The translations under genes were made by a program, and so were the position numbers. The notes below the pieces were generated by a model. That model ran no database searches. It was not told where the DNA came from and saw only the letters and a program-made list of their open reading frames with translations. Below, piece by piece: positions 1-64,000 of a DNA stretch of 64,000 bases. Source of the DNA: an uncultured delta proteobacterium (GTDB lineage Bacteria; Desulfobacterota; Binatia; Binatales; Binataceae). Location of the stretch: NCBI GenBank assembly GCA_963765675.1, contig CAVXXK010000014.1, positions 96,001 through 160,000 of the forward strand, read 5' to 3'. The stretch's first letter is position 1; every line of letters begins with the position of its first letter.

Positions 1-5
1 GCGTC

Positions 6-2240
6 GTGATCGATTTTTCCGGCACGGCCGAAGCGGTGCGAGAAGCTTTTCATACCGAGATTCACGATCTCGAAGTGGATGGCACGGCATATATCGCCAA
101 CATGAGCGACCCGCGGATTCCAGTCGCGTTGGCACCCGCGGTTGTGGGAGTCGTTTCGCTGAACGACTTCATGCCGCGCGCGATGAACCTGCCGCGGCCT
201 GCATACACCTTCACCGGTTGTGGCTTTATCACCGGGAGCGATTGCTACGCGGTGGTGCCCGCTGACCTCGCCACCATATACAACTTCAACCCGCTGTTCG
301 CCGAGGGATATTCGGGGCAGGGACAGACGATCGTCGTCGTCGAAGACTCAGACGTGTTCAGCACTTCGGACTGGAATACTTTCCGTACGACTTTCGGTCT
401 AGCAAGCGCTTACCCTGAGGGAAGCCTGACGCAGGTGCATCCGGCGGGCAGCGGCGCGAACAATTGCACGGATCCGAAAGCGAACGGCGACGACAATGAA
501 GCCGAAATCGACGTCGAGTGGTCGAGCGCCGCAGCTCCCAGCGCGGCGATCGAGCTCGCATCATGCGCCGACACCGTCACCTTTGGCGGTTTTATCGCGA
601 TGGAGAATCTGCTCAGCGCCCAAGGAACACCGCCAGCGATCGTTAGCATTAGCTATGGCGAGTCCGAGGCGGACCTGGGCGCGGCGGGAAACGCGTTCAT
701 CAATTCGTTGTATCAGGAAGCGGCTGCCGCGGGCGTGTCGGTGTTCGTGTCGTCGGGCGACGAAGGCGCGGCCAGCTCCGACGCCGACAAAACCGTGGCG
801 ACGCACGGCATCGCAGTCAGCGGATTCGCCTCGACGCCGTACGATGTTGCGGTAGGCGGCACTGATTTCGGCGACACCTCCGCGGGCGTCAACAGCAGCT
901 ACTGGAGCGCCGCGAATGGAACCGCTGACGGCTCCGCGCTTTCCTATATCCCGGAGATTCCGTGGAACGACTCATGCGCGAGTGAGCTGATCTCGAGCTT
1001 CTTCGGTTATAGCGCCGCCTATGGATCGAGTGGCTTCTGCAACAGCTCTGTCGGCACCGGCAACTTTCTGACGACGACCTCGGGCAGTGGCGGACCGAGC
1101 GGATGCGCCAGCGGTGCGCCCTCGAGCCCGGGCGTTGTCGGCGGAAGTTGCGCCGGATACGCCAAGCCGAGTTGGCAACGGGTGGTCGGTAACCCGAGCG
1201 ACGATGTGCGTGATATTCCCGACGTGTCGATGTTCGCAGCCAACGGGGTTTGGGATCACTACTATGAAGTCTGCTTTTCGGACACGAAGCATGGCGGGAT
1301 GTCTTGTGCGGGGATGCCGGATACTTGGGCCGGATTCGGCGGAACGTCAGTTTCCTCGCCGATCATGGCGGCGATTCAGGCGCTTGCAAACCAGCGCAGC
1401 CAGCAGCGGCAGGGCAACCCGAATCCGACTTACTATTCGATCGCAGCGACTGAGTACGGCGCATCAGGCAATTCGTCCTGCAACTCTTCTCGTGGCAACG
1501 AGGTGTCTGGCTCCTGTGTCTTTTACGACGTGACCCAGGGCGATATGGACATTAACTGCACGGGCTCGAACGATTGTTACACGCCATCGGGAAGCAACGG
1601 CGTGCTCTCTACTTCGAACTCGGCGTTTTCACCCGCCTATCGTGCCGGCACCGGATGGGATTTTGCCACGGGCATCGGAACCGTCAATGCGTTCAACCTG
1701 GTGACGTCGTTCCCCGCGGGAAGTCCCACGCCGACGCCAACCGCTACCCCTACTCGTAGCGCAACTCCAACCCCGACTGCCACGCCGACCACGGCCACTG
1801 CTACCGCGACGGCCACTGCGACCGTCCCCGCTACACACACGCCAACCGCAACGGCGACTGGGACGACTGCGCCAACTCCTACTGCGACCGTTACTCCGGT
1901 TGCGGACAAGCTTTCGATTTCTGCGACAGCTATCTATTTTGGCAAGGTCGCGGTCGACGCTACCAGCAAGCCGAAGAAAATCACCATCAGCAACCGCAAG
2001 CACAAGCGCGCGCTGCCGGCGATCGTCGTGAGCGAGGAATCAAGTACCCCCGGAGTCTTCATCGTCGATGATCAGTGCCAGACGACGCTGTTGCCGGGCG
2101 AACACTGCGTACTGACGATCGAATTCGCGCCCACCACGATCGGGAAGCAGTCGGCGACGCTAATAATCAATGACAACGCCGAGAGGAATCCGCAGACGGT
2201 GACTCTGAAAGGGACCGGGAAGGCAGTCCCTACGCGCTAA
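6..2240 (+). CDS. S53 (sedolisin/kumamolisin) serine peptidase, probably 5'-truncated at the window edge, with Thr/Pro linker and C-terminal Ig-like (choice-of-anchor D) domain
   Basis: Catalytic E-xxx-D (EAEIDVEW), oxyanion SSGD, nucleophile GGTSVSSP, Ca-site GWDFATGIG; (PT/AT)n linker; C-terminal FGKV...C..L.PG..C...I.FAP...G...A.L.I.DNA..NPQ.V.L.GTG. Confidence 0.9.
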   Translation: MIDFSGTAEAVREAFHTEIHDLEVDGTAYIANMSDPRIPVALAPAVVGVVSLNDFMPRAMNLPRPAYTFTGCGFITGSDCYAVVPADLATIYNFNPLFAEGYSGQGQTIVVVEDSDVFSTSDWNTFRTTFGLASAYPEGSLTQVHPAGSGANNCTDPKANGDDNEAEIDVEWSSAAAPSAAIELASCADTVTFGGFIAMENLLSAQGTPPAIVSISYGESEADLGAAGNAFINSLYQEAAAAGVSVFVSSGDEGAASSDADKTVATHGIAVSGFASTPYDVAVGGTDFGDTSAGVNSSYWSAANGTADGSALSYIPEIPWNDSCASELISSFFGYSAAYGSSGFCNSSVGTGNFLTTTSGSGGPSGCASGAPSSPGVVGGSCAGYAKPSWQRVVGNPSDDVRDIPDVSMFAANGVWDHYYEVCFSDTKHGGMSCAGMPDTWAGFGGTSVSSPIMAAIQALANQRSQQRQGNPNPTYYSIAATEYGASGNSSCNSSRGNEVSGSCVFYDVTQGDMDINCTGSNDCYTPSGSNGVLSTSNSAFSPAYRAGTGWDFATGIGTVNAFNLVTSFPAGSPTPTPTATPTRSATPTPTATPTTATATATATATVPATHTPTATATGTTAPTPTATVTPVADKLSISATAIYFGKVAVDATSKPKKITISNRKHKRALPAIVVSEESSTPGVFIVDDQCQTTLLPGEHCVLTIEFAPTTIGKQSATLIINDNAERNPQTVTLKGTGKAVPTR
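1722..1897 (+). repeat. Low-complexity Thr/Pro/Ala linker-coding repeat inside the peptidase
   Basis: Translates SPTPTPTATPTRSATPTPTATPTTATATATATATVPATHTPTATATGTTAPTPTATVTP. Confidence 0.8.
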
Positions 2241-2288
2241 GCCCGCGTTCTAGCCCACTCCTCTAATACGTGGTCGCGGATGGGGTCC

Positions 2289-3245
2289 TCACGGCTGGCG
2301 TACTGCCGGAATCACTTCTTCGGCGAAGTTCTGAAACTCCTCTTCGATCAGGATCGGCCAGCGCAAGCTGAAGATGAAGTGCGTGACGCCGACCTTGACG
2401 TACTGCGCGATCTTGTCGAGGCATTCGTCCTTGCTGCCGATCATGATTCGATCGCGCGCCTGTTCGGGCGTGATCCGCGCCATGCTCGCGACGACGCCGG
2501 AGATCATCTGCTCGCGCTCTTTGGACGCCTTGTAGCAGAGCGGCAGCATGATGGTTTTTTCGATTTCGTCGGTGTCGCGCCCGCCCGTGTCGCCGTGCCG
2601 CTCAATAACGTCGATCAGACGTTTCATCTCGGTCGGATTCGCATGCATCGTATTCCACATATCGGCATGCTTCGCGACGATTTTGAGCAGGAATTTTTCT
2701 CCGTGTCCGCCGATCATCAATGGGATGCGCGGCTTCTGGAGCGGTTTTGGATTACAGACCGCGTCGACCACGTGGTAGTGCTTGCCATCGACCGTGGTTC
2801 TGTCCTGGGTGAACATCCCATTGATGATCTGGCACGACTCGTCGAGCGCCTCGAGCCGCCCGCGGAGAGTTTTGAAATCGATCCCGAAGTTCCGATGCTC
2901 CAGCTCGTTCCATCCGGCGCCCAAGCCGAGATTGAGCCTGCCGCCGCTTACGTGGTCAAGCGTCGCCGCCATCTTCGCGATCAAGCACGGATTGCGATAG
3001 GTGTTGCCGTTGACCAGCGCTCCGATGCGGGCGCGCTTGGTGTGCTGGCTGAGCGCGCCAAGCAGCGTCCAGTTTTCCATACAGGGGCCGGCAGGGTCGG
3101 GCGTGAAGATCGGATAGAAGTGATCGAAGGCCCACAGCGAGTCGTAGCCCCAGCCGTCGAGTCTTCCCCACACGTCGCGCATCCGCTCCCACGTGACGTT
3201 TTGTTGCCCGGACTGAAATCCAAATCTAATTGGATGCTTGGCCAT
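2289..3245 (-). CDS. LLM-class (probably F420-dependent) oxidoreductase
   Basis: GYDSLWAFDHFYP, YRNP..IAKMAATLDHVSGGRL.LGLGAGW, PLMIGG.GEK; start MAKHPIRFG after an AAGGA RBS. Confidence 0.9.
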   Translation of the reverse strand: MAKHPIRFGFQSGQQNVTWERMRDVWGRLDGWGYDSLWAFDHFYPIFTPDPAGPCMENWTLLGALSQHTKRARIGALVNGNTYRNPCLIAKMAATLDHVSGGRLNLGLGAGWNELEHRNFGIDFKTLRGRLEALDESCQIINGMFTQDRTTVDGKHYHVVDAVCNPKPLQKPRIPLMIGGHGEKFLLKIVAKHADMWNTMHANPTEMKRLIDVIERHGDTGGRDTDEIEKTIMLPLCYKASKEREQMISGVVASMARITPEQARDRIMIGSKDECLDKIAQYVKVGVTHFIFSLRWPILIEEEFQNFAEEVIPAVRQP

Positions 3246-3416
3246 TTCCTTGACCTCGTTGGATGCGCTGATTTGCGACGGAGGTTTACATGCATAGCAC
3301 ACACGCCGAACATTTCGGAGCGGAGATGACTTCCCTTGGGCCGAATCATCCTGTCGCTGATTTCGGGGGTTGCTGTCGGTCCGCGACAGTGAAAAAAGTG
3401 GTTCGAGGTTAGGACG

Positions 3417-4100
3417 ATGCGCCGCGCCGATCGCCTGTTCGAGATAATCCAGCGCTTGCGCCGGCGCAAAGTGGTGACCGCAAGCTCGCTCGCAGAATAC
3501 TTTGAGTTGAGCGAGCGCACCATCTATCGGGACATCGCCGATCTGATCGCAAGCGACGTCCCGATCGAGGGCGCGGCCGGCGTCGGCTATTCATTGCGCA
3601 AAGGTTATGACTTGCCACCGCTGATGTTCAGCGAGAGCGAGCTCGAGGCCCTCGTCTTCGGCGCTCGCATGGTGCAGAACTGGAGCGACGCCGAGCTGGG
3701 CCAGGCTGCCGATGCTGCGTTGTCGAAGATCGAGAACGTGTTGCCCCCGCATCTGCATCGGATGCTTGAGGACAGATCGCTGTGGGCGCCGAAAGATATG
3801 CGCAAGGTACCGGTGACGTTCGATCTCGGAGGGCTGCGGGCGGCGATTCGCGGATGCCGAAAGGTCCGTTTTCGATATTGCGACGAGAAGGGAGCGGAGA
3901 CGCGGCGCAAAGTGCGTCCCCTGAGTCTGTGGTTCTATCCACCGGTCTGGATAGCGGCGTCCTGGTGCGAGTTGCGTAACGAGTTCCGCTTTTTCCGCAC
4001 TGATCGCATGAGCGATGTCGAGTTTCTGGGCGAACCGTTCACTCAGGAGCCTGGCAAGTCCGCCGGGGATCTCTTCCGCCAATTGCTCCGCAAATCCTGA
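3417..4100 (+). CDS. YafY-family HTH-WYL transcriptional regulator
   Basis: MRRADRLFEIIQ.LR, SERTIYRDI, GVGY, LPPLMFS..ELEAL, WYL domain (R.V.P..L, WCELR..FR.FR.DR). Confidence 0.92.
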   Translation: MRRADRLFEIIQRLRRRKVVTASSLAEYFELSERTIYRDIADLIASDVPIEGAAGVGYSLRKGYDLPPLMFSESELEALVFGARMVQNWSDAELGQAADAALSKIENVLPPHLHRMLEDRSLWAPKDMRKVPVTFDLGGLRAAIRGCRKVRFRYCDEKGAETRRKVRPLSLWFYPPVWIAASWCELRNEFRFFRTDRMSDVEFLGEPFTQEPGKSAGDLFRQLLRKS

Positions 4101-4111
4101 CGCCCCAACGC

Positions 4112-4133
4112 TCCTGACATACCGCTGTCAGGA
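4112..4133. promoter_or_regulatory. Palindromic operator TCCTGACA-N6-TGTCAGGA (putative YafY/WYL site 1)
   Basis: Perfect 8-bp inverted arms with a 6-bp spacer just downstream of the WYL gene. Confidence 0.65.
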
Positions 4134-4166
4134 TCTCGCCCGACGCGCGCGAGCCGCCCGACATTA

Positions 4167-4184
4167 CTGACAGGTGGCTGTCAG
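4167..4184. promoter_or_regulatory. Palindromic operator CTGACA-N6-TGTCAG (putative YafY/WYL site 2)
   Basis: Same core and spacer as site 1; upstream of the cupin gene. Confidence 0.65.
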
Positions 4185-4264
4185 CAACGCCTCGCGGCTA
4201 ATCGAGAGCACAGTGTTAGATTCTTTCTCAACGCGTTTCCTGCATTTTGTTGAGGAGAGGGATC

Positions 4265-4639
4265 ATGAGGATGACGCAGCTTTCAGAACGTCCGGCGATG
4301 CAAGATCGAGTGATCGTCCTCAAGTCGGCCGAAGAAACCGCCGGCGAACTATACCAATGCGAGTATATCGCGCGCGTGGTGACGTCGCGTCCCAGGGATC
4401 ACATACACACGCAGCAAGAGGAGCGGCTGGAGGTGATCGAGGGCACTGTGCGATGCCGTGTAGCGGGACAGGAGTTTGTTCTGGAGCGGGGTAGGGTGAT
4501 GGTGATTCCGCCCGGCACTCCGCACGCCGTTTGGAACGAAGACCCGCTAGGGTCGCGCTCGATTTCGGAGTACCGTCCGGCAATGAATGCGGAGGCGATG
4601 TTCCGCGGCTGCATTGTTAAGGACCCGTCACGTCGGTAG
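4265..4639 (+). CDS. Cupin domain protein
   Basis: HIHTQQEERLEVIEG ... IPPGTPHAVWN cupin motifs; GAGGAGAGG RBS. Confidence 0.8.
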   Translation: MRMTQLSERPAMQDRVIVLKSAEETAGELYQCEYIARVVTSRPRDHIHTQQEERLEVIEGTVRCRVAGQEFVLERGRVMVIPPGTPHAVWNEDPLGSRSISEYRPAMNAEAMFRGCIVKDPSRR

Positions 4640-4697
4640 CTTGCTCGCAGACGTAAAGATTGGATACTGCTAACCACGCAAGCTCAAGGAGTTCTTC

Positions 4698-5342
4698 ATG
4701 CCAACACTATATGGAACGCTCGGGTCACCATTCGTTCGAAAAGCCATCGTCGCTTTGACCGAAAAAGGAATTGCCTACGAGCACGACCCGGTCGTTCCGT
4801 TCGGGAATCCTGAGTACCGCAAAATCAGCCCGCTTGGAAAAATTCCGGCCTTTCGTGATGGCGACCGCACGCTTGCTGATTCGTCGGTGATCATCGCATA
4901 CCTGGAGCGGACACATCCCGAACCTCCGCTTTATCCTTCCGATCCCTACGAATATGCCCGCGCTTTGTGGTTCGAGGAGTACGGCGACGGGGGTCTGGCG
5001 CCGATCTTGGGCGGAAAGATCTTCTTCACGCGCATAGTCGGTCCGCGATTCTTCAACCAGCCTGCCGATGAAGCCGTAATCAAAAAAGTTCTCGACGAGG
5101 AAGTTCCACCCCTCTTCGACTATCTCGAGAAGGAAATCGGCGACAAGAAGTTCCTGGTCGGAAATCGCTTCACGATCGCCGATATCGGCATCGCGACGAT
5201 CTTCGTGAACTTCGAGCTCGCGGGATGCAGCATCGACGCAAAGCGCTGGCCGAAGCTCGCCGCCTATGTCGAGGGCATCCACAACCGGCCGAGCTTTAAG
5301 GCAGTGATAGACAAAGAAAAGGCGATGTTCCAAGCCGCGTGA
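4698..5342 (+). CDS. Glutathione S-transferase family protein
   Basis: SPFVRK, SPLGKIP, ADSSVI..YLE, FTIADI. Confidence 0.92.
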   Translation: MPTLYGTLGSPFVRKAIVALTEKGIAYEHDPVVPFGNPEYRKISPLGKIPAFRDGDRTLADSSVIIAYLERTHPEPPLYPSDPYEYARALWFEEYGDGGLAPILGGKIFFTRIVGPRFFNQPADEAVIKKVLDEEVPPLFDYLEKEIGDKKFLVGNRFTIADIGIATIFVNFELAGCSIDAKRWPKLAAYVEGIHNRPSFKAVIDKEKAMFQAA

Positions 5343-5369
5343 CCAACTCAGCCTTACGAATCTATTGGG

Positions 5370-5394
5370 GACTCCCTGATGGTAGTAGGGAGTC
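5370..5394. terminator. Hairpin between convergent GST and DUF2934 genes
   Basis: GACTCCCT-N9-AGGGAGTC; no clear U-tract. Confidence 0.4.
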
Positions 5395-5426
5395 TGGCTG
5401 CCTGGATAAAAGGCGCTCTGCGGCCG

Positions 5427-5732
5427 TTACCGCTGGATACGCGCGCGGTCTTTCCCGGCCTGCTCAGCTCGCTTGAGGATTTCGCCTTCGGGGCCGTCAA
5501 TTGCCCGTCTAGCTTCCTCGGCCTTGCGAGCGACCTGTCCGCTCTGTTCAAACTTCCTCTCTTTCCTTTCATACTCGTGCGCGGCTTCGAGGCCGGCTTC
5601 ATCGTTGGGTTCGTTTAGATCAAGCTGGCTTTCCGCTTCGTACCAGTCCTCGTCCTGACGCCCTTCAGGCCGGCCTTTGCTTTCCCAGATTTGATAGGCT
5701 CGCTCGCGAATGCGGCGATTTCGGTCATCCAT
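5427..5732 (-). CDS. DUF2934-domain stress-associated protein
   Basis: RIRERAYQIWE..GRPEG...EDWYEAE signature; GAGAGG RBS. Confidence 0.8.
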   Translation of the reverse strand: MDDRNRRIRERAYQIWESKGRPEGRQDEDWYEAESQLDLNEPNDEAGLEAAHEYERKERKFEQSGQVARKAEEARRAIDGPEGEILKRAEQAGKDRARIQR

Positions 5733-5779
5733 TACCAGACCTCTCGCTTGATTAAAGATTAAGGGAGAACCTGAAAACG

Positions 5780-5795
5780 AGCATCTGTTGTGCCA
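5780..5795 (-). promoter_or_regulatory. Putative sigma54 -24/-12 promoter for the DUF2934 gene
   Basis: Minus strand TGGCAC-AACAG-ATGCT (GG-N10-GC). Confidence 0.55.
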
Positions 5796-5931
5796 CGGCG
5801 GCAAGAGTCAGGGTCAGAAAGAAAAGCGACGCGACAGCGAATGTTTCCGGAATCGCGTTCGTCGGTTCGGAAAAGCAGATACAGGAAGTTCTATAAAAAT
5901 TGCTCACCAAGTTTGTGCGCGCGCCAGCAAA

Positions 5932-6360
5932 TCAAATGGGTGGTCGGCGACGGAACCGTTCGATCGAGGCGAGCAAAGTTTGAGGAGCGACTGGCTTGCG
6001 CAGGAGGTGGTCGGCTTTGATTGGTTTGACGATCTCACCAACCGCCGAAAGCACGACCACCGGGATTCTATCGAGTCGTTTGTCGGCGAGTTGCGCTTCG
6101 CGAAATCCCCATCCATCCATCCGCGGCAGCATCAGGTCCAGCAGAATCAGGTCGGGTAAATCACCGCTGGCAAGCATCTCGAGTGCCGCGATCCCATCGA
6201 TAGCGTGCGAAGCACGATAGCCGGAAATCTTTAAGAGATCGCATAGGGCTGAGGCGAGGTCGGGATCATCTTCGATCACAAGGATCTTCGCGGCAGGAGG
6301 CGCGTCGCCGATCTCTTTCAGATCAGCGCTATGAGACGATGATTTGCGACCCTCCGGCAC
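5932..6360 (-). CDS. Single-domain response regulator (receiver); start uncertain
   Basis: ILVIEDD, PDLILLDLMLP.MDG, IPVVVLSA, LRKP. Confidence 0.9.
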   Translation of the reverse strand: MPEGRKSSSHSADLKEIGDAPPAAKILVIEDDPDLASALCDLLKISGYRASHAIDGIAALEMLASGDLPDLILLDLMLPRMDGWGFREAQLADKRLDRIPVVVLSAVGEIVKPIKADHLLRKPVAPQTLLASIERFRRRPPI

Positions 6361-6371
6361 CGCGGGCTCTC

Positions 6372-7592
6372 CTAGTTCCTTCGCCTGGTGTCTGGAGTCG
6401 CGATGCGGGGCAGCTCGATAACGAAACGGGTCCCGCCGCTGGTGCGATTCTCGGCTGTTATGGACCCTTTGTGCTGCTCGACAATCTGGCTTGCGATATA
6501 CAGCCCCAATCCGAGTCCGCCATAGTTGCGGCTGACGGAGGTTCGCTCGAAGCGCCCGAAAATTCGCGAGAGATCCTCTGCTGGTATACCGATGCCGCGA
6601 TCTTCCACCACCAGGACGGCCTTTGCGTCCTTGGTCTCGAGCTGGACATCAATCGGACGTCCGGCGCCGTACTTGATTGCGTTGGATACGACGTTGCTCA
6701 GTGCTTCGTCGAGTCGAAATTTGTCCGCCAGCGCGACGATTCCGCTGCCGATCGCCAGCCGAATTTCGCTGCCGGCGTTCGAAGCCTGTTCCGAGAGCCG
6801 TTCCGCGACATCGTTTATGATTTCGCCCAAGTCGCAGGGCGCCAGGTCCAGCTTGAGTCTTCCACTGGCCAGTTGAGAAACATCGAGCAGGCGGTCCACC
6901 AGCCGTCCGATTCTTTCCGCCTGATCCTGCGCGCGCCGCACGCTCGGTTGCACCTGTTCGATATCGCCCTTCGCGGCGTGACGTTCGAGCAATCCCAGCC
7001 GAAGGACCAGCGTGCTCAGCGGAGTGCGCAATTCATGCGAGGCAATCGCGAGAAACTCGTCGCGCATCCGTACGGCGGCCTCGGCCTGCTCGTTGCGTTT
7101 GCGCTCACTCAGGTCAGTCACGATAGCACCGATCGACCGGCCTTCTTCGAGATTGACCGGGTTGAGCGAAAACTGGGTCGGAAGAGTGGTTCCCGAAGGC
7201 GCCAAGAGCACCATCTCGGCGCGAATCGGATCGAGACTTCCTTGCCGGATGAGCCTTTTGAGCGACTCGCGGTCTTCGGAAGGTACGAATTCGCATACGT
7301 CGCGACCCATAATCTGATCGAGCTGAACGCCGACCATGTGCGCGAATGCGGAGTTGCAGTAAAGGATGATGCCGTCGTTCGAGAGCGAGATCGCGCCTTC
7401 GTTCATGCTCTCGACTAAAACGCGGTATGGATGCTCCGCGCCTTCGAGCGTGAAGACTTTTTCGCCCGAAGGACCGGACACCACCACGGCATCGACCTCG
7501 CCGCTGCGGATCGCGTTGAGGGTTTCTTCCGCCTCCTGGAGGCGTTGCCGCAACTCATCGAGTTCCAGGCGTACGGAGGGCTTTTGATTCAT
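6372..7592 (-). CDS. PAS-domain sensor histidine kinase (kai-operon associated)
   Basis: N-terminal coiled coil plus PAS (LVESMNEGA...YCN.AF), H-box SHELRTPL, N-box NAIKY, DRGIGI, GLGLGL; no TM helix. Confidence 0.93.
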   Translation of the reverse strand: MNQKPSVRLELDELRQRLQEAEETLNAIRSGEVDAVVVSGPSGEKVFTLEGAEHPYRVLVESMNEGAISLSNDGIILYCNSAFAHMVGVQLDQIMGRDVCEFVPSEDRESLKRLIRQGSLDPIRAEMVLLAPSGTTLPTQFSLNPVNLEEGRSIGAIVTDLSERKRNEQAEAAVRMRDEFLAIASHELRTPLSTLVLRLGLLERHAAKGDIEQVQPSVRRAQDQAERIGRLVDRLLDVSQLASGRLKLDLAPCDLGEIINDVAERLSEQASNAGSEIRLAIGSGIVALADKFRLDEALSNVVSNAIKYGAGRPIDVQLETKDAKAVLVVEDRGIGIPAEDLSRIFGRFERTSVSRNYGGLGLGLYIASQIVEQHKGSITAENRTSGGTRFVIELPRIATPDTRRRN

Positions 7593-7594
7593 CC

Positions 7595-7936
7595 TCACTT
7601 TGAGCCACCCCCAATTGCGAGATTGAGCAGCACCTTGGGCCGGTCGGATAGATCGCCGATCATACGGCGGGTCGGGAGCGGTCGCTCCTTGATAAGGGTG
7701 GGGGCGGCGATGATGTCCGATTCGGTCGCGCGGCCAGGCTCCTGGTAGATGTCAATCACTTCCAAATCGTACTGTCCCTTCAAATTTGCCTCGCAAATCT
7801 CGCACAGATTCCGAATCGCCCGCGTGGAACGTGGAGTGGTCCCGCTGGTAAACAGACGCAGCACGTAACGTCCCGGCCGCATCTGTTTCTTCCTGCCGCT
7901 GGTTGGTTTCGGTTTGATATGATGAATTTTTGCCAC
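7595..7936 (-). CDS. kaiB: KaiB-family protein (second copy)
   Basis: YVLRLF..G.TPRS.RAI.NL..ICE..L.G.YDLEVIDIYQ.P, IIAAPTLIK..PLP.RRMIGDLS. Confidence 0.92.
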   Translation of the reverse strand: MAKIHHIKPKPTSGRKKQMRPGRYVLRLFTSGTTPRSTRAIRNLCEICEANLKGQYDLEVIDIYQEPGRATESDIIAAPTLIKERPLPTRRMIGDLSDRPKVLLNLAIGGGSK

Positions 7937-7945
7937 GACGTTTTC

Positions 7946-8311
7946 TCAGGCGGAAGCCATCTCCAGGCTGAGCAGGACCTTCTCAGTCGCCGAAAGATCG
8001 CCGATGATGCGCCGGGCAGGTTCCGGCAGTTTCCGGACCAGCGTAGGGATTGCGACAATCTGATCGGCCTTCGCGAGCTCCGGGTTTCGCATCAAATCAA
8101 TCACCTCGATCGTGCAATGGCCGGGCATATGGGTGTCGCAGATCCGCCGCAGGTTCGCGATCGCCGCGACCGATCGCGTGGATTGCCCGGCGACGTACAG
8201 CCGCATCACCCACGATTCCAACGGCGATTGCCGGATGTTCTTGCGGGGAACGGGCTTGGCCGCAGCCAGTTTCCGAACATGCTTTTTCGGAGAAGCGGTC
8301 TTCTTTTTCAT
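7946..8311 (-). CDS. kaiB: KaiB-family protein (first copy) with basic N-terminal tail
   Basis: MRLYVAGQS.RS..AIANL..IC, IEVIDL..NPELA..DQIVAIPTLVRKLP.P.RRIIGDLS. Confidence 0.93.
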   Translation of the reverse strand: MKKKTASPKKHVRKLAAAKPVPRKNIRQSPLESWVMRLYVAGQSTRSVAAIANLRRICDTHMPGHCTIEVIDLMRNPELAKADQIVAIPTLVRKLPEPARRIIGDLSATEKVLLSLEMASA

Positions 8312-8342
8312 CCAAGCAACCTAATTAGAAGTGACACTTCTA

Positions 8343-10127
8343 TTATTGTCTCGGCGGCATTTCAGGCAACCGACTATTGCCCATCCGGCTCTTTGCCATT
8401 GCCGATCGATTTTCGAGCAGTTTCTTTTCGCGTTTGGCCTCGACCGCCGTCGCTTTCTTCATCTCTGCCGCATCGGCTTCGAATTCCGCCCGGATGGCTT
8501 CGATCCGCGCCTCCATGACTTTGCGTTTGCGTTCGAGCTGCGCAACTTTGAGCTCGTTTTCGTCGGCCAGTTGAATCGAAGCATCGCGTTCCTGTTCTTC
8601 GAGCGCCACACGGGCGGAGCCGGTGAGCATCCCCGCGGGTCCGAGGTAAACATCGATCAGTTTGATTCCCTCGGAGGTCAATAAAAATTCCCGAATCTGA
8701 TTGGAGTGATTCATGCCGCGTGACTTAAGTACGTAAAGTCCGCGGTTACGCTCTCCTGAATTCTCGATATCGCGCGCCAGCATCCAGGTGTCGATGAGAG
8801 ACGAAATGCCGAGATCGGTGGCTTCCAGGACTCCGCCGTTTTCGGTGAGCACGGTGAAAAACCCGGTTATGCCCGCGCCCTTTAGGAAGTCGATCAGCAG
8901 CGTGAGCATCGCGTTCACTTCGCGTGGATTTCCGGCCGCGATCAGGTTGGAAATCGGATCGACGATCACCACACTCGGGTGGAACTGGCTGATCTCTTTG
9001 TGCATCGAAACCAGATGCATTTCCAGGCCGTAGAGGAATGGACGCTGAGCCGCGATTCGGAGAAGTCCGCTGTCGAGGTGAGGTTGCAGGTCCACGCCGA
9101 CCGACCTCATGTTGCGGACTATCTGGTTCGCTGATTCCTCGAAGGCAAAGTAGAGGGCACGCTCGCCGCTTTCGCAAACTGAACGTGCCAGAGCCGCGGC
9201 GAAGCTGGTTTTTCCCATGCCCGCGGTTCCCGACATCAACACGCTGCTGCCCCGATAGAACCCTCCAATACCCAGCATCGCATCGAGATCGGGGACGCCA
9301 CTGGATACGACCTCGTTCGAGATCGTGTGCTGCAACGCCATCGAGGTAACCGGCAGGACCGAGAATCCTTGCTCGTCGATGATAAACGGATACTCGTTGG
9401 TTCCGTGGCTGCTACCGCGATACTTCACGATCCGGATGCGGCGGGTGGTGATCTGATCGGTGACGCGATGGTCGAGCAGGATCACGCAGTCGGCGACATA
9501 TTCCTCGAGGCCGAAGCGCGTGAGCGAGTTCTCGCCGCGTTCGCCAGTGACGATAGCCGTTACGCCGAACGACTTGAGGAACTGGAACAACCGCCGAATC
9601 TCGGCGCGAAGCAATGTCGTGTTCGAGAATCCGGAGAACAGCGTCTCGATTGTGTCGAGCACCACCCGTTTCGCGCCAATCGACTCGATCGCATACTTGA
9701 GCCGGATGAACAGCCCCTCGAGGTCGTACTCTCCGGTCTCGGCGATTTCATTCGGATCGACGTGGACATGGTCGATTGCGAGCATGCCGTCACGGACGAG
9801 TTCGTCCAGGTCGAAACCAAGTGACGCGCTGTTTACGGTCAGCTCATCCTTGGTCTCCTCGAAGGCGACGAAAACGCCCGGTTCCGAAAATTTCCTCGCT
9901 CCGTTGACCAGAAATTCAACGCCGAGCAGGGTTTTGCCGCATCCCGGACTGCCGCAAATCAAAGTCGCGCGTCCGCGCGGCAGACCGCCGAAAGTTATTT
10001 CGTCAAAACCGGCAATGCCAGTGAGCGCCTTTTCGAGACGCTCGGCAGGCTTGGGCGCAATCTTAATAGCCGGTTTCAGGTTTGCAGACTTCTTGGTCCC
10101 TGCTTTGGAGCGGACACCGGAACGCAT
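8343..10127 (-). CDS. kaiC: Double-domain KaiC (KaiC2-like) with C-terminal coiled-coil extension
   Basis: Two RecA-like domains (GSPGCGKT; GTAGMGKT), FEE catalytic pairs, KYRGSSH, KSRGMNHS, phosphosite region ISSLID, GMLTGSAR, heptad tail. Confidence 0.95.
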   Translation of the reverse strand: MRSGVRSKAGTKKSANLKPAIKIAPKPAERLEKALTGIAGFDEITFGGLPRGRATLICGSPGCGKTLLGVEFLVNGARKFSEPGVFVAFEETKDELTVNSASLGFDLDELVRDGMLAIDHVHVDPNEIAETGEYDLEGLFIRLKYAIESIGAKRVVLDTIETLFSGFSNTTLLRAEIRRLFQFLKSFGVTAIVTGERGENSLTRFGLEEYVADCVILLDHRVTDQITTRRIRIVKYRGSSHGTNEYPFIIDEQGFSVLPVTSMALQHTISNEVVSSGVPDLDAMLGIGGFYRGSSVLMSGTAGMGKTSFAAALARSVCESGERALYFAFEESANQIVRNMRSVGVDLQPHLDSGLLRIAAQRPFLYGLEMHLVSMHKEISQFHPSVVIVDPISNLIAAGNPREVNAMLTLLIDFLKGAGITGFFTVLTENGGVLEATDLGISSLIDTWMLARDIENSGERNRGLYVLKSRGMNHSNQIREFLLTSEGIKLIDVYLGPAGMLTGSARVALEEQERDASIQLADENELKVAQLERKRKVMEARIEAIRAEFEADAAEMKKATAVEAKREKKLLENRSAMAKSRMGNSRLPEMPPRQ

Positions 10128-10395
10128 AGGGCAACTCTCGAATATCGAAATAGATAAGGAAGTGTATTGGATCTGAGCCTATAAACGACTGATATGCAAG
10201 GACTTGGAGCACTTCGGCCAGTTTTTGACGTCACACCTTTTTACACACCTCTGACATGAGCGCGAGACGGGCAATCAAGAAGCGACGGATAGTCGAGCAT
10301 CCGCGCATCCAATCGCCGCCGCGAATTCTGCCAGATTCATTGCAACGAGTCGGTTTGCCATCAGCGCCCAACGAGCGCGAACTTCTCTTCATCTA

Positions 10396-11748
10396 ATGAA
10401 TATCCCCGGTGTCGCCAGATTCACGAAGTCGCTTACCGGCGAAGTCATTCTGCCACAAGAGAGAAAATACGCGAATCTGCGTCGAGTGAACAATCGCGCG
10501 GTCAATGGGCATCCTGCGGTCATCGTTAGATGCGCAAATCGCAAAGACGTCCAACTAGCTATCGGATTTGCGCGCGACAACGGACTGCTCACCGCAGTGC
10601 GAGCCGGCGGCCACAGTTTTGCGGGGCACGGAGTCTGCGACGGGGGACTTGTGATCGATCTGTCGCCGATGAAGCGCATACAGATCGATCCATCGCACGA
10701 GAGAATTAATATCGAGCCCGGAATTGTCGCCGGCGAGCTGGATTGCCTTACGCAATCCTTCCGGATGGCGGTGCCGCTCGGTTCGTGTCCGACAGTTGGC
10801 GTAGCGGGATACTCGCTGGGCGGAGGCGAAAGTTCACTCACGCCAAGGTTCGGCTATGGATGCGATAGCATCGTCAGTCTTGAAGTGGTGACCGCAGATG
10901 GCAAGGCGCTAGTCGCCAACGCTCGCGAAAATCGCGATTTGTTTTGGGCGATGCGCGGCGCCGGTGCAAATTTTGGCGTCGCTACGTCACTCGAATTCCA
11001 GCTTCATCCGATCGAAACGGTTCTATCAGGTAGTCTCAGTTACCCGATTCGGCAGGCGCGAAAGATCCTGCAATTTCTTGACGGATTCGCGCCGACAATC
11101 ACATCCGACCTGTTTCTGATAGCGGCGGTGCTGCCGCACCCCGGCGAACGGATGCTCGATATCAAAGTGGTATGGACCGGCGGGAAAAAGAAGGGAGAGC
11201 GAGTGCTACGCCCGCTCCGCAGATACTTGAAGCCCTTCAAGGATACGATTGCGCCCAAGCCTTATCTCGATGAACAGCGCGGCGGCTATGACGTTCCGGA
11301 GGGAGAGCACTCGAGCCATCGAAGGGGTGGCCATTTCAAACGACTCACCGCAGACGTGATCGAAACGATCGTCGAACAGGCGTCCAACGCGCCCCACGAA
11401 GCGAGCGGGATCACCATTATGCATTGGCACGGGCCGTGGAGCGCCAAGCCTCACGACAATGCTTATGGTTTTCGGCGGACGGGTTTCGAGTACTGGATCC
11501 ATACTTATTGGCAGAAGGCGGGCGAGCGCCAGAAATCGAGCCGCTGGGTCGACGAGTTCTATCGCGCGATGACCCCGCTATCGACCGGTGCGGTGTACGT
11601 GAACGATCTTGAAAACGAAGGCCAAGCCCGAGTCCGCGCTCCCTATGGCGACAAGTACGATCGGCTATCACTGATCAAGCGGAAGTTCGATCCCGACAAC
11701 TTTTTTCGCGTCAATCAAAACATCATTCCCGCGGGCCTGAGTCTCTGA
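10396..11748 (+). CDS. FAD-binding oxidoreductase, berberine-bridge-enzyme/VAO family
   Basis: RAGGHS covalent-FAD motif, CPTVGVAG..LGGG, DLFWAMRGAG.NFGV, YVND, K..FDPDN.F. Confidence 0.92.
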   Translation: MNIPGVARFTKSLTGEVILPQERKYANLRRVNNRAVNGHPAVIVRCANRKDVQLAIGFARDNGLLTAVRAGGHSFAGHGVCDGGLVIDLSPMKRIQIDPSHERINIEPGIVAGELDCLTQSFRMAVPLGSCPTVGVAGYSLGGGESSLTPRFGYGCDSIVSLEVVTADGKALVANARENRDLFWAMRGAGANFGVATSLEFQLHPIETVLSGSLSYPIRQARKILQFLDGFAPTITSDLFLIAAVLPHPGERMLDIKVVWTGGKKKGERVLRPLRRYLKPFKDTIAPKPYLDEQRGGYDVPEGEHSSHRRGGHFKRLTADVIETIVEQASNAPHEASGITIMHWHGPWSAKPHDNAYGFRRTGFEYWIHTYWQKAGERQKSSRWVDEFYRAMTPLSTGAVYVNDLENEGQARVRAPYGDKYDRLSLIKRKFDPDNFFRVNQNIIPAGLSL

Positions 11749-11750
11749 GG

Positions 11751-12677
11751 ATGTCCAGCAAGAAAACAATCGGTCGATCGCCTCACGATCTGATTTACCC
11801 GGACGTATCACTCAAGGAACTGAGTAGTGCGATACAATCATGTCAGGGTTGCGATATTTGGCGCCGCGCAACTCAGGCGGTTTTTGGAGAAGGCGCGACC
11901 GGCGCGGAAGTAATGTTGGTAGGTGAACAACCGGGCAATCGCGAAGACCTTGAGGGTCATCCGTTCGTCGGACCTGCGGGAAAACTGCTCGACCAGGCGC
12001 TGGCCGAGTCGGGAATAGAACGCAAACAGGTGTACATCACCAATATCGTCAAGCATTTCAACTCGACGACGCGCGGAAAGTTCAGGATTCACAAAAAGCC
12101 CAACGCCGAAGAAATCGGCGCGTGTCGGCCATGGATTGAGGCGGAAATTGATCGCATACGTCCGACGGTAATCGTCTGTCTGGGAGCGACCGCCGCGCAG
12201 GCGCTGATCTCGTGCGATTTTCGCGTCACTCGCGGACGCGGCGTGCTGATGAAATCGCCGCTGGCGAAATGGATCGCGGCGACGGTTCATCCTTCGTCGA
12301 TCTTGCGTTCACCGGACGATGAATCGAGGGACTTGGCAATGAAGGAATTCGTCAAGGATCTGAGGAAGAGCGCCCGCCATCTGCCGTCATCAGCCGTGAG
12401 ACCGGACAGAGCGGGCGTGTCGACGTACAGCACGCGTCGGTGCTCTGGCCGAAACGAGGCGGTCCATGCGAACTGGGCGCGCGGGTCGATACTTCGGGAG
12501 CAGCGATGCGAGCTTCTTCTCGAGGATTTTTGTTTTTCTGTCGAGCTCGACGTCGCGCTCCGCTTCGTCCGTGAATTCTTCATCCCCTCCACCGCAGATC
12601 ACGCGCCCATCGACAGTCGCGCGGACGTAAAGATATGGGTCTTTCGCTTCCCAGATGAAGCACTCGCTGGGCCATAG
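11751..12677 (+). CDS. UdgX-family uracil-DNA glycosylase; homology ends near aa 210 and the ORF runs on into the garbled junction
   Basis: CQGC/ACRPW Fe-S ligands, GEQPG..ED.EG.PFVGPAG, KHF, R-loop GKFRIHKKP, TVHPSSILR. Confidence 0.85.
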   Translation: MSSKKTIGRSPHDLIYPDVSLKELSSAIQSCQGCDIWRRATQAVFGEGATGAEVMLVGEQPGNREDLEGHPFVGPAGKLLDQALAESGIERKQVYITNIVKHFNSTTRGKFRIHKKPNAEEIGACRPWIEAEIDRIRPTVIVCLGATAAQALISCDFRVTRGRGVLMKSPLAKWIAATVHPSSILRSPDDESRDLAMKEFVKDLRKSARHLPSSAVRPDRAGVSTYSTRRCSGRNEAVHANWARGSILREQRCELLLEDFCFSVELDVALRFVREFFIPSTADHAPIDSRADVKIWVFRFPDEALAGP

Positions 12678-13490
12678 ATGCTTCGGCTGACGCCTGGTGG
12701 CGATAACCCAGGTCGAAGCGATGCTGTGACCTTGGGTCGGCACGATCTTCGGCAATTCGTAACCGGTACACAGCACGATTTGCCGCGATCGGATGGTGAT
12801 GCCGTCCTTGGTGAGCGCGGTTGCGGATCGTTTGCCGGATTGAATATCCACGACCTCGTGCGGAGCGAACAATCGCGCGCCGAATTTCTCGGCTCCTCTT
12901 AAAATTCCCGCTGCCAAGGCTCGCGGATCGGCGGCGACGTTATCACTGCTAACTATCGCCGCGCTGCGCGACAGGCCGAAGCAGGCGCGGAGCTCACGCC
13001 GATCAAGATATCGGCTGGGCAATCCGATTCGTTCGCGTGCGCGAGATTCTTTGGCAAGTCCTCGCGCATCGAGCAGATCGCCCGCCAGATAGACTGACGG
13101 ATGGAGGCTAATCGAAGCGTGAATCTTCTCGCGGCGGGCCAGATCGTAGAGCGCGTCGAGCGCTCCTTTGGATCTGAGCCATGCGCGTTCCGCAGGCCAC
13201 GCTCCGATCTTGCGCTTGAGGTGAATCAAAGGCGTATCGATCTCAAAAAGAAGCAGCGCGGTGCTCGCAGACGTGGAGCCCATGAGCGGTCCGCGCCGAT
13301 CGATTACGGCGACCTTGTGCCCCTCTCGCGCGAGCGCGTATGCGATGAGCGCGCCGCTGATTCCCGCGCCGACCACCAGGACGTCCGTTTTCAGGTCTCG
13401 GGTGAGCGGCTTGGCCGCAGGTATCCGGCGCGGATAGGCCGTCCACACGGGCGTTCCGGATCGCAGTTCTTTCTTGGTCGTGAGCGCCAC
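12390..13490 (-). pseudogene. FAD-dependent (DAO/PuuB-like) oxidoreductase, 3' end frameshifted and truncated (possibly sequencing error)
   Basis: DVLVVGAGISG, GSTSASTALL..EID, CTGYE, WE..DPYLY.R; C-terminal IDPRAQFAWTAS/FGQST is split across frames and the terminal GxGGNG segment is missing. Confidence 0.75.
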
Positions 13491-13616
13491 TCACGGAGCA
13501 TAACACCACCGGAACGTCAGACCGCGAAAGAAAATATTACATCGGTGGTAGTTATCCCTGCGGCGAATTCTGCGAGGTTGTCCCCGTGAGAAGAGGACAA
13601 ACTCATTCCCAAGAAC

Positions 13617-13632
13617 TGGCACATCGATTGCT
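13617..13632 (+). promoter_or_regulatory. Sigma54 -24/-12 promoter
   Basis: TGGCAC-ATCGA-TTGCT, exact consensus, about 50 bp before ATG 13681. Confidence 0.7.
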
Positions 13633-13867
13633 GGGTCCTTGCACTCATCTCGCGACCTCAAATCAGACGCGATTTCCGCTATGAACCCATCCAAAATTGG
13701 AAACAGTTCGGGCGAACTGATCAGGCGAACTCTGCTGAAGTCAGCAGGGTTACTGGCCAGCGGCTCGGGCGCTGGCGTCCTCGATGCCGGCAAGGGCGTC
13801 AAATATGTCCAGTCAGTCAGCTTAAGGCTCACGTCCTCGCGGCGCTACTCCGGCGATACAGCAGCGC

Positions 13868-14854
13868 ATGGTCGGTTTCATGCTGGCGCACGAGCAATTT
13901 CCGGTTCCAGAGCTCGTACAGCTAGGTGTGGCCGCCGAGCAGGCTGGGTTCGATCTCCTGGCTACCAGCGATCATCTTCAACCCTGGCAGGCAAACGAGC
14001 TTCACGCCGGACAGGCGTGGGTTACGATGAGCGCGCTCGGAGAACGAACCCATCGCGTCTGGATTGGACCGACTGTGACGTGTCCGACGTTTCGCTACAA
14101 CCCGGCGGTCGTCGCCGAGGCGTTTGCCTCGCTAAGCCTGCTCTATCCGGGGCGAATATTCCTGGGTATCGGGTCGGGCGAAGCCCTGAATGAAGAAGCC
14201 GCGATTGGCTCATGGCCGAAATGGCCCGAGCGATCGGAGGGGCTGGTGGAAGCGGCAGAAATCATCCGGAAGCTTTGGACCGGCGAGCAGATCGTTCATG
14301 GCGGCAAGTATTACAACGTCAACGCGAAGCTATACGATCCGCCGGCTGGAAGTGTGCCCCTTTTGATGGCGGCAAATGTGGGTCCGAAAGCGATGTATCG
14401 TTCGGGCCGCTACGGCGATGGGCTCATCACCGATCCTCAAACCTGGAAACAGCACAAATCGGAATTCGAGAACGGAGCCAAAGCGGCAGGCAAGGATCCC
14501 GCACAGATGCCGGTGCTGATCGAACAATTTGTCGTCGTCGGTGATAAAAGAGATGCGGAACGATCAGCGGAGCTCTGGCGGTTTCTGCCCAAAGCCTTCA
14601 AAAGCTACTTCAACATCCGCGATCCGCAAGCGATCGAGGAACGAGCCACCGCTGAACTTTCGCTCGAAGAGGTCTACGGCAGTTGGCCAACAAGCACTAA
14701 TCCCGAAGTCCACGCCAAGGCGCTGATCGAGTTGTTCAACAGCGGCGCCACTATCGTCAACGTCCATTCAGGCCAATCGGATCAAAGACGCGTGATCGAT
14801 TTCTATGGCGAGCAGGTGCTGCCTCGGGTACGCGCTAAACTGAAGGAAGCGTGA
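13868..14854 (+). CDS. TIGR03557/Fgd2(Rv0132c)-like F420-dependent LLM oxidoreductase; true start probably 13681 (Tat leader in another frame)
   Basis: LAHEQF, SDHLQPWQ, VTCPTFRYNPAVVAEAFASL..LYPGRIFLGIGSGEALNE, KLYDPP. Confidence 0.88.
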   Translation: MVGFMLAHEQFPVPELVQLGVAAEQAGFDLLATSDHLQPWQANELHAGQAWVTMSALGERTHRVWIGPTVTCPTFRYNPAVVAEAFASLSLLYPGRIFLGIGSGEALNEEAAIGSWPKWPERSEGLVEAAEIIRKLWTGEQIVHGGKYYNVNAKLYDPPAGSVPLLMAANVGPKAMYRSGRYGDGLITDPQTWKQHKSEFENGAKAAGKDPAQMPVLIEQFVVVGDKRDAERSAELWRFLPKAFKSYFNIRDPQAIEERATAELSLEEVYGSWPTSTNPEVHAKALIELFNSGATIVNVHSGQSDQRRVIDFYGEQVLPRVRAKLKEA

Positions 14855-14855
14855 A

Positions 14856-15611
14856 TTGGCTCGCGCGTATATTGGAACCTCGGGATGGAACTATCGTGAA
14901 TGGCGCGGCGACATTTTTCCTGCCGACCTGCCAGCCAGACAGTGGCTGTCTTTCTATGCGAGCCGTTTCGATTCGGTCGAAGTCAATTATTCGTTCTATC
15001 GGTTGCCCTCAGTAGAGATCTGCGAAGAATGGTATCGGCAGACACCGGGCAACTTTCGCTTTGCGATAAAAGCATCACGCTTCATCACTCACGTAAAGCG
15101 GCTTCGCGACGCGAAAAAACCTTGGAGCGTCTTTCTCGACCGGGTCCGTACCTTGAAGAGGAAGCTTGGGCCTATCTTGTTGCAATTTCCTTCAAACTTC
15201 CGTGCGTCTGAAGATAACCTCGAACGCGTAGATCAATTTCTCGATCTCACGAACCGCGCCAGTTCTCCGCGGCTTGCACTGGAGTTTCGCGATCAGTCGT
15301 GTTTTGGTCCGGCGATGCTCGCGGTTCTTCGCAAGCATCGCGCCGCTCTGGTGATTTCTCAATCCTCGCGATATCCGGCGCCGGAGGCGATCGCGACCGC
15401 TAACTTTGTATATTTCCGATTTCACGGACCCAAGAAGATATTTGCATCATCCTATTCTGATGCGGAACTCCAGAAGTGGGCGAAAGTGATGCGCGGGTAT
15501 CTGGACGCGCGTCGCGATATATATGCGTACTTCAATAACGACTCAGGCGGCCAAGCGCCGCGCAACGCTGCGGTTCTGTCGCGGAATTGTCGTTCGGCAG
15601 TTCGCGCTTAA
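14856..15611 (+). CDS. DUF72 (YecE-like) protein
   Basis: IGTSGWNY..W, VEVNYSFYRLP, KASRFITH.KRL, LLQFP, EFR, YFRFHG, YFNND. Confidence 0.9.
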   Translation: MARAYIGTSGWNYREWRGDIFPADLPARQWLSFYASRFDSVEVNYSFYRLPSVEICEEWYRQTPGNFRFAIKASRFITHVKRLRDAKKPWSVFLDRVRTLKRKLGPILLQFPSNFRASEDNLERVDQFLDLTNRASSPRLALEFRDQSCFGPAMLAVLRKHRAALVISQSSRYPAPEAIATANFVYFRFHGPKKIFASSYSDAELQKWAKVMRGYLDARRDIYAYFNNDSGGQAPRNAAVLSRNCRSAVRA

Positions 15612-15675
15612 TGTAAAAAATCCTGAATTCACTATCTCGTCTGCATGCATAGCGGGCCTTTGAAGGACGCCATCC

Positions 15676-15691
15676 GGGCACATCCATTGCA
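15676..15691 (+). promoter_or_regulatory. Sigma54 -24/-12 promoter
   Basis: GGGCAC-ATCCA-TTGCA, nearly identical to the 13617 site, 35 bp before the small basic ORF. Confidence 0.65.
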
Positions 15692-15725
15692 GGTTTTTGC
15701 TGAACTCCAACAAGGACCGGAAAAA

Positions 15726-15884
15726 ATGGTGACGGAAAAACAACGTGCGGCGGCCCGCAAGAATATCAAGAAGGCAGCGGCGGCGGCCAAAGCGAAGAAA
15801 ACCATTTCGCATTTGCCGCGACGCGTTCGGACCGCGCTCGGAAAGAAGGGCGCGGCGGCCGCGCAAAAGAAGCGTTCGAAATAG
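15726..15884 (+). CDS. Small Lys/Ala-rich basic protein (52 aa)
   Basis: MVTEKQRAAARKNIKKAAAAAKAKKTISHLP..RTALGK; AAGGA RBS. Confidence 0.7.
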   Translation: MVTEKQRAAARKNIKKAAAAAKAKKTISHLPRRVRTALGKKGAAAAQKKRSK

Positions 15885-15927
15885 CTCGCAGCCACCGAAC
15901 GATTATCATTCAGAAGGGTTAAGCAAA

Positions 15928-16374
15928 ATGCCAGAAGAAGAGACGCTGGAGAAAGCGCGCGAAGACAAGGCGGAGGGCAAATCCGCTTCGACGCAAGCTG
16001 GCGAATTCGTGCGCGAAGAGATTCATCATATTCGAGAAGGGAGGCACGGGGCCCGCTCGGCCAAGCAAGCGATCGCGATTGGTTTGTCAAAAGCTCGCCG
16101 CGCCGGGGTGAAACTTCCACCGCCCGAACCCTCAAGGACCAGCGCGGGTACACGCCGGAAAGCCAAGAATGATTCCAAGCAAGGCCGGCATCCGCACAAA
16201 CCCTCGAAGAAGCGTTCACGAGCGACGATGAATGCCCTCAAAAAAGAAGGTCATCGGTCGGCATCGTCCAAGGCATTGTCGCGGCAGACCAAATCGAGCG
16301 AATCAAAACGAACCCAAAAGGAGCGCAGCGAGGCCGCGAAAAAGGCTGCCAAAACCCGAGCTCGGCAACACTGA
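15928..16374 (+). CDS. Basic DUF6496-like putative DNA-binding stress protein
   Basis: STQAGEFVREEI.HIREG.HGARS.KQAIAIGLSKARRAGV plus K/R/S-rich tail. Confidence 0.75.
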   Translation: MPEEETLEKAREDKAEGKSASTQAGEFVREEIHHIREGRHGARSAKQAIAIGLSKARRAGVKLPPPEPSRTSAGTRRKAKNDSKQGRHPHKPSKKRSRATMNALKKEGHRSASSKALSRQTKSSESKRTQKERSEAAKKAAKTRARQH

Positions 16375-16437
16375 CCGCATTTTCAGCTCACGCTCTTTCA
16401 GGATTGTGCCAAGCGCATTTGCGCCGCCTTCGGTTCA

Positions 16438-16923
16438 TCACAGTAGCGCAGCCTGAGAAAAAGCTTCGAGCCATATGCGTCTGTATTCGGGCAGCACCTG
16501 CATGATCGCTTCGGTCGATGGTACGACGCGGCGGAAGCTAATCTCGAACACAGGTTTCCAGTCAAACAACCGTACTTTCGCAAGCCAGATCGAACGGACC
16601 AACACCAACCCCAATTCGGGTCCGCTAAGACACCGCCCGCGGCTGAATCCGAGCAGGCGCGCCTCGTTCACGATCGCACATGCCTCCTCGAGTATCTCGC
16701 GACGCAATGTTTCCTCCCAATTCTCTGCGCCTTCGGGTCGGCCAGCCGGAAAATCCCAAGAGACACCGTCCGGCGAGATCAGAACGACGTCACCGGTATC
16801 GGTCACACAGATGCCCGCCGAGCCGTGCGCGCGGCCGTCCGGCGCAATCGCGCCCACGTGCCAGGAAATGGCCCAGCGCTGTCCGCCGTTTTCGACCTCA
16901 AACTCTTCATCGTCTCGCCGCAC
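16438..16923 (-). CDS. NUDIX hydrolase
   Basis: Nudix box GRPEGAENWEETLRREILEE; GTG start after GAGGTG. Confidence 0.8.
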   Translation of the reverse strand: MRRDDEEFEVENGGQRWAISWHVGAIAPDGRAHGSAGICVTDTGDVVLISPDGVSWDFPAGRPEGAENWEETLRREILEEACAIVNEARLLGFSRGRCLSGPELGLVLVRSIWLAKVRLFDWKPVFEISFRRVVPSTEAIMQVLPEYRRIWLEAFSQAALL

Positions 16924-16976
16924 GAAACACCTCAGGCGACCAATGGATCGAAGCCTGCCGTCAGCCAGAGCGATCG

Positions 16977-17648
16977 TCAACCTCGTGTGTTGACATCGGT
17001 CCATGCGACTCGGACCTTTGCGGCGCCCGTCATAGGATCGCGCGCTTCAGTCCCGCCGGCTGGCTCGAAACCTCCGGCGCGAAGGATCTCTGCCGCCGAC
17101 TCGGCTTCGAGCGCCGGCCGCCCGAGCATGAAAGCGCCGGGTCTGTAGCAGCTTAAGATTAGACGCCCGCCCGGTTTGAGGTATAGACGGGCTAGGCGCT
17201 CGAGCAGCATCGCCCGACTTTCGGGCGGCACCGCATCTGCAAGCGCAGTGACATAGTCAAACCGCATCGACGGCTCGAAGGTCATCACATTGCCGCTCCA
17301 AATACGCGACGCCCAATGAGGAAGCCGCTTTCGTGCCCTGTCCGCAATCCTGTCCGACAGATCGAGTCCGTAGGGTTCGATACGATGCCCATCCTCCGCG
17401 ACCCACGCGGTCAGAGTCTCCATCAACAAGCCATTGGCGCATCCGACGTCGAGCCAAGTGCCGTCACGATCGAATGCCCGGGCGATCACGCGCCGCTTGG
17501 CTTCCCAACTCGTCATGTCGCCGGACGAGCCTGAGCCTCCCAGGACATCGCGGCGTTCATCGGCTGCGACGTACGAGTCCTCGAGCAGGGCGCGGACGCG
17601 CTCGTAGTAGTCGTCAGGATTGGGTCGGTTCGTTTCGAATAATCTCAT
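16977..17648 (-). CDS. Class I SAM-dependent methyltransferase
   Basis: WLDVGCANG, YGLDLS, FDYV, LKPGGRLI. Confidence 0.85.
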   Translation of the reverse strand: MRLFETNRPNPDDYYERVRALLEDSYVAADERRDVLGGSGSSGDMTSWEAKRRVIARAFDRDGTWLDVGCANGLLMETLTAWVAEDGHRIEPYGLDLSDRIADRARKRLPHWASRIWSGNVMTFEPSMRFDYVTALADAVPPESRAMLLERLARLYLKPGGRLILSCYRPGAFMLGRPALEAESAAEILRAGGFEPAGGTEARDPMTGAAKVRVAWTDVNTRG

Positions 17649-17843
17649 CGGATGGGTTCGTTCATTTGGATTCCGCCATCGCGAGCGCAACATCCGCTGC
17701 GCGGGCAATCATGAAGTCGCATTGGGTCGCGGTCCGATGATCGCCGAGTGCGCAGTAATGCTCCACGTCGGGGAATAATCGATCTCCGCTCAACGGATCC
17801 ATCGTATTCCGATCAGATGACCTAGCACCTCGCGGTGGACGAA

Positions 17844-19271
17844 TCACATGAGTGGTTCGATGAATCGCGCGACGGTTTCATCGAGTCGTTCCCACAATCC
17901 GCGATGTTTCCATTCCTCGAGCTCGATTTGCTTCGAGCTTTCCATGTCATTCTTGAACATCAGGTTCATTTCGTCGCCGAAAGAATGGCTCAAAACGATC
18001 GCGTTGATTTCGTTGTCGCGCGCGATGCTCCACCAATCGAGATTTGAAGAGCCTATGGTTGACCACACTCCGTCTATCGTTGCGGTCTTCGCATGCAGCA
18101 TCTTTCCCTGCCATTCATAGATCTTAACCCCGGCCTTGAGCAACGCATGGTAGTGCGAACGCTCGGCCGAGACGATCAATTCTTCGTCACTCTGGCTGGG
18201 GAGCAGCAACCGCACATCCACCCCACGCTGTGCGGCGTGCTCGAGCGCATGCAACATCTGATGATCCGGCGCGAAGTAAGCGTCGGTGATGTACACATTG
18301 GTTTCGGAATTGACTATTGCCGAGATCAAGGTCACGTAGATCAGGCTGAATTGTTCCGGCACGCTCGCGATGACCCGCACGATGTGATCGCCGCGTTCTT
18401 CCAAGTCAGGAAAGTAGTTACGCGGGGTGAGCGGGGGCCCCTTCTGGTAATACCACTCGCTGATGAATATCCGCTGGATTTCCGCCACCACCGGACCCTC
18501 GAGTTCGATATCCGTGTCGCGCCAATATTCCGGCGGTCCGTTGCCCCCGCGGCTGCTTGGCCCGCTGGCATAAACCTCCGAAATATTGATGCCGCCGGTG
18601 AAGGCGATGCGTCCGTCAACGATCAGCATTTTGCGATGGTTCCGGTGACTCAGGGTCCAAGGAAGTTTGGCCCTAAACGGATTCAGCGGACGGTACTCCA
18701 TCACCGAAATTCCATTTTGCCTCATCCGATCGAAAAAACTCGCCGAGGTTCCTAACGAGCCGATGCCGTCATAGGCGACGTTCACCTGCACCCCATGTTG
18801 CTGCCGTTCGATCAATGCGTCGGCAAACATCTGCCCGATCGGACCGTCGGAAAATGTAAACATCTCGATATTGATGTTGTCTTTGGCACCGTGAATAGCC
18901 GCAAGCATTGCGCTATAGGTCGCCCTGCCGTTTTCGAGGAGGATAGTTTTGTTGCCCACCACCAAAGGAACATCGCTGAGCGCCTGCTCGAAGGCGAGAT
19001 GACGTGCGAGAATATCGCTCGGCGTCTTTTGATGTTCCTTCAGCTTATCGATGATTTGTTGCCCTTGCTCTTCAGTCAGCGGCCCGTCAGCCCCGACAAA
19101 GTTCGAATTCTCGCGGTAGAGAGACTTCGAATGAATTAGTGCGCCGACGTCCGGTATAGTGCCGCAACCACTCAGAAGTCCTAGAGAAATCAATAGAAGT
19201 AAGAGACCGACCCCGACCTCCGGAGATACGTTGCGTTTTGGACGGAGCCGCCGATTAGCGAACCTAGTCAC
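17844..19271 (-). CDS. Phospholipase D / cardiolipin synthase-like protein with N-terminal lipobox
   Basis: Two HKD motifs (HRKMLIVD..GGIN; HAKTATID..GSSN), WRDT, AYFAP; LLSGC after a hydrophobic stretch. Confidence 0.9.
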   Translation of the reverse strand: MTRFANRRLRPKRNVSPEVGVGLLLLLISLGLLSGCGTIPDVGALIHSKSLYRENSNFVGADGPLTEEQGQQIIDKLKEHQKTPSDILARHLAFEQALSDVPLVVGNKTILLENGRATYSAMLAAIHGAKDNINIEMFTFSDGPIGQMFADALIERQQHGVQVNVAYDGIGSLGTSASFFDRMRQNGISVMEYRPLNPFRAKLPWTLSHRNHRKMLIVDGRIAFTGGINISEVYASGPSSRGGNGPPEYWRDTDIELEGPVVAEIQRIFISEWYYQKGPPLTPRNYFPDLEERGDHIVRVIASVPEQFSLIYVTLISAIVNSETNVYITDAYFAPDHQMLHALEHAAQRGVDVRLLLPSQSDEELIVSAERSHYHALLKAGVKIYEWQGKMLHAKTATIDGVWSTIGSSNLDWWSIARDNEINAIVLSHSFGDEMNLMFKNDMESSKQIELEEWKHRGLWERLDETVARFIEPLM

Positions 19272-19560
19272 CTGCTGATGAGTGCTTCTTGACTTCGTAA
19301 CCGGTAGCGGCGCCGCCTAAACCTCCTGCGACCGCGCCGACAAGAGGATCGCCGACTGCGGCACCCATCAGGGCGCCCCCTGCGGCACCGCCAAGGCCTC
19401 CAACGGTAGCAGCGCTACTCTTGGAATCGGTTGTACTTCCGGCGATGGCGCCGACGCCCGCGCCGGTCGCACCTCCTGCCAGCAGAGCACATCCCGGCGC
19501 GAATACAATTGCCGCCGCGAATGTCGCGGCGACCCCGAGACGACATATTTTCGGAGCCAT
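19264..19560 (-). CDS. Glycine-zipper lipoprotein
   Basis: Signal peptide ending APGC, GAGVGAIAG / GGLGGAAGGA repeats; overlaps the PLD start. Confidence 0.75.
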   Translation of the reverse strand: MAPKICRLGVAATFAAAIVFAPGCALLAGGATGAGVGAIAGSTTDSKSSAATVGGLGGAAGGALMGAAVGDPLVGAVAGGLGGAATGYEVKKHSSAGD

Positions 19561-19574
19561 GATGCAACAGATTC

Positions 19575-19590
19575 AGCCAATTTCGTGCCA
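19575..19590 (-). promoter_or_regulatory. Possible sigma54 promoter for the lipoprotein-PLD operon
   Basis: Minus strand TGGCAC-GAAAT-TGGCT (GG-N10-GC, one mismatch at -12); very short leader. Confidence 0.4.
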
Positions 19591-19852
19591 CTGGAAACCA
19601 CTGCGATTTTCATCCCCCAACGTCAGAAGATACAGGTGATCGGAAAGGCAGAATGTGAAAAAAATTCTCAGCACGATCCAAATTCCCAAGACTTATGCTG
19701 CTCGAAAATCTTGTGTTTCGAATCGATCGCGGCGCGTCTGGCCGATAATGCCAGAAGGCATTGTTATGTCCATAATAGGGAACAAGCGTCTCAACCGGCA
19801 GAACGCGGGAATTTGACGCACAGACCGGTTCGCGCGAGACTCTTTGACGCAA

Positions 19853-21538
19853 ATGGCATCACCACTCAATGTCTTGTTCATCACGGCCGATCAGTGGCGC
19901 GGTGATTGCCTTTCCGCGCTGAATCATCCCGTCGTCCGCACGCCGAATCTCGACGCGCTAGCAGCGCAAGGAGTGCTGTTCCGGAATCATTTTGCGAACA
20001 CCGCGCCATGCGGTCCGAGCCGTGCGTCGCTGCACACCGGGATGTACCTGCAGAATCATCGTTCCGCGACAAATGGTACTCCGCTGGATGCGCGTCATAC
20101 GAATTGGGCCAAAGAAGCGGCGGCGCACGGCTACGATCCCGTGCTGTTTGGCTATACCGACACCAGCCAGGATCCGCGCAGGCTCGCGGCGAATGATCCG
20201 TGGCTCAAGAGCTACGAGGGTCCGTTGCCCGGCATCCGGCCCGTATGTTTACTGCTCGGCGCTCCCGCGCCGTGGACCGACTGGCTGAAGGCGCAAGGAT
20301 TCGAAGTTCCCGCGAACATCAGTCTCGCGTATGGATACAGGTCGGAAGGTCCGGATTACGAAGATGGCGCGCCGTGTCCCAAGCCGCTCAAGTATCCGTC
20401 GGAGTATGACGACACCGCATTTTTGATTAGTCAGATTACTGAGTATATACGCAATTCGAAGGGACCCTTCGTTGCGCATCTATCGCTGCTCCGGCCGCAT
20501 CCTCCATGGGTTGCGCCCGAACCCTACAACGCACTATACGATCCTGCACTCGTTCCGGGATTCTCGCGCCGAACCACGGCGGACGATGAGGCAGGGCAGC
20601 ATCCGTGGCTCGCGTATCAGCTTTCGCGTCGGATATTTCGTGCGACTGAAAACGAGAAGCGGCTTCGTCGGCTCAAGGCGGTGTATTTCGGACTGATGAG
20701 CCGGGTTGACGCGGCGATAGGAAAGCTCATTCAGTTTTTGAAAGACAACGACCGCTGGGACTCGACGCTGATTATATTTACGTCGGATCATGGCGAGCAG
20801 ATGGGTGATCATTGGCTAATGGGAAAGGGTGGCTATTTCGACGCGTCTTACCATATCCCCTTAATCGTGCGCGATCCGCGGCCGCAGGCTGATGCGGCCA
20901 GAGGCGCGGTAGTTTCGTCGTTTACCGAGAACGTCGATATAATGCCGACACTGCTGGACGCGATCGGCGCCGAGATTCCGATTCAATGCGACGGGAATTC
21001 GCTTGCTCTCTTTCTTCAAGGTGGCAGCCAGAAGGACAAATGGCGCACGGAAGCGCATTGGGAGTACGACTTTCGCGATCCCGCCGACGACACCGCGGAG
21101 CGCGCACTCGGGCTGACGATGCATCAATGCATGATGAACATCATTAGGGGTGCGCGATACAAGTACGTACACTTCACGAAATTGCCGCCGCTGTTTTTCG
21201 ATCTCGAGACTGACCCGGGCGAGTTCGCAAATCTCGCCGAGTCGGCGCAGCATCAGCGATTGGTCCTGGAATATGCGCAGAAGATGCTCTCGTGGCGCAT
21301 GAACCACGACGAGCAGACGCTCACTCACATCGCGCTCGTCGAGCCCGTGCCCGATCGCGCGCCGCGCCCCACGTTACTGAGCAATAGATTATTAGAGCGT
21401 CTCTTCCTCAGGCATGGGATGCTGGTGTCTGAGCGCAATGTAACACAGCACTTCGTCATGCGGCACGAGCCCCGCGATTTCCAGGATGAGCCGGTCCCGA
21501 GCGACGTCGACGAGCTATCCGGACTGGCAAGCCGATGA
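19853..21538 (+). CDS. Phosphonate monoester hydrolase (alkaline phosphatase/sulfatase superfamily); C-terminus beyond about 21340 looks artefactual
   Basis: DQWR, formylglycine motif CGPSR, RPHPP, FTSDHGEQ.GDH.L.GK, WRTE.HWEYDFRD, YKYVHF..LPPLFFDL..DP, LSWR..H...LTH, all as recalled for Rhizobium/Burkholderia PMH. Confidence 0.85.
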   Translation: MASPLNVLFITADQWRGDCLSALNHPVVRTPNLDALAAQGVLFRNHFANTAPCGPSRASLHTGMYLQNHRSATNGTPLDARHTNWAKEAAAHGYDPVLFGYTDTSQDPRRLAANDPWLKSYEGPLPGIRPVCLLLGAPAPWTDWLKAQGFEVPANISLAYGYRSEGPDYEDGAPCPKPLKYPSEYDDTAFLISQITEYIRNSKGPFVAHLSLLRPHPPWVAPEPYNALYDPALVPGFSRRTTADDEAGQHPWLAYQLSRRIFRATENEKRLRRLKAVYFGLMSRVDAAIGKLIQFLKDNDRWDSTLIIFTSDHGEQMGDHWLMGKGGYFDASYHIPLIVRDPRPQADAARGAVVSSFTENVDIMPTLLDAIGAEIPIQCDGNSLALFLQGGSQKDKWRTEAHWEYDFRDPADDTAERALGLTMHQCMMNIIRGARYKYVHFTKLPPLFFDLETDPGEFANLAESAQHQRLVLEYAQKMLSWRMNHDEQTLTHIALVEPVPDRAPRPTLLSNRLLERLFLRHGMLVSERNVTQHFVMRHEPRDFQDEPVPSDVDELSGLASR

Positions 21539-21720
21539 TCCCACCTAAAGTCGACATAGTACTGCCGAACGAGAGCAGTGTCGCGCGATTTTCGCCCTCG
21601 ATCACCTCGTTGTACCAAGCGAATCCCATCGGGCCGGCGACCCCCGCAACAAACGTGGCGAACATGATCGCGCCGAGTGCGAGCCAGATATGCGCGCTGC
21701 GAGTCCGGCAACGATCAGTT
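21456..21720 (-). pseudogene. Garbled fragment of an MFS transporter C-terminus
   Basis: FVAGVAGPMGFAWYNEVIEGENRATLLSFGSTMSTLGGIIGLP resembles MFS TM10-11; flanks are out of frame. Confidence 0.55.
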
Positions 21721-21905
21721 TAGAGGCTTCGGCTGAGGCTACGATGCTCATCGCGCACTCATACGTGCATGGCAATGATAATCGCGACAGAACCCAGCCA
21801 CTGCGCCGACGGAGTGTGAAAATAATATATAAGATTCCAGGCCTGTCAACAGTCGCTACAGAGCGCGGATTCACGCTGCGGAGGAATGACGCATCGGCAT
21901 AGCGA

Positions 21906-22725
21906 CTACGGATGCTCGCCGTTGCGCTAAGCGCGACTCGATCGCGTCGAGGGAGGGTTCGCAATCGGCGACGGTGTCGATCACCTAGTGCGCGCCGGCG
22001 CCGGTCAGTTGCGCGCGAGCGTGCTCGATACGAGAGGCCTTCTCGGCTGATGAGAGTGTGGCGAAATCCTCGGACGACAGGCCAACCAGGTTGCCTGTCC
22101 GGGCGACGCCAATCGTCCATACGCCCGCGCGCAATCCTTCTTCGATATCGACGACGGTGTCGCCAATTTTCACGATCGCCACGAGCGGTTCGACCTTAAG
22201 CTGGATGGCGTTGGCAAAGATCATCCATGGAAAGGGTCGACCAGCGCCGACTTCATCGGGAGTGACTGAACAATCAGGTTTGTAGCCTTGCCTGGCGGCG
22301 GGGTCGAGGATCAAGTCCAGCATCGCTCGAGTGTAGCCGGTGGTACTGCCGATCTTGATCCCTCGATGGCGAAGGCGCGCGATCGTTTCCGCGACTCCAT
22401 CGATCACGCCGGAGTGCGCGACGATAGTCTCGAGCTGCAGTGGTACAAAATCGGTGAACAGCGCTTCGACGTCGGCTTCTCCGGGTTCGTGGCCGCACGC
22501 TTTGCGCCATCGGGCCGCGACGCTCTGCTGACGTAGTATTTTTCTGATGTGATCTTTTTTCAAGACACCCATGTCGCGCCGCGCGTCTTCCTCGGAGATT
22601 GGTACGCCGCGCCGTGCGAATACTTGTTGCAGAACTCGCACCGGCGCGAGGCTGCCGTGATCAACAGTCGTTCCCGCCCAATCGAAGATGACTGCCTTCA
22701 CCGGTCCGGAATACACGGTCTTCAT
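21906..22725 (-). CDS. phnX: Phosphonoacetaldehyde hydrolase (phosphonatase); in-frame TAG at 21985-21987 and a 1-bp indel near the end
   Basis: FDWAGTTVD, Schiff-base Lys in MGVLKKDHIR, STTGY, GRP.PWM, KIGDT; after the TAG the frame continues VIDTVADCEP..DAIE.RL. Confidence 0.88.
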
Positions 22726-23866
22726 TAGATATACATCTCGCGAGTCATCTGTTCCGCCAAACCGAATGACAACGTCATGCCCGAGCCGCCAACTGCCGTG
22801 ACGATACGCACGCCGGACGCAGCATCAATCGCGACATAAGATTTTCCGGATGCTTTGCGTACACGCCGTACCATCGCTCGGCGATCGAGAGATCGGGCGC
22901 GAGCAGGAATCTGCGCACGTCGCGCATCACGAGTTCGTCGATTTCAGTTTTGTTGAAGATATCGACCGCGAGGCCATATTCGTGGGAGTCGCCGAGCGTG
23001 AGAGCGCCATCGGCGGTTTGTGAAACCAGAGTGTGTATTGCCCAACGGTCATACTCAGCCCGCTCACGCGCGACTCTCTCTTTATATTTAGGCAGCGTCG
23101 TGGTGCAGATTTCGAATGCGGGATAGAACCTCAGCGTAAGCCCCGCGGCCAAAGACGGCCCAAGCTGCCATCCACCTTTCTGCGGCGCGGTGCGCATCAT
23201 CTGCAGCTTGCATCGATCGATTCCTCTGGTCGCGAAGAGATCGGGATAGAGAGTTTCGAAATCATCGCCGCTGCAAACGAATACCTGATTGGCATGCCAT
23301 GACTCCGCGCCGGCTTCGATGACCGGCAACTGGATCGATCGCACCGCGGTGCCAAAGCGGAACTGGACGCCATATTTCTCAGTGAGAAAAGCCGGTAGCT
23401 GTCCGAGAATCTGGCGCGGATCGACGGTCATCTCGGCAGAGCTCCAGATTCCGCCCAGCAATCCGTCGGGATTCACAGCATGGCTTTTCCGCAGAACGGC
23501 TTCGACAGGCAACCAGGTGCAGGCGTAACCGAATCCCGGAGCGCGTTCACAGAACTCGTGCGCGACCTCAGCTTCGTCAGGATGATAAACCACGTGGAGC
23601 GAACCGGTCGGAAGATATGGCAGGCCCGCTTCGTCAAGAATTTCCTGCCAGATCTGGCGGCTACGCATCGCCATCTGATGAACCGCGCCAGCCCGCTGTC
23701 CGATCGGCCAGATCATTCCGAAGTTACGTACCGACGCGCCCTGCGCTTTGGGTGAGCGCTCAAAGACCACGACTGAGCGTCCGCGTTTCGCCGCGAAGTA
23801 TGCATGCGCGAGGCCGAGTATACCTGCACCAACGATCGCCACATCCGCTGATCGAGTTGCACTCAC
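22725..23866 (-). CDS. TIGR03364-like FAD-dependent aminophosphonate oxidoreductase; 1-bp frameshift in an A-run near 22843
   Basis: GAGILGLAHA, GASVRNFGMIWP, CKLQMMR, LGDSHEY, W.GVYAKHP; adding one A restores ..IVTAVGGSGMTLSFGLAE.. ending in TAA that overlaps the phnX ATG (TAATG). Confidence 0.85.
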
Positions 23867-23868
23867 GG

Positions 23869-25098
23869 TTACGGATTCGGCGCGGGGTGCATGCGGACCG
23901 GCAGATGCTTGATGCCGTTGATGAAGTTAGAGCGCAGCCGCTTGACCTCACCGATTCTCTGGATCGATCGCACCCGCCGCGTCAGCTCCTCTAGCAGTAT
24001 GTTGATCTCCATCCGGGCGAGATTGGCGCCGAGGCAGTAGTGAGCGCCGCCACCGCCGAAGGCTACATGCTCGTTGGGTGAACGCGTGATGTCGAACTTG
24101 AACGGATCGGCGAAGACCTCCTCGTCGCGATTGGCGGAAATGTACCAGAGACTGACTTTGTCACCAGACTTGATCTGCTGACCTCTGATTTCTGTATCGC
24201 GCGTGACGTTGCGCCGGAAATACATCACCGGCGATGCCCAGCGCAGGATCTCTTCGGTCGCGCCAGGCACCAGCGTCGGTTTCTCGCTAAGCATCCCGTA
24301 CTGATCGGCGTGATCGATGAGCGTGTTCACGCCGTGCGCCAGCGCGTTGCGCGTGGTCTCATTGCCGGCGACTGCGAGCAGCAGAAAAAAGAGATTGAAA
24401 TCCATCTCCGACAGGCGGTCGCCGGCGATTTCGGCGCCCAGCAGCGCGGTTACGATATCGTCGCGCGGCTCCTCGCGACGCTTCGCCGCTAACGCTCCCG
24501 AGTACATGAACATCTCGATCGCCGCGCCGCGTGCGAGTTCCTCGCTGACGGCATACTCCGGATCGCGGCTTCCGATCATGCGATTGCTCCACTCGAATAG
24601 CTTGTGGCGATCCTCGAAGGGCACTCCGAGCAACTGCGCGATCACCTGCAGCGGCAGCTCGGCGGCGACCTCGAGTACGAAATCGCACTCGCGCTTTGCG
24701 ATCGCGCGATCGAGGATCGTGCCGACTGCGGTCCGGATACCCTGCGCCAGCGCGCCGATCATGCGCGGGGTGAAGCCGCGATTGACCAGCGAACGGTAGC
24801 GAGTGTGATCCGGCGGATCCATCGTGAGCATCATGCGGCCTTCCGAAGCCAAGTCGGAACCGGGCGGAAGATCCTCCAGCGCCGTCACTCCGCCAAGCTG
24901 CTGCTCTGAGGAGTAGGTTTCGGAATCGCGATTCACCGCAACCACGTCGTCATAGCGGGTGATGACCCAGAAGCCGCGGCCGCCAGGCTCGGGATGCTTG
25001 AAGACAGGAGCGTTATGGCGCAGATAAGTGAACCATTCGTCAGGCACGCGCGGCACGAAACGGTCCGGGTTCAATAAATCGATCTCGGATAGGTTCAT
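23869..25098 (-). CDS. Cytochrome P450 (CYP125/124-like)
   Basis: MDPPDH..YR, AGNETT, EILR, SANRDE.VF, heme motif FGGGGAHYCLG. Confidence 0.95.
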   Translation of the reverse strand: MNLSEIDLLNPDRFVPRVPDEWFTYLRHNAPVFKHPEPGGRGFWVITRYDDVVAVNRDSETYSSEQQLGGVTALEDLPPGSDLASEGRMMLTMDPPDHTRYRSLVNRGFTPRMIGALAQGIRTAVGTILDRAIAKRECDFVLEVAAELPLQVIAQLLGVPFEDRHKLFEWSNRMIGSRDPEYAVSEELARGAAIEMFMYSGALAAKRREEPRDDIVTALLGAEIAGDRLSEMDFNLFFLLLAVAGNETTRNALAHGVNTLIDHADQYGMLSEKPTLVPGATEEILRWASPVMYFRRNVTRDTEIRGQQIKSGDKVSLWYISANRDEEVFADPFKFDITRSPNEHVAFGGGGAHYCLGANLARMEINILLEELTRRVRSIQRIGEVKRLRSNFINGIKHLPVRMHPAPNP

Positions 25099-25160
25099 TT
25101 ACGCGCTCCCAGAGGAGTTGAATTTCGTGAGCTGGGGATTCGCTCAGCCGTTCCCTCGGG

Positions 25161-26393
25161 TCATTTCTGATCGCGTGCGACGGCCACGCCCATTTCGATC
25201 AGGCGTTCGGCCTGCTGCTCGCTGTAGCCCGCTTCCCTAAGGATCTCCCGCGTGTGCATCGCGAAGCTGGGCGGAGGCTGCGGAGCGCGCTTGGGACTCT
25301 CGGCTACGAAGATCGGGCTGTCGACAGTCTCAATACGGCCGACGCCCGGGTAGTCGAAGTCGATGATTGCGCCGCAGTCGCGCATCTGCTGATCGCCCAC
25401 CGCTTCTTCGAGCGTCGGCAGCGGCGACCATTTTATATCGTGCTCGCGAAACAATTGGCGCCATTCGCTGAGCGGTTTGGCTTCGAATTGCGATTGCAGG
25501 ATCGCGTAGAGCACCGCGGCATTTTCCTTTCGGGCTTCAAACGTCGCGAACAGCGGATTGGTTGCAAGCTCGGACTCGCCGAGCGCGCGGCACAAGCGCG
25601 GGAACTCGCGCTCGGGATCGAGCAGGGCAATGATCATCGCGTGACGGTCGCTGCTCGGATAGCCGGCGATGAGCGGATTGATCGGACGATCGCCCGGCTT
25701 GCGTTCGGGAAATCGAGCGCCGCAGAGCTTGGCCTGGATGTCCACGCTGTTCGCCCACGCGCCCGCCGCCATCAGCGATGTGCTGACCTTCGATCCAAGG
25801 CCGGTGCGCTCGCGCCGGTAGAGCGCGAGCATGACCGCGGCAAACAGAGTCATCGCCGTGGGATGATCGCCCATCGCGGGCCGCGCACTGGCTGGAGTGC
25901 CGTCGGCGCCGGTGACCGTGGCCATCAATCCGGAGCGCGCCCAGTAGGCCAGGCCGTCGAAGGACGGCGAGTCCGCATCCTCGCCGCGCTCGCCGTATCC
26001 GGTTATTTGCGCATAGATGAGCCGCGGGTTTGCTGCGCGCAGATCGTCCCAAGTAATTCGAAATTTCTTGAGAAGCGAAATCTGGTAGTTCGTGACAAAC
26101 ACATCCGCGCCGGCGACGAGCGTTAGAAGCGCGTCGCGTCCCGCGGCCTGCGAGAGGTCGAGCGCGATGCTGCGCTTGTTGCGGTTGGTGAGCAGCCATG
26201 TGTAGCTGAGCTCGGAATTCGGATAGCCGGGCGTTTGTGGAAAGGTGCGCCACAAGTCGCCCTCGGGCGGCCGCTCGATTTTTATTACGTCCGCGCCGAA
26301 GTCGGACATCACCGTGGCCGAGGCTGGTCCGGCCACGTAAGTCGCACAGTCAATTACCTTGAGGCCCGAAAGAGGGCTGTCGTTCGCGTTCAT
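25161..26393 (-). CDS. CaiB/BaiF family III CoA-transferase
   Basis: PLSGLKVID...AGP, DFGADVIKIE.P..GD, NRNKRSI.LDL, NPRLIYA.ITGYG. Confidence 0.93.
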   Translation of the reverse strand: MNANDSPLSGLKVIDCATYVAGPASATVMSDFGADVIKIERPPEGDLWRTFPQTPGYPNSELSYTWLLTNRNKRSIALDLSQAAGRDALLTLVAGADVFVTNYQISLLKKFRITWDDLRAANPRLIYAQITGYGERGEDADSPSFDGLAYWARSGLMATVTGADGTPASARPAMGDHPTAMTLFAAVMLALYRRERTGLGSKVSTSLMAAGAWANSVDIQAKLCGARFPERKPGDRPINPLIAGYPSSDRHAMIIALLDPEREFPRLCRALGESELATNPLFATFEARKENAAVLYAILQSQFEAKPLSEWRQLFREHDIKWSPLPTLEEAVGDQQMRDCGAIIDFDYPGVGRIETVDSPIFVAESPKRAPQPPPSFAMHTREILREAGYSEQQAERLIEMGVAVARDQK

Positions 26394-26470
26394 AGTTTTT
26401 CGCCTCACTCGTCCGGCGGTTATCACTCCAATAACTGCTGGAAGCGGGCGGTCGATGTCAATCGCGCAGT

Positions 26471-26815
26471 TTAATCTTTGGCCAGGTGAAACTTGTGCAG
26501 AAAACGATGCAGCACCGGCGTGAGCAGAATTCCGACGATCGCGATGAGCGCGAGTCCGCTGTAGAGCGCATACAGTGACGCGAAAATTTTCCCGGCATTG
26601 GTTTTGATCGTATCGACCGGTCCCATGCCGCCGAGAATCATCGATGCGTTGAGCAGCGAATCGATCCAGCGCAGACCGCCGAGATAATGGTAGCCGCAAA
26701 TGCCGACTGCAAGGGAGCTCGCGACGACTGCGGCTGCGACGGTGGTCCATCGCGCGAACCGTAAAAGGAACAGACGCATCGGCAGCAATCTCTCGTGACT
26801 CCGTTCGAACCGCAT
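26471..26815 (-). CDS. Small 2-TM membrane protein with pore-helix-like segment (K-channel-like fold)
   Basis: TM-GYHYL..L.WIDSLLNASMILGGMGPVD-TM (GKIFASLYALYSG). Confidence 0.65.
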   Translation of the reverse strand: MRFERSHERLLPMRLFLLRFARWTTVAAAVVASSLAVGICGYHYLGGLRWIDSLLNASMILGGMGPVDTIKTNAGKIFASLYALYSGLALIAIVGILLTPVLHRFLHKFHLAKD

Positions 26816-26827
26816 CGAACGCGATCC

Positions 26828-28357
26828 TCAATCGTAGGCGGGCACAGGCAGCTCTGACAGGCGCGTGTGGCACATCTCGCAACTGCTGATTTCGCGCTCG
26901 CGTGCTGCAGGGTCGAGCGTGTCGTCAATCCAGCGGCGGAAGGTCTGGTAATTGCGCAACACCTGCGCCGAGTCGGTGCCGACTCCACCAAGGTCATAGT
27001 GAGGCGAATCGATTTCTGCCGCGAACGGACAGGCGTGGAAGCGGCCCTTGGTGGTGAGCACGGGGAAGCATCGCACGCATCCGGTCCCCCTGCCGTGGTA
27101 TTCGGCCTCGCGATCGAGATCGTAGGACCGGCGCGCGCCGGCGCCGGCGTGGAACAATACTTTGTAGCCTTTGAAGACCCGGCCCGGATGGGCAGTGCTC
27201 CAGGCTTCCAACTGCTCCTTTGCGTGAGTCGGCAGCGGCTCGGCGTCGCGGCCATGATAGATCGAATAATTCAGCACCGCCTCGGAGCGCGGGTCACTCT
27301 CGAGGATCTCGATTAGGCGGCCGGCCTTGATGCCATTGGAAAAGACGGTCACCAAACCACTGAAGCCGCGCGACCGGACGTAGCGAATAGCATCGATGAT
27401 CGCGCGGGCATGGAGCGTAGGCTCGCCGCCGTAAAATTTGAGATTGCCGTCGGCCGCGAGCGTCCGCACCGCCTGCTCGAGCACCTCGTGCGAATATGGC
27501 TCGTACCATCCGTGCGGTGAACCACTGATCGTGCACCAATCGCAAGTGCGATTGCAGAAGTTGCCTTCGTACAAATGCAGCTCGCGCAGTTCGCGGTCGG
27601 CCGCAGAGTAGTGCTCGACAGGCTCGTGAAAGAGAATCGGTCCCAAGTGCGGCTCGCGCGCGGAATCGTTCAGTCCCCAGTCATAGATGTTGTAAAGGAC
27701 CTCATAGCCTTCGATCGATCCGGGATCGACGCGAAGATTGCGCGCGATGAATGCCAGGACGCCGCGTCGATAGTCGTCGGCGGTGCCTTGCTTGCCAGCG
27801 AAATCTTCCGCGTACATCTTGAAGATGCGCGAGACGTATATGCGGCGATTCGCGCGGTCGATACGGCAATTCCATTCGCTGCCCAGGAACTGTTCGGTCG
27901 CCGCTCGCAGCGTGTCCTGGATGCCGGTGGGCTCGAAGGCCGCCGTCCGCATCGGAGGACATCCGTTGCTTCCGCAGTTGATCGCGAAGTGGATGCGCGG
28001 CTCGGTAAAGCGTCCGCGCAGGATCTCATGCTCGATCTCGTCGAGGCTGACCGCGCGGCCACCGGCGAGGTGGCGGCGGCGCTGAAAAAATGCGCCATCG
28101 CGCGTCTTCCACACCGAGCTTATGGGATACTCGGCAATGATCGCATGCAGTGTGAAGGCATTGTATGCGTTGAGCCAGTATGCGAGCCGGTCGTCGTCGG
28201 AGGGGAACGCGCCGGGCGAGGACTCGGGACTGGCGGCGGCGAACTCCGCGATCACCAGGTCGAGCTGCTCGCGGCATTCGCCCAGGCGCGCGTAGTCAAC
28301 CTTCCCGTCGGCGGTCACGATTTGCGCAAGCAGGCTGGTCCAATTGTCGTACAGCAT
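26828..28357 (-). CDS. DUF547 + radical SAM fusion protein
   Basis: N-half DUF547 motifs (LAYWLNAYNA, SLDEIEH.ILR, EPRIHFAINC.S.GCP, SRIFK.Y, YDW.LN); C-half CNRTCDWC, GGEP, FSNG and extra Cys (CVRC, CPF, CEMC). Confidence 0.85.
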   Translation of the reverse strand: MLYDNWTSLLAQIVTADGKVDYARLGECREQLDLVIAEFAAASPESSPGAFPSDDDRLAYWLNAYNAFTLHAIIAEYPISSVWKTRDGAFFQRRRHLAGGRAVSLDEIEHEILRGRFTEPRIHFAINCGSNGCPPMRTAAFEPTGIQDTLRAATEQFLGSEWNCRIDRANRRIYVSRIFKMYAEDFAGKQGTADDYRRGVLAFIARNLRVDPGSIEGYEVLYNIYDWGLNDSAREPHLGPILFHEPVEHYSAADRELRELHLYEGNFCNRTCDWCTISGSPHGWYEPYSHEVLEQAVRTLAADGNLKFYGGEPTLHARAIIDAIRYVRSRGFSGLVTVFSNGIKAGRLIEILESDPRSEAVLNYSIYHGRDAEPLPTHAKEQLEAWSTAHPGRVFKGYKVLFHAGAGARRSYDLDREAEYHGRGTGCVRCFPVLTTKGRFHACPFAAEIDSPHYDLGGVGTDSAQVLRNYQTFRRWIDDTLDPAAREREISSCEMCHTRLSELPVPAYD

Positions 28358-28408
28358 GGTTGAAGTAGGTTCACAATAGACGCTATCAAGCGACTACGGC
28401 AACACAAC

Positions 28409-29749
28409 TTGGGCACTCCTCTGCGCATCTGCGTTTTCGCAAAACCTCCGCGGCCCGGTGAGGCGAAGACCCGGCTGATCCCGACGCTCGGCGCCGAGGG
28501 CGCGGCCAATCTTGCGCATGCATTTTTCAAAGACATCTGGGCATCGCTGCAAACGCTCGCGGATGCGGAGCTGATCCTTGTGGTTACCGAAAGCGATCCA
28601 GCATTCGAGGCGATCGGCGCAGAAGTCTGGCTGCAAAGCGACGGAGATCTGGGCGATCGGATGGAGCGCGCGCTGCGTCGCGCGCTGGAGGGCGCTGATT
28701 CTGCCGTAGTCATCGGCAGCGACTTGCCGGGTCTGCCGCTCAGAGTCTTGGAGCAGGCGCGCGAGGCCCTGCGGAGCGGCGCAGCGGTGCTCGGGCCAAG
28801 TGAAGACGGCGGTTTCTACCTGATCGGTCTGACGCGATGCCCCGACGGACTGTTGGCCGATCTGCCCTGGAGTCAGAGCGACACGTGCGAGCAAACCGCG
28901 GCACGCCTACGATCGCACGGGATGAGGGTACAGATGCTCGAGCGCTGGTTCGACATCGACGTGCCGGAGGATCTCGAGCATCTCGAGGAATTGATCGCGC
29001 GCGGAGAAATCTCCGTCCCTGCAACCAGCGCGGCGCTTCAGCAGATCCGCTCAAAGTGGCGTACGCGCATCAGCGTCGTGATTCCAGTGCTCAATGAGGA
29101 AGCGCGCATCGGCCAACGGCTGGAAGAGCTCCGACGTATCGATGGGATCGGCGAGGTGATCGTTGTCGACGGCGGCAGTATCGATCGCACGGTTGCCATC
29201 GCGCGATCGTTTCCCGGCGTCAAGGTGATCGAGGCGAGCCGCGGCCGTGCACGCCAGATGAATGCCGGAGCGGAGGCCGCGAGCGGCGACGCGATACTGT
29301 TTCTTCACGCCGATGTGTCGCTGCCGCCAGACGCCGCAGCGCTGATCAATCGCGCGCTCGATCAACACGGAGCAATCGCAGGCGCGTTCAAGACCTGGAC
29401 AATATCCGATACGCGCGCGAGACGGCTCGAGTTCCTATTGCATCTGGCCGATCTGCGCTCGCGTTACACCTCGCTGCCTTATGGCGACCAGGCGATCTTC
29501 GTCAATGCTCAGGTGTTTCGGGAACTTGGCGGCTATCCGGATCAGCCGTTGATGGAGGATCTCGAATTCAGCCGCAGACTGAAACGCCGCGGCAAGATCG
29601 TTCGAGTGCCGGCGAATGTCACGGTGTCCGGGCGCCGGTTCATCGAGCGCCCAATCTACTACGCCATTTTGATGAATCTCTTTCCGCTGCTCTATCGGCT
29701 GGGCGTGCCTGCTGCGAGTCTTGCACGATTCTATCGGGACTCACGTTAG
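28409..29749 (+). CDS. Fusion of DUF2064/TIGR04282-like (CofC-like) domain and TIGR04283-like GT2 glycosyltransferase
   Basis: FAKPPRPG.AKTRL, Q..GDLG.RM, IGSD.P, LGP.EDGGFYLIG, DID..EDL; then ISVVIPVLNE, VDGGS.D, GRARQMNAGA, FLHAD, PYGDQ, LMED, SGRRF. Confidence 0.88.
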   Translation: MGTPLRICVFAKPPRPGEAKTRLIPTLGAEGAANLAHAFFKDIWASLQTLADAELILVVTESDPAFEAIGAEVWLQSDGDLGDRMERALRRALEGADSAVVIGSDLPGLPLRVLEQAREALRSGAAVLGPSEDGGFYLIGLTRCPDGLLADLPWSQSDTCEQTAARLRSHGMRVQMLERWFDIDVPEDLEHLEELIARGEISVPATSAALQQIRSKWRTRISVVIPVLNEEARIGQRLEELRRIDGIGEVIVVDGGSIDRTVAIARSFPGVKVIEASRGRARQMNAGAEAASGDAILFLHADVSLPPDAAALINRALDQHGAIAGAFKTWTISDTRARRLEFLLHLADLRSRYTSLPYGDQAIFVNAQVFRELGGYPDQPLMEDLEFSRRLKRRGKIVRVPANVTVSGRRFIERPIYYAILMNLFPLLYRLGVPAASLARFYRDSR

Positions 29750-29831
29750 GCCGCGGTACTCTGCGCGACGGCTATGATAACTAGGATGGCGCGCGCGATG
29801 ATCACCCGGTTCGAGTTTCCTCGATTACTCT

Positions 29832-30395
29832 CTACTTTCCGTTGCGAACATCAACGAAGACCGCCGCCGTAACCACGGTGGTCCACAGCCCGTCGCGATC
29901 GCCGATTGCCGACTGGGTAATATTGCGCGTCTGGACGATCTTGTCGGAGAGCTTCCAGATATCTTTGCGCTCGTCGTAGGAGACATTCGGATCAAACTCG
30001 ACGCCGAGCGCGGTCGCGAGCATGGTTGCGGCCAGGTCCTCGGCGTAGTCGCCCGCCTTCTGATCGGTCTGGCCGAAGCTCTTGTGTTCCGAAAGATAGC
30101 CGTACTGCTCTTTGTCGGCGGGGATCGCGAGGCCGACCGACGACGCGATCAGCCGGTGCGGCTCGTTGGTAGAATTATCGTACATCACGGCGTATACAAT
30201 CTGGCCGGCACTCAGAAGTTTCAGTCCGTCTTGTATCGATATGACTTTGCATCCCGGAGGAAAGATCGAGCTGACTCTGACCAGGTTGAACTCCGCAATT
30301 CGCGCGTCGCGCAGCGCCAACTCGAACGAGCTCAATTTCTCGCGATGCTTGCCGACGCCTTTGGTCAGAAAAATTGCGTTCCCGATCGGACCCAT
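29832..30395 (-). CDS. Pyruvoyl-dependent arginine decarboxylase
   Basis: [22 protein letters not shown] (SS cleavage site), YGYLSEH, YAEDLAA.ML. Confidence 0.88.
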
Positions 30396-30437
30396 CAACG
30401 ATCAGCCTCCATCACAATACCTCCGCGGGTCCATGGA

Positions 30438-31043
30438 TTACTTTAGCGCGCGGACCTTCTGGTTGGCTTCGCGCCCAAGACATTTCTGCAACCACGCTTG
30501 CGCTGCCGGTGTACCGGACAGGTCCAGGCGCATCATTGCGGCCCAGCTCAGCACCGAGGCGACGTTCAGATCCGCGATCGTGAAGGTCTTGCCCAGCAGG
30601 TAGTCTTTGCCTTTCAGCGACTCGTCGAGCGCTTTGAGCGGCCCCTTCAATGACTCCACCGCCGACGCTGCCGCTTTCTCGTCGCGCTTGTCGGGTGGAT
30701 TGAGCACGCGGTTCATAAGGATCGTTATGAGGAGCGGCTCGACTTCAGTCATCGCCCAGAAGCTCCATTTGTAGATATCGGCGTGCGAGGCGATGTCCGA
30801 GGGCCACAACGAACCCTTGCCGTACTTTTCGGCGAGGTAGAGATTGATCGCCAGCGATTCCCAAACCACCGCGCCTTCGTCCTCGAGCACCGGGACATGG
30901 CCGTGCGGATTGCGTTTCAGGTGTTCGGCGGACTTGGCCTCCGTCGTAGGCATCGCAACGTGATCGTACTTGACGCCGAGCTCTTCGAGCGCCCAGAGCG
31001 AGCGGGCACTGCGTGATTTTGAGGTGCCATAAAGTTTGGTCAT
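30438..31043 (-). CDS. Glutathione S-transferase family protein
   Basis: SRS.RSLWALEELG, NPHGHVPVL.D, WESLAINLYLA, FTIADLNVA. Confidence 0.92.
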   Translation of the reverse strand: MTKLYGTSKSRSARSLWALEELGVKYDHVAMPTTEAKSAEHLKRNPHGHVPVLEDEGAVVWESLAINLYLAEKYGKGSLWPSDIASHADIYKWSFWAMTEVEPLLITILMNRVLNPPDKRDEKAAASAVESLKGPLKALDESLKGKDYLLGKTFTIADLNVASVLSWAAMMRLDLSGTPAAQAWLQKCLGREANQKVRALK

Positions 31044-31199
31044 CGTCGATCCTCCGTTAGGTCGAAGCTCAAGTCGTAGTCCAGCCGTGGGGCACGATTC
31101 AAGGGGCGCCGGCACAGCCCTCTGACGCCGACTTGGGAGGTTGCCCCGAAGCGGCAGCTTGAGGCAATCATTGGAGTGGAGATCGATCGAGGTGAAAAA

Positions 31200-31577
31200 A
31201 TGATCAAGCTCGTCTATGTCATTCGAAAGCGTGCGGACGTTTCTGAAAAAGAATTCCACGATTATTGGCTGCATCGGCACGGGCCGCTGGTGACGCGCGT
31301 CGCAAAGGCAATCGGCGCGCGAAAATATGTCCAGAGCCACACGATCCTGCCCGACGCGGGTGCGGCGGTATCGCAATCGCGCAAGATGGCCGAGCCCTAC
31401 GACGGAATCACCGAGGTCTGGTGGGACAGCATCGAAGAGATGCAAGCCGGGTCGAGCACGGCCGAGGGCCAGGAAGCGGGCGAGCTGCTGTTGCAGGACG
31501 AATCGAAATTCATCGACTTCGCGCGTTCCACGATCTTCTTCACCGAGGAACATCTCATTTTCGATTTCAAACGGTAG
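31200..31577 (+). CDS. EthD domain protein
   Basis: MIKLVY..RKR...S..EFHDYW...HGPL, YVQSH, YDGITEVWWDS, DE..FID. Confidence 0.88.
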   Translation: MIKLVYVIRKRADVSEKEFHDYWLHRHGPLVTRVAKAIGARKYVQSHTILPDAGAAVSQSRKMAEPYDGITEVWWDSIEEMQAGSSTAEGQEAGELLLQDESKFIDFARSTIFFTEEHLIFDFKR

Positions 31578-31595
31578 AAGAACGGGGATCTCGAA

Positions 31596-32201
31596 ATGGG
31601 CAAGCTGATACTGGTGCGCCACGGCGAGAGCGAAGGCAACGTCACCCGGATCTTCACCACCACGCCGATGACGCTGGCGCTGACGGAGCTGGGCCGCCTT
31701 CAGGCCCGGCAGGCGGCCGAGCGCATCCGATCGGTGGCAAGTCCGCGGATCGTTATCGCGAGTCCTTACGTTCGCGCGCGCGATACGGGGATTATCATCG
31801 CCCGGCAGTTGACCCTCCCATTCGAGATTCGCGAAGGACTGCACGAGCGGGAAACTGGCGAGTTCGCCGGTAAGCCGTACGAATCAATCCTCCAGGCGCC
31901 GGACTACGATCATTCGCGGCCGTGGCGATGGGTCCCGCCGGGGGGCGAGTCCTATGAACACGTCCGCGATCGAGTCGGCCCGATTCTCGACGAGCTGGTC
32001 GCGCGCTTCCCTGGCGATGATGTCGTGGTGGTCAGTCACGGCGGCGTGATGGTCTCGATGTGGGCGCATATCACGGGCGATTGGGAAGGTGCGCACGTTC
32101 CCGCGAACTGCGGAATCGTTGTCGTTGAGCATCGTAATGGCGGTTACCTCAAGCCTCAGGTGATTGGTGATAATCAATCGCAGCGCGATGCAGGCGGATG
32201 A
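31596..32201 (+). CDS. Histidine phosphatase (PGAM family)
   Basis: LVRHGES..N, SPY.RA.DT, PGGES, VSHGG. Confidence 0.92.
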   Translation: MGKLILVRHGESEGNVTRIFTTTPMTLALTELGRLQARQAAERIRSVASPRIVIASPYVRARDTGIIIARQLTLPFEIREGLHERETGEFAGKPYESILQAPDYDHSRPWRWVPPGGESYEHVRDRVGPILDELVARFPGDDVVVVSHGGVMVSMWAHITGDWEGAHVPANCGIVVVEHRNGGYLKPQVIGDNQSQRDAGG

Positions 32202-32210
32202 GGCGGCGCG

Positions 32211-33227
32211 ATGAAATCGAACAGCTCGCCCACAATTGATCTTCATGCGCATACGATAGTTCCCGAATCCGAAGCGATTGCGCGGTCGGATTCGGGTTGG
32301 GCTCGGGCGAACGAATTGGCTGCGATCGCCAGTGGGAAAGCGTCAGCGGAACAAAACCGCAAACTCATGACGACTGTGTACCGTGCGAAGTTCGCAAGCC
32401 TCGAGACGCGTCTCGGCGCGATGGATGCGATGGGGATTGACGTGCAGACGGTCAGCCTCGCGCCGATCTATCATTACTGGGCGGACAGCGAGCTCGCGCG
32501 GAAAATCGTGGCGAGCGCGAACGAGGGTTTGGCCGGCCTATGCGCGCGCCGGCCCGACCGCCTGGTGGGGCTCGGGATGCTCTCGATGCAGCATCCTGAT
32601 TTGGCGGTCGAGCAATTGGACCACGCGGTTCGCGGCCTGGGACTTAAGGGCGCGATCATCTCAACCGCGGTCAATGAATCCGAAGTCGCCGATCCGCGTT
32701 ACGATCCGTTGTGGACCAAGGCCGAGGAGCTGGACGCCCTGATTTTCCTGCATCCCGCCGGATGTCCGCTGGGCGCGCGGCTTGCTCCCTATTACTTGTC
32801 AAATTTGTTCGGCAACCCCGCCGACACGACTGTCGCGTTGGCGCATCTGATATTTGGCGGAGTTCTCGATCGGTTTCCCCGGTTGAAACTCTGCGCCGCT
32901 CACGGCGGCGGATTCTTTCCATTTTATGTGAGCCGTTTCGATCACGGATGGACCGTCCGGCCAGAATCGCATACCTGCCGCGAAATGCCGAGCAGTTACC
33001 TGCGCCGGATTTGGTTTGATTCGCTGGTCTACTCGCCAGAGCAACTTGAGCTTCTGGTTCGGCGCGCCGGAGTCAGCCAGGTAGTCGTAGGCACTGATTA
33101 TCCATTCGATATGGGCGTGGACGATCCTCTCGAACGTCTGGCCGCCGCGACTGGGTTGAGCAACGACGATCGAGCCGCCATTCGCGGCGACAACGCGGCC
33201 CGAATACTCAATCTGAACTCAAGATAG
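32211..33227 (+). CDS. Amidohydrolase_2 family (ACMSD-like decarboxylase/hydratase)
   Basis: IDLHAH, FLHP, AHGGG, GTDYPFD. Confidence 0.88.
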   Translation: MKSNSSPTIDLHAHTIVPESEAIARSDSGWARANELAAIASGKASAEQNRKLMTTVYRAKFASLETRLGAMDAMGIDVQTVSLAPIYHYWADSELARKIVASANEGLAGLCARRPDRLVGLGMLSMQHPDLAVEQLDHAVRGLGLKGAIISTAVNESEVADPRYDPLWTKAEELDALIFLHPAGCPLGARLAPYYLSNLFGNPADTTVALAHLIFGGVLDRFPRLKLCAAHGGGFFPFYVSRFDHGWTVRPESHTCREMPSSYLRRIWFDSLVYSPEQLELLVRRAGVSQVVVGTDYPFDMGVDDPLERLAAATGLSNDDRAAIRGDNAARILNLNSR

Positions 33228-33256
33228 GAATCTAACGACCTCATCCGGCACGAAGT

Positions 33257-33742
33257 ATGAGCACCACGCACCATCTGATTGTGAATGACAAAGCGTGTGA
33301 GGTAGCCGTCGATCACTACGACACGCCGCTTCTCTATGTTTTGCGCGACGACCTGGGGCTCAAGGGCACGCGGTTTGGCTGCGGCGACGGACAGTGCGGA
33401 TCGTGCATGGTGCTGGTCGATGGACGCGCGGCCAAATCGTGCGAGCTGCCGGTTTGGTCGGCCGAGGGCAAGTCCATCACGACGATTGAAGGTCTCGGAA
33501 CGATTGAGCATCTGAACCCGATTCAGCGGACCATCCTCGACTTCCAGGCGGGTCAATGTGGTTACTGTCTGTCTGGAATCATCATGGCCGCAGCCGAGTT
33601 GATTCAAAGCGAGCAGTGTCCTTCGCGCGAAGCTATTGTCGCTAAGCTGGCCTCGAATCTCTGCCGATGCGGCGCGCATACGAGGATCGTAAACGCAATC
33701 GAAGTGGCGTGGCGCAGAGTTGCGCAGGGAGCCGACGAATGA
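33257..33742 (+). CDS. 2Fe-2S small subunit of a xanthine-dehydrogenase-family enzyme
   Basis: GCGDGQCGSC..LVDG, QCGYC, NLCRCG. Confidence 0.92.
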   Translation: MSTTHHLIVNDKACEVAVDHYDTPLLYVLRDDLGLKGTRFGCGDGQCGSCMVLVDGRAAKSCELPVWSAEGKSITTIEGLGTIEHLNPIQRTILDFQAGQCGYCLSGIIMAAAELIQSEQCPSREAIVAKLASNLCRCGAHTRIVNAIEVAWRRVAQGADE

Positions 33743-35850
33743 GCGCGATCGGCCTTCCGTGGAGTGTGCAGGAAAATCCACGGCTCGGAGATTGGGTTGA
33801 TTTAAGTGAAGCGGGAGTGGTGCGCGCGTTTACGGCCAAGGTCGAACTCGGACAGGGAATAGTCACCGCGATGGCACAAATCGCTGCCGAGGAACTGAGA
33901 CTCCCACTTTCCAGAATTGTGGTGGTTTCGGGCGACACGCGGTACTCGCCGAACGAAAGCTATACCGCCGGCAGCATGTCGATCGAAGTCGGAGGGACAT
34001 CGCTGAGAATCGCATGCGCGGAAGTACGCGAAGCGATCATCGAGAAAGCGGCGCAGATGCTCGCTACGGACGCTGCGCACCTCGCAGTCGACGACGGTGC
34101 GATTCTCGTCGACGGCGTTCGCTCGGCGATTGACTATTGGCAGGTTGCTCCAGAGATCGATTGGGACCGCCGAATTACCGGAAGTGCGCCGCTGAGCGAT
34201 CCGCGCCGATCGACGCAGATCGGAAAGAGCGTCGCGCGTTTTGACCTTCCGAGAAAGATCACGGGTGGAGCATTCATTCATGACCTCGAATTGCCCGGGA
34301 TGCTCCATGCGCGTGTACTGCGTCCGCCATCGAACGGAGCGCGCCTCGAAGCCCTGGACGTGTCGGCGGCGGCACGGCTGCCGGGGGTCGTAAAGATTTG
34401 GCGCAGCGGCGATTTTGTTGGCGTCTGCTGCGAGCGCGAGTATCAGGCGATAAAAGGACTCGAAGCACTTCGTGCGGGCGCAAAATGGATCGAAGACGAG
34501 AATTACCCGATCGACCAGAATTGGGCGCGGAGCCTTCCAGCTATGCGCTCGGTCGAGAGCGAGTCTGAGCTCGGTGCAAAATCCGCTCCGAGCGGTAGCG
34601 CGATCCGGATCTCCGCGACCTACTCGAAACCGCCGCTGGCGCACGCCGCGATGGGCCCGTCGTGCGCGGTCGCATGTTACGACGATGCGAAACTTACCGT
34701 CTGGACTCACTCGCAAGGTGTTTTTCCGCTGCGCGCGGCTTTGTCAGCAGCCCTCAAGATCAATCAGGAATCAATCACCGTGATTCATGTGCCAGGCGCC
34801 GGATGTTACGGGCACAATGGCGCCGACGACGCCGCGCTCGATGCGGCGCTGCTCGCGCGCGAGGTTCCGTCGCGTCCGGTGCGGGTGCAGTGGATGCGCG
34901 ATGATGAACTCGCGTGGTCGCCGTTCGGCTCGCCGATGGTGGTGAAGATTGAGGGTATAGTCACTCCGGAGGGAAAGATCGCCGACTGGGCGACTGAGAT
35001 TTGGAGTGCTCCTCATGGACGGCGGCCGAGCGGCCGCGCAACCAATCTGCTCGGCGCGGCGCACCTCGATCCGCCGGTGCCATTTCCAGAACTGCACGAG
35101 GACATGCGCAGATTTGCGGGAGGGTCGCGCAACTCCGAGCCCTCCTACGAGATGACGCACAGAAAAGTCGTGCTCCACAGCCTGCCTGATCTTCCTTTTC
35201 GTACCTCGGCGCTGCGTACTCTCGGAGGATATGCGAATGTATTCGCGGCCGAGTCCTTCATGGACGAAATGGCCTCGGCGGCGGGAATCGACGCGCTGGA
35301 ATTCAGGCTCCGGAACCTGGCCGATCCGCGTGCGCGCCGGGTCCTGGAAACCGCGGCCGGAATGGCGCGATGGCGTTCGGATTCGGAGCACGGAAAGGGC
35401 AAGGGCCAGGGTATCGGCTTTTGCCGATACAAGAACACCGCAGCCTATGTCGCAGTTGTTGCCGAGGTCGAAGTCGACCAGAATGTTCAGGTCCGAAAAG
35501 TCTACTGCGCGGTTGACGCGGGATTGGTGATCAACCCCGACGGAGTGATTAATCAAATCGAAGGCGGCATTATCCAGTCGATTAGCTGGACGCTGAAAGA
35601 ACAAGTCACTTTCGATCGCGGCCGCGTCGTTACCGCGTCCTGGGAAAACTATCCAATTCTCCGATTCGACGAAGTCCCTGCCGTCGAGGTGAAGCTCCTC
35701 GAGTCGGTGGAGTCCGCATCGTTGGGAGTGGGAGAGGCGGCTCAAGGACCTGCCGCGGCGGCGGTTGCGAACGCTGTCGCGCGAGCGCTCGACTGCCGGA
35801 TTCGCGACCTGCCAATAACTCGCGAACGGATCATCGCAAGCTTTGCATAG
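33739..35850 (+). CDS. Molybdopterin-binding large subunit (IorB/nicotinate dehydrogenase-like)
   Basis: KVELGQG, TAGS.SI, GAGCYGHNGADD, LR.LG..N.FA.ESF.DE, NPDG..NQIEGG, GVGE; ATGA overlap with the small subunit. Confidence 0.9.
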   Translation: MSAIGLPWSVQENPRLGDWVDLSEAGVVRAFTAKVELGQGIVTAMAQIAAEELRLPLSRIVVVSGDTRYSPNESYTAGSMSIEVGGTSLRIACAEVREAIIEKAAQMLATDAAHLAVDDGAILVDGVRSAIDYWQVAPEIDWDRRITGSAPLSDPRRSTQIGKSVARFDLPRKITGGAFIHDLELPGMLHARVLRPPSNGARLEALDVSAAARLPGVVKIWRSGDFVGVCCEREYQAIKGLEALRAGAKWIEDENYPIDQNWARSLPAMRSVESESELGAKSAPSGSAIRISATYSKPPLAHAAMGPSCAVACYDDAKLTVWTHSQGVFPLRAALSAALKINQESITVIHVPGAGCYGHNGADDAALDAALLAREVPSRPVRVQWMRDDELAWSPFGSPMVVKIEGIVTPEGKIADWATEIWSAPHGRRPSGRATNLLGAAHLDPPVPFPELHEDMRRFAGGSRNSEPSYEMTHRKVVLHSLPDLPFRTSALRTLGGYANVFAAESFMDEMASAAGIDALEFRLRNLADPRARRVLETAAGMARWRSDSEHGKGKGQGIGFCRYKNTAAYVAVVAEVEVDQNVQVRKVYCAVDAGLVINPDGVINQIEGGIIQSISWTLKEQVTFDRGRVVTASWENYPILRFDEVPAVEVKLLESVESASLGVGEAAQGPAAAAVANAVARALDCRIRDLPITRERIIASFA

Positions 35851-35867
35851 ACCGCGCGAGTTCGATC

Positions 35868-36767
35868 ATGCCGCGTGACGTCGTCTATCAAGTCGATTCA
35901 AGATGTGAATTGCTGGCGTATCTCGTGAGCCAACAGCCTGCGCATTCGCGTAAACGTGCCAAAGAGTTACTTCGATTTGGTGCCGTCACGGTTCTAGGGA
36001 AGAAAAACGTTCGGCATGATACTCAGTTAGAACCCGGCGACGTCGTCAGCATCGCGGTTCGTGGCGGCCGCGTCGGCAGAGTGAAGCTTTATGGGATCAA
36101 GATTGTCCACCTGGATGAGGCTGTCGTAATCGTTGACAAGCCCGCCGCGTTGCTTTCGATGGGCTCGGAGACGGAGAAACAAAAGACCGCGCATCGAATA
36201 CTAAATGAACACCTCAAAGCGCTCGCCGGCTCGGAGACACAGCAGGCCTTCATAGTCCATCGCCTCGATCGCGAGACTTCTGGACTGATGGTATTTGCGC
36301 GAAGCGAGGCGATTCAGACCGCACTCCAGAAAGATTGGAAGAATGTCACAAAGACCTATCTGGCAGTGGTTGAGGGCGTGCCGGCGGAGACTAAGGGAAC
36401 GTTGACCGACCGTCTGCGCGAGGACGCTTCGATGCTGGTTCGCAGAGTGAGCCATGGCGGTGAGTTGGCCATTACGCACTATCGTGTACGAGACAAACGT
36501 GCGGACAAAGCACTGGTCGAGCTGACTCTCGAAACCGGCCGCAAGCATCAGATCCGGGTACAACTGTCCGGCCTGGGCCATCCGATCGCGGGCGACAAAA
36601 AATACGGAGCGCGCACCGATCCGGCCAATAGATTAGCGCTCCACGCATATCGGTTGAGCTTTCGCCATCCTGCCTCGGGCGCCCTCATGGAGTTCCAGAG
36701 CGCTCTGCCGCAAAGACTACAGTCTCTCGTCGGCCGCCGACGGGCGCCGCTCGGCAAATCGTCGTGA
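35868..36767 (+). CDS. RluA-family pseudouridine synthase
   Basis: VDKPA, VHRLDRETSG, LETGRKHQIRVQ, HPI.GD..YG, LHA. Confidence 0.92.
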   Translation: MPRDVVYQVDSRCELLAYLVSQQPAHSRKRAKELLRFGAVTVLGKKNVRHDTQLEPGDVVSIAVRGGRVGRVKLYGIKIVHLDEAVVIVDKPAALLSMGSETEKQKTAHRILNEHLKALAGSETQQAFIVHRLDRETSGLMVFARSEAIQTALQKDWKNVTKTYLAVVEGVPAETKGTLTDRLREDASMLVRRVSHGGELAITHYRVRDKRADKALVELTLETGRKHQIRVQLSGLGHPIAGDKKYGARTDPANRLALHAYRLSFRHPASGALMEFQSALPQRLQSLVGRRRAPLGKSS

Positions 36768-36863
36768 ATCGAAAACCTAAACTGATTTGGTTGGCATCGT
36801 GCGTCGAGCTAATGATGCCAGCAATGGACTTCGCCGCCAGCAGTGCGGCATAGGAGAAACAAA

Positions 36864-37826
36864 ATGAAAGCCGCCGTCTATTACCAAAACGGAACGCCCG
36901 AGGTTCTCAAATACGAAGATGTCCCCGATCCTGTATGCCATCCGAAGGGGGTGGTCATCCGCGTCGAGGCAGTGAGTATCGAAGGGGGCGACACCCTCAA
37001 TCGATGGCACGGCGCGCTGCTGACCAAGCCGCACATTGTCGGCTACCAGGCAGCGGGTGAGATAGTTGAGGTCGGAGCCGAAGTGACCGGCCTTCGCGTC
37101 GGCCAGAAAGTAACTACCGTCTACAACTTCGGCTCGCACGCGGCCTTGCGGCCGGTCCCCGCGCGCAACGCGTGGCCGGTTCCTGCAGGATTCGATATCA
37201 AACTCGCGGCGGCGATTCCGGTTCCTTTCGGTACCGCCGACGATTGCCTGTTCGAGTTCGGCCATCTGAAGTCCGGCGAGACCGTGCTGGTTCAGGCGGG
37301 CGCCAGCGGCGTGGGTGTCGCTGCGATCCAGCTTGCCAAACGCGCGGGCGCGACGGTCCTGGCGACGGCCTCGAGCGACGAACGCCTGGAGCGCTTGAAG
37401 CCTCTCGGTCTGGATCACGGTATCAACTATCGCCGGGACGATGTCGCAAAGTCCGTGATGAAGATAACCGAGGGCAAGGGCGTCAATCTGGTAGTCGATC
37501 CGGTCGGCGGCGCGACGCTGCAGGGCAGTATCATGTCGCTTGCATACCGGGGCCGAATCTCGATGGTCGGAGCGGCGGGTCGCGAGGCGATGACCGTTGA
37601 CGTATCACCGTTGATGGCAGGAAATCGGTCGCTCACCGGAGTCTTTCTTGGCGCCGAGATAGCGACTGACCGCGCGCACAACATGATCCAGCGCTTGATC
37701 GACGAAGCGGCGCGCGGTGAATTCAAAGTTGTGATCGACAGAACCTTCCCGCTGTCAGAGGCCGCCGCCGCGCATGCCTACATCGAAAGCCGCCAGGCGG
37801 TAGGCAGAGTTTTGTTGATTCCATAG
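36864..37826 (+). CDS. NADPH:quinone oxidoreductase (MDR family)
   Basis: MKA.VY...G.PEVL.YED.PDP, GASGVG.AAIQLAK, FPL.EAAAAH. Confidence 0.9.
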   Translation: MKAAVYYQNGTPEVLKYEDVPDPVCHPKGVVIRVEAVSIEGGDTLNRWHGALLTKPHIVGYQAAGEIVEVGAEVTGLRVGQKVTTVYNFGSHAALRPVPARNAWPVPAGFDIKLAAAIPVPFGTADDCLFEFGHLKSGETVLVQAGASGVGVAAIQLAKRAGATVLATASSDERLERLKPLGLDHGINYRRDDVAKSVMKITEGKGVNLVVDPVGGATLQGSIMSLAYRGRISMVGAAGREAMTVDVSPLMAGNRSLTGVFLGAEIATDRAHNMIQRLIDEAARGEFKVVIDRTFPLSEAAAAHAYIESRQAVGRVLLIP

Positions 37827-37837
37827 TCGTTGCCGCG

Positions 37838-37877
37838 AAAAGAAGCCGCCGCTCCTCCCGGATGGAGGAGCGGCGGC
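37838..37877 (-). terminator. Intrinsic terminator
   Basis: 14-bp stem GCCGCCGCTCCTCC/GGAGGAGCGGCGGC (37845-37877), U-rich tail on the minus strand, between convergent genes. Confidence 0.8.
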
Positions 37878-37903
37878 CATTCATGAGCGGGGCTGTTATC
37901 GCC

Positions 37904-39076
37904 CTAAGGTATCTGCGGACCGAAGGCGTCTCCGGCAGGCGCGACCAGTTCGGTGTTGCTGCCAGAAATCAGGACCTCCGGTTTGACGTTTCCGGTATCA
38001 CCCAGTTGGTCAGCCGCGAATATCGCGATACTGAGCGGTGCCGCGGAGTTTGCCACTGCAAGATTGCCCAAGTTGTCGAACGCGAGCCCGTTAGGCGAAC
38101 TGAGGCTTTGTACTTTCTTGACCTTCACCGGGTTAAAGGTCACCGCGGGAGTCGGAGTACCCGAGGCCGCCAGCGAGTCAGGAGCGAACGCGACCACGGT
38201 GAAAGGAGTATTGGCGTTGCTTGACCACAGATCGCCAAGGGTCGAGAAGACCAGCGCCCACGGGCCCTCGATCGAACTGTTGGTGTTATTCAATACAATG
38301 GTTGGCGATTCGTCATGAACACCGCCGGCTAGCAAGGTCTCCACTATCGAATTGTCGTATTCGAAAATGCTTGTGTCGCCGTTGTTCGCAATCCATAGAT
38401 TGCCGGAAGAATCGAAAGCAATGCCAAGCGGACCACTCAGACCGCCCGCGCCCGTCGTGGTGAGCTGTCCTTGCGGGGTAATATCTCCTGAAGTCGTGAG
38501 CTGATCCGCCAGGAATACATCGACGGCTCCGGTGCTGTTATCCGTGACCCACATATTGCCGGTGGAATCGAACACCGCCTGTTGCGGAAATCCGAACGGA
38601 GTCGTGGTCACGTCAGTCGTATTGGTGATCGTCACGGCCGGTGTAAGATTCAAAGAACCGCCTGCGGCGATTTGCGCAGCCGTAAATTCTTCCAGCGCGG
38701 GGAACGCGTCTCCGGTCGATGAGGTGGCGATGGCGCCTCCGTCTATAACCCAGAGATCCCCCGCAGTATCAAACAGCACTCCCTGTGTGGAAAGGAAGCC
38801 GGCGCTGTTGGTTACGATGACGCTCGGCGCGATGTTGGGGGTTCGCGACGTGAACGGAGAGGTGAATTCCAAGACGTTTGAACCGTTCGCAACCCATATT
38901 CCCTCATCGGTAGTAAATGAAAAATGATGTGGTCGAAATGATGATGACGACGAACCGCCGCACCCAGCCGCCACAACCGCCATCACGAGCATGATGGCGC
39001 AGAATGATGCCGTTGTCGCACGGCTCAGCCGGTCGCGACCGGAAAAATATCGCGTCGAACGTCCACTGCTAATCAT
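37904..39076 (-). CDS. Lipoprotein with NHL-like beta-propeller repeats
   Basis: Lipobox VAAGC plus Ser linker; repeated P.G.AFD..GNLW..N units. Confidence 0.8.
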   Translation of the reverse strand: MISSGRSTRYFSGRDRLSRATTASFCAIMLVMAVVAAGCGGSSSSSFRPHHFSFTTDEGIWVANGSNVLEFTSPFTSRTPNIAPSVIVTNSAGFLSTQGVLFDTAGDLWVIDGGAIATSSTGDAFPALEEFTAAQIAAGGSLNLTPAVTITNTTDVTTTPFGFPQQAVFDSTGNMWVTDNSTGAVDVFLADQLTTSGDITPQGQLTTTGAGGLSGPLGIAFDSSGNLWIANNGDTSIFEYDNSIVETLLAGGVHDESPTIVLNNTNSSIEGPWALVFSTLGDLWSSNANTPFTVVAFAPDSLAASGTPTPAVTFNPVKVKKVQSLSSPNGLAFDNLGNLAVANSAAPLSIAIFAADQLGDTGNVKPEVLISGSNTELVAPAGDAFGPQIP

Positions 39077-39546
39077 TCTCCCCTCCTGTCAACATCCGTT
39101 GATAAAATACGCATTATTTCACGTCAAAGAGCGATAATACTTTGTTCATGCAGATATCATCGCTCCTATAAGCAGTCGTTCCGCGACAACGAGGCACCAC
39201 AGATAGGTGAAGACGTCTGACTCTAGAGAAAGTTGCATCGCGGCAAACGAATACATAGACGCCACGCGCGAAAAAATATTCGATTCCGAAGGCAGCGTTG
39301 CGCGAATCCCCTGGCAGCGATTGCTTTGTGATGCGCTCTGATGCCCGTTCGTGCACCAATATCGCAGACGGTAGCTCGTAGTCAAGAGCGTTTTCACTGC
39401 GAGTCTGGGTCGGATCAATGGAGGGATCCGCTGAGAGAGTTGCGGACGCGGCCGTCTAGGCACGATCCGCCGCGTATCCGCGACGTACCGCGATTAAGAG
39501 TGAGAATCTATTATCTGCTTCCGGCGACTTAGTATTTAGATGAGTC

Positions 39547-40746
39547 TTAACCAGCAGATGCGTGGTCGGACCGGCGCAAGTCGGATGCGAGGCCATTTCC
39601 CATCAAATCGATAAAATTGTCGCAGTAGAATCGGCTACGAGCGGCTTCGGGCGATGTGCGCATTGCATCTTCGAAACGCTTTAGAGGATTTCGTCCACCC
39701 TCGACATGCGGAAAATCCGACGAGAACATGCAAATCTCATCCCCCGAGTTGGCGATAATCCAGCCCGTCTCTTCCGCCGGGTAGGGCGTCACCCGGACTT
39801 GCCGGCGGACAAACTCGCTCGGCCGCAGCGACATCTTCTTGAGGCGGTCTTCGTTCTTGATGAACGCCGTATGCGCCGAATCCATCGCGCGCATCCATCC
39901 TGGCAGCCACGATGCTCCCTGCTCGATCACTCCGAACTTGAGCCGTGGATAGCGGTCGAGCACGCGGTCGAAGATCATCGTCGCGAGCGTCTGCATCGGC
40001 GGATACGGAATCGCCATGTAATCGACCGAACGGAAGTTCCCGTCGCCGCCATGAAAATCCGGCACGGGCGGCATCCCGTTGACGAAATAATCCGGCGACA
40101 GCAGGGGTCCGCCGCCACCGACGTGAAACAGGATCGGTATTCCCGCTTCCTGCGCCTGCGCCCACACCGGATCGAACCCCACATGGCTCGGCGAATGTCC
40201 CTTGGGGCATCGCGACGGGATAAGCAGCGCTTTGGCGCCGAGCGCGATCGCCTCGCGCGCGATCGCGTCAGCCTCTGCGAAATCCGCAAGCGGCACGTAG
40301 CACGACGCAAGCATCCGCCGGTCGATCGAGCAGAAATCGATCATCGCGCGATTGAATCCGCGCGCGACCTCCGCCCGCTTCTTCGGATCATTGCCATGCT
40401 CGAGATTGAGCAGCCCAAGGAAGGTCGTGGTGAATACGAGCTGGCTTGCGAAGCCCAGGCTGTCGAGCGCGCGAGGACGGTCCTCGCGCCGCCATGACCC
40501 CAGCGCTTCGTAATTTTTTCGCAGCATGATCTGGCGCTCGCCCTCGGCGAGCCATGCGGGATCGTCGTGGCGGCCGCGCACGATCGCGAACAGGTCGCGG
40601 CCCTGCTTTTCGCCGAGTGCGCTGAACATATTCTGGCGCTTGATTTCGCGCGCGTACTCGTCGCAGACGTAGCCGTCGAGGAAATCCGGCGCCTCCATGA
40701 TATGCGCGTCAGCGTCGTGAATCGTGCGGCCTTCAATGTATGCCAT
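39547..40746 (-). CDS. Amidohydrolase family protein
   Basis: IHDADAHIME, FHVGGG, IEQGASW, FSSDFPHVEG. Confidence 0.88.
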   Translation of the reverse strand: MAYIEGRTIHDADAHIMEAPDFLDGYVCDEYAREIKRQNMFSALGEKQGRDLFAIVRGRHDDPAWLAEGERQIMLRKNYEALGSWRREDRPRALDSLGFASQLVFTTTFLGLLNLEHGNDPKKRAEVARGFNRAMIDFCSIDRRMLASCYVPLADFAEADAIAREAIALGAKALLIPSRCPKGHSPSHVGFDPVWAQAQEAGIPILFHVGGGGPLLSPDYFVNGMPPVPDFHGGDGNFRSVDYMAIPYPPMQTLATMIFDRVLDRYPRLKFGVIEQGASWLPGWMRAMDSAHTAFIKNEDRLKKMSLRPSEFVRRQVRVTPYPAEETGWIIANSGDEICMFSSDFPHVEGGRNPLKRFEDAMRTSPEAARSRFYCDNFIDLMGNGLASDLRRSDHASAG

Positions 40747-40872
40747 GAGCATCCTTCCCTGCGGTGAATACGAATACTCTAGACGATTCCGGCCGGATGC
40801 GTCATCAGGCCGCCGATTGCATAGCGAGCCGCTTAAGTCGCACGATCGAATGAGAGCGAGGAAGATTTAGCG

Positions 40873-41682
40873 ATGCTGAAGAAGTCGACGGTCGAAGAGT
40901 TGGCGCGGCGCCTTGAAGAATCGGAACGGACGCGCCGACAGATACGCCAGTTCTCAATTGAATATCCCGAGATTACGATCGAGGACGCGTACGCGATTCA
41001 GCAAGCGTGGGTCGCGTTGAAGCTTGCGGCCGGACGCACGCTTCGGGGTCACAAGATCGGGCTCACGTCGAAGGCGATGCAGGCATCGTCGCAGATCGAC
41101 GAGCCGGATTTCGGAGCGCTGCTCGACGATACGTTTTTCTCCGACGGCGCCGAGATCCCGTTCTCGCGCTTTATCGTGCCGCGAGTCGAGGTCGAGCTCG
41201 CATTCGTACTCGGCAAGGCGCTCAGCGGTCCGAACTGCTCGATCTTCGAGGTCCTCAGCGCGGTCGACTACGTGGTGCCTGCGATCGAGATTATTGACGC
41301 GCGCATCGATCAGATTGATCCGCAATCGAAAGTGCCGCGCAAAGTCTTCGACACGATTTCCGACAACGCCGCTTGCGCGGGGATCGTGATCGGGGGGCGT
41401 CCGGTCCGCCCGCTCGAGATCGATCTGCGATGGGTCGCCGCCGTCCTGTATCGTAATGGCGAGCTCGAGGAGTCTGGCGTCGCCGCCGCGGTGCTCAATC
41501 ATCCGGCAAACGGCGTCGCGTGGCTCGCGAACAAGCTCGCTGCGCACGGAGTCAGTCTGGCTGCGGGCGAGATTATTCTGGGCGGATCGTTTACGCGTCC
41601 GATCGCGGCGCGGCCCGGTGACGTTTTTCACGCCGACTACCGCGAGCTAGGCTCGATCTCGTTTCGCTTCTCGCGCGAGTAA
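40873..41682 (+). CDS. hpaH: 2-oxo-hept-4-ene-1,7-dioate hydratase (HpcG/HpaH)
   Basis: [72 protein letters not shown]. Confidence 0.88.
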
Positions 41683-41742
41683 GAGACTCAACTCGTGTGA
41701 AAGTTCGGCGCATCATTGAGCAGGAGGGGAGTATTGAAGCCG

Positions 41743-44400
41743 ATGGAAACTCAACCCGATATCGATTCCGAGGAAACCACTGAATGGCTGGACGCGCTCG
41801 ACGCCGTCATCGACGCCGAAGGCGTCGACCGAGGCCATTTTCTGCTCGAAAATTTGATCACCAAGGCGCGCGCAAAAGGCGCGTTTCTTCCTTACAACGC
41901 GAACACGCCGTACCTGAACACGATTCCGGTCGAGCTCGAGCCGCGCTCACCCGGTAATCGCGAGATCGAGCGCCGCATCAGATCGATCATCCGCTGGAAC
42001 GCGGTCGCGATGATCTTGCGCGCCAACGCGACCAGCTCGGAGCTCGGCGGCCATATCGCGAGCTTTCAGTCGATCGCGACCTTGTACGACGTCGGCTTCG
42101 GTCATTTCTGGCGCGCGCCCACATCAGAGCGCCCCGGCGATCTGATTTATCTGCAGGGTCATTCCTCGCCCGGAATTTACGCGCGCGCCTTCCTTGAAGG
42201 ACGTCTCACCGAGCACGACCTGCTGAAGTTCCGGCAGGAGTCCGACGGTCACGGCCTCTCGTCTTATCCGCATCCGTGGTTGATGCCGGAGTTCTGGGAA
42301 TTCTCCACCGTGTCGATGGGCCTCGGGCCGCTGATGGCAATCTACCAGGCGCGCTTCATGAAATATCTGCAGGGCCGCGGCCTGGCCGATATCGGCGATC
42401 GGAAGGTGTGGGCCTTTGTCGGCGACGGCGAGATGGACGAGCCCGAGTCGCTTGGCGCGATCTCGATGGCGTCGCGCGAAAAGCTCGACAATCTGATTTT
42501 CGTAGTCAATTGCAACCTCCAACGCCTCGACGGTCCGGTGCGAGGCAACGGCAAGATCATCCAGGAGCTCGAGGCCAACTTCCGCGGCTCCGGATGGAAC
42601 GTGCTCAAGGTTATCTGGGGCAGCAACTGGGACGCGCTTCTGGCTCGCGACAAGAAAGGGCTCTTGCGCAAGCGGATGGAAGAATGTGTTGACGGCGAGT
42701 ACCAGGCATTCAAGGCCAACGATGGCGCATATGTGCGCCGGGAATTCTTCGGAAAATATCCGGAGTTACTCGAGATGGTCTCAGGCATGACCGACGACGA
42801 AATCTGGCAGCTACGCCGCGGCGGCCACGACCCGGTCAAGATCTACGCCGCCTACGCGGCGGCGGTCGCGCATCAGGGGCAGCCGACCGTGATCCTGGCC
42901 AAGACCGTCAAGGGCTACGGGATGGGCGCCTCGGGCGAGGGCATGAATATCGCCCATCAGGCCAAGCACATGACTCTGCCGGCGCTGAAGAAATTTCGCG
43001 ACCGCTACAAGATTCCAGTGCCGGACGAGCAGATCGCCGAGGTCCCATTTTATCGTCCCGCCGAGGACAGCGAGGAAATCCAGTATCTGAAGCAACATCG
43101 CGAAGCGCTGGGCGGCACGATTCCTCAGCGGCGCACCAAATCGATCGCGCTCGAAATTCCTCCGCTTGAAACTTTCGAGACCCAGCTAAAGAGCACCGAG
43201 GATCGTGAAATCTCGACCACGATGGCCTTCGTGCGGATTCTCGCGACGCTGCTTCGCGACAAGAATATCGGCAAACGAATCGTGCCGATCGTCCCCGACG
43301 AATCGCGCACCTTCGGAATGGAGGGGATGTTCCGGCAGCTCGGGATTTTCTCGCAGGTCGGGCAGCTCTACAAACCCGTGGACGCCGCCCAGTTGATGTT
43401 CTATCGCGAGCACAAGCAGGGCCAGATTCTGCAGGAGGGAATCAACGAGGCCGGAGCGATGTGCTCATGGATCGCGGCGGCCACCTCTTACAGCACCAAC
43501 AACCTGCCGATGATTCCGTTCTATATCTTCTACTCGATGTTCGGCTTCCAGCGCGTCGGCGACCTCGCATGGGCTGCCGCTGACATGCGATGCCGGGGCT
43601 TTTTGCTGGGAGGCACCTCCGGCCGCACCACCCTGAACGGCGAGGGTCTGCAGCACGCCGACGGGCATAGCCACGTACTGGCCTCGGCCATTCCAAACTG
43701 CGTGGCCTACGACCCGACCTTTTCCTACGAACTCGCCGTGATCCTGCAGGACGGACTGCGCCGCATGCTGCACGAACAGGAAGACGTCTTTTACTACATC
43801 ACGCTGATGAACGAGAACTACGTGCATCCCGCGATGCCCGAAGGCGCCCGCGACGGAATCCTTAAAGGGATGTATTTGCTGCGCGAGGGCGGTAATGGCA
43901 AAGCGCCGCGGGTCCAGCTCATGGGCTCGGGAACGATCCTGCGCGAAGTGATCGCGGGCGCCGACCTGCTGCGCGACGACTTCGGTGTCGCCGCCGACGT
44001 GTGGAGCGTCCCGAGTTTCACCGAGCTGCGGCGCCAAGGGCTGGCGGTCGAGCGCTGGAATCTGCTGCATCCCACCAGCACGCAGCGGAAAAGCTACGTC
44101 GAGACTTGCCTCGCCGAGCGGCAGGGGCCGGTGGTCGCCGCGAGCGACTATATCAGGACCTTTGCCGACGAGATTCGCCCGTTCGTCGGACGGCGCTACC
44201 GCGTGCTCGGGACCGACGGCTTCGGCCGCAGCGACTATCGCAAGCAGTTGCGCAGATTCTTCGAGGTCGATCGCCACTACGTCGCGCTCGCCGCGCTCAA
44301 GAGCCTCGCCGACGAAGAGCAGATTCCCGCCGCGCGGGTCGCCGAGGCGATCAAGAAATACGAGATCGATCCCGAGAAGCCCAACCCGGTGACGGTGTAG
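41743..44400 (+). CDS. aceE: Pyruvate dehydrogenase E1, homodimeric type
   Basis: ET.EWL..L, LGGHIAS, QGHSSPG.YARA, TVSMGLGP, GDGEMDEPES, GRTTLNGEGLQH, GTDGFGRSD. Confidence 0.97.
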   Translation: METQPDIDSEETTEWLDALDAVIDAEGVDRGHFLLENLITKARAKGAFLPYNANTPYLNTIPVELEPRSPGNREIERRIRSIIRWNAVAMILRANATSSELGGHIASFQSIATLYDVGFGHFWRAPTSERPGDLIYLQGHSSPGIYARAFLEGRLTEHDLLKFRQESDGHGLSSYPHPWLMPEFWEFSTVSMGLGPLMAIYQARFMKYLQGRGLADIGDRKVWAFVGDGEMDEPESLGAISMASREKLDNLIFVVNCNLQRLDGPVRGNGKIIQELEANFRGSGWNVLKVIWGSNWDALLARDKKGLLRKRMEECVDGEYQAFKANDGAYVRREFFGKYPELLEMVSGMTDDEIWQLRRGGHDPVKIYAAYAAAVAHQGQPTVILAKTVKGYGMGASGEGMNIAHQAKHMTLPALKKFRDRYKIPVPDEQIAEVPFYRPAEDSEEIQYLKQHREALGGTIPQRRTKSIALEIPPLETFETQLKSTEDREISTTMAFVRILATLLRDKNIGKRIVPIVPDESRTFGMEGMFRQLGIFSQVGQLYKPVDAAQLMFYREHKQGQILQEGINEAGAMCSWIAAATSYSTNNLPMIPFYIFYSMFGFQRVGDLAWAAADMRCRGFLLGGTSGRTTLNGEGLQHADGHSHVLASAIPNCVAYDPTFSYELAVILQDGLRRMLHEQEDVFYYITLMNENYVHPAMPEGARDGILKGMYLLREGGNGKAPRVQLMGSGTILREVIAGADLLRDDFGVAADVWSVPSFTELRRQGLAVERWNLLHPTSTQRKSYVETCLAERQGPVVAASDYIRTFADEIRPFVGRRYRVLGTDGFGRSDYRKQLRRFFEVDRHYVALAALKSLADEEQIPAARVAEAIKKYEIDPEKPNPVTV

Positions 44401-44409
44401 GTCGCGCCG

Positions 44410-45762
44410 ATGGGAACGCTGGTCGATATCAAGCTTCCGGACATCGGCGATTTTACCGATGTCGACGTGATCGAGGTGATGGTCAAGCCAGGCGACCGGG
44501 TCCACGCCGAAGATTCCCTCATCACGATCGAATCGGACAAGGCCACGATGGAGGTGCCGTCGCCGCAAGCGGGCGTGGTCAAGGAGATCAAGGTAAAGCT
44601 CGGCGACAAGGTTTCCGAAGGGTCGCCGATCGTGGTGCTCGAAACCGAAGCGCCACCCGCTGACACGGCAGCGCCGCCTGCGCCGAAACCAACTGAGACT
44701 TCTGCGGAGCCGCGCAAAGAGCCCGCGCGCAAACGAGAGAAACCTCCTGCGGCGGAAGCTCCTAAGCCTGCTGCCGCTGCGCCTCCTGAAGCGGTCGAAA
44801 AGGCGTCCGCGGAGAAAGCCGCAGCGCCTCCCGAGCCCACGGAAGCAGCCGAGCATCCAGGCACCAAGCCGCATGCGAGTCCGTCGGTGCGCAAGTTCGC
44901 GCGCCAGCTCGGCGCCGATCTGTCGCTCGTCACCGGCTCGGGGATAAAGGGGCGCATCTTCCGCACCGACGTCGAGAAATTCGTGAAATCCGCGCTGACC
45001 CGCGCGGCGGGAGGCCGAGGCGGCACCGCGCTCGATCTGCTCCCGTGGCCCAAGCTCGACTTCACGCGCTACGGCGCGACCGAGACGCGCCCGCTCTCGC
45101 GCATCCGCCGGGCCGCGAAGGCCAACCTCGCGCGCAACTGGGTGATGATCCCGCACGTCACCCAGTTCGACGAGGCCGACGTAACCGAGCTCGAAGCGCT
45201 GCGCCGCGAGATCAACGAAACTCACGCCAAGGACGGAGTGCGCGTGACGATCCTCGCTTTCATCATCAAGGCGATGGTCGCGGCGCTGACCGAGTTTCCG
45301 GAGTTCAACTCCTCGCTCGACGGCGACAATCTGATACTCAAGAAATATTTCAATATCGCGTTCGCCGCCGACACTCCCGAGGGTCTGGTTGTTCCCGTCC
45401 TGCGCGACGCGGATAAAAAGGGCGTAGTGCAAATCGCCCGCGAAACCGCGGAGCTCGCCGCCGCCGCGCGCGCAGGAAAGCTCAGGCCGATGGACATACA
45501 GGGCGGATGCATCACGATATCGAGCCTCGGCGGGATCGGCGGGACCGCGTTCACGCCGATCATCAACGCGCCCGAAGTCGCGATCCTCGGCGTGTCGAAG
45601 CAGGTGATGAAGCCCGTCCATCGCGACGGCGAATTTGTCGCGCGCCTGATGCTGCCGCTGTCGCTGTCCTACGACCATCGCGTAATCGACGGCGCGATGG
45701 CGGCGCGGTTCATCACGTATCTCGGCTCGGTGCTCGCCGACATGCGCCGCGCGCTGCTGTAA
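44410..45762 (+). CDS. aceF: Dihydrolipoyllysine acetyltransferase E2 (single lipoyl domain)
   Basis: ESDKATMEVPS, Ala/Pro linker, HASPSVRK.AR, FTPIINAPEVAILG, SYDHRVIDGA. Confidence 0.96.
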   Translation: MGTLVDIKLPDIGDFTDVDVIEVMVKPGDRVHAEDSLITIESDKATMEVPSPQAGVVKEIKVKLGDKVSEGSPIVVLETEAPPADTAAPPAPKPTETSAEPRKEPARKREKPPAAEAPKPAAAAPPEAVEKASAEKAAAPPEPTEAAEHPGTKPHASPSVRKFARQLGADLSLVTGSGIKGRIFRTDVEKFVKSALTRAAGGRGGTALDLLPWPKLDFTRYGATETRPLSRIRRAAKANLARNWVMIPHVTQFDEADVTELEALRREINETHAKDGVRVTILAFIIKAMVAALTEFPEFNSSLDGDNLILKKYFNIAFAADTPEGLVVPVLRDADKKGVVQIARETAELAAAARAGKLRPMDIQGGCITISSLGGIGGTAFTPIINAPEVAILGVSKQVMKPVHRDGEFVARLMLPLSLSYDHRVIDGAMAARFITYLGSVLADMRRALL

Positions 45763-45791
45763 CTGGGATCGGGCGCGCAGAAATTGCGGAT

Positions 45792-45905
45792 AAAAAAGGG
45801 CCGGGTTACCGTTGGGGACCGTGGGTGGGGAGCCTACGGCAGTAACCCGGCCGTGCTTGGGGACAGGCGCTGTTGGTTCTCGGGGGAGGAGATTTGCAGC
45901 GCTGC
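45792..45905 (-). ncRNA. Candidate small RNA with C-rich loops and intrinsic terminator
   Basis: Sigma54 motif upstream; stems GCGCTG/CAGCGC and TCTC/GAGA with a CTCCCCC loop; 11-bp terminal stem GGCCGGGTTAC/GTAACCCGGCC followed by T6; four TCCCC motifs. Confidence 0.65.
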
Positions 45906-45915
45906 GATAGTGTAA

Positions 45916-45931
45916 AGCAAGACCAGTGCCG
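45916..45931 (-). promoter_or_regulatory. Sigma54 -24/-12 promoter of the candidate sRNA
   Basis: Minus strand CGGCAC-TGGTC-TTGCT; predicted +1 at 45905. Confidence 0.65.
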
Positions 45932-45974
45932 CGAATAAAAAGTAACGAAATCAAGGATGGTGGCCGAAAAAACT

Positions 45975-45998
45975 CTTCGCGAATTGCGATTCGCGAAG
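45975..45998. promoter_or_regulatory. Palindrome, possible enhancer-binding-protein site
   Basis: CTTCGCGAAT-TGCG-ATTCGCGAAG, 70-93 bp upstream of the predicted sRNA start. Confidence 0.4.
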
Positions 45999-46230
45999 CT
46001 GCCCATCAGGCGATCACCAACCTTTCCGCCTGATTTCACAGGGTTTTTGCACGATGCGATTGATGCAGTCGATCGGTCCAAAGATTCGCTTTTCGCGCAG
46101 CCGTCTGGCTGCTCAAGAGCAGCGCGATCGCTGCGGGATCACGCGATTCGGAAATTAGAAAAAAGGTACCGCCTCCGATACCCCCCTCGACCAGCGAGAG
46201 GCCACTTCCGCACGACAGCGCGGTGCACGT

Positions 46231-46366
46231 GGCGTGGACTCGGAGCATGGCCGTCCCGGGATTCCTCGCCCAAGGCTCGGAATGACGATCGATGGTTCGT
46301 CTGCGGCTACGATAATGATGCGCCTGGCCCGCATTCGTCATTCCGAGCGCTGCGCGAGGAATCCCG
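46231..46366. repeat. REP-like element pair (GGGATTCCTCG..GCTCGGAATGAC and inverted copy)
   Basis: 46257-46286 and inverted 46337-46366; 46231-46299 matches 54447-54515 at 62/69 nt. Confidence 0.8.
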
Positions 46367-46539
46367 ACACGTTCATGCACTGACCTTCGCGTGGCGGGCA
46401 TCCACGCAAATAAAAACTGCGCATCGTGCCGCACAGGTTGTGCGAACGATCCGATGAAAGGCCGCCGGCCGATCTGGACCGCTATCATTTCGCGCTGGCC
46501 GTTGAGAGGTTTCGATCCGTGTGTTAATTCCTACCTTCA

Positions 46540-46613
46540 CGGGGCGTGGCGCAGCCTGGTAGCGCACCTGCCTTGGGAGCAGGGGGTCGGCCGTTCAAAT
46601 CGGCTCGCCCCGA
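46540..46613 (+). tRNA. tRNA-Pro(TGG), CCA not encoded
   Basis: Acceptor CGGGGCG/CGCCCCG, anticodon arm CCTGC-CTTGGGA-GCAGG, GTTCAAAT. Confidence 0.95.
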
Positions 46614-46617
46614 TTTA

Positions 46618-46694
46618 GCGCCAGTAGCTCAGGTGGAAAGAGCAGCGGCCTTCTAAGCCGCGGGTCAGGGGTTCGAATCCCTTCTGGCGCGCCA
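46618..46694 (+). tRNA. tRNA-Arg(TCT)
   Basis: GCGCCAG/CTGGCGC-GCCA, GCGGC-CTTCTAA-GCCGC, GTTCGAATC. Confidence 0.96.
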
Positions 46695-46747
46695 TGGAAA
46701 TTTGCGGGCTTCGAGCCCGGACCGTGTTTCGATCGGTTCAAAGCAGT

Positions 46748-46824
46748 GGTGGGTGTAGCTCAGTTGGTAGAGCGCTGGATTGTGGCTCCAGTGGTCGAGG
46801 GTTCAAATCCCTTCACTCACCCCA
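46748..46824 (+). tRNA. tRNA-His(GTG) with encoded G-1
   Basis: G-GTGGGTG/CACTCAC-C-CCA, CTGGA-TTGTGGC-TCCAG. Confidence 0.96.
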
Positions 46825-46854
46825 CATATCCTGCTACGAAAGCATCTCGTCGGT

Positions 46855-46930
<76 letters not shown>

Positions 46931-47087
46931 GTTTTTCGGATCTTTTACCCATCTCCGCTTGCGAGGTTTGGTCCATCCGCGCGCGCTTGCATCTGCGGGC
47001 GGGCTACGCGACGCTTGGCGCGATTTGCCGTCATGCATACCGCCGATACCGACATTACTGCGCAATCCGCTGACGCCGCTGCGATCG

Positions 47088-48296
47088 ATGCAGCGCGGGA
47101 CCTTGCCCAGATTCGATTCGGCGCGGTCGTGGCGGATGGTCGCGGTCGCGTTCGTCGCGATGTTCGTGGTCTACGGAATCGCGTACAGTTTCGGCGCGTT
47201 CTTCAAACCGATGGCGGCGGAGTTCGGCGCCGGACGTAGCAGCACCTCCGCTGTCTTTTCGCTAACGGTCCTGGTGTGGTGCGTGCTCGGATGGCCTGCC
47301 GGCCACTTGAGCGATCGCTTCGGCCCGCGAGTCGTCGTGGGCGCCGGTGCGGTCGTGATGGGCGGCGGACTGGTCCTGACCGCATTCATCGATCGGCTAT
47401 GGATCGGCTACCTAACTTACAGTCTCGGAGTAGGTATCGGAATAGCTACTGCGTATGTCCCGATGGTCGCGGTAGTCGGCGGATGGTTCCTGCGCCGGCG
47501 CAACTCCGCGCTCGGAATCGCGGTTGCGGGAATCGGATGCGGCACCGTCCTGGTCGCGCCCGCCTGCGCCGCGATGATCCAGCGCCTTGGATGGCGCGAT
47601 ACCGACCTTGTACTCGGCGTCGCCGCGACCGTGTTGCTGCTCGGATGCGCGGCTATAGTCGAGCGTCCGCCGGTGCACGTCACGCCGAGCGCGATCGATG
47701 TGCGCGCTGCGATCCGCACGCCCGCGTTCGGGCTGTTGTACCTCAATTCGTTCCTCTCCTCGATGGCGCTGTTCGTGCCGTTCGTCTATCTGCCGGCGTT
47801 CGCGCACGATCACGGCGCAAACGAGATCGCGAGCGCCGCGCTGATTAGTATTATCGGTGGCGCCAGTGTGATCGGCCGGCTCGGCCTCGGCGCAATCGCC
47901 GACCGGACCAGCACGATCCGCCTCTACCAGGCCTGCTATCTGCTGCTCGCGGCGAGCTTCGGATTGTGGCTCTTCGGCAGTTCATACGCGACGCTGGTGG
48001 TGTTCGCGATCGCGATGGGCACCGGTTACGGCGGATTCGTGGCGCTCTCGCCGGCGGTGCTGGCGGAGCTGTTCGGCGTCGCGCGGCTGGGAACCGTGAT
48101 GGGGATTCTTTATACCAGCGGCGGAGTTGGCGCGCTGCTCGGTCCGCCGATTGCCGGAATGATAATTGACTATACGGGCAGCTACCGCGGAGCGATTGCA
48201 TATTCGCTGGTCGGCGCGCTCGCGTCATTCGCGGTCCTTATTCCGTTGTCACGCTATCCTGCCCGCCCGGCTGACATTTCCGGCGCCATCGAGTAG
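47088..48296 (+). CDS. MFS transporter (OFA/MCT-like)
   Basis: About 12 hydrophobic segments, G.LSDRFGPR motif, WF.RRR..A.GI. Confidence 0.9.
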   Translation: MQRGTLPRFDSARSWRMVAVAFVAMFVVYGIAYSFGAFFKPMAAEFGAGRSSTSAVFSLTVLVWCVLGWPAGHLSDRFGPRVVVGAGAVVMGGGLVLTAFIDRLWIGYLTYSLGVGIGIATAYVPMVAVVGGWFLRRRNSALGIAVAGIGCGTVLVAPACAAMIQRLGWRDTDLVLGVAATVLLLGCAAIVERPPVHVTPSAIDVRAAIRTPAFGLLYLNSFLSSMALFVPFVYLPAFAHDHGANEIASAALISIIGGASVIGRLGLGAIADRTSTIRLYQACYLLLAASFGLWLFGSSYATLVVFAIAMGTGYGGFVALSPAVLAELFGVARLGTVMGILYTSGGVGALLGPPIAGMIIDYTGSYRGAIAYSLVGALASFAVLIPLSRYPARPADISGAIE

Positions 48297-48305
48297 AGTC
48301 GCAGC

Positions 48306-49364
48306 GTGGCAAAAGAATCAACCATCGCAATGAGCACAGAAACGGCGCCGATCGATCCGCTTGAATCGACCTACACGGTGCGGCGGCTTACCCCGAGCGA
48401 CGCGAGGGAGATTCCCGCGCTCGCGACGCGGGTCAACGGCCCGTCGTACATTCATGCCGAAGTATATCATCCAGAGCGCTTGCTCGAACTCAACGCCAAA
48501 GGCGAGTTGGTATCAGTGGTGGCGCTCGACAAGGCGAACGAGGTGGTCGGACATTGCGCGCTCGAGCGGCCGCATCTGGCGGTAGTAGCCGAGACCGGGG
48601 AGGCGATGGTCTTGCCCGAGCATCGGCATCACCATTTGCTCGACCGGATGCACGGCTACCTCGAAGGGCTTGCCAGCGCACTCGGCGTGCTGGGCCTTTC
48701 GAGCGACGCGGTGACGCATCACATCTATAGTCAGCGCACCTGCGAGCGGTTCAATTCGCATCCGACCGGGATCGTGCTCGGAGCGTTGCCGCCGAGCGCC
48801 GACAACCTGCAGGGAGTTTACCCGCAGCGACTGAGTTTTCTGGACTATTTCAAATATGTGAGTGCGCCGCCGCCCGCGCAAGCGTTCCTGGCGGAGCATC
48901 ACCTGGGAATCGCGGCGCGAATTTTCGGGCTGCTCGGCCGCAAGATTTCCTTCGGCGAGCATCGAAGCCCTTCGGGCGCCGGTGCGATGGAGACGTTGGT
49001 CGAGGCCGACAAGCAGCGCGCGAAGATCACCGTCACGCAGCCCGGCGCCGACAGCGCCAGGCAGATTCAGGAAGCGCGCGATCGATTTATCAATCACGAT
49101 GGCGCCGAAGAGGTCACAGTCGAGTTGCCGCTGGGAAATTCTGCCGCACCGCCGCTTGCCGCGGAACTCGAGCGCCAGGGGTTCTTCTTCACCGGGCTAC
49201 GGATGCGCGATCCCAGCGAGGGCGACCTGGTGCGTTTTCAATATCTGAAGAGTCCGTTGGATTTCGCGCTGATAAAGCTCGACGGAGCATTCGCGATCGA
49301 GCTTCTGAAATATATCGACGACTCCCGCCGCCGCGTGATCAAGGAACGGATGCCCGCGCGCTAG
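48306..49364 (+). CDS. GNAT-like N-acetyltransferase domain protein
   Basis: VVGHCAL, AETGEAMVLPEHR, VTHH.YSQ; long ORF with typical codon usage. Confidence 0.6.
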   Translation: MAKESTIAMSTETAPIDPLESTYTVRRLTPSDAREIPALATRVNGPSYIHAEVYHPERLLELNAKGELVSVVALDKANEVVGHCALERPHLAVVAETGEAMVLPEHRHHHLLDRMHGYLEGLASALGVLGLSSDAVTHHIYSQRTCERFNSHPTGIVLGALPPSADNLQGVYPQRLSFLDYFKYVSAPPPAQAFLAEHHLGIAARIFGLLGRKISFGEHRSPSGAGAMETLVEADKQRAKITVTQPGADSARQIQEARDRFINHDGAEEVTVELPLGNSAAPPLAAELERQGFFFTGLRMRDPSEGDLVRFQYLKSPLDFALIKLDGAFAIELLKYIDDSRRRVIKERMPAR

Positions 49365-49732
49365 CGGGGCGCGGCATTCGCGCGATGCGTGGTTCGCCAA
49401 GCGACTTTGGGCTTCGGACTTGCGCTGACGAAATGTAGCTCGACGCGTTTGTTCAGTGCCTGAGCGATGCGCCGCAGCATCGCCAGCGAGTGACCCTCGT
49501 AATTGGCATCTTCGAGCCTGCAAATGACCGACGTGGTCGTCCCGATCATTTTCGCCAGCTGTCCCTGCGTGAGTCTCGCGCGCTTTCGGAGCTGGTAGAT
49601 CTTGCGCGCAACCGTGTCGCTGGCCTCCGCCTCGGCCAAACCCGCTATCCGCTGTGGACGCCCTTCATAGTATCGGCGATGAATGATCTCGACCGCGTCA
49701 GTTGTCGGATTAAATTTGTTGGTCTTCTTCAT
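49361..49732 (-). CDS. XRE-HTH antitoxin (HigA-like)
   Basis: LR..A.LTQ.QLA..IGTT.SVI.RLE...YEGHSL.ML.RIA.AL. Confidence 0.88.
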   Translation of the reverse strand: MKKTNKFNPTTDAVEIIHRRYYEGRPQRIAGLAEAEASDTVARKIYQLRKRARLTQGQLAKMIGTTTSVICRLEDANYEGHSLAMLRRIAQALNKRVELHFVSASPKPKVAWRTTHRANAAPR

Positions 49733-49756
49733 TTCTTACTCGCGTTCCCTGACTGG

Positions 49757-50125
49757 TTACAGTTCTTCGAACGTGTGTACCTTGGGATCTTGTTCATATC
49801 GTCGCTTGCGCGCCAGCGCCGCATCGATTGCGGCACTTGGAACTCGATCCTCTTTTGTCAAACCATGCGCGAGGATCGCTGCCACTCTGCCGTGAAAGAA
49901 GTAGAGAATTCTATAGTTAACGTGCTGAAGTCCAACCCGCAGTTCATAGATCCCATCGCGGAGCAGGTCGGCTTCCGGCCGACGGAGTTCGTGACCGAGT
50001 TCCGCGAGCCTCTGAATTCTGATCCTGCATTTGTCCTGTGCTCTTGCCGGAAGACGGTCGAACCATTCCAAGACCGGCACCGTGCCGTCTGTCTCGCGAT
50101 AGAATACGAGCTTGGTCTTGGGCAC
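49757..50125 (-). CDS. RelE/HigB (Gp49-like) toxin
   Basis: PV.EW...L, L..P.AD.LRDGIYELR, YRILYFF, LAHG..K. Confidence 0.88.
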   Translation of the reverse strand: MPKTKLVFYRETDGTVPVLEWFDRLPARAQDKCRIRIQRLAELGHELRRPEADLLRDGIYELRVGLQHVNYRILYFFHGRVAAILAHGLTKEDRVPSAAIDAALARKRRYEQDPKVHTFEEL

Positions 50126-50145
50126 GCAGGTTTCTTTCTAGCAGA

Positions 50146-50163
50146 TTTCGCAAAAATGCGAAA
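50146..50163. promoter_or_regulatory. Palindromic operator of the TA pair
   Basis: TTTCGCA-AAAA-TGCGAAA, 20 bp upstream of the toxin start. Confidence 0.65.
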
Positions 50164-50184
50164 GGCTATTCAGTCGGTAGATCA

Positions 50185-50811
50185 TCATCGAGCCGAGGCC
50201 CGGGCGGGCTCGCGCCGGACGATTCGGGCGAGGCGAAGTGCTGCTACGCCCAGCGGCATCAGTGCGAGATGGGCCAGCTTGCCGAAAGGGAGCCAGACCA
50301 TCAGCAACTCGACGCTTAGCAGATGAGCGGTCAGCAGGGCACGGTAGGGTGCGGTTAGTGCGGCTCCTCCGACGTGCGGATAGGCGAGCATCCCGGTTCC
50401 TACCGCGGCGAAAACTACAATCCAACTGAAGTAGTCGTCGAAGGCCGAGAATGCGCTCGGCTCGTGTGCGGACATCCGGTAGGCGAGGACTGAGAGCATC
50501 GCGACGATCGTCACGACGCCGGCGAACAGCACGACCGCGATCGGCAAACCGGGCCAACTGATTCCAGTGAGCTCGCGAACCAGCAGGATGTGCGGGGCGA
50601 AGCCGAGTGTCGCCACAATCAACCCGGCGTGCATCGCGTAGCTGTCGAGATGCCAGCGCTCGGCGGGAATGTGAAAACCTTTTCGCACCCAATAGAGATC
50701 GCGCTCGCCGCCGCGAATCAGAAAATTTGCGCCGCGCCAGAAAAATCCGAATACCATGATGACGAGCGCCCAGTGCAGTCCGGGACCGCGCGCGAAATCA
50801 AGCGCGCTCAT
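50185..50811 (-). CDS. NarI/DsrM-like membrane cytochrome b
   Basis: 5 TM helices, His in YAMHAG / APH, AHLLSVELL..WLPFGKLAH. Confidence 0.75.
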   Translation of the reverse strand: MSALDFARGPGLHWALVIMVFGFFWRGANFLIRGGERDLYWVRKGFHIPAERWHLDSYAMHAGLIVATLGFAPHILLVRELTGISWPGLPIAVVLFAGVVTIVAMLSVLAYRMSAHEPSAFSAFDDYFSWIVVFAAVGTGMLAYPHVGGAALTAPYRALLTAHLLSVELLMVWLPFGKLAHLALMPLGVAALRLARIVRREPARASAR

Positions 50812-51478
50812 TATTGTCTACCTGTTCGTGGTCCGTCCGTTTGCGCCGGCGAAAAATCGCGCCGGTCAGGACTCCGGCAAAGAGTCCCGCCAGCGCCGCG
50901 CCGCCCCATCCGCGCGCGTGATTCCAAGGCGTCACGTACGGCGGCCGAAGCTGCGCAGTCGGGCTCATCCTGGTCATTACGATATGGCAGTCCGAGCATG
51001 CCAGCAGCTCCGCGCCGTGCGTATGCGCGTGCCAGAAAGTGTCCTGATGGCAGTTGAGGCAAGCGCGATTAGCCTCCGCGGCCGATTGTCCGGGACCTTC
51101 GTGAAACTCGATCAGGCCGCCGACTCCGAGTCCTCCGCCGAGCATCGCGTGATTGCTTCCGGGGCCGTGGCATCCTTCGCATCCCTTGCGTTCGAGATCG
51201 TTGCGCGGATGAATCAGGAACGACTGGCCCATCTTCGTCTTTGCAAAATCATTGGCGGTATCCATGTGGCAGGCGTAGCAATAGGCGTCGCCGATATATT
51301 GCGGTTTGGCGAAGTAGCCCAGGTCGGCGTCGGAAGCGGGCGCTGGCACCTCGTCGATTCTGCCCGGAGGCCGCGGCGCGTTGCCTTGCGCGCACAAGGA
51401 GCCCGGCGCGAGACAGACAAGCATCGCGGCGGCAAATAGCGCCGCCGCTATCGCAGAGCAGACTGAACCCTCAGACAT
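50798..51478 (-). CDS. Exported tetraheme cytochrome c (DmsE/MtrA N-terminal-like) with C-terminal membrane anchor
   Basis: Signal peptide; CYACH, CEGCHGPG, CLNCH, CSDCH; C-terminal TM plus RRRKR. Confidence 0.85.
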   Translation of the reverse strand: MSEGSVCSAIAAALFAAAMLVCLAPGSLCAQGNAPRPPGRIDEVPAPASDADLGYFAKPQYIGDAYCYACHMDTANDFAKTKMGQSFLIHPRNDLERKGCEGCHGPGSNHAMLGGGLGVGGLIEFHEGPGQSAAEANRACLNCHQDTFWHAHTHGAELLACSDCHIVMTRMSPTAQLRPPYVTPWNHARGWGGAALAGLFAGVLTGAIFRRRKRTDHEQVDNNERA

Positions 51479-51487
51479 CGGCCACAG

Positions 51488-51892
51488 CTAACTTAGCGCG
51501 TCGCGGCGGCGCCAGAGCATAATCGCGGCTATCCACGGAATAGCTATTGCCAGAATAAGGAACGCGATCAGGAAGGCCGGCGAATCGTGTTCGCCCGCAG
51601 GAGGATGACTACTAAATAGTACTATGTTCAGTACAACATAGATTGCATATATGAACGCGAGCGCCACTGCATATTTCTTCATGCGCAATATACCAATCGC
51701 ATATACTAACAGGAAGATACCGAACAGCGGGCCCAGGATCGCATTTTCGATCCCGTAGGTCCGGGTGCCGAAAAAGACAAAGCCCGTCGTTGGTCCTTCA
51801 AGATGGAACGGCTTGAGCAGGTCTTCAATCGCCACCAGGATAAAGAGCAGCGAAAGGATCGTGAGCAACGGGCCGCGTTTGGATTGCTCCAT
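51488..51892 (-). CDS. Hypothetical membrane protein (about 4 TM)
   Basis: Hydrophobic ORF with AAGGAG RBS, 9 bp from the cytochrome gene. Confidence 0.7.
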   Translation of the reverse strand: MEQSKRGPLLTILSLLFILVAIEDLLKPFHLEGPTTGFVFFGTRTYGIENAILGPLFGIFLLVYAIGILRMKKYAVALAFIYAIYVVLNIVLFSSHPPAGEHDSPAFLIAFLILAIAIPWIAAIMLWRRRDALS

Positions 51893-51910
51893 TAGTTAGT
51901 CTCCTTTCCG

Positions 51911-52170
51911 ACCTCTCCCTGGCCCTCTCCTTGGACAAGGAGAGGGGATGCGGTGCCCCGGGGAGTTGTGTGTAGCCTCGGGTGCGCGTGCCAATTCGTA
52001 AGGGCGAGATTCCTCGCGGCATCTGCTGTTCAGCATAACTCGCACGAAGCGATACTCGTCACCAGCTCGCGCTCGGAATGGCAAAAAATAATCCGGAGAA
52101 ATTGTCATTCCGAGTGCGTGCAGGCAACGCATATGGCCGCCATATAAGCCGATCTGCGGGATCCCGCCCT
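51911..52170. repeat. Cluster of REP-like palindromes
   Basis: CCCTCTCCTTG-GA-CAAGGAGAGGG hairpin (51923-51946); split GAGATTCCTCG..GCTCGGAATG (52006-52080); inverted GTCATTCCGAG (52104). Confidence 0.7.
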
Positions 52171-52220
52171 CGCGCATCGTCGTACTTCTCCGAATCAGGC
52201 AAGACCCTTGTCCCTCAAGA

Positions 52221-53711
52221 TCAATTGCTCTGTTCGCGATGCATTTGCGCTGGCGATTTGCGAAGGTGATTATCCAATAGCTTTGCGGCGGCGCTTTCTA
52301 CGACAGTTCCGTCGAAAAAGTGCGGATTGGTTTCGCCCCAAAAGCGGACTGGATTAGTAAATACGAAATCGCGAAAATCATTTTCAGTAATCAGTTTATC
52401 TTCGACCAGCTCGAACGCTTCTTCGAGAACTTCCGCCATGTTGACGACGTCGAAATGGCCGATGTCGCTGCCGAACAAGGTTTTCAGGCGCGCGCCGAAT
52501 GGATTGGTGTGAGTATTGAAACCCCACGCGTTGATCGGGTCGTCGGCCTCGCATCCAAAGTAGAAATTGCGCGTGAACAGCTCGCGGATATCCTCGGCGC
52601 GTTTGATCTTGCACGCCGCGAAGTCGTCGAGCTCGGTGATTCCGCCGGTCGCCGCCGAGCCTACTCCCTCGAGAATCTTGCTCGTTCCCGTGACACGCCC
52701 GGCGAGTTCCGCCGAGCCGTACTTCTGGATCAGCTCACGCAGCATCGCGCGGTCGAGATTGGCCGGGTTGACCTCTTCGAGCGCCTCGCGGTTGCGCTTC
52801 TTCCAGTGGCCGATCAGATCGCTGTACAGGTTGCAGGCCCATCCGACTCCGCCTTCAAGGAATGCGAAGTTGAGGGTGGGGAAGCGCCGCGTAACTCCGC
52901 CCAGGAATAGCGCCTTGCACACCGCCTCGCTCGCAGCGGCGAAATGGCCGATGTGATTGAAGGTGAAGTTCGACGGCGAGACGCGGAAGCCGACACCGCG
53001 CGTGCCGGTGTGAAAAGTTGGCGAGACGCCCAGCTCTACGCACTTGGCCCACACCGCGTCGTAGTCGTGCTCGCTGTCGAGGCCCAGCACGTCGAACCAC
53101 GGAGCGTAGCGCGCGGCGTCGGGCGCCTTGCGCGCGACCGCGGGAATCGTGCGGCGGACCATGCTGCCCATCAGGATCACCTTGAGCCCGAGCGTCTTCA
53201 CCACGTACTCGAGTTCCTCGATTGCTTCGGCTGGCGTGTGCATCGGAATTGCCGCGGCGGGCGTCATCCGATCGGAAAATTCGCGGAACTGATCGGCGAC
53301 GTAGAGATTGAAGGCGCGGCAGGTGGCGCGGCGCATCTCGTCGTCGGGAATAAACGCGACCCCGAGGGCGGCGGTGGGATAGAGCACGGTGAAATCGAAG
53401 CCGAACTCGTCGAGCCGCTCGTAGAGCAGGCGCGGCAGAATCGCGGTGGCGCGGTCGCGCGTGTTTTTGGCCGGCACGCCCCAGAACGCCTCCTGCGCGC
53501 GGCGCTGGTCGCGCCGCTCCTCGGGCGTCATCGTCAGCGCATGCTGCACGCGCTCATTGCGCGAGCGGAACGAATCGACCACGCGGGCGCCGGCGACGCG
53601 CTTCAGATAGTCGGAAATCGACGGACCGAATTCGAGCCAGTGGCCGTCGGCGTCGATCACCGGATGCCCGAGTTTGGCGTGAATTTCCCTGGAGCTGAGC
53701 TTGCCTGACAT
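52221..53711 (-). CDS. Amidohydrolase family protein
   Basis: VIDADGHWLE, PTFH, NHIGHFA, FLEGG.GW, FGSDIGHFD. Confidence 0.88.
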   Translation of the reverse strand: MSGKLSSREIHAKLGHPVIDADGHWLEFGPSISDYLKRVAGARVVDSFRSRNERVQHALTMTPEERRDQRRAQEAFWGVPAKNTRDRATAILPRLLYERLDEFGFDFTVLYPTAALGVAFIPDDEMRRATCRAFNLYVADQFREFSDRMTPAAAIPMHTPAEAIEELEYVVKTLGLKVILMGSMVRRTIPAVARKAPDAARYAPWFDVLGLDSEHDYDAVWAKCVELGVSPTFHTGTRGVGFRVSPSNFTFNHIGHFAAASEAVCKALFLGGVTRRFPTLNFAFLEGGVGWACNLYSDLIGHWKKRNREALEEVNPANLDRAMLRELIQKYGSAELAGRVTGTSKILEGVGSAATGGITELDDFAACKIKRAEDIRELFTRNFYFGCEADDPINAWGFNTHTNPFGARLKTLFGSDIGHFDVVNMAEVLEEAFELVEDKLITENDFRDFVFTNPVRFWGETNPHFFDGTVVESAAAKLLDNHLRKSPAQMHREQSN

Positions 53712-54204
53712 TGTGATTCTCCTTGGGCATTCTCCTTGGCGGCTATGCCCGCCGATTCTGACCGGAGCCTAGCGCAGCGGCTTGCCGATCTGGAAGCGTG
53801 CGGGACATAGCGATGCACACGCCTGTTGCGTGCGGGATGGCGGACTAAATTTGCGGTGGGTTCGTTTGGTAAATTTTCATGGTGGCTTGAAAAAATTATC
53901 CGCGGAGACGCTGGAAAATTTTGGGTTCGATCGTATTTTGGGCGACTTTTTGGTCATCTGATTCGCCGATTTTTCGCGGGCGATCAGGACACGTAAACAG
54001 GGCGGTTCGAGACTCGCGCCGTCGTGCCCGAATATGGTGACAAGAAGTTAATCGACGGCGTCATCATGTCATCTATTTTACACGAGAGAGTGGCGAAGTA
54101 CATAATCTGACGCTTCGCGTCGGCGGGCGGGGCCGCCCGCTCCCACTGGCAGAAAGATTTGGCGACTACTCGACGCTTGAGGGTTATTCGCACTAATCGC
54201 GTCG

Positions 54205-54515
54205 CGGAGATCCTTCGCCTGCGGCTCAGACCTTCACGAGTCCGAAGGACCCGCCACGCGGGATGAAAGTTAGCGTATAACGACAGGCTGCGCGAAAGAC
54301 GGGCGGCTCGCGAGCCGCCCCTACGAAGACAGGTCCCGTTGTCATTCCCGCGCCCTTCGGCAGGCTCAGGGCAGGCTCCGGCTGCCGCGCGAGAGCCTGT
54401 CCTGAGCAAGGCCGAAGGAAATCCCGAACCAGAGGGCGCTGCATGAGGCGTGGACTCCGAGCATGGACGCCTCGGGATTCCTCGCCCAGGGCTCGGAATG
54501 ACGATCAACGGTTCG
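54205..54515. repeat. Mosaic of nested REP-like elements
   Basis: GAGATCCTTCG..GGCTCAG; 20-bp perfect palindrome plus CTAC (GTAG-REP, 54301-54324); GTCATTCCCGCG..AATCC enclosing an inverted CCCTTCG..GCTCAGG.CAGGC pair; copy of the 46231 element. Confidence 0.75.
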
Positions 54516-54633
54516 GCTGAGACTACGCTAGTCATCGCCCCACACACTTTACGGCAGGATGACGACAGCGGCATCGGAGAGGACGCGGAGAATCTTCAGG
54601 CCGCCTTTGACGGCGGATATTCCTGCGCGCGGC

Positions 54634-55515
54634 CTACGATTTCAGGAAATCCAGAATCAGCTTGTTCACCTCGGCGGGTTTTTCCTGGTGGACGAAATGG
54701 CCGGCTCCGGCGATTACGTGCTTGCGTAGGCCCTTGGGAAAGAATGCTTCCATTCCTTCGAGCAGCTCGGCGCCGATACATCCGTCGTCGCGGCCGTGCA
54801 GCATCATCGCGGGTACGCCTATCGGCGGCGGAGGCGCGGAGGCGGCGGCGATCGCGTCGGCGGGAATCTTCATCATCGCGCCGAGCGTCGCGCGGTAGTA
54901 TCCGAGCGCGGCCGACAGGGCGGCGGGATTGCGAAAGCATTTCTTCAGCGGCTCGATGTCGTCTTTGGTGAACTTCCAGCTCGGCGACCAATCGGTCCAC
55001 ATCTTTTCCAGGAATTTGAAATCGTCGTGGCTGACCGCGGCTTCGGCGAATGCGCCCTGAAAGAAGTACATGTACCAACTGCGCTTTTCCTGCGCGTAAT
55101 TCGTCACCAGCGCCTTGATAAAGGATGTTCCGTAGGGAACCGCAGCGGTGATTAGCTTGGTCACGCGCGCGGGCTCGGCCGCAGCGGCGGGATAGGCGGC
55201 GACGGCGCCCCAATCGTGCCCGAAGAGAATCGCGTCCTTGTATCCGAGCGCCGCGATCAGGCTGAGCGCGTCTTCGCCGAGAGCGCCCGAATCATAGCGG
55301 CCGTCCGGCGCGAGGCTGGTCGGCGCATAGCCGCGCATGAACGGCGCGACGATGCGATATCCCGCGTCCGCCAATGGTTTCATCTGATGCCGGAACGAAT
55401 AGGCGGTATCTGGAAATCCATGCAGGCACAGGATCAGCGGACCGTCACCCTGCTCGAGGACATGAAAGTCGATATTGGATGCGCGAACGACGCGCTCGGT
55501 TATCTGCGACGCCAT
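54634..55515 (-). CDS. Alpha/beta hydrolase (epoxide hydrolase-like)
   Basis: LHGFPD, nucleophile GHDWG, SWY..FFQ, YYRA, GHFVHQE.P. Confidence 0.9.
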   Translation of the reverse strand: MASQITERVVRASNIDFHVLEQGDGPLILCLHGFPDTAYSFRHQMKPLADAGYRIVAPFMRGYAPTSLAPDGRYDSGALGEDALSLIAALGYKDAILFGHDWGAVAAYPAAAAEPARVTKLITAAVPYGTSFIKALVTNYAQEKRSWYMYFFQGAFAEAAVSHDDFKFLEKMWTDWSPSWKFTKDDIEPLKKCFRNPAALSAALGYYRATLGAMMKIPADAIAAASAPPPPIGVPAMMLHGRDDGCIGAELLEGMEAFFPKGLRKHVIAGAGHFVHQEKPAEVNKLILDFLKS

Positions 55516-55764
55516 GGTTCACCTCGCTATTGGCGCAAGCTACTACACTGGCGCATCAGGTTGCATCCGCCGGGCGGCGGCTAGCATCCTAAATCGAGGT
55601 TAACGTTAGCTAAGTGCCCGGCGGAGAACCCATCGAAAGACCGCTGTCGCAATCAGTGCCTAGTCATTTTTAAGCGTAGCAAATCAATGGTGGTCGCGTT
55701 CTGCAATTCCAGTCGCGTTTACGAACTGCCGCGCCGCAGGGCTGCGAGAAGCCGGACGGATAAC

Positions 55765-57408
55765 TTAATCTGCAGCCGCCGCCTTTGCGATGCGCGCCTC
55801 CTTGTACCCGGTATTGCAATAAGGATGCGTGAATTGAAGATTTTCCGGGGTACCCAATCCACCGTTTTCTTGGCGCGTCTTATGGTCCTTCGAGCGAGCG
55901 AAAGGCGGAAGTCTCGCTCCGCATTCCGTACAGCGCGCCCGTGTTGCGAGCGTATCGCGTACAATCGCTATTCTCTCGGCAGCTTTTGAGAATTTTTTAT
56001 GCGCGTGAGCGCTGTCGTCGTCTGATTCTACGGGCTGCTTAAGACCGCGCAGTTTCGGTTCAGCGAGGAGCTGCGCGATAATCTCAGCGTCCCCTTTAGC
56101 TCCATCCCACATGCTCTGCAATACAAGTCTGTGAAGCGTCAATAACGAATCTAGAGAGCGCGTCCGGCTGCCTTTGCTATGTGTCAGGTCGTTTATGAAC
56201 GACTTGTGCTGAACGAGAAAATCCTCAAAATCCTTCCGCACATCAGTAAATTTGAGGAGCTTCTTTTGCTGCTCTAGCTCTTGGGCCAATTTCAACGACG
56301 CTATAAATGCCGCCGGATGAAACTGCCCAGTAGCACCGTATGAATACACGGCTTGGTCAAAGCCCAACGACCCAGCATACGAATTATCAGCTACCAGCCG
56401 CGCTATCTCGCGAATCCGATTCAAAAACTCAAGGGTCTTAGAACCATCCGAATCGTCTGCGAGTTTGCTAACTGGTTTTTTGGAAGCCTTGTGATTTCCC
56501 TCTCGCTCTTGCCACATGGCGGGTGCGATTTCGTTGAAAATGTTTACCATATCCAGAATCATCGAAAATGCCTCTGCCGAGTAGGGCTGCCCCGCTCGTG
56601 GAACATCTGGACTTTGCGATCCGATTTCAACGATTAGTCCAAACAGCAACTTGTAAATATCTGCCGCTAATTCCTCGATTTGTTTAGCGTTAGCAGGGAA
56701 TTTGCCCCAATACTTATGGCCTTTGCCAGCTTGAATCAGCGCCCGCGTCGCGATGGCGTTGGGCTTCCTCCTTGCGCGCACAAGATCCAGCTCCGTCGGG
56801 CTAATTGTTGCGGGATTTTGATTTATCTTGAAAAACGAGCGTTCGGCGACAGCCGCGTCGCCCTCAACTTTCTGAATTGGGACTTGGCGTGTCGCAATGG
56901 CGCGCCCGCGTCGCACCAAGTCGGCGTCCGCAACCTCGCTCTCGTGAAGCGCGGCCCAATGGAGTCGCTCAAAGGTTCCTACACTCTCGGCCATTAGTGC
57001 TTGAGTTTTTTTGTGAAATTTCTTTTGCGCTGGAGGCACGTCGTAGCCAAAAAATTTGCGGGTAATTTCCCCATCGCCATAATCGTCGTTCACCCATGCG
57101 ATCAGCGCGCTCAATCGGTGCGACCCGTCAATAACGAAAATCTTGCCCGAGTTTTTGGAGTGCCAAAGGATCAGAGGTGGAATTAATTCATTGTCTAGAA
57201 AGCACTTGACAAAATCGACGACTAGTTCCGGCGACCAGTCCCAGGTGTGGCGCTGGAAATCGGGTTTTCTTAGCACGGTGAAATAGAGATTCGTCCGGGA
57301 AAGTTCTCCGAGCTTGAAGATCGGTTCAGAAGGTCCGCTAATGGCATCGCCAGATTCAAAATCTTCGCGTGCGATTAATGCATCCAGGTTGACCAAATGT
57401 GACGCCAT
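55765..57408 (-). CDS. DUF262 (ParB-like) + HNH endonuclease, GmrSD-like putative defence nuclease
   Basis: PDFQR..WDW, IPPLILW, VIDGSHRL, FFKIN; C-terminal CTECG..DH....GG...ENLQ..H..CN; visibly AT-richer than flanks. Confidence 0.8.
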   Translation of the reverse strand: MASHLVNLDALIAREDFESGDAISGPSEPIFKLGELSRTNLYFTVLRKPDFQRHTWDWSPELVVDFVKCFLDNELIPPLILWHSKNSGKIFVIDGSHRLSALIAWVNDDYGDGEITRKFFGYDVPPAQKKFHKKTQALMAESVGTFERLHWAALHESEVADADLVRRGRAIATRQVPIQKVEGDAAVAERSFFKINQNPATISPTELDLVRARRKPNAIATRALIQAGKGHKYWGKFPANAKQIEELAADIYKLLFGLIVEIGSQSPDVPRAGQPYSAEAFSMILDMVNIFNEIAPAMWQEREGNHKASKKPVSKLADDSDGSKTLEFLNRIREIARLVADNSYAGSLGFDQAVYSYGATGQFHPAAFIASLKLAQELEQQKKLLKFTDVRKDFEDFLVQHKSFINDLTHSKGSRTRSLDSLLTLHRLVLQSMWDGAKGDAEIIAQLLAEPKLRGLKQPVESDDDSAHAHKKFSKAAERIAIVRDTLATRARCTECGARLPPFARSKDHKTRQENGGLGTPENLQFTHPYCNTGYKEARIAKAAAAD

Positions 57409-57759
57409 AATCCGCCCCGGGTGAGATATTCAGGAGTCATGCTATTTTACACCCTGTCGGTTTGCGAGTGTCCGGTTTTTTAGGGTGGAGGGCGCTCTCT
57501 GGCTTGAGTGCTCAGATCGCATCCCGCGGGGCCCGTGTAGCACGCGCGGGGTTTATCAGCTAATGTCGATGCCTTGGCGGTCGGCACATCCCTCCTTCCT
57601 GCGGCCACGACGGTTGCCTATGAGAAATGTGCGGATGCTGGCGCGTCGCGCGCGAATTGGGCGCGATGCGATGGTGAGGCGCAACCTTTCGCGTCCCGAG
57701 CGGGTCCTGCTCCGTTCGCGAACATTTAATGCGGGCGGAGACCGCGGAGAAAATAAAGA

Positions 57760-58707
57760 ATGACGAATACGAATGCAGCTCGCGCGGCTGTCGCGCAGAG
57801 TCAGGCGCCCTGGGAGCAGCCATGGTGGCATGCTAAGGGACGCGACCTTTCGATCTTCCTCTGGATTGTTCTTATCCACATAACTGCGATCGTCGGATTG
57901 GTGATGTATCCGCTGCCCGGATGGCGAGTGCTGGCGGGCGCGATCGCACTGGTGTTTATCGGCGGTTTGGGCACGACAGTCGGATATCATCGCGCGATCG
58001 CGCATCGCTCGGTCACGCTTCATCCGTGGGTGCGCAGCATCCTGATTTTTTTCGCGATGTTCAACGGCTCCGGCGCGCCGACGACGTGGGCCGCGGGGCA
58101 TCGGCTGCATCACGCGAAAGCCGATACGCCCGACGATATTTCGAGCCCGGTGTGGGGCGGATTCTGGTGGGCGCATCTGCGATGGCTGTGGCAGGCGGGC
58201 GAGCCTCCGGTCGAGCGCTACTGCCCAGACCTGGGCGGGGTCGAATATCGCGCGTTCCGATGGTTCCAGCCGGCGATCCTGGCGGTGTCGTATTTTGGCG
58301 GCCTGGCGTTCGGATGGCCCGCATTTTTCTGGCTCGGCGCGATTCGGCTCTGCTTCGGGCTGCATGCGCAATGCTTCGTCAACAGCGTGTGCCACACCGA
58401 GCCTGGAATTCAGATCGGCGAAGATTCCAGCCGCAACGTCGGATGGCTCGCGTTTGTGCATCTGCTTCAGGGCGAGAACTGGCATCGCAATCATCATTCG
58501 CGGCCAGGTTCGGCGCGCCTGGGATGGAGCTGGCGCGAGCCTGACGCGGGATGGATCGTGATTCGCGGGCTCGAGATGCTGGGTCTCGCGACCGACGTCC
58601 GCGCGCCCTCGCACGAGGAGCTGCGCGCGGCGCGCGCGATGCGTCGCGGCGCCCGGAGAGGGATCGCGTCCGCGCGGATTGCGGGCGAGCTCGACTCCGC
58701 GGCCTGA
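57760..58707 (+). CDS. Membrane fatty-acid (acyl-CoA) desaturase
   Basis: His boxes HRAIAH, HRLHH, GENWHRNHH; NSVCH. Confidence 0.9.
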   Translation: MTNTNAARAAVAQSQAPWEQPWWHAKGRDLSIFLWIVLIHITAIVGLVMYPLPGWRVLAGAIALVFIGGLGTTVGYHRAIAHRSVTLHPWVRSILIFFAMFNGSGAPTTWAAGHRLHHAKADTPDDISSPVWGGFWWAHLRWLWQAGEPPVERYCPDLGGVEYRAFRWFQPAILAVSYFGGLAFGWPAFFWLGAIRLCFGLHAQCFVNSVCHTEPGIQIGEDSSRNVGWLAFVHLLQGENWHRNHHSRPGSARLGWSWREPDAGWIVIRGLEMLGLATDVRAPSHEELRAARAMRRGARRGIASARIAGELDSAA

Positions 58708-58863
58708 TCGAAAAACGTACTTCGCGACATCACGATGCGACGCGCGCGCGGCGGCAACGCCCGCGCGCGTCTGCGCGTTTGCCTCTCGCGCTACGCGAGT
58801 GCGGATTGCTATGTCATGGAGAATCGAAAACCCGGACCGGTGAAAGCAGGAGGCTCGAAAACC

Positions 58864-59313
58864 ATGTCTATGATGTCGGATTTCAAAGCGTTCGCGATGA
58901 AGGGAAACGTGGTCGATCTCGCGGTCGGATTTATTTTGGGCGGCGCGTTCGGGAAAATCGTCACCTCGCTGGTCGGCGACGTGATCATGCCGCCGATCGG
59001 ACTCGCGCTGGGCAAGGTGGATTTTTCGAGCTTGTTCATCAATCTCTCGGGGACGCATTACGCTTCGCTGGCGGCAGCCAAGGCGGCGGGCGCGCCGACG
59101 ATCGCATACGGCGCGTTCATCAACACGATAATTGATTTCGTGATCGTAGCATTCGCAATGTTTATCCTGGTGCAGCAGCTCGAGCGGCTGACGCGCAAGC
59201 CGGCGCCCGCCACGGTGCCGACGATCAAGCAGTGCCCGTTCTGCCTGAGCGATATTCCAGTCGCGGCGACCAAGTGCGCGCACTGCACGGCAGAGCTCAA
59301 AGCGGCGGCGTGA
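58864..59313 (+). CDS. mscL: Large-conductance mechanosensitive channel with C-terminal CxxC..CxxC tail
   Basis: [37 protein letters not shown]...IDF; tail CPFC.SDIP..ATKC.HC. Confidence 0.93.
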
Positions 59314-59412
59314 AAACTCGCGCGGCCGACGCGAAGCGTCATCAGTATGTGTGCGGATAGATCGCGTCGCCGGCGGGTCTGACCTCTTGCTCTGAAAGGG
59401 ACGTGCAAAGAT

Positions 59413-59447
59413 CGCGAGAGCCTGTCCTGAGCGGGTCGAAGGAAATC
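59413..59447. repeat. REP-like element, copy of 54388-54423
   Basis: CGCGAGAGCCTGTCCTGAGC...CGAAGGAAATC shared. Confidence 0.7.
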
Positions 59448-59509
59448 TCGCCCTCGGCGTTAGCACATGCTCGGACCTCCATCTGTTGATCGAGAGTCCG
59501 GAGCGAGAT

Positions 59510-60262
59510 TCAAGCCGGGCGGAAAACGAAGAAGTCCACCGGCTCGACTACGGACTCGTGCGACGGACGTGCGGCCGCATGTTTGCGCACGGCCGCGAGG
59601 CCGGCTTCGAATTCGCGATCTGAAAGTTGAATCAAAATCGAATCCGCTCGATGCGCGAGCTTCGCTGCGTACGCGTCCCAGCTCTCGGCGGCCTGGCTGG
59701 GCACCAGCTCGTGCGCGATCAAACGAAATCCCGCCGCGGCGAAAATCGATTCGATGCGCGCTTGCGATGTCAGAGACTTGTTCAAGATCGGTCGAGTGCC
59801 GGGGAAGAACGGGACGTATGCGTACGACTCGCATCGCTCCACAGTTCCGGCGCGCAGACAGACAGCGCCGTTCGAGCGCAGCACGCGGCGGCATTCCTGC
59901 GCGACGCGATCAGGATGCGCAAAGTGATGAAAGACCATCGACATGAACGCCAAATCCATCGACGCATCGGCGAGCGGCAGCGTTTCTCCCGACGCCTGCT
60001 CGTACCGCACCTTCTCGGATACTTTCCTGCGAGCCTCCGCGAGCATCTTTTCCGACGGATCGAGCGCGACCACGCGCGCATCGAAATGATTAGCGAGCGC
60101 CGCGGAGTAACGGCCGGTGCCGCAGCCGATATCAACGATGTCCGAAACGGTTCCCTGGGGAACCCATCGCGAAATCACGCCGAGCCAAAAAGCCAGCACC
60201 GCGGGCGGGTAGCTGCGCCCCGCGTCGTACGATGGCGGCATCCGGGTCTTGTCGTAATCCAT
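59510..60262 (-). CDS. Class I SAM-dependent methyltransferase
   Basis: IVDIGCGTG, ALDPS..ML, LP..D.S.DL, VFHH. Confidence 0.88.
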   Translation of the reverse strand: MDYDKTRMPPSYDAGRSYPPAVLAFWLGVISRWVPQGTVSDIVDIGCGTGRYSAALANHFDARVVALDPSEKMLAEARRKVSEKVRYEQASGETLPLADASMDLAFMSMVFHHFAHPDRVAQECRRVLRSNGAVCLRAGTVERCESYAYVPFFPGTRPILNKSLTSQARIESIFAAAGFRLIAHELVPSQAAESWDAYAAKLAHRADSILIQLSDREFEAGLAAVRKHAAARPSHESVVEPVDFFVFRPA

Positions 60263-60270
60263 CTAGCCGC

Positions 60271-61417
60271 TCACGCCTTCGCGCAGATGAAGATCGACGC
60301 CCGTGCGCCGAGGATCGCGATCTGCATCGCCTTCTCGATTCGGATGCGCCGGCGGGCCGCGAGCTCGCGCATCAGGGTCCATTCGGCCGAGAGCAGGACC
60401 ATCCGGCCACCCGGAGCCAGGACGCGGTTGAACTCCGCGATCCACGCCGGATAAAGCTTGCGGTTCTCGCCGTGCGTGCCGTAGCGGATTCCCCACGGCA
60501 GATTGGTGACGATTTTGGTGACGCTCGAATCGCCGAGCGGCAGCGCCGCGGCGTCCCATCCTTCCAGCCGGATCGGCTTGTAGCGCGGTCCGACGTTCCG
60601 CCGCGCGGCGGCCAGCGCGTCGGCGTCGCGATCGCTGCCGATAAGTTCCGCGTAGCGGCCAAGGCTGGCGCGCTCGATCAGGATTGTTCCCGCGCCGCAA
60701 AATGGATCGAGCACGACATCGCGCCCGTCCACGCCCGAGAGCCATCCTAGAGCCGCCGCCGCTGCCGGGCGCAGCGACGCGGGGCGATGCGCCACCTTGT
60801 AATCGCGATGCCGCATCGCCTCGCTCGAGAGCCGGACCGCGAGCAGCAGCTCGGACTCGAACATCGTGGCCCAGAACTCGACGTCGGCCTCGTTGTCGTC
60901 GTGGCGCCAGGTATGGTCGGTGCGCTCGGAGATTCCGCGTTCGACTGCGTGCTGCAGATCGACCCGGCGAAACTCATGCTCGCCTGCTTGCCGCGCGACC
61001 ACACGGTAGCGGAGCCGCCGTCCTCCGCGCGCCTTGGGATCGAATCGCACGCGCGCTAGAACTCCTGATTCGACGAGAGGAGCATCGCGCGCCGCCGCGC
61101 GAATCCTATCCGGCGTGACGGCTTCAGGATCGGGGCCGGCGCGGTAGCCGACCAGCGCGAAAATATCCTCGGCGCATCGCAGACGCACCAGAGGCGGACG
61201 GATCCGGCGCGGAGAAAATCGCCATCCCGCAGCGCTCCGGAACTATCCGCTGTCCGACTTCGCGCGCGCGCGGCACCCGCGCCAGGATTTCGCTGGTCGC
61301 GATCGCCTCGAACCCGGGCTGGGTCTGCGCGATGTACTGGTTCGGCCCGAAGTGCAGCGCCTGTGGCGCCGGACGCGGCGTGCGTTTTGCCCGGACCTGA
61401 TGTTGAAACCGGTTCAC
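60271..61417 (-). CDS. THUMP/UPF0020-type RNA methyltransferase with a frameshift near 61195
   Basis: N-part TQPGFE.IA..EI (ORF 61124-61417); C-part LR.AED, MRHR.YK....PASLRP..AA, LDPFCGAGTILIE, NLPWG. Confidence 0.8.
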
Positions 61418-61450
61418 GGCTTTCCTTGAGCCGCGTTCGGCGGTGGCTCT

Positions 61451-62014
61451 CTACTTGGTGCGCGACAGATATTCGTGAGTCTCGGTGTTGATCGTGATGG
61501 TGTCGCCGGTGTTGACGAAGTGCGGCACCTGAATCACCAGCCCGGTCTCGAGCGTCGCGTTCTTGAGCGTGTTGGTAACGGCGGCGTTGCGATTTCCAGG
61601 CTCGGTCTCGATCACCTTGAGCGTGACCGTCTTGGGCAGCGTGACGTTGAGCGGCGTTGTCTCGTGGAACTCGACTTCGACTTCGAGATTGGGCGTAAGG
61701 AAGCCCGCCACGTCCTCGATCAGCTCCTTGGGAATCGTGATCTGATCGTAGGTCTCGGTGTTCATGAAGTGGTAGTCGTCGCCGTCCTGGTAGAGGAACT
61801 GCATCTTGAGCTGGGACAGGATGATACGCTCGACGCGGTCTTCAGAGCGGAAGCGGTTTTCGGTCTGCGATCCGGTCTTGATATTGCGCAGCTTGGTCTG
61901 GACCATCCCGCGCCAGTTACCGGGCGTGATATGTGTGATCGTCATCACGCGCCACAGGTCCTTGTTGTACTCGACCACCATCCCGGCGCGCAGCTGCGTC
62001 GCTTGAATCAACAT
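61451..62014 (-). CDS. efp: Translation elongation factor P (PGN-loop type)
   Basis: A..LR.GM, H.TPGNWRG.VQ.KLRN..TG, MQFLY.DG..YHFM..ETY.Q, TEPG, K.ATLETG..I.VP.F. Confidence 0.96.
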   Translation of the reverse strand: MLIQATQLRAGMVVEYNKDLWRVMTITHITPGNWRGMVQTKLRNIKTGSQTENRFRSEDRVERIILSQLKMQFLYQDGDDYHFMNTETYDQITIPKELIEDVAGFLTPNLEVEVEFHETTPLNVTLPKTVTLKVIETEPGNRNAAVTNTLKNATLETGLVIQVPHFVNTGDTITINTETHEYLSRTK

Positions 62015-62091
62015 TGTAGATGCACTCTCGACTCGAAGATTAAGAACGAAAACTTATCCAACGCGGACTATCGGAGCAAGGACGCGCGGCG

Positions 62092-63558
62092 TTACGGAAT
62101 CAGGCGGCGATACCACGGGGTTGACGGCGGCATGTAGCCCGGAGGATAGCCGTAGCCCGGCGCGGGATAGCCGTAGCCAGGTGCGCCGTAACCCGGAGGA
62201 TAGCCGCCCGGATACACAGGTGCGCCGTAGGGACTTCGATACGCGTACGGCGATCCGTAGCCGTAAGGGCTCGCGCCGGGAACGACCATGACGGGCGGCC
62301 CGCTCGCGGTGCTCATCCCTTCGCTGTTCGCGTCGACCGATGCTTCGACAAAATTGCTGCCCAGGCCGTATGCGCGAATCGAGGCTTGCTGCCCCGGTGC
62401 CATCTGGAAGACGACGTCAAACGAATTGTAGGCGCCGGCGCCGATCGGAATCGACTTCATCAGGTGGCCGTTCTCGTAGACGCCTGCGCGATGCACTCCC
62501 GCGCCGGAGATCTGTCCGATTACTTCGTAGCTGCCCGGCTGCGCCGGCGACGGCATCACGCCGAGCACGTTTATCTGCACGTTGGTCAGGGGTCCCTCGA
62601 CGCCTCCGGGCAGCCTGCGTCCGGGCGCGCCGGTTGCGTCTTCGGAGCCGTCGGCACGCGGAATCTCTTCGGTATTGTTGCGAGGACCAGGAATTGCGGC
62701 CGGATCGGCCGAGGCAACCGCCTCGGAATCGAGTTCTCCACCGCCGAGCTCGATCATCTTTTCACGGCCGTCATGCGAATGCGTCAGCGCGGCCGCATCC
62801 GGCGCGAGCTGCGCTCGAGCAACGCGTCCGAGCGCGTCGGTCACCTCGAGCGTCTGCGAAGGCGACGGATCCTGCAATCCGAAATCGAAATTCACGCGCT
62901 GCTCGCCGCTCACGTCGCTGACCGCAATCGTCTTGATAGCGGTCGAGCCGTCGAAGATTCCCGCCGAGCGGAGATCGGTGCCTTCAAAGAATCCACGCAC
63001 CCGCACGCCGCCGCCCGTAAACGATCTCGAGCTGATCACGACTTGCGGAGCTTTCGGAGCTTCCGGGGGCAGGCTCGCCGATGGAGTCAAAGGACTGGAC
63101 GCCGGCGGAGCGCTGGTTGCGACCGGTCCCGCGACCGGCGTCACCTGCGCTTCGAGCGCCGCGATTTGTCCCTTGATTGAATTCCATTGCGGCAGATCCG
63201 GCGCTCCCTTGACCGCGCGCGCCGCGTCGATTTGATTACGGTCTTTCACGATCGCCGCCATCGCATGGCCCGCCGCCGCGCGGTCGCCCTTGTCGAGCGC
63301 GCCGCTCAGCGATTGCGCGTCGCTGGCGAGGCTCGCGACTGGCGGCAGCATAGCGCCCGCCTTCGCGTCGGCGTCGATCGAGTTGAGCATCGCAAAAGCG
63401 GCGTCGCTAAGTCCGGACGCTACCGCCTGCGGGGAATCAGCGCGCGTAGCGACGGGAGCAAACACCGCGAGCGCGAATGCCAGAATCGCCGCGGACGCTC
63501 GGACGGCCCGAGTCCGAATCGTATCGCGCAGACAAAGAAAGTTCCGTACGGTTCGCAT
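62092..63558 (-). CDS. Hypothetical exported protein with duplicated beta-rich domain and Tyr/Gly/Pro-rich tail
   Basis: Signal-like ..APVATRA; long ORF with GC3-biased codons; YG.P/PGY repeats. Confidence 0.75.
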   Translation of the reverse strand: MRTVRNFLCLRDTIRTRAVRASAAILAFALAVFAPVATRADSPQAVASGLSDAAFAMLNSIDADAKAGAMLPPVASLASDAQSLSGALDKGDRAAAGHAMAAIVKDRNQIDAARAVKGAPDLPQWNSIKGQIAALEAQVTPVAGPVATSAPPASSPLTPSASLPPEAPKAPQVVISSRSFTGGGVRVRGFFEGTDLRSAGIFDGSTAIKTIAVSDVSGEQRVNFDFGLQDPSPSQTLEVTDALGRVARAQLAPDAAALTHSHDGREKMIELGGGELDSEAVASADPAAIPGPRNNTEEIPRADGSEDATGAPGRRLPGGVEGPLTNVQINVLGVMPSPAQPGSYEVIGQISGAGVHRAGVYENGHLMKSIPIGAGAYNSFDVVFQMAPGQQASIRAYGLGSNFVEASVDANSEGMSTASGPPVMVVPGASPYGYGSPYAYRSPYGAPVYPGGYPPGYGAPGYGYPAPGYGYPPGYMPPSTPWYRRLIP

Positions 63559-63575
63559 CGCCCCCGCGATTCACC

Positions 63576-63713
63576 TCAGGAGGATTGTTTGTACCGATCC
63601 GCAGTCAGCTTGATCTGCCGGCCAAGCTTCAGGAACAACTCGCCTTCGTTGTAAATGAAGAGCGCGAGCGCGCCTGCCACCCCAATAATCAGTCCTAGAA
63701 GAAACGCACCCAT
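63576..63713 (-). CDS. Small single-TM protein (45 aa)
   Basis: GAGGAG RBS; MGAFLLGLIIGVAGALALFIY. Confidence 0.6.
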   Translation of the reverse strand: MGAFLLGLIIGVAGALALFIYNEGELFLKLGRQIKLTADRYKQSS

Positions 63714-63875
63714 CTTCAGGCTCCTCAAGACACAACTATAGTCCAACTTGCATCCATAAAAGAAACCAGATTTCACGATGCTCGGGGGTCCAAATCCGGG
63801 CAGGTTGTGGCGCCGCGCGGTGATCTGTTAGTAAAATCCTTCCTGATATACTCGTGATCTGACGCCGTCTGTAAA

Positions 63876-64000
63876 GTGGGACATCCTGACATCAATGCTG
63901 CGGGTTCGTCGCAGGCGCTCTCCGCCTCGGGCGACTACCGTGCGCTGCGCGACGGTGCGGGTGCGATCGCGCTTGGCGAGCGCATCGTCGTCCGCGTGAC
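63876..64000 (+). CDS. 5' end of a probable YgfZ/GcvT-like folate-binding protein (partial)
   Basis: Frame reads ..GDYRALRDGAGAIALGERIVVRVT, resembling the GcvT/YgfZ N-terminus. Confidence 0.5.
   Translation, partial: MGHPDINAAGSSQALSASGDYRALRDGAGAIALGERIVVRV

Follow-up and report, generated by a model that had tools for sequence, protein, structure and literature searches.

A predicted RNA gene conserved in Binataceae, with a sigma-54 type promoter and unpaired C-rich motifs

The window, i.e., the whole 64,000-nt stretch of contig CAVXXK010000014.1 that was analysed, contains a predicted RNA of about 114 nt on the minus strand (45792..45905), lying between an aceF-like gene and a tRNA cluster. 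The aceF-like E2 acyltransferase gene (44410..45762, plus strand; Pfam 2-oxoacid_dh, Biotin_lipoyl and E3_binding) is convergent with the RNA, and the Pro-Arg-His-Lys tRNA cluster (46540..46930, plus strand; ARAGORN) is divergent from it. The predicted +1 is 45905, taking the C of the promoter GC as -12, and a U6 tract 3' of the second hairpin (45792..45797) sets the RNA length at 114 nt. The minus strand is identified as the RNA strand by the promoter and the U tract, which both lie on it, and is further supported by the G-U pairs that are common in the alignment of homologues (e.g., UG:30 at one pair and GU:16 at another), because these would read as A-C mismatches on the other strand. An earlier note on this DNA had proposed a sigma-54-dependent small RNA here, and all the sequence features it described were found in place on the minus strand.

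The promoter, CGGCAC-N5-TTGCT (45916..45931, minus strand), is of the -24/-12 class TGGCAC-N5-TTGCW, with GG (45930-29) at -24 and GC (45918-17) at -12, exactly 10 bp apart in the form GG-N10-GC. The pattern GG[CT]A[CT]N5TTGC[AT] occurs 48 times in the genome against 55 matches expected from base composition, so that a single-genome match is not significant and the weight of the promoter comes from its conservation across homologues. With called CDS making up 76% of the genome, 40 of the 48 matches fall outside them. The motif GG[CT][AG][CT]N5TTGC is kept in 68 of 69 distinct homologues, its end lying 10-13 nt before the start of the covariance model in 67 cases and 15 nt before it in one. GG and TTGC are invariant in 17/17 sequences, and the spacer columns between these blocks are not conserved and carry no information content; invariant blocks around such an uninformative spacer are the signature of sigma-54 binding. 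The sequence from the promoter to +3 is likewise not conserved, and conservation returns exactly at the stem of the first hairpin. The window genome encodes the matching machinery, with one Sigma54_DBD match (rpoN, 214 bits) and 18 strong Sigma54_activat matches, i.e., about 18 activators.

The start of the RNA could nevertheless lie elsewhere, if the element is real but forms the processed or terminated 3' end of a longer transcript begun upstream and GGCAC-N5-TTGC has some other role. Parts of the stretch are contained in nine sequencing runs (shares 0.10-0.30), and four soil RNA libraries were examined as assembled contigs. With respect to the predicted minus-strand RNA of about 114 nt, these contigs cover the RNA but leave its ends undefined: three span the predicted start, with about 53, 61 and 237 letters lying upstream of it, and two continue beyond the terminator for hundreds of letters. 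The bridging contigs would suit a longer transcript, as would X2 record 8 and X6 record 20, which end at or near the terminator. However, the libraries may contain DNA, and DNA carry-over, read-through and an upstream start are indistinguishable in the bridging contigs, while uncovered bins upstream of 45916 carry no evidential weight; the start of contig X3 record 12 falls within the RNA, 4 letters beyond 45895. Against a longer transcript stand also the abrupt return of conservation at the first stem, the sigma-54 signature of the promoter blocks, a scan of 45000-47000 that found no sigma-70-like promoter, and the 550 bp upstream of the RNA, which have no coding signature (GC1-3 = 0.62/0.57/0.61) and no Pfam match. 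We thus regard the longer transcript as quite unlikely and a start at the -24/-12 promoter as the preferred reading.

The RNA is predicted to fold at -45.5 kcal/mol (z = -5.3), and none of 200 shuffled sequences folds as well. Hairpin 1 (45867..45902, minus strand) has a 6-bp stem, GCGCUG (45902-45897) with CAGCGC (45872-45867), and a 24-nt loop; across 68 sequences its helix is 98.8% paired with double changes in 3/6 pairs, and the inner 4-bp helix within it is poorly supported (78.3% paired). In hairpin 2, the terminator (45799..45852, minus strand), an internal loop separates an 11-12-bp outer stem from an inner stem. The 11 bp of the outer stem are formed in the window by GGCCGGGUUAC and GUAACCCGGCC (45852-45842 and 45809-45799, minus strand). 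In the same 68 sequences the outer helix is 96.7% paired with 5/12 pairs doubly changed, and the inner helix is 93.0% paired with 6/7 pairs doubly changed. For the whole alignment, double changes affect 15 of the 29 pairs of the two hairpins, 94.1% of cells are paired, a share that drops to 33-47% if the partners are shifted by 1-3 columns, and none of 500 shuffled controls reaches any of five measures. The GC-rich 11-12-bp stem followed by U6 has the form of an intrinsic terminator, and at least four U within 8 nt after the stem are found in 58/68 homologues, the other 10/68 having C-rich tails. Covariation in the relatives thus shows the predicted architecture of a short-stemmed hairpin with a large loop, a single-stranded linker, and a long terminal hairpin with a U tract, which bears out the structure proposed earlier.

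Two frames of the ORF list overlap the RNA, 45806-46081 on the minus strand (91 aa) and 45784-45915 on the plus strand (43 aa), and a small protein might be sought in them. But there is no AUG, GUG or UUG within 45792..45905, in agreement with the earlier view that it holds no credible ORF, and the 91-aa frame would have to begin 5' of the promoter of the RNA. The homologues differ by 1- and 2-nt indels, with 1-nt indels seen in the loops, and conservation follows base pairs rather than codons. We consider the chance of an encoded protein here negligible.

No Rfam family matched the element at E<=10, and none matched at E<=1 in ten diverse homologue loci; among the covariance models that gave no match are those of sX13 and Pxr, both named in the earlier note. 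An isrB-like match (45968-46061, E = 7.1), scoring 17.2 bits where the gathering score is 35, was dismissed as chance.

A covariance model (R1) detected the RNA in 111/151 genomes of the family, belonging to 20/30 genera; the named relatives are Candidatus Binataceae MAGs. The window RNA scores 137.4 bits and is the sole significant copy in its own genome. One copy per genome is the rule, with the exception of G053, which has three in tandem, the diverged middle one having a wholly different hairpin-1 stem with the C/U-rich loop and the linker kept. Synteny or a broader model brought two more divergent copies to light. Among 150 other genomes of the phylum there was one marginal match (E = 1e-3), five genomes of other families had no credible copy adjoining the tRNA cluster, and in four genera of the family scored as negative the syntenic 1.5 kb contained no copy. 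Judged from these searches, the RNA gene appears specific to Binataceae and essentially absent elsewhere.

The same tRNA cluster lies upstream and divergent in 55/69 homologue loci and is thus the conserved neighbour, whereas the downstream side is variable. This bears on the suggestion that the element acts in cis, either as the terminator of the convergent aceF or as a leader or attenuator acting on a gene downstream. The hairpin does lie 30 nt past the aceF stop in the window, and in some genera a gene on the same strand follows within 90-220 nt (e.g., a GFO/IDH/MocA oxidoreductase, a CoA-transferase, IMPDH or DSBA). However, only the minus strand has the U tract 3' of the hairpin, and on the aceF strand a run of A precedes the hairpin. 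Since aceF is found downstream in only 10/69 loci, all of the window's genus, and the RNA persists elsewhere with its promoter and hairpin beside genes of at least 14 unrelated families, mostly convergent with it, the hairpin is not merely an aceF terminator, and this alternative, which the earlier note itself had named as fatal to its proposal, fails. Promoter, hairpin 1 and linker are kept as one unit, and a cis-acting role is in our opinion very improbable.

The element has its own promoter, its own terminator, no ORF and variable neighbours. The conservation of promoter and loops in related genomes, for which the earlier note had called, is accompanied by covariation, and comparative evidence on the -24/-12 promoter, the structure and the unpaired C-rich motifs indicates that this is a conserved, unannotated and previously undescribed stand-alone RNA gene. 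None of the papers that could be searched pairs Binataceae with small or noncoding RNA.

The DNA upstream of the promoter carries two further conserved sites. The palindrome with 10-bp arms described earlier is present 70-93 nt upstream of +1 (45975..45998, minus strand), but its hairpin form is limited to the window's genus, and only its right half, TCGCAATTCGCGAAG (45975-45989, minus strand), is conserved as a DNA site of fixed position. This proximal site begins at -84 in the window. Most homologues have a similar TCGCA-N4-GCGAA-like sequence at -82 to -84, but one group has it at -94 to -96 and another at about -116; the displacement of about 11-12 or about 33 bp in these genera corresponds to whole helical turns. 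The distal site TCGCATCGTGCAAAA (46045..46059, minus strand) begins at -154 and is a conserved block of putative function; most of the 66 upstream regions that were aligned have the consensus TcGCA...TGCgAAA, at about -150 to -157. The divergent copy in G014 has the same layout. Just downstream of the distal site lies an A/T-rich, IHF-like segment (46021..46039, minus strand; alignment consensus at.tc....a.tta), which is weak in the window genome: WATCAANNNNTTR, which we take to be the IHF consensus, is matched by several homologues, e.g., AATCAATCGCTTAG, and G014 has AATCAACGCGTTA, while the window copy matches poorly. A simple scan flagged the palindrome (45998-45975) as terminator-like, and it was considered as the end of an upstream minus-strand gene; this was rejected in favour of a DNA site, given the noncoding character of the upstream 550 bp and the lack of conservation of the hairpin outside the genus.

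We infer that the two upstream dyads are putative binding sites of an enhancer-binding activator (EBP). No activator gene was found within 1.5-3 kb of the RNA in any homologue locus. A genome search for the dyad together with the promoter gave one further locus (C15:32738) where 1.3 are expected by chance, and a relaxed search for a regulon gave 50 matches that amount to noise. The RNA had been proposed as a possible post-transcriptional arm of a sigma-54 regulon at 5-20 kb of the window; no sign of such a link was seen, as the other sigma-54-like promoters of the window (C14:109618 and 111677, i.e., window positions 13618 and 15677) lack the upstream motif of the RNA.

The RNA also carries a set of C-rich motifs. 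Four UCCCC occur within 114 nt, where 20,000 mononucleotide shuffles of the RNA give 0.60 on average (P(>=4) = 0.00085), and on both strands of the 4.5-Mb genome only three loci have at least four UCCCC per 114-nt window, one of them a simple C/T tract. Motif 1, CCUCCCCCGAGAA (45877..45889, minus strand), lies in the hairpin-1 loop, which contains CUCCUCCCCCGAGAA; motif 2 is the single-stranded linker CUGUCCCCAAGCAC (45853..45866, minus strand); motif 3 is the apical loop CUCCCCA of hairpin 2 (45832-45826, minus strand), within an apical part that carries CUCCCCACCC; and motif 4 is the bulge CCCCAAC on the 3' side of hairpin 2 (45817-45811, minus strand), which carries GUCCCCAAC. Three of the four motifs on which the original proposal was built are conserved, with CCCC in 66/68 homologues in loop 1, 64/68 in the linker and 68/68 in the apical loop, but the fourth has it in only 28/68. 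The mean predicted unpaired probabilities of the three conserved motifs are 0.60, 0.73 and 0.86, respectively, as against about 0 for the stems. The earlier reading as an anti-Shine-Dalgarno RNA holds only in part: the CCUCC core is found in only 33/68, and the invariant parts are C4 runs with their flanks (CCCCGAG in 58/68 in loop 1, UGUCCCCAAGC exact in 55/68 in the linker). On this analysis, G-tract targeting as in sX13 is a better fit than a simple anti-SD function.

Possible targets were scanned in 3670 roughly called start regions against internal-CDS controls. Loop 1 forms duplexes of <= -16 kcal/mol with 522 of the start regions and with 262 controls, a two-fold excess, whereas the strong duplexes of the linker (201 vs 196 in controls) show none. 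Among start-region k-mers GGGGAGG is enriched 4-fold and GGGG 1.5-fold; CTCGGGG, CTTGGGG and TTGGGGAC, the complements extended to the conserved flanks, are not enriched there. The start regions of dnaA and dnaE rank 2nd and 5th among the 3670, and dnaA is the best two-site candidate, its linker site being kept in only 2/3 genomes of the genus. In the 5' regions of 30 genomes, dnaA was also seen to have a G-rich SD where the genome lacks the RNA. Among the start regions of rpoN and 18 activators, the best (C6:46099-47292) reached the 0.6th percentile with loop 2, which is not significant when all 57 tests are considered. The target check thus found the two-fold excess of pairing by loop 1 at start regions but no specific conserved target by duplex scan, exact complements of at least 10 nt, k-mers or dnaA 5' regions; the seeds are conserved and predicted to be unpaired, and no conserved complementary site in mRNAs was found.

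In another reading, the C4 motifs would bind a protein with a preference for C-rich single-stranded RNA, e.g., of the KH type, that is titrated or recruited by the RNA in the way that CsrB and RsmZ act on CsrA through GGA motifs. Neither Hfq nor CsrA had a match in the window genome (95.6% complete), and their place may thus be taken by a different RNA-binding protein. Such sequestering or guiding would account for the three to four similar motifs that each RNA carries in unpaired regions, for flanks more invariant than a generic G-tract seed needs (UGUCCCCAAGC being the clearest case), and for the absence of a specific mRNA target from our searches. However, there is no candidate protein and none is linked to the locus, loop 1 does have its two-fold pairing excess at start regions, and the unpaired C-rich motifs known from bacteria act by base pairing in the portions of the reports available to us (PMC3771888; PMC10746234). 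We hold a protein-binding function to be unlikely.

Reading the locus as an independent Binataceae gene for a regulatory RNA of about 114 nt, driven by sigma-54, pairing with G-tracts and silencing mRNAs, appears to us reasonably probable. Sigma-54 polymerase would start the RNA at the -24/-12 promoter with the help of an enhancer-binding activator, which would recognise the two TCGC-N5-GCGAA-like dyads about 84 and about 154 bp upstream, probably assisted by DNA bending at the IHF-like site. Given this activator dependence, the RNA would be made only while the signal of the activator is on. Its three unpaired C4 seeds (loop 1 CCCCCGAGAA, linker UGUCCCCAAGC and apical YCCCCA) would then pair with G-rich stretches at or near the ribosome-binding sites of several mRNAs, which could block translation or alter mRNA stability without Hfq, as proposed by analogy with sX13 or RsaE/RoxS.

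Several known systems resemble the RNA in part. In Firmicutes, RsaE/RoxS has unpaired motifs rich in C or in pyrimidines, by which it pairs with many mRNAs at or close to their Shine-Dalgarno sequences. Another such system is sX13 of Xanthomonas, in which C-rich loops recognise mRNA targets with G-rich (4G) motifs near their starts and Hfq is dispensable (PMC3771888). The two RNAs share a similar size and several unpaired C4 motifs, and the window genome, with no detectable Hfq, has GGGG enriched at start regions; sX13 differs in that it has three stem-loops with apical C-rich loops instead of two hairpins and a linker motif, in that its covariance model in Rfam gives no match here, and in its phylum and locus, and the abstract of its report mentions no sigma-54 dependence (PMC3771888).

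The cuckoo (alpha-r14) family has tandem multi-copy arrangements, to which the three tandem copies in G053 may be likened. This alphaproteobacterial family includes NfeR1 and CcsR1-4 (PMC10746234; PMC4615179; PMC8034643), and as described in the available part of one report, its stems diverge while ultraconserved C-rich motifs stay unpaired, and multiple targets are silenced at their ribosome-binding sites (PMC10746234). In contrast to the cuckoo RNAs, the RNA described here does not have the defining CCUCCUCCC in each of its unpaired regions; only loop 1 carries CUCCUCCCCC, in the part of the family that has CCUCC, and the other motifs are GUCCCCAAG and YCCCCA. The NfeR1 promoter has no sigma-54 signature according to the same partial source (PMC10746234). 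The pyrimidine- or C-rich seeds also resemble those of S17, a betaproteobacterial toxic sRNA (RF02278) for which the available text gives a sigma-A promoter, RNase E processing and Hfq binding (PMC11722255); neither S17 nor RsaE/RoxS shows homology to the window RNA. NcS25 of Burkholderia was rejected as a relative, its report stating in the available part that this 84-nt RNA beside a porin gene has no sigma-54 motif upstream (PMC10117139).

With its -24/-12 promoter and its putative activator sites upstream, the locus recalls other stand-alone RNA genes in which an EBP gates a post-transcriptional regulator. Sigma-54-dependent sRNAs include Qrr1-5, GlmY, Pxr, NrsZ and CrcZ. Hfq or RapZ serves as the partner of Qrr and GlmY/GlmZ, and no Hfq was found here. 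The window RNA differs from this group in that none of its Rfam families matched and no activator gene adjoins it, whereas in Desulfovibrio vulgaris three of four sigma-54-dependent ncRNAs are listed next to the gene of their activator, as given in the available part of that report (PMC4641369).

A bolder and in our view improbable extension would make the single-copy RNA, in a phylum where Hfq and CsrA go undetected, the hub of an EBP-gated global brake on translation, whose three C4 seeds clamp G-tract ribosome-binding sites including those of dnaA and dnaE once the sigma-54 promoter is switched on, or which titrates a C-rich-binding protein; if the brake were real, the sensing of nutrients or stress would act straight on the initiation of replication.

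The Binataceae (Binatia) are soil and sediment bacteria, abundant but uncultured. The locus would provide a testable module consisting of a defined sigma-54 promoter, two candidate activator sites and a three-seed RNA, which can be studied in a heterologous host with no need to culture the organism, and the covariance-supported family could be added to Rfam. It opens no new kind of mechanism, and it appears to be a further case of C-rich, chaperone-independent riboregulation with an independent origin.

The element, with its promoter and upstream sites, occupies positions 45792-46059 on the minus strand of the window and is very probably a gene for a structured RNA, with a promoter of the sigma-54 type. 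The features read in the earlier note were all found in their places on the minus strand, i.e., a -24/-12 promoter CGGCAC-N5-TTGCT (45931-45916), a predicted RNA start at 45905, hairpin 1 with a 6-bp stem GCGCUG/CAGCGC and a 24-nt loop containing CUCCUCCCCCGAGAA, the linker CUGUCCCCAAGCAC, a terminal hairpin with an 11-12-bp outer stem, an inner stem capped by CUCCCCA and a 3' bulge CCCCAAC, a U6 tract ending at 45792, and a palindrome with 10-bp arms (45998-45975). As that note held, there is no credible open reading frame, the RNA sequence containing no AUG, GUG or UUG. The fold, which it had proposed to check, reaches -45.5 kcal/mol (z = -5.3) and was equalled by none of 200 shuffles. UCCCC occurs four times in 114 nt (shuffle mean 0.60, P(>=4) = 0.00085), a density found at only three loci in the 4.5-Mb genome, one of them a simple C/T tract. 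The observation is thus confirmed by the placement of its features, a fold beyond the shuffles and the rarity of the UCCCC density. On contig C1 of the same genome, outside the window, about 70 nt in AT-rich intergenic surroundings consist purely of C and T (ctccccctcccccctctccccccc...; G000:C1:90780-90850), a low-complexity tract.

BLAST against 40 relatives found matches in every one of 10 genomes of its own genus, in 6 of the 14 that belong to the family Binataceae but to different genera, and in none of 16 from outside the family but within the class. When 185,579 species genomes were scanned for an exact pattern, 37 matches came up, all in MAGs titled Candidatus Binataceae, Candidatus Binatia, 'delta proteobacterium' or Deltaproteobacteria, with one each of Thermodesulfobacteriota and Proteobacteria. 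A covariance model of 17 sequences detected the RNA in 111 of 151 genomes from the family, among them 78 of the 95 of high quality, and in 20 of 30 genera. The tally is a lower bound: G014, a relative scored negative, holds a diverged syntenic copy that has a GGCAC-N5-TTGC promoter of its own and the two upstream sites as well. Each positive genome gave one match, except the relative G053 with three in tandem; the window's genome has a single copy, its next best match having E = 0.16, and 150 other genomes of the phylum yielded one marginal match (26.8 bits, E = 1e-3). A broader model, which missed G014, turned up a copy in one of 20 'negatives', G015; no copy was found in the syntenic 1.5 kb of four other negative genera, and nothing credible adjoined the tRNA cluster in five genomes of other families. 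The BLAST, covariance-model and dnaA tallies take in genomes flagged as unpublished (G010, G043, G067, G083, G095, G108 and G157), and no conclusion is drawn on these alone. In G053 the three copies lie within 550 bp (L094:3001-3553); the outer two have sigma-54 promoters, and the middle one has no such promoter and a wholly different hairpin-1 stem, its loop and linker still being C/U-rich.

The structure was evaluated in a MAFFT alignment of 68 sequences, excluding the 29-bit middle copy of G053. Standard pairs filled 94.1% of the cells versus 33-47% with partners slid by 1-3 columns, both-side changes occurred at 15 of 29 pairs (69 cells), and none of 500 shuffles reached any of the five measures. 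Covarying pairs make up 5 of 12 in the outer and 6 of 7 in the inner stem of the terminal hairpin; hairpin 1 has a stem that hardly varies (98.8% paired, double changes at 3 of 6 pairs), and frequent G-U pairs fix the transcribed strand. The comparison of relatives by BLAST and covariation, suggested beforehand, bears out an RNA kept in most genomes of the family, with covarying stems. Hairpin 1 stands as first described, but the 4-bp inner helix that defined its CUCCCCC loop is weak (78.3% paired), and loop 1 is better seen as a single large loop. CCCC is retained in loop 1 (66/68), the linker (64/68) and the apical loop (68/68), and in the 3' bulge of only 28/68, so that of the four UCCCC motifs present in the window three are conserved and the fourth is not. 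Their flanks are also kept (CCCCGAG in 58/68, UGUCCCCAAGC exactly in 55/68), and the mean predicted unpaired probability is 0.60 for loop 1, 0.73 for the linker, 0.86 for the apical loop and about 0 for the stems. Together with the C/U-rich loop and linker of the G053 middle copy despite its different stem, this points to function residing in the single-stranded C tracts.

The aceF-like E2 gene (44410-45762, plus strand), preceded by an E1 gene, is convergent with the element, and the tRNA Pro-Arg-His-Lys cluster (46540-46930, plus strand) diverges from it. The possibility raised earlier that the hairpin is only the aceF terminator is ruled out by synteny, since among 69 distinct homologous sequences aceF lies downstream in only 10, all from the window's genus, and unrelated genes are found at the other loci; the element is thus a gene of its own. 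These genes, assigned to families for 22 of 34 scanned ORFs and convergent in most cases, include glycogen phosphorylase, GFO/IDH/MocA oxidoreductase, CoA-transferase, ABC-2 permease, SDR, enoyl-CoA hydratase, hybrid histidine kinase, LigB dioxygenase, DSBA, IMPDH, Hsp70-like protein, nucleotidyl transferase, aldo-keto reductase, GST and PQQ dehydrogenase. Among the neighbours it is the divergent tRNA cluster that is conserved: it lies upstream in 55 of the 69 loci and downstream in one, and is absent from the DNA examined at the other 13, several of which end at contig ends. The stretch of 550 bp that separates the RNA promoter from tRNA-Pro is conserved at its two ends only; it has no Pfam match and no coding composition (GC1-3 0.62/0.57/0.61), and no sigma-70-like promoter was found in 45000-47000. 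Within the non-coding spacer between the upstream sites and tRNA-Pro, an inverted repeat (46245-46378) gave opposite-strand BLAST matches in two relatives, and a terminator-like hairpin lies at 46436-46417 on the minus strand.

The promoter reads as first described, and GG[CT][AG][CT]-N5-TTGC is kept in 68 of 69 homologues, all except the G053 middle copy, ending 10-13 nt (67) or 15 nt (1) before the model start. Across 66 aligned upstream regions the information content is near-maximal at GG and TTGC and nil in the spacer; the sequence from the promoter to +3 varies freely, and conservation restarts at the hairpin stem. The genome encodes rpoN and 18 strong activator genes, with no Sigma54_activat gene inside the window and no activator gene adjoining the RNA. 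Genome-wide, the promoter pattern occurs 48 times versus 55 expected from composition, and most of these matches are probably real promoters, because 40 lie outside the roughly called CDS that cover 76% of the genome. Two blocks are conserved upstream. The start of the proximal one (TCGCA-N4-GCGAA-like) falls at -82 to -84 in the majority of homologues; one group has it at -94 to -96 and another at about -116. The distal one, TCGCAnnnTGCgAAA, starts at about -150 to -157, and an IHF-like stretch rich in A/T comes after it. Activator sites must face the promoter, so whole-turn displacement is expected, and the displacements are whole helical turns. The 10-bp-arm palindrome exists and includes the proximal site on its right side, which is conserved, but the left arm, hence the hairpin, is not kept outside the genus. 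The proposal that the RNA is an arm of a sigma-54 regulon in the window was not supported: the two plus-strand pattern matches at 13618 and 15677 (G000:C14:109618 and 111677), probably the regulon meant, both lack its upstream dyad. The genome's only other sigma-54-like promoter with a similar dyad, GGCATAAGAATTGCT, lies outside the window (G000:C15:32600-32760, L130:2120-2260); the dyad there is the perfect palindrome CCTTCGC-N5-GCGAAGG, downstream comes an ORF of 144 aa with no Pfam family, and 8 kb away, on the other strand, is an activator gene of the response-regulator type. This single co-occurrence is about what chance predicts.

Nine public sequencing runs, seven recorded as RNA, contain part of the stretch. 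In four soil metatranscriptome runs, contigs of at least 88% likeness cover 45782-45895 (X1, X3), 45795-45895 (X2) and 45841-45904 (X6); they derive from relatives, whose promoters are resembled by the 30-letter loose ends past the RNA 5' side in our own comparison. The predicted start is crossed by three contigs, which extend about 53, 61 and 237 letters past it and so count mildly against it; one contig begins inside the RNA; two stop at or near the terminator and two continue for 316 and 508 letters. As such libraries may contain DNA and contigs cannot show transcript ends, this presence is compatible with expression, the discrete 114-nt species being a prediction.

In a scan of 3670 roughly called start regions, with internal CDS as the control, loop 1 formed duplexes of <= -16 kcal/mol with 522 start regions versus 262 controls, and at -18 kcal/mol with 248 versus 115; the linker gave no excess of strong duplexes (201 versus 196). 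GGGG and GGGGAGG are enriched 1.5-fold and 4-fold at start regions, and complements of the conserved motif flanks are not. The top ranks include dnaA (rank 2, with loop-1 and linker sites), dnaE, a glpX-type FBPase, a universal stress protein, an MFS transporter and two histidine kinases. As a target dnaA failed the comparison across genomes: within the genus, two of three genomes have the linker site, as do none of the other 27 examined, and G-rich SDs are also present in the 7 genomes without detected RNA. No significant complementarity was seen at the starts of rpoN or the 18 activator genes, and no specific target emerged from the start-region, dnaA or rpoN/activator scans. The earlier label of anti-SD regulatory RNA finds partial support, the anti-SD core CCUCC being present in loop 1 of only 33/68; the 16S rRNA ends in ...GGAUCACCUCCUUUCA. 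Neither Hfq nor CsrA was found in the genome (95.6% complete).

Outside the window, the start region gcggggacaccgcgggggguacauacgAUG of a 398-aa activator gene (G000:C6:46099-47292, minus strand) is unusually complementary to the C motifs, at the 0.6th percentile for loop 2 and the 4.7th for the linker, not significant after 57 comparisons. A repeated extragenic palindrome, GCTGCACCCCCTCCTTTAATCCTCCCCCGT-N6-8-ACGGGGGAGGAATCAG, has about 10 copies on contigs C1, C3 and C4, outside the window (e.g., C1:1871142-1871167, C1:2164463-2164488, C3:201389-201414), several directly adjoining gene ends. Of its two arms, the G-rich one, CGGGGGAGGA, is perfectly complementary to loop 1 over 10 nt, and the C-rich one is similar to loop 1 itself.

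With the dnaA test failed and the rpoN/activator scan null, the suggestion that the RNA acts by pairing draws on analogy and anatomy. Its action would most resemble that of sX13, which has C4 loops, recognizes 4G motifs near start sites and does not need Hfq (PMC3771888); the alpha-r14/NfeR1 and RsaE/RoxS types are also similar. Its predicted transcription resembles that of Qrr, GlmY and Pxr; the four ncRNAs of Desulfovibrio vulgaris that depend on sigma-54 offer a further parallel (PMC4641369). Rfam gave no match on the window element or at 10 diverse homologue loci, which agrees with its having been called unannotated, and our literature search found no paper on small or noncoding RNA in Binatia, Binatota or Binataceae. 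Lacking an Rfam match, the CCUCCUCCC signature and an adjoining activator gene, the RNA belongs to none of the known families compared. It is a new RNA family, a predicted sRNA with C-rich seeds that would pair with G-rich ribosome-binding regions, and with a sigma-54 type promoter whose transcription would need an enhancer-binding activator; the full statement, pairing included, we consider moderately probable. The mechanism itself is not surprising, and the finding provides a clean, testable module from an uncultured phylum.
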